DNA of 41,770 bases from a virus. Positions 1 through 41,770 of the stretch are shown piece by piece. Position 1 is the stretch's first letter. The number at the start of each line of letters is the position of its first letter. Made by a program: the position numbers and the translations under genes. The stretch is taken from the IMG/VR virus record IMGVR_UViG_3300002568_000001; one strand, given 5' to 3'. The notes under the pieces are model-generated. The model ran no database searches and was not told where the DNA came from. It saw only the letters and a list, made by a program, of their open reading frames with translations.

Positions 1-85
1 ACGGCGACGGCTACGCAGCTTGACCAGCAGGTCGATCTGACCTACGGCGGGACGGTGTTTATGCGTCTGTCGGTGTCGGCGCAGC
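1..85. repeat. Terminal direct overlap, identical to 41686-41770 (circular-closure overlap or short terminal redundancy)
   Basis: The first 85 nt (acggcgacggctacgcagcttgacc...gtgtcggcgcagc) recur exactly as the last 85 nt. An ORF runs in phase across the join. Confidence 0.95.
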
Positions 86-186
86 CGGATCCGGACATCG
101 GCCACTCGTTCAGCATCAACACGACGGCGCAGGGTGACTCGCGCAACCAGCCGCCGATCTCCCTCGCAACGTCGCTGGTCGCGTAG
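1..186 (+). CDS. 3' portion of a 119-aa hypothetical protein that starts at ATG 41512 and continues across the junction (unique part 86-186)
   Basis: Frame 1 is open from base 1 to TAG 184-186. The ATG-41512 frame enters the 85-nt overlap in the same phase. The stop abuts the next ATG (TAGATG). Confidence 0.6.
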   Translation, partial: TATATQLDQQVDLTYGGTVFMRLSVSAQPDPDIGHSFSINTTAQGDSRNQPPISLATSLVA

Positions 187-927
187 ATGGCTCTAGCGGC
201 GCCGACACAACTCGCGACGGTTAACTCGAACACCGCCGCTCAGACGACGTGGGCGACCGGCTCTATCGTGTTCCCTACCAGCGGCCAAGACGTTCTCGGT
301 TTGTTGCTGATCGCGCTGCCGGGGCTGGCGTCGAACGCGGCGGTGTCGGTGGCTGACAACGCCGCGCACACATGGACGGTCGTGGCGGTCGAGGACAACA
401 ACCTCGGGAGCGGCGCCCACACCGCCGTCGCGTTCTTCAAGTACCCGTCCGGCGGTTCAAACACAACCGTCACGGTGACGGCGACGTTCACGTCAACGAA
501 CGAACGGTTCGGCTGGTGCGGCTACACGACCAGCCACGACACAACCACCCCGAATGACGCGACCGGCGTAGCGGGCGGCGCCGCCACCGCAACATCCGTC
601 ACCGCCACAACGTCAACGAACCTGGCCGTCGACAGCGAGCTAGGCGTCGTCTCGATGTGTGTGTCGTCGGGCAACGACACCGGCCCGTCGACGTGGCCGT
701 CGTCGGGATGGACGTCGCTTTTGAACCCCGTTGACAGTGTCCGCCATCGTATCGGCGGGTTCGAATACCAGCTTGTGTCTGGCGGGTCAGGGGCGACGTT
801 GTCGTCCGGGTCGATCCCGTGGACGACAGGGGCGGCTCCGGCGGCGTCCATCGCCACGTTCAAACCGGCGGCAGGAGGAGCACCGGCTATGATCCCCGAA
901 GTCAGTTTCGGCCTGAGCGTTACCTAA
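187..927 (+). CDS. Hypothetical virion-module protein (246 aa)
   Basis: ATG directly follows the upstream stop. Thr/Ser/Gly/Ala-rich sequence, co-oriented with neighbouring structural-type genes. No diagnostic motif. Confidence 0.55.
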   Translation: MALAAPTQLATVNSNTAAQTTWATGSIVFPTSGQDVLGLLLIALPGLASNAAVSVADNAAHTWTVVAVEDNNLGSGAHTAVAFFKYPSGGSNTTVTVTATFTSTNERFGWCGYTTSHDTTTPNDATGVAGGAATATSVTATTSTNLAVDSELGVVSMCVSSGNDTGPSTWPSSGWTSLLNPVDSVRHRIGGFEYQLVSGGSGATLSSGSIPWTTGAAPAASIATFKPAAGGAPAMIPEVSFGLSVT

Positions 928-960
928 GATGGTGCTAGAACTTCGTTCTAGAATGGGCCT

Positions 961-1401
961 ATGGCTAGTTACACGGTAGGGGCACGTACAACCAACGCTC
1001 CCACGGCAACGCTCCCGGCGATCAGTTTGTACGCCTCCGCAACGGTCAACTTCCACATCGTGGAGATCGGCATCTTCAACACGACCGCGACGGCCTGCGC
1101 CGTGTCTCTGGCTCGCTTGACCACGGCGGGAACCCAGGGAGCGGGCCTGACGGAAGCGTCGCTGGATCAGTCCTCGGTAGCTCCTTCGTGTACTGGTTTC
1201 CAGTCCCACACGGGTACGGTTCCTACGTCGTCCGATCTGGGGTACCGCGCCTCCCTGGGGGCGGCAATCGGCTCTGCTGTGATCTGGACGTTCCAGCCGG
1301 GAGAGTTCGGCGTCTCGGCGGGGACGGCGAACGGAATCGGGATTCTCTGCCCCACGGGTACCGGCCAGATCCTGGACGTGTACTTCAAGTGGTACGAGTA
1401 A
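961..1401 (+). CDS. Hypothetical virion-module protein (146 aa)
   Basis: Clean ORF with short gaps to co-oriented neighbours. The overlapping alternative-frame ORFs are Arg-rich and look spurious. Confidence 0.55.
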   Translation: MASYTVGARTTNAPTATLPAISLYASATVNFHIVEIGIFNTTATACAVSLARLTTAGTQGAGLTEASLDQSSVAPSCTGFQSHTGTVPTSSDLGYRASLGAAIGSAVIWTFQPGEFGVSAGTANGIGILCPTGTGQILDVYFKWYE

Positions 1402-1421
1402 CTTGATCCTAAACTGAGGGC

Positions 1422-2231
1422 ATGGCTTCACGCCCTATTCGTGCGGTTCCGCAACCCGTAGTAAGGGTTTCTCCGCCAAGAACCGCACTTCCTCTTGAGA
1501 TCGTAGTTGGCACGGACTACGCTCAGCCAGTCGATGACACCGTAACCGTCACGGACGGTCTGCTCACAGAGCAGGGGTTCAACATCTCGGTGGCCGACTC
1601 GGTAACGGTCACAGACGCCCTCAGTTTCGCCCAAGATCTCCATCTGGCGGACACCGTGACGGTGGCGGACGCTCTGGCTTTCGTGATCGAGAAAGCCCTG
1701 GCCGAAACGGTCACGCTCAGCGACACGATTACGACCTCCGAGGGGTTCGGACTGAGTGTCTCGGACACGGTGACTGTCTCGGACTCCACGCTCCAGGAGA
1801 CAGGCAAAGGCGTCTCGATTGCCGACACCGTTACTCCCTCCGACGCTCAGAGCTTCGATCTTGGAAAAGCTCTGTCGGACTCGGTCACGCCGACCGACGC
1901 TCTCGGTTTCGATTTCGGAAAGTTCCTGGCGGAAACCCTTACTCTGTCGGACGCGCTCGCGCTGAGCATCGGGCTCGCGCTGGCCGACACGCAGGGTACT
2001 TCCGACAACCTCTCCCTATCACAGGGTTTTGCCCTGCTTTTCGGGGACACGATCACGCTCTCCGACCTGGCAGATCCCGTGCTCACCACGGGAGGGGTTC
2101 AGAATTGGACTGTGAACCTCGCAGACCTGATTACCGTTTTCGATTCCAACGCCAGGCAGTTGAACGGACTGTTCCTAGCCGACTCTGGAGGCCCCGGAGG
2201 GGGCAAGATCATCGTCATCGGCCGATTCTGA
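1422..2231 (+). CDS. Repeat-rich fibre-like structural protein (269 aa)
   Basis: About a dozen copies of a ~17-18-aa unit built on (A/S)D(T/S)VT(V/L/P)(S/T)DA(L)xF, e.g. ADSVTVTDALSF, ADTVTVADALAF, SDTVTVSDSTL, SDSVTPTDALGF. Confidence 0.6.
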   Translation: MASRPIRAVPQPVVRVSPPRTALPLEIVVGTDYAQPVDDTVTVTDGLLTEQGFNISVADSVTVTDALSFAQDLHLADTVTVADALAFVIEKALAETVTLSDTITTSEGFGLSVSDTVTVSDSTLQETGKGVSIADTVTPSDAQSFDLGKALSDSVTPTDALGFDFGKFLAETLTLSDALALSIGLALADTQGTSDNLSLSQGFALLFGDTITLSDLADPVLTTGGVQNWTVNLADLITVFDSNARQLNGLFLADSGGPGGGKIIVIGRF

Positions 2232-2391
2232 TCGCATCTAGTTATGACTGTAGTATTCACTCGTATGACTGGCTGGGTCACCACTCATAACAAGGCCATA
2301 GGAGCCTCTCTAAGAAAACCAGCGTCCAGGGAGACGTGTAACTCGTATCAGGGGCTTAGAAAGCCTTACAGAGCCTTCTGGAGTACAGTGA

Positions 2392-2676
2392 GTGGCCATG
2401 ACACCTGAGAACAGCCCGATTTTCGTGAACATTGTGTATAGACTTGACCAGTATGAGAAAATACTGGCCGATTTCTCCGTTTGGCGCCGGGAAGTAGACC
2501 GGGACAGGACTACGTTTGTCAACGAAGTGAACACGATCACGAAAAACCAGGAGACTTTCGCTGAAACAGTGGACTCCCTCCGCAGAACACTCCTCGGGTT
2601 TGCCTTCACTATTGCCGGATCGGCCGTGGTGTTCGCACTGACCGTCCTGATCGCGACCGGGAAACTGGGTGGTTAG
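2392..2676 (+). CDS. Small membrane protein (94 aa from GTG 2392; ATG 2398 is an alternative start)
   Basis: C-terminal hydrophobic helix FAFTIAGSAVVFALTVLIATG. The end overlaps the start of the next gene. Confidence 0.55.
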   Translation: MAMTPENSPIFVNIVYRLDQYEKILADFSVWRREVDRDRTTFVNEVNTITKNQETFAETVDSLRRTLLGFAFTIAGSAVVFALTVLIATGKLGG

Positions 2677-3067
2677 CATGGAGCCAATCTCCGACCATCA
2701 TCGCAGAGCGATCACCTGTTTGTACATCATCGCAGGGGTGATTCTGGCGCTTTCGATGGTTGGGAGCGGAGTCGCGCTCCTGGATCGGTTCCAGCAGTCC
2801 GACCAGAGGCGCGAGCAGCAGACCACGATCAACAAACTGATCGCCACCCAGGCCCTGGAGAACTGTCAGGAGATCGAGAACCTAAAAGACGCCCAAAGAG
2901 AACAGGCGCAGAGGAGTTTCCACGACCTGGACAAGAACTTGAAGCTCTTGCACCTCAAGAAAACTCCCGAGATCGTGCAAACGGCCGTGGAGAACCGAGA
3001 CAGGATCTTGAACAAGTACGCCGCGCAGCCCTGCCCGAGGCCGATCAAAGAAGTAGCTAGGAAGTAG
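2669..3067 (+). CDS. Membrane-anchored coiled-coil protein (132 aa)
   Basis: N-terminal TM segment ITCLYIIAGVILALSMVGSGVALL, followed by a charged Q/E/K-rich helix. Confidence 0.55.
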   Translation: MVSMEPISDHHRRAITCLYIIAGVILALSMVGSGVALLDRFQQSDQRREQQTTINKLIATQALENCQEIENLKDAQREQAQRSFHDLDKNLKLLHLKKTPEIVQTAVENRDRILNKYAAQPCPRPIKEVARK

Positions 3068-3088
3068 GTCTAGTTCTAGGATTAGACC

Positions 3089-4078
3089 ATGCTTCCAGGG
3101 AGACTCGCGGAGACACTCGGAGGGCCTGCCCCCCGCAAAAAACAGACCGTTCGTCCAACCGCGCCCAATCGTCCAACGGTCACTGTTCGTCCCCCGACGA
3201 ACCCCTACGTCTCCAACGGACCCACTCTCGGTTCCCAGCAGGACGATACGAGCAACCTTCAACAGGCCCTGGCGAAGCAGTTCACGGCGCCGGAGTACGT
3301 TGCCCCGCAGTTGCACACCAACTATGACGCCGATCCCACGCTTCAGAGGATCCGCGCTCTCGGTACCAAGAACGTAGCCGACGCGCAGGCGGAAGCCCTA
3401 AAGCTCAAGCAACAGGCCGTGATCGACACCGGAGCGGCCGATGTGGGCCAGAGACTGGGCCTCGACGCGAACACCGTCCAGGCGGCTAGCGCGAATCCGT
3501 TCTCTCAGACGGCTTTGCTCCAGAAGCAGTACGAGGATGCTGTGCGCCAGAACACCGAGGCGCGCAACCAGGAGAACCTCTTCTATTCAGGCCAGAGGGC
3601 CACGGATCTTACGAACCTGGGGACAGATCAGGCAAAAGCCCGAGCGGATTTGAACTCCCAATTGGAGCAACTACTGGGTCAGGCCGATCAGGGGGTTGTA
3701 GCCGCGCAGACGAACGCGCAACAGCAGGAAGCAGCACAGTTGGAATCACAAGCCCAAGCACAGGCTCAGCAGGACTACCAGAACCAGGTGGCCGCACAAC
3801 AGGCGGCGTTTCAGAACCAGTTGGCGCAGCAACAGGCCGAGTACCAGAACAACCTAATGCTCGCTCTGGCTCAGATGCAGCCGCAACAGCCCACGGACTA
3901 CGGCTCAGCGGTGGATAGTCAGGGAGCGTACGTTCCGCCTCCGACTTACGATCCGGTGGCGCAGCCCGGGCTAGCGTACAGCCCTGCCTCGGATCCGTTC
4001 CTCCAAGCGATGGCTTCTCCGAATCCCCCGCAGTACGTCAGGGATCCGGAGACACACCAGTTGATCCCGTTGTTCTAA
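3089..4078 (+). CDS. Gln/Ala-rich coiled-coil protein (329 aa); structural or assembly role inferred from context
   Basis: Long low-complexity helical region (AQTNAQQQEAAQLESQAQAQAQQDYQNQVAAQQAAFQNQLAQQQ) with Pro-rich ends. Confidence 0.5.
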   Translation: MLPGRLAETLGGPAPRKKQTVRPTAPNRPTVTVRPPTNPYVSNGPTLGSQQDDTSNLQQALAKQFTAPEYVAPQLHTNYDADPTLQRIRALGTKNVADAQAEALKLKQQAVIDTGAADVGQRLGLDANTVQAASANPFSQTALLQKQYEDAVRQNTEARNQENLFYSGQRATDLTNLGTDQAKARADLNSQLEQLLGQADQGVVAAQTNAQQQEAAQLESQAQAQAQQDYQNQVAAQQAAFQNQLAQQQAEYQNNLMLALAQMQPQQPTDYGSAVDSQGAYVPPPTYDPVAQPGLAYSPASDPFLQAMASPNPPQYVRDPETHQLIPLF

Positions 4079-4083
4079 TCGGA

Positions 4084-4752
4084 TCAAATAATCCGAGAAG
4101 GAGTTATGACCAGGCGGCGCACAGTAACGGTCAGTGTTCCCGAGTTGTTGTTCGAGTACGTTGGAACGATAGTGCTTCCCGTCGTGCAAGCCTGCTCGTT
4201 CTCTGCCAGGGCGGGAATGAATCCTCCGGCCGTCGGGATTCCCGAGTTACCAGAGTAGTTCGTTCCCCCCATGCTGATGAAAGTCGTTACTCCTACGCTG
4301 GTCGTGTTGGAGAGAGTGCCAGTATGTCTTGCTTGGTATACCCCGCTTCTGGTCGGAGAATAGGTCACAGCCGCGACGGTTCCCGTTCCGTTGGATCCCG
4401 GAGAAGGTGATGCAGTCGCAGCGACTGTGATCGAGCCGTCTTGGGAGAGGAAAAGTGAAGAACCGCCGATGAACTTCCACTTGTAAGCGTCGGTCACCCA
4501 GGCGGCCTCGTACTGGAAACTCCAGCGATTCGCGCTACCCTCGACTGCCGTGGCAACCCAGATGTCTCCGTCCGTGGGCGAGCCCGGAGGCCCTCCGGCG
4601 TACGCGCTCGTCGTGCGCTTGAACCCCGGAGCGAGGTTGTTATTGTCCAGGCCGCCGTTGATCACCGTCTGGATCGTGGTGAAATCCCCGGCCAAGGTTC
4701 CAGCCGTGATGTCGGTATGCGCTACGGGGAGTGTGAGTGTAATAGTTCCCAT
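4084..4752 (-). CDS. Tail-fibre / receptor-binding-like protein (222 aa)
   Basis: The N-terminus (ITAGTLAGDFTTIQTVINGGLDNNNL ... GGPPGSPTDGDIW) resembles N-termini of phage minor-tail/fibre proteins. The C-terminus is Gly/Thr/Ser-rich. Confidence 0.5.
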   Translation of the reverse strand: MGTITLTLPVAHTDITAGTLAGDFTTIQTVINGGLDNNNLAPGFKRTTSAYAGGPPGSPTDGDIWVATAVEGSANRWSFQYEAAWVTDAYKWKFIGGSSLFLSQDGSITVAATASPSPGSNGTGTVAAVTYSPTRSGVYQARHTGTLSNTTSVGVTTFISMGGTNYSGNSGIPTAGGFIPALAENEQACTTGSTIVPTYSNNNSGTLTVTVRRLVITPSRII

Positions 4753-4779
4753 AAGTAAGTCCCTTACTTCGTTCCGATG

Positions 4780-6282
4780 TCAGTGTGTCCCTAGGTTGAT
4801 CGTCATTGCGTTTACATGGGAAAGCTCCCATGCGCCTATCTCGTTGGCGGAAGATCCGATGATCGAACGGCCCTGCCCCGAGATCGTGCTTGTCTCACTC
4901 AAATATAGAGCGAACGCCCTTTGAACCCCGACGCTGTAGAAGTCCTGGTAGTTCTGGAACGCACCCGGGCCATAAGGCACTCCTTCGTCGTACTTCCAGC
5001 TTTCGTCGTACTTGAACCCGGACGAACTGATATTCACCGCCAGGGGGGCCTGAGAGATCCCCGACTCGTAATCCTGAAGCAAGGTGGCCGAGAGGATGCC
5101 GTTCCCCACGAACCTGATCCGCCTGATCCTGACCAGGTTCCCGTAGTTCGGCTCGATCCAGCGCGTCTGAAGGAAACTGGAGATGGCCGTGCCGTTGTCC
5201 GAGCCCGTGACGTTGAAGTTGTGCACCCGTCCCGCAACCACGGGGTCTGCGATCACCAACTCCGTGCCATCCGTGGTCTGCGCGTACGCACTCGCAGCGC
5301 ATGAATGTGGCACGACCCAGCCTTGCCCGGTGCCAACCCCGGGCCGGTGCTCGAAACTGATCCCGTTCGCCGTTGCGCTCACGCGCGGGTAGGAGAACCA
5401 GAGCTTGTCCTGGTACCTACCGGCGGCGCAGAGATCGGCACGGGCGGTGTTGATCCTCGATCCCGTGAAGAAGTTGTCGATCTTCCCGCTTGCTTCGACC
5501 ATTGGGTTCGTGCCGTCAGTCCAGAAGATCCCACGCGGAGACGCAACGTACACCCTTCCGTAGATACTGACCGCGCCGATGTTCGAGGCCGTGCCGATGG
5601 AAGCGTCAATGGTGGAGTACGCACCCGTAGCGGAGTCGTAGATCCTGTAACAGGAATCCTCTTTGAGTGCCAGCAGCCCTGGACGACCCGAGATATCGAT
5701 CCCGCTCGCGCCCGTGAGACACGTCACCTTCTTGGTGTCTTTCTCGCGAATGGTGTTGAACGCCGTCCCGATCCAGGAAGTACCGTCCCCGGCAGCGGAG
5801 AACCAGACACGCGCGGGGTTGACCACGTCGTTGCTCCAGAGCTTGTTCTGCCAGGAAGCGAGAGCATCACCCTTCGGTGCCGTTCCTACAGCCGTAACGG
5901 TGGATCCGTCGTAGTAGAACATCCCGTCCACCGGATGGTTCATAAACAGGTTGCCGTTGAACTCGGCCATCCCGATACGGGCGGAAGTCGTCCAGGTTTT
6001 GAAACTCGTTCCGTTGTTCATGTGGGTTCCCGTACCGATCTGGGTGATCAGGGCGCCTCTGGTAGCCCACCAGAAGGTGTTGGAGGCCACGCCGGAGCCG
6101 AGCGCGCTTGCGTACCGCTGCTGGTACCCGAGACGCTTGTGCGCCACGCCTCGCTCATCGATGGACACGTTCATCGAGTCCACGAACTCGTTCTCGGCAA
6201 CCTCGGAGGAGGAATCCCTAGTGTTCAACCCTCCGGCGAAGTTCGCCACGACAATCTCCTTGATCGTGTTGGTCTGAGACAT
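4780..6282 (-). CDS. Large tail-associated structural protein (500 aa), possibly beta-propeller-like
   Basis: Repeated Gly/aromatic strand-type segments (GDGTSWIG, GRVYVASPRGIFWTDG, DKLWFSYP). Co-transcribed with the fibre-like gene. Role assigned by context only. Confidence 0.45.
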   Translation of the reverse strand: MSQTNTIKEIVVANFAGGLNTRDSSSEVAENEFVDSMNVSIDERGVAHKRLGYQQRYASALGSGVASNTFWWATRGALITQIGTGTHMNNGTSFKTWTTSARIGMAEFNGNLFMNHPVDGMFYYDGSTVTAVGTAPKGDALASWQNKLWSNDVVNPARVWFSAAGDGTSWIGTAFNTIREKDTKKVTCLTGASGIDISGRPGLLALKEDSCYRIYDSATGAYSTIDASIGTASNIGAVSIYGRVYVASPRGIFWTDGTNPMVEASGKIDNFFTGSRINTARADLCAAGRYQDKLWFSYPRVSATANGISFEHRPGVGTGQGWVVPHSCAASAYAQTTDGTELVIADPVVAGRVHNFNVTGSDNGTAISSFLQTRWIEPNYGNLVRIRRIRFVGNGILSATLLQDYESGISQAPLAVNISSSGFKYDESWKYDEGVPYGPGAFQNYQDFYSVGVQRAFALYLSETSTISGQGRSIIGSSANEIGAWELSHVNAMTINLGTH

Positions 6283-6314
6283 CTAAACAGTTTAGGAGAT
6301 TGCTTCGCAAACCG

Positions 6315-6926
6315 TTAAGGGCACCAAGCGGGGTAAGCATCGGTGTAGTTCCTGACCGCCGAGAGGTACCCGACCTTCATCTCACCAATCGCGCGCTGGA
6401 AATCGTCCTCGAAATCCCTCCAGGTGGGATCGTTCTGGAGCCGAAGTCCTTCCGCCGACGCGCCTTGAACCAGGGCGAAATGAAACTCGGCGGGGAACAA
6501 CGGAACGTCTCCGTCCGCGGCGAGCGGAGTCCAGGAGCGTTCTCCGTACACCGTGATACTTCTCGCACTGGACGCGGGAGCGTCGAATACCAGGTTGCCT
6601 CCGATGACGCTGTACTCCACAGGAGATCGACTGGAGGTGCTTGTCCAGTTGTAAAAGTCCTCGGGCCTGAGGGCCTCGATATCGATGGGGTAACTTCCGT
6701 AACTGTTGTCCCAGATCCCGTAAACGCGCTGAAAACCAAGGGACGACAGACTGATGGTGTTCGAGGAGAGTGGGAGAGTTGTGGTGCTCACCCCGGTCTT
6801 GAACGTCCATCCCTCCTGCGCCCAGACACGCCCGTACCTGTAGTTGATCCAGTTCTTCACGTCGGAACGCTGTGCTTCCTTGAACCTGTCGTTCATCGCC
6901 GCGTTCTGGATTTCCAAGAAAGTCAC
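6315..6926 (-). CDS. Structural protein (203 aa); adaptor/tail-type by position only
   Basis: First gene of the 6926->4084 minus-strand operon. Contains one copy of the 11-mer motif. No diagnostic motif. Confidence 0.45.
   Translation of the reverse strand: MTFLEIQNAAMNDRFKEAQRSDVKNWINYRYGRVWAQEGWTFKTGVSTTTLPLSSNTISLSSLGFQRVYGIWDNSYGSYPIDIEALRPEDFYNWTSTSSRSPVEYSVIGGNLVFDAPASSARSITVYGERSWTPLAADGDVPLFPAEFHFALVQGASAEGLRLQNDPTWRDFEDDFQRAIGEMKVGYLSAVRNYTDAYPAWCP
6768..6778 (-). repeat. Copy of exact 11-mer CTCTCCCACTC
   Basis: The plus strand reads gagtgggagag. Lies inside gene 6315..6926 and is co-oriented with it (read as T-L-P-L). Confidence 0.95.
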
Positions 6927-6949
6927 ATCTATAGCCTAGAATTTGAGGG

Positions 6950-8749
6950 ATGACTTCGATCCAGCGTAGGAAGACTCTCAAGCCGCTCAAGCCCCAGCCG
7001 CTACCGGGCCAGGGGTACATGTACTCCAGCGATCCGGCGAGCGCCGCCAGAAGGGCCGCGTACTTCCCCCAGGCCGTCACTCCGATCCCGAGCACCAACA
7101 AGTCTCCGCAGGGGTACTTTTATTCGGGCTCACCGGCCTCGATGGCGCGCAGGGCAGTGGATTACCGGGCGATCCCCCACGCCTCTCCCACTCATCTGCC
7201 TGTTGCTCGTAACCCCCTCGGTTCTGCTCCGATGGCTCCTGTGGCGTCCACAGATCCTTACGCGGGGGTTCCCACCCAGCACTTCGTAGACCCCACGGCC
7301 ATCTGGAAGCAGGCGCAGGGTTTGGTTGGAGGGATGATCAACCCGCTAATGCAGGCTCTGATGAATCGTCAGCAGTCTACGGAACAGAACCTGAACACTC
7401 AAGGCCAGGCGCACTCCGATGCGCTTGCAGCGGCTCTCACCCAGTCCGCCCAGCCCGTAGCACAGGCTTACCAGACCGCTACTCAGCAGGCCGCAGCCAC
7501 GGCAGACGCCGCAAGCAACAGCTTCCAAGCCCAGGGCGGAACCGCCACCAGAGATCTCGCCGCGAAGCTCGCCCAGATCGGAGGAGTTGTTCCCGGAGCC
7601 GATCAGTTGGCACAGACCTACAAGGGAGCCGATCAGGCGGGGTACACCCGCAATAGTCTCGATGTCCAGGGTCTTATCAACCAGGGAGCGAACGCCAACG
7701 CCTATCTGGCGAAGCGGCCGGGAATCGCGCGTCTCGCGGCGAACCAGGATCTCCAGTCCGCGCTTGCGCAGGCGCGCCAGGGGTTCATGGAGGCGGGGAC
7801 GCAACTCACCTCGGACGCCACCGACAAGGCGGGAGAAGCGTTCAACGCGATCTCAGACCAGCGTCAGAAGGCCCTGGATTCCCAGTTCGACCGGGAAACC
7901 AACGTGTTCAACCTCAAGCGCCAAGACGAGGCCACCAAGGCCGCTTCGGCGGTAGACGCCAGGGACTTCGCTCTCAAGAGAGACGCACTCCAGGCTCAGA
8001 CCAACCAGGGCATCAGGGATTACAGATTCAAAGTAGCGCAGGCCAACGTACAGGCGCTTCAGCACGACCAGGATCAGTACCAGAAGCGGATCCTCACCCT
8101 CCAGGCGCTCAAGACCGCGTCCAATGACAAAGCCGCGCAGCGCGCGTACGACCTTCAGATCAACCAGATGAAGGTTGCCGCTACAGCGAACCAGAAAGCT
8201 CTCGACAGGGCTTCGCGCGAAGCGATGTTGTCCAGCACTTTGAACGTCAGGACGGGGATCGCCAACGCCGGTAACGAGACTCGCGCTGGGATCGCCGCTG
8301 CCGGTCAGGCGGGACAGAACACACGTACTCAAGCCCAGATCGACGCAGCGAACGCCCGTCAGGCTGCGAGGATCAAGGCTCAACAGGCCAAGGACGCCAA
8401 AGCGGCCAAGGACAACAAGACCGGCGCTGGGAAGGATTCCTGGCAGACCCCGGGTAGTTCCAAGCGGAACAGGGTGATCGGGTCTGTGGCTGGGAACATT
8501 CTCGTTCAGGGCAAAGGAGGTACCAGGACGATCCGTGGAACCTTGACCGATCCGAACAACGTCAAAAACGTGGATCAGGCGATCTGGAACAAGGTGAACG
8601 CCAGTATCCGCGCCCAGGGGATCAATCCCGAGACTCCGGCCGGAAAGGAACTTCGGAAGGAGATCTACCACACCTATATCGAGGGGGCGAGAGCGCCTGA
8701 CGGCAGTTACTATCACATTCCTGCCAACTGGGCTATCGCGAAGCCGTAG
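6950..8749 (+). CDS. Large Ala/Gln-rich coiled-coil virion (internal/ejection-type) protein (599 aa)
   Basis: Long helical low-complexity sequence. First of three large co-oriented ORFs that end with a cell-wall hydrolase. Role inferred from context. Confidence 0.5.
   Translation: MTSIQRRKTLKPLKPQPLPGQGYMYSSDPASAARRAAYFPQAVTPIPSTNKSPQGYFYSGSPASMARRAVDYRAIPHASPTHLPVARNPLGSAPMAPVASTDPYAGVPTQHFVDPTAIWKQAQGLVGGMINPLMQALMNRQQSTEQNLNTQGQAHSDALAAALTQSAQPVAQAYQTATQQAAATADAASNSFQAQGGTATRDLAAKLAQIGGVVPGADQLAQTYKGADQAGYTRNSLDVQGLINQGANANAYLAKRPGIARLAANQDLQSALAQARQGFMEAGTQLTSDATDKAGEAFNAISDQRQKALDSQFDRETNVFNLKRQDEATKAASAVDARDFALKRDALQAQTNQGIRDYRFKVAQANVQALQHDQDQYQKRILTLQALKTASNDKAAQRAYDLQINQMKVAATANQKALDRASREAMLSSTLNVRTGIANAGNETRAGIAAAGQAGQNTRTQAQIDAANARQAARIKAQQAKDAKAAKDNKTGAGKDSWQTPGSSKRNRVIGSVAGNILVQGKGGTRTIRGTLTDPNNVKNVDQAIWNKVNASIRAQGINPETPAGKELRKEIYHTYIEGARAPDGSYYHIPANWAIAKP
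7183..7193 (+). repeat. Copy of exact 11-mer CTCTCCCACTC
   Basis: Inside gene 6950..8749 and co-oriented with it (read as S-P-T-H). Confidence 0.95.
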
Positions 8750-25241: not shown

Positions 25242-25772
25242 TTACGCCGTAGCGCGCGTGTCGCCCTGGGCGGTCTTGGGAGACTCGTCCGGGCCAGGAG
25301 CGGCGCGGTTCCCAGAGTCGTCGTCCGCCGTGGCGGTACCCGGAGCATCGACCGTGTAAACAGGCTGGGCCGGAGCGGTGCCGAACGCCGGAGGATTCGC
25401 ATCGAAGCTCTCCTGACGACGCTGGACGTACTCGCTGTACGCCTCGGAGGCTTCCTTGTTGTCCTTGGTCTTGCGGCCCACCGACTTGACCACCGGGTTG
25501 CGGTTCGGATCGAGGGAGGTAGCGGAGAAAGCGTTGTCAGGAGCCTTCGGGTTGGCCTGATCAGGAGCCGGTGAAACACCGATCTCCGGAGCGATATCGG
25601 GCTCCTGGTCGCGAGCCGGATCGACGTAAACCCCGCGATCACCAGTGGCGCGGTAGTGCATCAGGGCCTCGTTCTGAGCCTTGAGGTACTCCTGATCGAC
25701 CTTATCGGGATCCGGAGGCTTGACCTCCACCACATCCACGTTCGCGTTCACGTCGTCTTTCTTGTCCGCCAT
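25242..25772 (-). CDS. Acidic Pro/Ala/Asp-rich, probably disordered protein (176 aa from ATG 25772)
   Basis: MADKKDDVNANVDVVEVKPPDPDK... The 25814 start in the track would overlap TerL. Confidence 0.5.
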   Translation of the reverse strand: MADKKDDVNANVDVVEVKPPDPDKVDQEYLKAQNEALMHYRATGDRGVYVDPARDQEPDIAPEIGVSPAPDQANPKAPDNAFSATSLDPNRNPVVKSVGRKTKDNKEASEAYSEYVQRRQESFDANPPAFGTAPAQPVYTVDAPGTATADDDSGNRAAPGPDESPKTAQGDTRATA

Positions 25773-25803
25773 ATCCAGAAGTCTAGCAGCAGAGCGAGAC
25801 AAC

Positions 25804-28068
25804 CTAGAACTCACGCCATTGCGCGCCGGGGTTCCACTCGCCCAGGGTGCGTTCCACGCGGGATCCTGCCATCTCCGGACGACGATCTGGGAGGATCTTG
25901 GCCGTGACCAGGTACCTCAACGCTGCCAGGGAGTTGTGCACCAAGACGCCATTGGCGAAGAATTCTGGACAATCCTCAATCTCCAGGTTGTACACCCTCT
26001 GCGGTGGTAGTTCGACGGGTGATCCAGGCGCATTTCTTAGAACAGTGCCCTGTGGCGAAGTACCTGTTACATTCAAAATTTTCTCCACAGGCACGACAAA
26101 CCCTTGTTTCATAGTCGAGTCTGTTAGTCCTGCGATAGGCAGATTTACATTTTCCCGAACAGAATCTAGCCCAGGTGAAGTACTCAAAACTTGTCCCACA
26201 TTGGTCACAACGGCGAACGAGTGGCCTGGCTCGCATTGCTTCCCAAGCTCTGCGAGCCAACTCTTGACCCCATTCTTGACCCTTGGAAGTAGTCCTAAAA
26301 TCGCTCGCCGCCTGGCCGAGACGAGAGATGTTTTCCCAAGACTCCTGCCAAGAAATACGCCCAGGTGTTCTTTCTTTGGAATGTTCTCGCAAGTGATCTC
26401 CGGCGGGGAGACATTCCAGGTTTTCAAGGGCATTGTTGAGAGGATTCTTGTCCTTGTGATGGATGTGATAACCGCTTGGAATCTCTCCATGAGCGTTAGC
26501 CCAGGCGCGACGAGCGCGTTTGTGAGCGTTCCTCTTCTCGTTAGCAGTAAGCACGTATCGGATTGTAGCAAACCAAGGGGCTTCCATCCCCGCAAGGTCA
26601 ATATGGGATGTTGATAAGTACCCGTCAATCCCCCCAAATCCAACACGGGTTGGTTCTCTCCAGTTACCCCAGACCAAAGAACCTTCTTCCAACCTTGTCT
26701 AGTTAGAACCTTGTCAGAAGTGGCAACCGACTCAATTGGAATAGAACCGCGCGCAGTCGTAACTAAGGTTCCCGAAATGAGACAGTGTCCGTGGCGTGTT
26801 TCCCAGAAGGGATCGACCACTTCTCCGGTGACCGCATCCAGCGGAGCGAACCTGACCTGGTCTGCCAGGACGGGGCAATCCTCCGTGAAGAACAACCTCG
26901 GGGAGCCGTAGACGGGGTCAGAAGAATCTGCTGCGCGAGGATGCCAGTCGGGAAAAGCGAGGCTGGGGTCAGGGCGTAGTAGTTCTGCGATCCTGACGAG
27001 CCCTGCGCGCCTATCGTTGTTAGCTGGTACGAGATTGATCCCGTGCTTGGCGAACTCGCTGTGAACGGTGTCCCCACGTCCTCCTGCCGAGCCGATCCCG
27101 AACCCCGTCCGCGATTGGATGGAAGGATCACAAAGAGCCAGAGAAGGTTCACCCCAACGATTAGCGCGATTAGTATGGATTCGTGACGCATGGTCTGAGA
27201 TCAGTCCCGGGCTGTAGTACTCGCCGTAGACCACGACATGGCCCTCGGGAGAAACACCGGCAGGATACCACGCGGTGGGGTTGGTGACCCCGAAGTCCAT
27301 CGCCTCCCAGCGGCGCCAATCGTAGGGCGGGTAGAAAGTGGGAACAACATGGATCTGAGGATCGAAGTGAGGAAAGCAAGCCGAGTCGATGGCCTCCCAG
27401 GAGCCCTCGATCAGACGGGCCTGCGTGGCCTCGGGAAGCTGCTGAAGTGACACCAGGTAACTATCCGCGTCGATATGAGGATTATCCCGGAACGTGGCCG
27501 GGAGGAAGATCCTATCCTTGCTACCCGACTCCAGGAACCGCTTACGAACCCAGGTCGTGCCGGGGCCTACGGGGTTACTGGCGCATCGAACGCGCAGTGG
27601 GATGTCAGAACCTTTCAGCTTACGCAGGCGAGAGAAGAGAAACGTGTACCCGATATCGTCGGGGAATTCGGTAACTTCGTCCCAAGCTATGTACTGGAAC
27701 TCCGCAGACTGGTACCTGAGCCGGTCGGTGGGGGTCTGAATGTACCCGAAGGTGATCGCCGCTCCGGAAGGGAACTCGAACGTGTGAGTTTCTCGGTCGT
27801 AGCGCACATCCCGGAACGGCTTCAACCATTCGTGACACCTGTCCATGATCGCGCCGGGGAGAGCTAGGTCTGTGTAACTACGCCGGAAGATGATCGCCGC
27901 ATAGTTCGGCCTGTCCACGTACTGGAGCGCGCCCATCAGAAGAGCATCGGACTTCCCCCCACCGGCCGCGCCTCCGTACAACCCCTCCAGGCCGTCATAG
28001 AGCAGGAACGCTGCCTGCTTGGGACTTGGAACGTGCGGGATATACGTCGTTAACTTCAACGTCGCCAT
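25804..28068 (-). CDS. terL: Terminase large subunit, interrupted by an intein (754-aa precursor, ~470-aa spliced)
   Basis: Walker A GGAAGGGKS (aa 32-40) and Walker B-like YIAWDEV. Nuclease-domain junction ETRHGH|intein|SLAALRYL. Confidence 0.9.
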   Translation of the reverse strand: MATLKLTTYIPHVPSPKQAAFLLYDGLEGLYGGAAGGGKSDALLMGALQYVDRPNYAAIIFRRSYTDLALPGAIMDRCHEWLKPFRDVRYDRETHTFEFPSGAAITFGYIQTPTDRLRYQSAEFQYIAWDEVTEFPDDIGYTFLFSRLRKLKGSDIPLRVRCASNPVGPGTTWVRKRFLESGSKDRIFLPATFRDNPHIDADSYLVSLQQLPEATQARLIEGSWEAIDSACFPHFDPQIHVVPTFYPPYDWRRWEAMDFGVTNPTAWYPAGVSPEGHVVVYGEYYSPGLISDHASRIHTNRANRWGEPSLALCDPSIQSRTGFGIGSAGGRGDTVHSEFAKHGINLVPANNDRRAGLVRIAELLRPDPSLAFPDWHPRAADSSDPVYGSPRLFFTEDCPVLADQVRFAPLDAVTGEVVDPFWETRHGHCLISGTLVTTARGSIPIESVATSDKVLTRQGWKKVLWSGVTGENQPVLDLGGLTGTYQHPILTLRGWKPLGLLQSDTCLLLTRRGTLTNALVAPGLTLMERFQAVITSITRTRILSTMPLKTWNVSPPEITCENIPKKEHLGVFLGRSLGKTSLVSARRRAILGLLPRVKNGVKSWLAELGKQCEPGHSFAVVTNVGQVLSTSPGLDSVRENVNLPIAGLTDSTMKQGFVVPVEKILNVTGTSPQGTVLRNAPGSPVELPPQRVYNLEIEDCPEFFANGVLVHNSLAALRYLVTAKILPDRRPEMAGSRVERTLGEWNPGAQWREF
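25933..26784 (-). mobile_element. Intein (284 aa, Cys429 to Asn712, +1 Ser)
   Basis: Block A CLISGTLVTTARGSIPIESV, block B TGTYQHPILTLRGWKPLGLL, blocks F/G VYNLEIEDCPEFFANGVLVHN|S. Codons checked: tgt at 26784-26782 and aac at 25935-25933. Confidence 0.85.
25976..26692 (-). CDS. HNH endonuclease with two zinc ribbons, encoded out of frame inside the TerL intein (238 aa from TTG 26692; 203 aa from ATG 26587)
   Basis: GYHIHHKDKNPLNNALENLECLPAGDHLREH (HNH). CDQCGTSFEYFTWARFCSGKC and CRACGENFECNRYFATGHCSKKC (CxxC...CSxxC). The frame differs from TerL (26692 mod 3 = 1 versus 28068 mod 3 = 0). Confidence 0.65.
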   Translation of the reverse strand: MEEGSLVWGNWREPTRVGFGGIDGYLSTSHIDLAGMEAPWFATIRYVLTANEKRNAHKRARRAWANAHGEIPSGYHIHHKDKNPLNNALENLECLPAGDHLREHSKERTPGRISWQESWENISRLGQAASDFRTTSKGQEWGQELARRAWEAMRARPLVRRCDQCGTSFEYFTWARFCSGKCKSAYRRTNRLDYETRVCRACGENFECNRYFATGHCSKKCAWITRRTTTAEGVQPGD

Positions 28069-28137
28069 GCGATTCTCCGAATCGTGTAGATGGTCAGCTT
28101 GAGCGTTGCCACGCGATCACTCTACCCAGAAGCACCA

Positions 28138-28167
28138 CAGCCCGCCACTATGACTCTGGGCGGGCTG
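28138..28167. other. Strong stem-loop in the 239-nt non-coding stretch upstream of terL
   Basis: cagcccgcc (28138-28146) pairs with ggcgggctg (28159-28167), giving a 9-bp stem and a 12-nt loop. Confidence 0.5.
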
Positions 28168-28307
28168 GGGCTGGTTTCGCCGGGGAACAGTCCATACCGC
28201 TAGCAGGCTTGCTGTCCAACCCCTTTGAACTGAGTAGGTTACGGGATCCTTGACCCCGCCTCTCCCTCTCACCTTGAATCATACACCATCCAGCAGATCC
28301 TTAAACA

Positions 28308-28460
28308 TCAGGCGCCCCCCTCGTTCCACCAACGAGAGAGATCCTCGTCGTTCTCCTCCTCGATCCAGGCGGCAAGAGCGAGAGCCACCGCTTCACGGTC
28401 GCAGGAACACGGATCCTCGCCGTCGCATTCCATGAAATGAAGCTCAGTGGACTCGCTCAT
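28308..28460 (-). CDS. Small acidic protein (50 aa)
   Basis: MSESTELHFMECDGEDPCSCDRE... ATG 28460 overlaps the upstream TGA (ATGA). Below the track cut-off. Confidence 0.4.
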   Translation of the reverse strand: MSESTELHFMECDGEDPCSCDREAVALALAAWIEEENDEDLSRWWNEGGA

Positions 28461-28711
28461 CCGCGTCTCTCCGGCTTGGTTACCCCGCCTGGGCGGTTCG
28501 CGCCATCCGGGCGGTTTTTCTTCAACACGTTGGGGTTACGATACCAGTACAAAGCGAACCCGAGGGGGCGGATCACTTCGCCCTCGTTCGGTTGCTCGCA
28601 GAACCAACCCTCGCCGGACTTGTGCATGAACCCACGGCATTTCTTGTCCTGGTTCCAGGCCCAGCCGTGACAGATCGGGCAAGGTTGTTTCTTGGAGAAC
28701 GACTTGGCCAC
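28457..28711 (-). CDS. Zinc-binding protein (84 aa)
   Basis: CPICHGWAWNQDKKCRGF ... WFCE cysteine/histidine pattern. Confidence 0.5.
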   Translation of the reverse strand: MAKSFSKKQPCPICHGWAWNQDKKCRGFMHKSGEGWFCEQPNEGEVIRPLGFALYWYRNPNVLKKNRPDGANRPGGVTKPERRG

Positions 28712-28834
28712 CTATCTGCCTATAGAAGCAGTTTTGAAGCAGCGCTTGAGATCCCAGAACACGTACCCGATCAGCGCGTAACAAAACAGCGACACCACGC
28801 CGACTGACGCGAGTAACAGCTTAACTAGTTTCAC
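28712..28834 (-). CDS. Small membrane protein (40 aa, GTG 28834)
   Basis: GGGGAGGCAGACGATA precedes the GTG. TM segment LLLASVGVVSLFCYALIGYVFW. Confidence 0.4.
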   Translation of the reverse strand: MKLVKLLLASVGVVSLFCYALIGYVFWDLKRCFKTASIGR

Positions 28835-29052
28835 TATCGTCTGCCTCCCCGAGCGTAGGCAAAAGAGTCCGGCACCTTCTCCTCGACTGCGGCCCACGCG
28901 TCCGGCAGGGCTTCCGCGAGGAACGACGAGAGCTTGTAGGCGGTGTGGATGCGGTCGCTGTCGCCGCTCTGTTCAGCCTCGATGACGTTCTTGCGGCACT
29001 TGAGGCGAGCGGCGGCGAGTGAGTCCCAACGGACACGGGTGAAGTCACTCAT
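28834..29052 (-). CDS. Hypothetical protein (72 aa from ATG 29052)
   Basis: GGGGAGGCAGACG immediately precedes the ATG. The upstream part of the 128-aa track ORF is Arg/Ser-rich and looks spurious. Confidence 0.45.
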   Translation of the reverse strand: MSDFTRVRWDSLAAARLKCRKNVIEAEQSGDSDRIHTAYKLSSFLAEALPDAWAAVEEKVPDSFAYARGGRR

Positions 29053-29257
29053 CGTCTGCCTCCCCGGCGACCACTTCGACCGTCTCCTGCGTTGCCTCAC
29101 CGAGGTCATACGGAGAGAGGTGACCGGCCTTGACCGACTCCAAGTCCATCGCAGCCATCGCGGCAGGGTCACCGTCTGCGCCCTCGTAATGGTCGGGCTT
29201 CGCGTCGTACTCGATGACAAGCGTGAACCGCAACCTCACGTCGCCCGGGTCAGTCAT
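29045..29257 (-). CDS. Acidic protein (70 aa)
   Basis: GGGAGGCAGACA immediately precedes ATG 29257. Confidence 0.45.
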   Translation of the reverse strand: MTDPGDVRLRFTLVIEYDAKPDHYEGADGDPAAMAAMDLESVKAGHLSPYDLGEATQETVEVVAGEADDE

Positions 29258-29274
29258 TGTCTGCCTCCCATGCG

Positions 29275-29760
29275 TCAGTCAGCACAGAAAATGCACCCCA
29301 ACTCCGTCGCCCGTAGGTTCGCCCCCTGCTTGGCACCACAACGTGGGCATACTCGGAGCGAACTAACTTCTTCTGCCTCCCCGAGCGCCCGCCTCATACC
29401 CTCGCGCACAGCCGCACGTTCAGTGTCGGTCGCTGGACGGATTTCACCGTCTGCCCCCCCGAGCGCGACACGGAGAATGTCGTGGCACTTCCAGATTTCG
29501 GCGTTCACCACGTCCCGGCCAGTACCGTTCGCGATCTGCTCATAGAGCGCGTCGTGAAGCGACGACACCTGCGTATCCGCTGCCTTCAGCGCGGCCCGTA
29601 GATGTTCGCGCTCGGCCAAACTGGACACATCCGCGCGTAGTTCATCCATAGCGCTGTCGTATCCGGCCTTTGCTTCGGCAAGACCACGTACAACGTGGCC
29701 GTCCTGCACACCTTCTAGGCAGCGACGGTACCAGTCGATACGTTCGAGGCGGTCAGTCAT
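29275..29760 (-). CDS. Helical protein with a C-terminal zinc ribbon (161 aa)
   Basis: CPRCGAKQGANLRATELGCIFC at the C-terminus. Carries two internal copies of the local ctgcc(t/c)ccccgagcg repeat. Confidence 0.5.
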   Translation of the reverse strand: MTDRLERIDWYRRCLEGVQDGHVVRGLAEAKAGYDSAMDELRADVSSLAEREHLRAALKAADTQVSSLHDALYEQIANGTGRDVVNAEIWKCHDILRVALGGADGEIRPATDTERAAVREGMRRALGEAEEVSSLRVCPRCGAKQGANLRATELGCIFCAD

Positions 29761-29778
29761 TGTAGGAACCTTTGGTGA

Positions 29779-30003
29779 TCATGTTTCGGAGTCTACCCGA
29801 TCCAGAACTTCTGAAACCTGAGGATCTAGAGCAGACTTTGCAGCAGAGCGGCCTGACCAGTGACCTACGAAGTTAGCGTAAATGCTCACGAAGATCAGGT
29901 AAGGGATCCGCCAGGACTCGGGGGGTAGCCATACGAGTACGAAGTTCAACCCCCAGAACCCCATCAGGTACGTGTGAACTTGCTCGTCGGTGAGCTTCAA
30001 CAT
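29779..30003 (-). CDS. Membrane protein (74 aa), first gene of the leftward operon
   Basis: Two hydrophobic segments (YLMGFWGLNFVLVWL, IPYLIFVSIYANFVG). Confidence 0.5.
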   Translation of the reverse strand: MLKLTDEQVHTYLMGFWGLNFVLVWLPPESWRIPYLIFVSIYANFVGHWSGRSAAKSALDPQVSEVLDRVDSET

Positions 30004-30116
30004 GGCGCCGGGTGCTTATGCTAGGGTACCCATGATGTCAGCCTCGCGCTATACCTGAAAGCCTCCTTGAAAAGGAAATAAGGCTTGAAGGTCAAGAGAA
30101 GTATGAGGGCAAGGAT

Positions 30117-30127
30117 GAGTGGGAGAG
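30117..30127 (-). repeat. Copy of exact 11-mer CTCTCCCACTC (left member of the intergenic inverted pair)
   Basis: The plus strand reads gagtgggagag, 114 nt upstream of the leftward start at 30003 and pointing leftward. Confidence 0.95.
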
Positions 30128-30196
30128 GGTTGAGAAGAGGTATAAGGCCCGTCCTCCCGAAGGGCCGGAGTATGTGGCCGAAGTGAGCGCGCCAAC

Positions 30197-30207
30197 CTCT
30201 CCCACTC
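30197..30207 (+). repeat. Copy of exact 11-mer CTCTCCCACTC (right member of the intergenic inverted pair)
   Basis: 50 nt upstream of the rightward ATG at 30257 and pointing rightward. Confidence 0.95.
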
Positions 30208-30256
30208 TTCCTGGGTTTAAGGTTCCTCCCGTCTGGGTACGGTGTCTAAGGACACC

Positions 30257-30397
30257 ATGACGAAAGCAGTTCTCGTAAGGTGTGAGCGGTGCGGAATGAA
30301 CCAGCCCAACAAACGGGAGGAGTACTTCCCCCCAGGAGTAGCTGGATGTACTAGATGTGGTCACTTGTTCGGAAACTACGTCAAGGGAGTGAAATGA
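30257..30397 (+). CDS. Small zinc-ribbon protein (46 aa)
   Basis: MTKAVLVRCERCGMNQ...CTRCGH. aagga lies 5 nt upstream of the ATG. Below the track cut-off. Confidence 0.45.
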   Translation: MTKAVLVRCERCGMNQPNKREEYFPPGVAGCTRCGHLFGNYVKGVK

Positions 30398-30525
30398 AAG
30401 ACTGGTATTTCCTCAGGGGTGTCTCAGTCGTACTGGCTTGTTACCTTCTCGCTGGGATCACCTTGCGCTCAGTGGTAGCAGCCGTTCTTCTGTCCATCTC
30501 GTTCTATCCCTATGCCAAGACTTAA
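30394..30525 (+). CDS. Small membrane protein (43 aa)
   Basis: ATGA overlap with the upstream gene. TM segments VVLACYLLAGITL and VVAAVLLSISF. Confidence 0.45.
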   Translation: MKDWYFLRGVSVVLACYLLAGITLRSVVAAVLLSISFYPYAKT

Positions 30526-30661
30526 CAAAACCTGTTCCACCTGCGAGCGCAAGATCCCGGCCCGAGACTACGAGGCGGGGATGGTCGTGACAAGCTCGCA
30601 CACAGGAGACCGTTGGTGCGGGAGATGCACCCTGAAGTTCATCCGAAAGACTGTAAGATGA
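30512..30661 (+). CDS. Small zinc-ribbon protein (49 aa)
   Basis: CSTCERK...WCGRC. Overlaps the upstream gene by 14 nt. Confidence 0.45.
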   Translation: MPRLNKTCSTCERKIPARDYEAGMVVTSSHTGDRWCGRCTLKFIRKTVR

Positions 30662-30744
30662 GTCTCATGAGAACAGGATGCGTAAACGCTAGTTCGCTAA
30701 ACTCTCCGCAGGGTTGCGCTGTAGTACGCGCAGGTTTCTGGGAC

Positions 30745-30765
30745 GGACCTCTAAAGAGGTCCTTT
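30745..30765 (+). terminator. Hairpin plus short T-run
   Basis: ggacctc-taaa-gaggtcc followed by ttt. Confidence 0.35.
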
Positions 30766-30815
30766 GGGGAGTAAAGTCCCCTACGGGCCTCTAACCATCT
30801 AGGAAGGGAGCAAAC

Positions 30816-31289
30816 ATGAAGTACATTCCCGCTGTGATCGGCGGCGCTGTAGCCGCGCTGATCCTGGTCGGCCCCGAGTACCACCAACTCTCCCACTCAT
30901 ACCTAACCACTGTTCCTCCTGATCTTCCTCAGGTCCGAGGCGCTACGAGCCCCCGTGTTAACCAGTCGAACATTCACTTCACCGTGTGCGTCCGTGGGTA
31001 CACAAGCACTGTCAGGCCCCCGGAGCGGTACACCACGAACCTGAAGCGCCGACAGATCAGAGACCTCCAACTCACGGGAACAGTCCACGACTACGAGGAA
31101 GACCACTTCATTCCTCTCTCTCTCGGAGGTGCGCCGTACAGCCCTCAGAACCTCTGGCCGGAGTCTTGGCCGCAGGCCCACAGATCAGATCCCCTGGAGT
31201 ACAGACTGTACCGTCAGGTGTGCGGCGGCGAGATCACGCTCAAGCACGCGCGCAACCAGATCAGAACCTACAAAGAAAGGTACGGGTAA
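30816..31289 (+). CDS. Membrane-anchored/secreted HNH-fold protein (157 aa)
   Basis: N-terminal TM IPAVIGGAVAALILVG. VCVRGYTSTVRPPERYTTNLKRRQ and YEEDHFIPLSLGGAPYSPQNLWPE resemble an exported actinobacterial HNH-like family. Confidence 0.5.
   Translation: MKYIPAVIGGAVAALILVGPEYHQLSHSYLTTVPPDLPQVRGATSPRVNQSNIHFTVCVRGYTSTVRPPERYTTNLKRRQIRDLQLTGTVHDYEEDHFIPLSLGGAPYSPQNLWPESWPQAHRSDPLEYRLYRQVCGGEITLKHARNQIRTYKERYG
30888..30898 (+). repeat. Copy of exact 11-mer CTCTCCCACTC
   Basis: Inside gene 30816..31289 and co-oriented with it. Confidence 0.95.
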
Positions 31290-31290
31290 G

Positions 31291-31477
31291 ATGGGGTACG
31301 AAGTAACTCATAAGCTCAGACTTTCGGTGGATTCTAGTGGAATCGAAGTGTTTGCCACGGATTTCATCCGTGATCCTGGAGGCTGTCTCTCACAAGGACA
31401 AACAAGCGGCAGTCTCCTCGATTCAGGACTTCATTAACAAGCTGCAAAAGGCCCTCGACAAAGCCAAGGAGGCGTAA
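31291..31477 (+). CDS. Ambiguous small coding region: ATG 31291 frame (48 aa, stop 31437) and GTG 31337 frame (46 aa, stop 31477)
   Basis: Frame A starts right after the upstream stop. Frame B ends in a helical ...IQDFINKLQKALDKAKEA with a TAATG overlap onto the next gene. It may be a single frameshifted gene. Confidence 0.25.
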
Positions 31478-31644
31478 TGCCCGGCAAGAACGCAGACAAG
31501 GACAAGAAGATGGCGGCAGACTTGAAGAAGCGTGGGATCTACCACGGCAAGCGGCTCACGTCCTCACTTGCTCCTCCTGTTCCGCCCCTCGGTGAGCCGG
31601 GTAGCGCTGCGTACCGTCGTCTAATGCGGAAGAAGGTTCGGTAA
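31477..31644 (+). CDS. Small basic protein (55 aa)
   Basis: aaggagg lies upstream of the ATG. MPGKNADKDKKMAADLKKRG... Below the track cut-off. Confidence 0.4.
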   Translation: MPGKNADKDKKMAADLKKRGIYHGKRLTSSLAPPVPPLGEPGSAAYRRLMRKKVR

Positions 31645-31808
31645 TGAAGAAAATCACGTACGATGTCAGGCCGGGAGACTTAGTGAGGCTTACAACCTGG
31701 TCTAACAGTTTCTTCGGCAGAAAACCCGACGCCGAGATTGTGATTCACGTTCAGAAAAGCAACGAAGAGAGCGGGGTTAGGCTTGTGATCTTGGGGCCGG
31801 AAGGTTAA
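31644..31808 (+). CDS. Small protein (54 aa)
   Basis: TAATG overlap with the upstream gene. The stop converges on the stop of 31805..32245. Confidence 0.45.
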   Translation: MKKITYDVRPGDLVRLTTWSNSFFGRKPDAEIVIHVQKSNEESGVRLVILGPEG

Positions 31809-32245
31809 GAACTTTCGCGTTCGGCCGACTCTTGAACGATCTTGTCCAGAATCTGATGCGCTTTTTCTTGATCCTCTTTCGAGAACTCGAATTCCCGGCC
31901 GGGGTTGTTGACCGTGATCTCCTGCTTGTAGTTGTCTCGGTAGGAGTGATCCAGTTTCTTGAGCAGGAACATGAGCAGAAGGTGTCCGCCCTTGGCGTCC
32001 GGGTCGAGGGCTCGTTGCTTCAAGTTCTCTTCTGCGAGGGACTTCAGCACCTCAGACCATTCTTCCTGAGCGTGTTTCCAAGCCGCGCGGAACTCCGGAT
32101 CCTCCTCGCGCCAGTAGTACACCAACCGGCGCGGCACCTGGGCGATCTTGCAAGCCTCGGTGACGTTCGTTCCCTGCGCGAGAGCCGTCAGGAAGTCCAG
32201 GCGCTGCATGTCGGTAAGGGGCTTGCTGCTAGGCAAGTTTCCCAC
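31805..32245 (-). CDS. HTH DNA-binding protein, terminase-small-subunit-like (146 aa)
   Basis: N-terminal HTH (GTNVTEACKIAQVPRRLVYYWR), then EFRAAWKHAQ... and LLMFLLKKLDHSYRD, a layout common in TerS proteins. It is not adjacent to terL. Confidence 0.4.
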   Translation of the reverse strand: MGNLPSSKPLTDMQRLDFLTALAQGTNVTEACKIAQVPRRLVYYWREEDPEFRAAWKHAQEEWSEVLKSLAEENLKQRALDPDAKGGHLLLMFLLKKLDHSYRDNYKQEITVNNPGREFEFSKEDQEKAHQILDKIVQESAERESS

Positions 32246-32264
32246 CCACGTTGTGTGTGGTGCG

Positions 32265-32292
32265 TTTGGTACTGGGCATTACAGGGTATTGT
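32265..32292 (+). promoter_or_regulatory. Candidate sigma70-like promoter for the rightward 32319 operon
   Basis: TTTGGT (32265-70), a 16-nt spacer, then TATTGT (32287-92), within the 73-nt divergent gap. Confidence 0.3.
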
Positions 32293-40152: not shown

Positions 40153-40529
40153 TGCCCGACAAAGAACTGAGCCAAGGGTACATCAGGTCTAGGTACCGTG
40201 ACCTGGAGCCCCTTTCCAGCGATCAGGACAACAAGAGCTTCGCGCAGTACACGTCAGCGGCTCCCGTAACCCCTCTCGGGCACTTCGAGGTAACGGTGGA
40301 CTCAAGTGGAGAACTGCTTCCCAGCATCCCGGCAGAGGCCCGGAGGGCGGTTCTGTACTCCGTGACGGGCAACATCACGTTCACGGACACGGCGGGAGAC
40401 ACTCCTAGCGCCACGCACGGGATGATCATCCCCACTCAGACGGTGTTCGTTTACGACTCGGAGCCTACGGCGAGCTTTAAGCTCTGGGCGGCAAGCGCCA
40501 CAGTCGTCCGAATCGCTTACTACGGGTAA
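40152..40529 (+). CDS. Hypothetical virion-module protein (125 aa)
   Basis: The start overlaps the upstream stop (TAGTG). Beta-rich-looking sequence. Confidence 0.5.
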   Translation: MPDKELSQGYIRSRYRDLEPLSSDQDNKSFAQYTSAAPVTPLGHFEVTVDSSGELLPSIPAEARRAVLYSVTGNITFTDTAGDTPSATHGMIIPTQTVFVYDSEPTASFKLWAASATVVRIAYYG

Positions 40530-40555
40530 CCGCAGGCCAGTTCTAAACTGGGGTC

Positions 40556-41059
40556 ATGCCGAATGACACCCAGCGCGTCTCAGACGTTCTAGAAGTCTCT
40601 CTGGGGCGCGGAACGCTCCTCAAGGACGACCTGACAGGCGTGGCGAACGTTCTGGTGGAGGTTTTCGACTCCACGGGAGCACTCAAGGACTCCAGGGCGG
40701 TACACAACCTGGTCGTTGACGCCGGAAAGACCCATATCGCGGCTGTTATGTCCTCCGGCGGCGCTACAGCGATGGGTTGGATGGCTATCGGGACTGGATC
40801 CACGGCTCCAGCGGCCGGTAACACGGTTCTCGGCACGGAAATCGACCGAAACGCGCTCACTTCGCGCACTTCAGCGTCGAATGTGACCACTTACGTGGGC
40901 GACTGGGCGGCTGGAGACGGTACGAACGCTGCTATCGCGGAAGCGGGGATCTTCAACGCCTCTTCGGCGGGCACGATGCTCGCTCGCGCGACGTTCACAG
41001 CGATCAACAAGGGTGCTTCGGACACTTTGAAGATCACTTGGACGGTGACGTATTCGTGA
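40556..41059 (+). CDS. Structural (fibre/collar-like) protein (167 aa)
   Basis: The layout ...NLVVDAGKTHIAAVM...MAIGTGSTAPAAGNTVLGTEI...IAEAGIFNA...TLKITWTVTY resembles a widespread small phage tail/fibre-associated family. Recalled, not searched. Confidence 0.45.
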   Translation: MPNDTQRVSDVLEVSLGRGTLLKDDLTGVANVLVEVFDSTGALKDSRAVHNLVVDAGKTHIAAVMSSGGATAMGWMAIGTGSTAPAAGNTVLGTEIDRNALTSRTSASNVTTYVGDWAAGDGTNAAIAEAGIFNASSAGTMLARATFTAINKGASDTLKITWTVTYS

Positions 41060-41086
41060 GTCCATCTTATATGCTAATATTGAGGA

Positions 41087-41491
41087 ATGAAAACCTGCCC
41101 TCAATGCTCGACCGAGTTCGAGAAAACAACCAAATTCTGCTCAGCTAAGTGCTATTTCGCTCACCGAGTTAGGGAGAATCATCCCAACTGGAAGGGTGGA
41201 GGAGCGAGAAAGGCAAGCGAGGGATACATGAGAGTTTTGCTCTACCCCGAAGATCCCTTCTGGGAAATGGGGCGCCCGCATGGGCCTATCTCTAGAGATG
41301 TATTGGAGCACAGACTCGTTATGGCAAAGGCTCTTGGACGGCCTTTGCGAAACGGAGAAACAGTTCATCACAAGAACGGGATCAGAGACGACAACCGGAT
41401 CGAGAACTTGGAACTTCGTATTGGGAATCATGGGCGCGGCGCGGAGTTATGCTGTTTGGATTGTGGATCTCGTAACCTTGGCGCCCCCTAA
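41087..41491 (+). CDS. Free-standing HNH endonuclease with an N-terminal zinc ribbon (134 aa)
   Basis: CPQCSTEFEKTTKFCSAKC at the N-terminus. VHHKNGIRDDNRIENLEL is the HNH core. Confidence 0.85.
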   Translation: MKTCPQCSTEFEKTTKFCSAKCYFAHRVRENHPNWKGGGARKASEGYMRVLLYPEDPFWEMGRPHGPISRDVLEHRLVMAKALGRPLRNGETVHHKNGIRDDNRIENLELRIGNHGRGAELCCLDCGSRNLGAP

Positions 41492-41511
41492 CCCCTTCAT
41501 TTACTCGTAAA

Positions 41512-41770
41512 ATGCCAGCGAACCGTTACGGAACATCGATCACGAGGCAGCAGACCGACGCGAACACGTTGCAGATCGATGAGGACATCACATTCAACAA
41601 CGCCCGTGTCGGCGGTGTCCGAGTCGTGTTCACGTTCCTTGCGCCGGACGCACAGAAGCTTGCCGGGTTCACCGTCGTTTCGGCGACGGCGACGGCTACG
41701 CAGCTTGACCAGCAGGTCGATCTGACCTACGGCGGGACGGTGTTTATGCGTCTGTCGGTGTCGGCGCAGC
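41512..41770 (+). CDS. 5' portion of the 119-aa junction-spanning hypothetical protein (continues at 86..186)
   Basis: ATG 41512. The frame stays open to the window end and is in phase with frame 1 at the window start (41686-41512 = 174). Confidence 0.6.
   Translation, partial: MPANRYGTSITRQQTDANTLQIDEDITFNNARVGGVRVVFTFLAPDAQKLAGFTVVSATATATQLDQQVDLTYGGTVFMRLSVSAQ
41686..41770. repeat. Terminal direct overlap, identical to 1-85
   Basis: Exact 85-nt match to the window start. Confidence 0.95.

Follow-up and report, generated by a model that had tools for sequence, protein, structure and literature searches.

The terminase large subunit gene (terL) of IMG/VR virus record IMGVR_UViG_3300002568_000001, analyzed as a whole stretch of 41,770 nucleotides (hereafter the window), probably carries a mobile two-gene unit, i.e., a class-1 mini-intein whose linker is overprinted by an independently translated gene for an HNH_3 endonuclease with a double zinc ribbon. 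The overlap of the two reading frames is real and common to dozens of unrelated phages. The central ~200 codons are under amino acid selection solely in the HNH frame; in the TerL frame, selection does no more than keep out stops.

The intein in the terminase large subunit

The terL ORF (positions 25,804–28,068 including the stop; minus strand, as for all features below except where stated) encodes a 754-aa precursor in the ORF list, and PHROG profiles identify it as a terminase large subunit (phrog_979, E = 7e-50; phrog_2, E = 6e-28). Five intein-less TerL alleles (L004–L008), 60–70% identical to the window protein, read WESRHGH|AMAAARYL or similar (HGH|AxAAxRY) where the window reads WETRHGH[284 aa]SLAALRYL, i.e., the insertion is precise, in frame, and at a conserved site. 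Alignment with these alleles delimits an N-extein of residues 1–428 ending in WETRHGH (26,785–28,068) and, together with the comparison across lineages, a C-extein that opens with SLAALRYL and holds the DAxRY-type motif of the TerL nuclease domain (25,807–25,932). Between them, residues 429–712, from CLISG to VLVHN|S, form a 284-aa intein of class-1 type (Cys1 ... His-Asn, then Ser+1; 25,933–26,784), to which the earlier note had assigned exactly these coordinates and its splicing blocks. Across lineages, the N junction reads (D/N)H|C. Arthrobacter phage TerL matches that seemed to reach into the intein turned out to be intein-less proteins of 492 aa.

All splicing residues (C1, T56-Y-Q-H59, H283-N284, and S+1) are present in the window intein and invariant in the family alignments. 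Only two Pfam families, Hint_2 and Intein_splicing, match the TerL frame, the former at a sub-threshold score of 23.9 (gathering score 28.4), and no endonuclease family does. AF2 and Foldseek point to an N-terminal Hint half with block A (CLISGT) and block B (TYQH; intein residues 1–84; 26,533–26,784) and a C-terminal half with blocks F and G (VYNLEIEDCPEFFANGVLVHN; residues 245–284; 25,933–26,052; pLDDT 83–95), the latter conserved in 33/33 lineages and followed there by xDAxRY. Predicted confidence is high over both halves (pLDDT 84–95; 84–94 for residues 1–84) and falls to ~25 over residues 85–244, a putatively disordered linker of 160 aa (26,053–26,532) that is the +1-frame read-through of the HNH gene and belongs to no Pfam family, in line with the earlier note, which recognized no endonuclease motif there. 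Foldseek matched the intein model to the mini-inteins 6frg, 6riz, 7cfv, and 1mi8 at a probability of 1.00 (TMt up to 0.78). In the model, the N- and C-terminal parts are a complete mini-intein Hint fold around the unstructured linker, and this fold joins the splicing residues and the in-frame insertion at a conserved site in marking a class-1 intein. Protein splicing is predicted from the intact blocks and from the essential role of TerL.

A second reading frame encoding an HNH endonuclease

A second frame, offset by +2 nt (-1) from TerL, is open in the stop map and translation from 26,698 to 25,979 and ends in a stop at 25,976–25,978 (240 codons plus stop; 25,976–26,698), so that both frames are stop-free over ~720 nt, as the earlier note had stated. 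Its likeliest coding sequence starts at ATG 26,587 and encodes 203 aa plus stop (25,976–26,587), based on Pfam, AF2, and the alignment of family starts. The only Pfam match is HNH_3, well above threshold (E = 7.8e-14; 51.5 bits vs a cut-off of 24.8), and PHROG returned an HNH family (phrog_15471, E = 1e-28). The catalytic core GYHIHHKDKNPLNNALENLECLPAGDHLREH (residues 39–69; 26,381–26,473) holds H43/H44, N51/N52/N56, and H65/H69, all invariant in the family alignment, and its best PDB sequence match is I-HmuI (1U3E; profile search, E = 0.007). Two zinc ribbons follow, one with CDQC...CSGKC (26,147–26,209; invariant Cys127/130/143/147, paired strands in the AF2 model, and YacG-like Foldseek matches) and one with CRAC...CSKKC (26,030–26,098; invariant Cys164/167/182 and AF2 model); the HNH core and both ribbons had been recognized beforehand in this frame. 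Overall, the window product keeps 31/31 invariant family columns, including the catalytic H/N/H and eight Cys. The AF2 model of the 203-aa product reached a pLDDT of 83.8; searched as a whole chain against the PDB, it gave no Foldseek match at E ≤ 0.001, and local zinc-finger and HNH matches only. A supra-threshold profile match with catalytic His/Asn/His, empty sites that make its distribution sporadic, and a base composition foreign to the host gene all mark it as a probable HNH_3/His-Me finger homing enzyme.

A plus-strand ORF of 255 aa lies antisense to the HNH gene (25,847–26,614); it has no Pfam match and its openness is not conserved, and we judged it to be due to chance. Antisense frames carry stops in 32/33 lineages (none in L016, two in the window). 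Pfam and PHROG scans of neighboring ORFs returned nothing bearing on the intein or the HNH gene.

How surprising the two open frames are depends on the null model. A naive base-composition model gives P = 1.3e-4 for 180 stop-free codons; with the HNH protein fixed, an open TerL frame has P = 0.018 when synonymous codons are shuffled and P = 0.013 when codon order is shuffled. The ~10^-3 quoted in the earlier note agrees with none of these values, but its conclusion that the TerL frame is held open stands: this frame contains 0 stops in each of 33 lineages (shuffle P(0) of 0–0.25), and free-standing homologues of the same HNH family, a better control than the shuffles, carry 3–20 stops in the corresponding frame.

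Selection in the two frames can be read from diversity by codon position. Among the 33 lineages, HNH-frame diversity at positions 1/2/3 is 0.47/0.43/0.65 in every 15-column block, and codon position 2 is the most variable in the TerL-frame linker; the intact HNH frame proposed from the window thus extends to its homologues, with a signature of purifying selection. The window and its nearest relative (L090), whose HNH products share 58% amino acid identity over 163 codons, differ in the same way: HNH-frame values in the center are 0.40/0.28/0.64, and TerL-frame values in the N-terminal splicing part are 0.48/0.37/0.70, with the third position again highest.

Candidate starts differ in how well they agree with the family. 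ATG 26,587, proposed in the earlier note, is plausible and gives a product (ME...) that aligns with the conserved family start; GTG 26,554, which aligns with the GTG of L090, TTG 26,677, and TTG 26,692 remain alternatives. Nearly all lineages have an ATG or GTG 49–61 codons upstream of GYHIHH, and many have AAGGAG, GGAGG, or a similar sequence 6–10 nt upstream of the start (e.g., phiCDHM19). The sublineage of the window and L090 lacks both this start and the N-terminal F.G..YRRYP module, and ATG 26,587 has no well-spaced Shine-Dalgarno sequence; given these missing elements, the window copy could be impaired or differently expressed. A sigma-70-like promoter match (TTGACG-17-CATATT; 26,600–26,628) ends 13 nt upstream of ATG 26,587, a speculative assignment since the scan found 2 sites against 1.0 expected, which is not significant by itself. 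Between the HNH domain and the HNH-frame stop that precedes it, 22/33 lineages have no slippery X_XXY_YYZ heptamer, i.e., the conserved in-register heptamer of a programmed -1 frameshift cassette is missing. The conserved ATG/GTG, often with a Shine-Dalgarno sequence, and the lack of a conserved slippery site favor internal initiation of a nested homing endonuclease gene. Of the expression routes and origins put forward in the earlier note, internal initiation and invasion of a mini-intein by a free-standing endonuclease gene are supported, and frameshifting is not.

Occurrence across phages and related systems

The nested arrangement, the TerL site, and the frame offset are identical in the GenBank phages phiCDHM19 (31% GC), TJE1, and LS06-2018-MD07. 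Nesting with the same offset was found at 74 of 80 IMG/VR loci and 15 of 25 genome loci, and nested loci represent 33 lineages at or below 70% identity, with a GC content of 30 to 65%. Taken as a whole, the HNH-intein family ranges over phages of Firmicutes, Bacteroidota, Proteobacteria, Actinobacteria, and Chloroflexi as well as archaeal MAGs. One lineage (L073) has the other out-of-frame offset, so both offsets occur. No in-frame HNH member was found among these 105 loci, in a census that was seeded with an alignment of nested members and may thus over-represent nested copies.

Existing annotation gives little hint of this family. The GenBank records of phiCDHM19 (gp2), TJE1 (terL), and LS06-2018-MD07 annotate the long TerL ORF alone; a search of 5.8 billion predicted proteins yielded no more than 11 homologues for the HNH frame, and the TerL-frame intein retrieved 5 matches. 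Such low numbers, which do not suffice for deep alignments, arise because gene prediction passes over nested ORFs. A megablast search with 12 kb around terL gave no match in GenBank phages, which points to a novel phage. In metagenomes, the window HNH retrieved nothing above 35% identity, and no close relative (>54% identity) of the window copy was found in GenBank phages, predicted proteins, or metagenomes.

The closest precedent is a preprint by Gosselin, Arsenault & Gogarten (bioRxiv 10.1101/2025.01.02.630785), which describes actinophage inteins with an endonuclease VII-like nuclease in frame 3. As in the window, the endonuclease ORF lies on the same strand between the splicing blocks and is shifted by +2 nt (frame 3) against both intein and extein, the host proteins include TerL, no structure is recognizable in the in-frame linker, and invasion by a free-standing homing endonuclease gene is the proposed origin. 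The nucleases differ: those sequences encode an endonuclease VII motif (IPR004211; DHDH..RG.LC..CN, as in DHDH...LCNDCN), whereas the window encodes an I-HmuI-like HNH_3 domain, its sole Pfam match, and two C-terminal zinc ribbons. Their inteins are also confined to PhagesDB actinophages and described as rare, whereas the family reported here comprises at least 33 deep lineages from many phyla. The general idea of an out-of-frame intein endonuclease is thus already in the 2025 preprint, and it is the HNH_3 family variant that is new and much more widespread; out-of-frame nesting is unusual, as the earlier note held, but not unprecedented.

Other systems share single features with this arrangement. 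In ShiLan-type "hidden" insertions of phage DNA methylases (Arsenault et al., Genes 2025, PMC11855218), an HNH lies out of frame within a host gene that remains free of stops in its own frame, and proposals for its expression include internal or leaderless initiation; these insertions have no splicing domain and are presumed to be retained in the host protein, whereas the window insertion is enclosed by a complete Hint domain, which would be expected to excise it. The dCTP deaminase intein of cyanophage vB_AphaS-CL131 (PMC6293099) likewise pairs Hint and HNH_3 at a conserved site of a phage gene, but its HNH is a domain of the intein polypeptide. The window is no such canonical HNH intein: its HNH lies in another frame, and the linker shows neither a family match nor confident structure. 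Fractured genes (Dassa et al. 2009, PMC2677866) carry a free-standing-type homing endonuclease gene between N- and C-terminal intein halves and imply the same evolutionary model, an endonuclease gene invading a mini-intein; there the host ORF is broken in two and trans-splicing is needed, whereas the window has a single ORF without a TerL-frame stop, for which cis splicing is predicted. I-HmuI, an intron-encoded HNH nicking homing endonuclease of phage SPO1, is also an HNH_3 protein but has other DNA-binding modules and no C-terminal double zinc ribbon.

Proposed homing cycle, alternative readings, and significance

Composition and gene neighborhood are consistent with mobility: the intein has 50.6% GC and a GC3 of 0.47, compared to 60.4% and 0.70 for the extein, and free-standing HNH homologues directly adjoin terL in PAE1, CL2, and Shemara. 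In the cycle we propose, a mini-intein occupies conserved codons of the TerL nuclease motif (HGH|SxAAxRY), with its dispensable linker overprinted by a homing endonuclease gene in the -1 frame. The 754-aa precursor would splice into a functional 470-aa TerL, and the endonuclease would arise from internal initiation at ATG 26,587 or a nearby GTG/TTG, with either terL mRNA or a short internal transcript as the template. In mixed infections, it would cut or nick intein-less terL at the insertion site, and repair would copy intein and endonuclease gene together. The unit may have originated from a mini-intein that was invaded by a free-standing homing endonuclease gene located next to terL. The +1 frame of the endonuclease gene probably came to serve as the host frame because it is intrinsically stop-poorer: in free-standing HNH genes it has 2–4 times fewer stops than the +2 frame.

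Several other readings have to be weighed against this one. An ordinary in-frame HNH intein with two compensating indels from sequencing or assembly could look similar, and such inteins exist (e.g., in cyanophage CL131, PMC6293099); a G6 homopolymer run (26,629–26,634) even lies near the N-terminal frame switch. However, block B (TYQHP) lies downstream of this run, the only homopolymer present, and is nonetheless in the TerL frame, and the same out-of-frame relation recurs in >90 independent loci that stem from many projects and include three finished GenBank phages, with no in-frame case. Since the stop-free TerL frame would also be a 1–2% coincidence in the window, and a far rarer one at 31% GC, we consider the chance of such an artifact close to negligible. 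Alternatively, the HNH gene may be a decaying, untranslated relic, once in frame or free-standing, that leaves a de facto mini-intein with a junk linker. Homing endonucleases are predicted by the homing-cycle model to degenerate after fixation, and the window and L090 indeed lack the N-terminal module and a canonical start with Shine-Dalgarno sequence. A relic is nonetheless unlikely given the third-position-dominated divergence of the HNH frame, seen in 33 lineages as well as in the pair of window and L090, the complete set of invariant columns, and 240 codons without a stop.

Two further readings concern how the HNH is made and what it does. Programmed -1 ribosomal frameshifting from the TerL frame would yield an N-extein/N-intein/HNH fusion; relative to TerL, the HNH frame is -1 in almost all lineages, and the window has TTTGGGG/GGGGGGA in the right register. 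It is very improbable considering that two-thirds of the lineages lack a slippery heptamer, that many have HNH-frame stops a few codons upstream of a conserved ATG/GTG with Shine-Dalgarno sequence, and that L073 has the other offset, while the stop-poor +1 frame of the endonuclease gene accounts for the frame bias more simply. The nested HNH might instead be a packaging co-factor of the terminase, and not (only) a homing enzyme, comparable to the terminase-adjacent HNH proteins of HK97-like phages: free-standing homologues always adjoin terL, and zinc-ribbon HNH nicking enzymes beside cos and terminase genes are documented (PMC3592412). Yet TerL relatives at 60–70% identity lack both intein and HNH, the element is compositionally foreign, its HNH_3/I-HmuI-like family is typical of homing enzymes, and residence in an intein at a conserved target site is the classic arrangement for homing, all of which make a packaging role rather improbable. 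The recurrence of one frame relation and the position of block B thus leave the arrangement genuine, and none of the three observations that the earlier note had named as counting against it, i.e., two indels, an HNH frame broken in homologues, or a linker with an endonuclease fold, was made.

For annotation, the nested homing endonuclease gene stands for a whole family of genes invisible to gene callers. For evolution, it provides direct and widespread evidence for a "splicing first, endonuclease invades later" origin of mobile inteins, and a clean natural example of long-term overprinting in which one frame is selected solely for absent stops. For intein engineering, it indicates that ~160 aa of linker without selection can be accommodated in a Hint domain. 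In phage competition, a homing unit that occupies the essential nuclease motif of the terminase is a probable driver of marker exclusion when phages co-infect. More tentatively, the out-of-frame arrangement may be a stable, selected architecture kept through the whole family radiation rather than a short-lived intermediate, a possibility we take seriously without favoring it. If so, function would depend on translating the endonuclease independently of the terminase precursor (because of timing, dosage, or a need to be free of the Hint domain), and the Hint domain would tolerate an arbitrary "shadow" polypeptide of 160–200 aa. Phage terL genes would then hold a large unannotated class of overlapping genes, and the HNH-intein family would offer a natural, experimentally tractable snapshot of endonuclease acquisition by inteins.

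A terminase mini-intein and its nested HNH gene

The 754-aa terL ORF (25804-28068, minus strand) matched two PHROGs families, both terminase large subunit (phrog_979, E=7e-50; phrog_2, E=6e-28), and carries an intein at TerL residues 429-712 (nt 26784-25933, minus strand) that starts with CLISGT, includes TYQHP, and ends with VYNLEIEDCPEFFANGVLVHN followed by Ser. In the TerL frame of this intein, Pfam returned weak matches to Hint_2 and Intein_splicing and no endonuclease family. An AlphaFold2 model of the same frame had pLDDT values of 84-95 at residues 1-84 and 245-284 and of ~25 at residues 85-244, and Foldseek matched it to mini-inteins with a probability of 1.00 (Ssp DnaB 6frg/1mi8, gp41-1 6riz, DnaX 7cfv; TMt up to 0.78). 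The TerL precursor is predicted to undergo protein splicing. A G6 homopolymer in the N-terminal splicing region (26629-26634) could be prone to indels or slippage; block B, downstream of this run, is still in the TerL frame.

A second frame, offset by +2 nt (i.e., -1) from TerL, is open from 26698 to 25979 on the minus strand. It matched Pfam HNH_3 (E=7.8e-14, 51.5 bits for a cut-off of 24.8) and a PHROG HNH family (E=1e-28, residues 58-224), and encodes two CxxC...CxxxC ribbons; ORF, translation, Pfam, and PHROG evidence all agreed with the positions and motifs first described for the intein and the HNH gene. The 203-aa product from ATG 26587 was modeled with a mean pLDDT of 83.8 as a helix, a beta-beta-alpha core, two long helices, and two zinc-ribbon hairpins; it conserves the residues at all 31 positions that are invariant in the family alignment. 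Among solved structures, the HNH profile had its best sequence match to the homing endonuclease I-HmuI (E=0.007). Foldseek of the whole chain was uninformative. A 255-aa ORF antisense to the HNH gene (25847-26614, plus strand) leaves three frames open over the same ~600 nt; it is probably a chance ORF, since the corresponding antisense frames carry stops in all lineages except one (locus L016).

Downstream of terL, two adjacent small paralogous ORFs (24844-24996 and 24996-25235, minus strand) start with M(P/A)(F/L)(K/S)CIQ(K/S)GG(K/N)W(Q/K)CV, include several Cys, and had no Pfam match. A 924-aa ORF (21285-24059, plus strand) and a 691-aa ORF (21867-23942, minus strand) overlap in antisense over ~2 kb; neither matched Pfam, nor did the latter match PHROGs, and one of the two may be the portal gene based on its position beside terL. 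Upstream, an 84-aa ORF (28457-28711, minus strand) with a zinc-finger-like N-terminus (CPICHGW...C...C) had no Pfam match.

Distribution of nested HNH genes

A tblastn search of GenBank phages with the HNH frame yielded matches inside the annotated terL of Rhodobacteraceae phage LS06-2018-MD07, Tetrasphaera phage TJE1, and Clostridium phage phiCDHM19. In all three, HNH lies +2 nt out of register with the annotated CDS; across it the TerL frame is open, and intein blocks lie on both sides. Publicly, these ORFs of 683-799 aa (LS06-2018-MD07, OP947163; TJE1 terL, HQ225832; phiCDHM19 gp2, LK985322) are annotated simply as "terminase large subunit", and the retrieved feature tables include no separate feature for an intein or a nested HNH ORF. 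Intein-containing TerLs such as these appear to underlie PHROG phrog_30251 (profile length 799).

An IMG/VR pattern scan, seeded with a four-sequence HNH alignment, detected 80 loci: 74 nested at the same offset, with HNH ORFs of ~210-390 aa within ORFs of 620-1090 aa (shorter on cut contigs), 5 free-standing, and 1 nested at the other offset. Across GTDB genomes, 15 of 25 loci were nested, including in Corynebacterium, Chloroflexia, Bacteroides, Ignavibacteriaceae, Chitinophagaceae, Allohahella, Lachnospiraceae, and MAGs of Halobacteriales and Woesearchaeota. De-duplication left 49 distinct HNH sequences in 33 lineages at ≤70% identity, spanning 30-65% GC, and every lineage had 0 TerL-frame stops. 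No in-frame member of the HNH family was found among the 105 loci; this count may be skewed by the alignment used as seed. The out-of-frame nesting reported in the earlier note is therefore confirmed by the same arrangement in GenBank phages, IMG/VR, and GTDB genomes: judged from these sequences, it represents a family, and an assembly artefact is excluded.

The exception in offset, L073 (IMGVR_UViG_3300034069_002149, 67-3243), spans 1059 codons that are open from nt 67 and encode a TerL with two inteins. The first is in the ATPase domain (GNPGGSGH, then CVPYGE...VSGN, then S); the second, at the nuclease-motif site, holds the only HNH among the 105 loci for which TerL is HNH +2 nt. Separately, the Allohahella sp. 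A8 chromosome (NZ_CP172312.1) carries two TerL-intein-nested-HNH copies ~50 kb apart (750706-756263 and 803092-808649) that do not differ in ORF spans or in the sequence of the TerL-frame tail; they presumably stem from a duplication or belong to two related prophages.

In alignments, the nested inteins all occupy one and the same site, within the nuclease motif of TerL: in all lineages the C-terminal block reads (V/T)Y(N/D)LxVxxxHE(Y/F)FANGILVHN followed by C/S and the extein xDAxRY, and N-terminal junctions, where locatable, read (D/N)H followed by C. The intein is missing from five relatives of the window's TerL (60-70% identity), which read WESRHGH-AMAAARYL where the window reads WETRHGH[intein]SLAALRYL.

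Chance and selection in the overlapping frames

We evaluated whether the double open frame may be due to chance. Base composition alone gave 180 stop-free codons a probability of 1.3e-4, while the TerL frame was open in 1.8% of trials when synonymous codons were shuffled with the HNH protein held fixed, and in 1.3% when codon order was shuffled. For phiCDHM19, at 31% GC, an accidental 230-codon open second frame occurred in 0 of 5000 shuffles. Of all controls, a biological one tells the most: members of this HNH family that occur as free-standing genes contain 3-20 stops in the TerL-equivalent frame, whereas the remaining frame has 2-33, with 14 of the 15 genes at 12-33.

Nucleotide diversity across the 33 lineages, on an HNH-guided codon alignment, was 0.47/0.43/0.65 at HNH codon positions 1/2/3, with position 3 highest in each 15-column block. 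Since HNH position 3 is TerL position 2, amino acid selection on the TerL frame is absent in the center, and this codon-position check, proposed in the earlier note, places the central selection signature in the HNH frame. The closest relative, L090 (P0001), which is nested in the same way and lies on a Logan contig of 966 nt, is 54% identical to the window in the HNH frame over the matched part and 58% over 163 central aligned codons. For this pair, diversity was 0.40/0.28/0.64 in the HNH frame of these central codons and 0.48/0.37/0.70 in the TerL frame of the N-terminal splicing region; in the TerL frame of the center, position 2 was the most variable in two of three blocks and close behind position 3 in the third (0.50 vs 0.57). 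The overlap also restricts the HNH protein sequence itself: a Met directly before I, M, T, N, or K would create a TerL-frame stop, and such dipeptides occurred 0 times in nested lineages vs 20 expected, and 5 times vs 4 expected in free-standing genes.

Expression, origin, and known systems

Nearly every lineage has an ATG or GTG at a distance of 49-61 codons upstream of GYHIHH, often just a few codons past an HNH-frame stop, and in many lineages AAGGAG, GGAGG, GGAGGT, or AGGAG precedes the start by 6-10 nt (in phiCDHM19, AAAGGAG-8 nt-GTG). A slippery heptamer in register, as ribosomal frameshifting would use, was absent from 22 of 33 lineages. Taken together, these sequence features favor internal initiation of an independent protein, by which the -1 frame would be translated. 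The window and L090 are atypical, lacking both the N-terminal F.G..YRRYP module and a canonical start. Candidate starts in the window (minus strand) are ATG 26587, whose ME... aligns with the family start and which has no well-spaced Shine-Dalgarno; GTG 26554, aligned with an L090 GTG preceded by GGGGA; and TTG 26677, with GGAAGAAGG 4 nt upstream. A statistically non-significant sigma-70-like promoter match inside the intein (TTGACG-17 nt-CATATT, 26600-26628, minus strand) ends 13 nt upstream of ATG 26587 and, if used, would yield a near-leaderless HNH mRNA. Any of these may be the start of this N-terminally shortened copy, which may even be inactive.

Composition agrees with horizontal acquisition: GC is 50.6% in the intein and 60.4% in the extein, and third-codon-position GC is 0.46-0.57 (HNH ORF 0.47) vs 0.70. 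Free-standing family members directly adjoin terL in Pseudomonas phage PAE1, Lactobacillus phage CL2, and Salmonella phage Shemara, within ~150-250 nt of the codons that hold the intein in other phages. Such positions are compatible with a scenario in which a neighboring homing endonuclease gene, whose product would cleave its target, invaded a site-protecting mini-intein. The PAE1 packaging and head module is a hotspot for homing endonuclease genes; a GIY-YIG endonuclease gene (4523-5110) lies two genes beyond its free-standing HNH, between structural genes. That the host TerL almost always reads the HNH gene's +1 frame has a simple possible reason, as free-standing genes have 2-4 times fewer stops in +1 than in +2; the other offset is possible, as in L073.

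Gosselin, Arsenault and Gogarten (bioRxiv 10.1101/2025.01.02.630785) described inteins of actinophages in which LAGLIDADG or VSR-like nucleases are encoded antisense, and an endonuclease VII-like nuclease "in reading frame 3 relative to the intein"; they considered such inteins rare and the frame-3 type previously unreported, and proposed invasion by a free-standing homing endonuclease gene. Their supplementary alignment shows a DHDH...LCNDCN endonuclease VII motif, i.e., a different nuclease family from the HNH_3 found here. The same group described "hidden" out-of-frame HNH genes in phage methylases lacking a splicing domain (Arsenault et al., PMC11855218). In-frame HNH_3 inteins are known in other families (PMC6293099). 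A full-text literature search uncovered no description of HNH_3/zinc-ribbon genes nested in TerL inteins, or of how widespread they are. Overall, the reading of an out-of-frame endonuclease gene nested in a TerL intein is supported. The description that suits the element best is that of a mini-intein in TerL overprinted by a homing endonuclease gene of the HNH_3/zinc-ribbon family, one that is probably translated on its own. Relative to the kind described in 2025, it is new in its different nuclease family, far wider distribution, and deep conservation.
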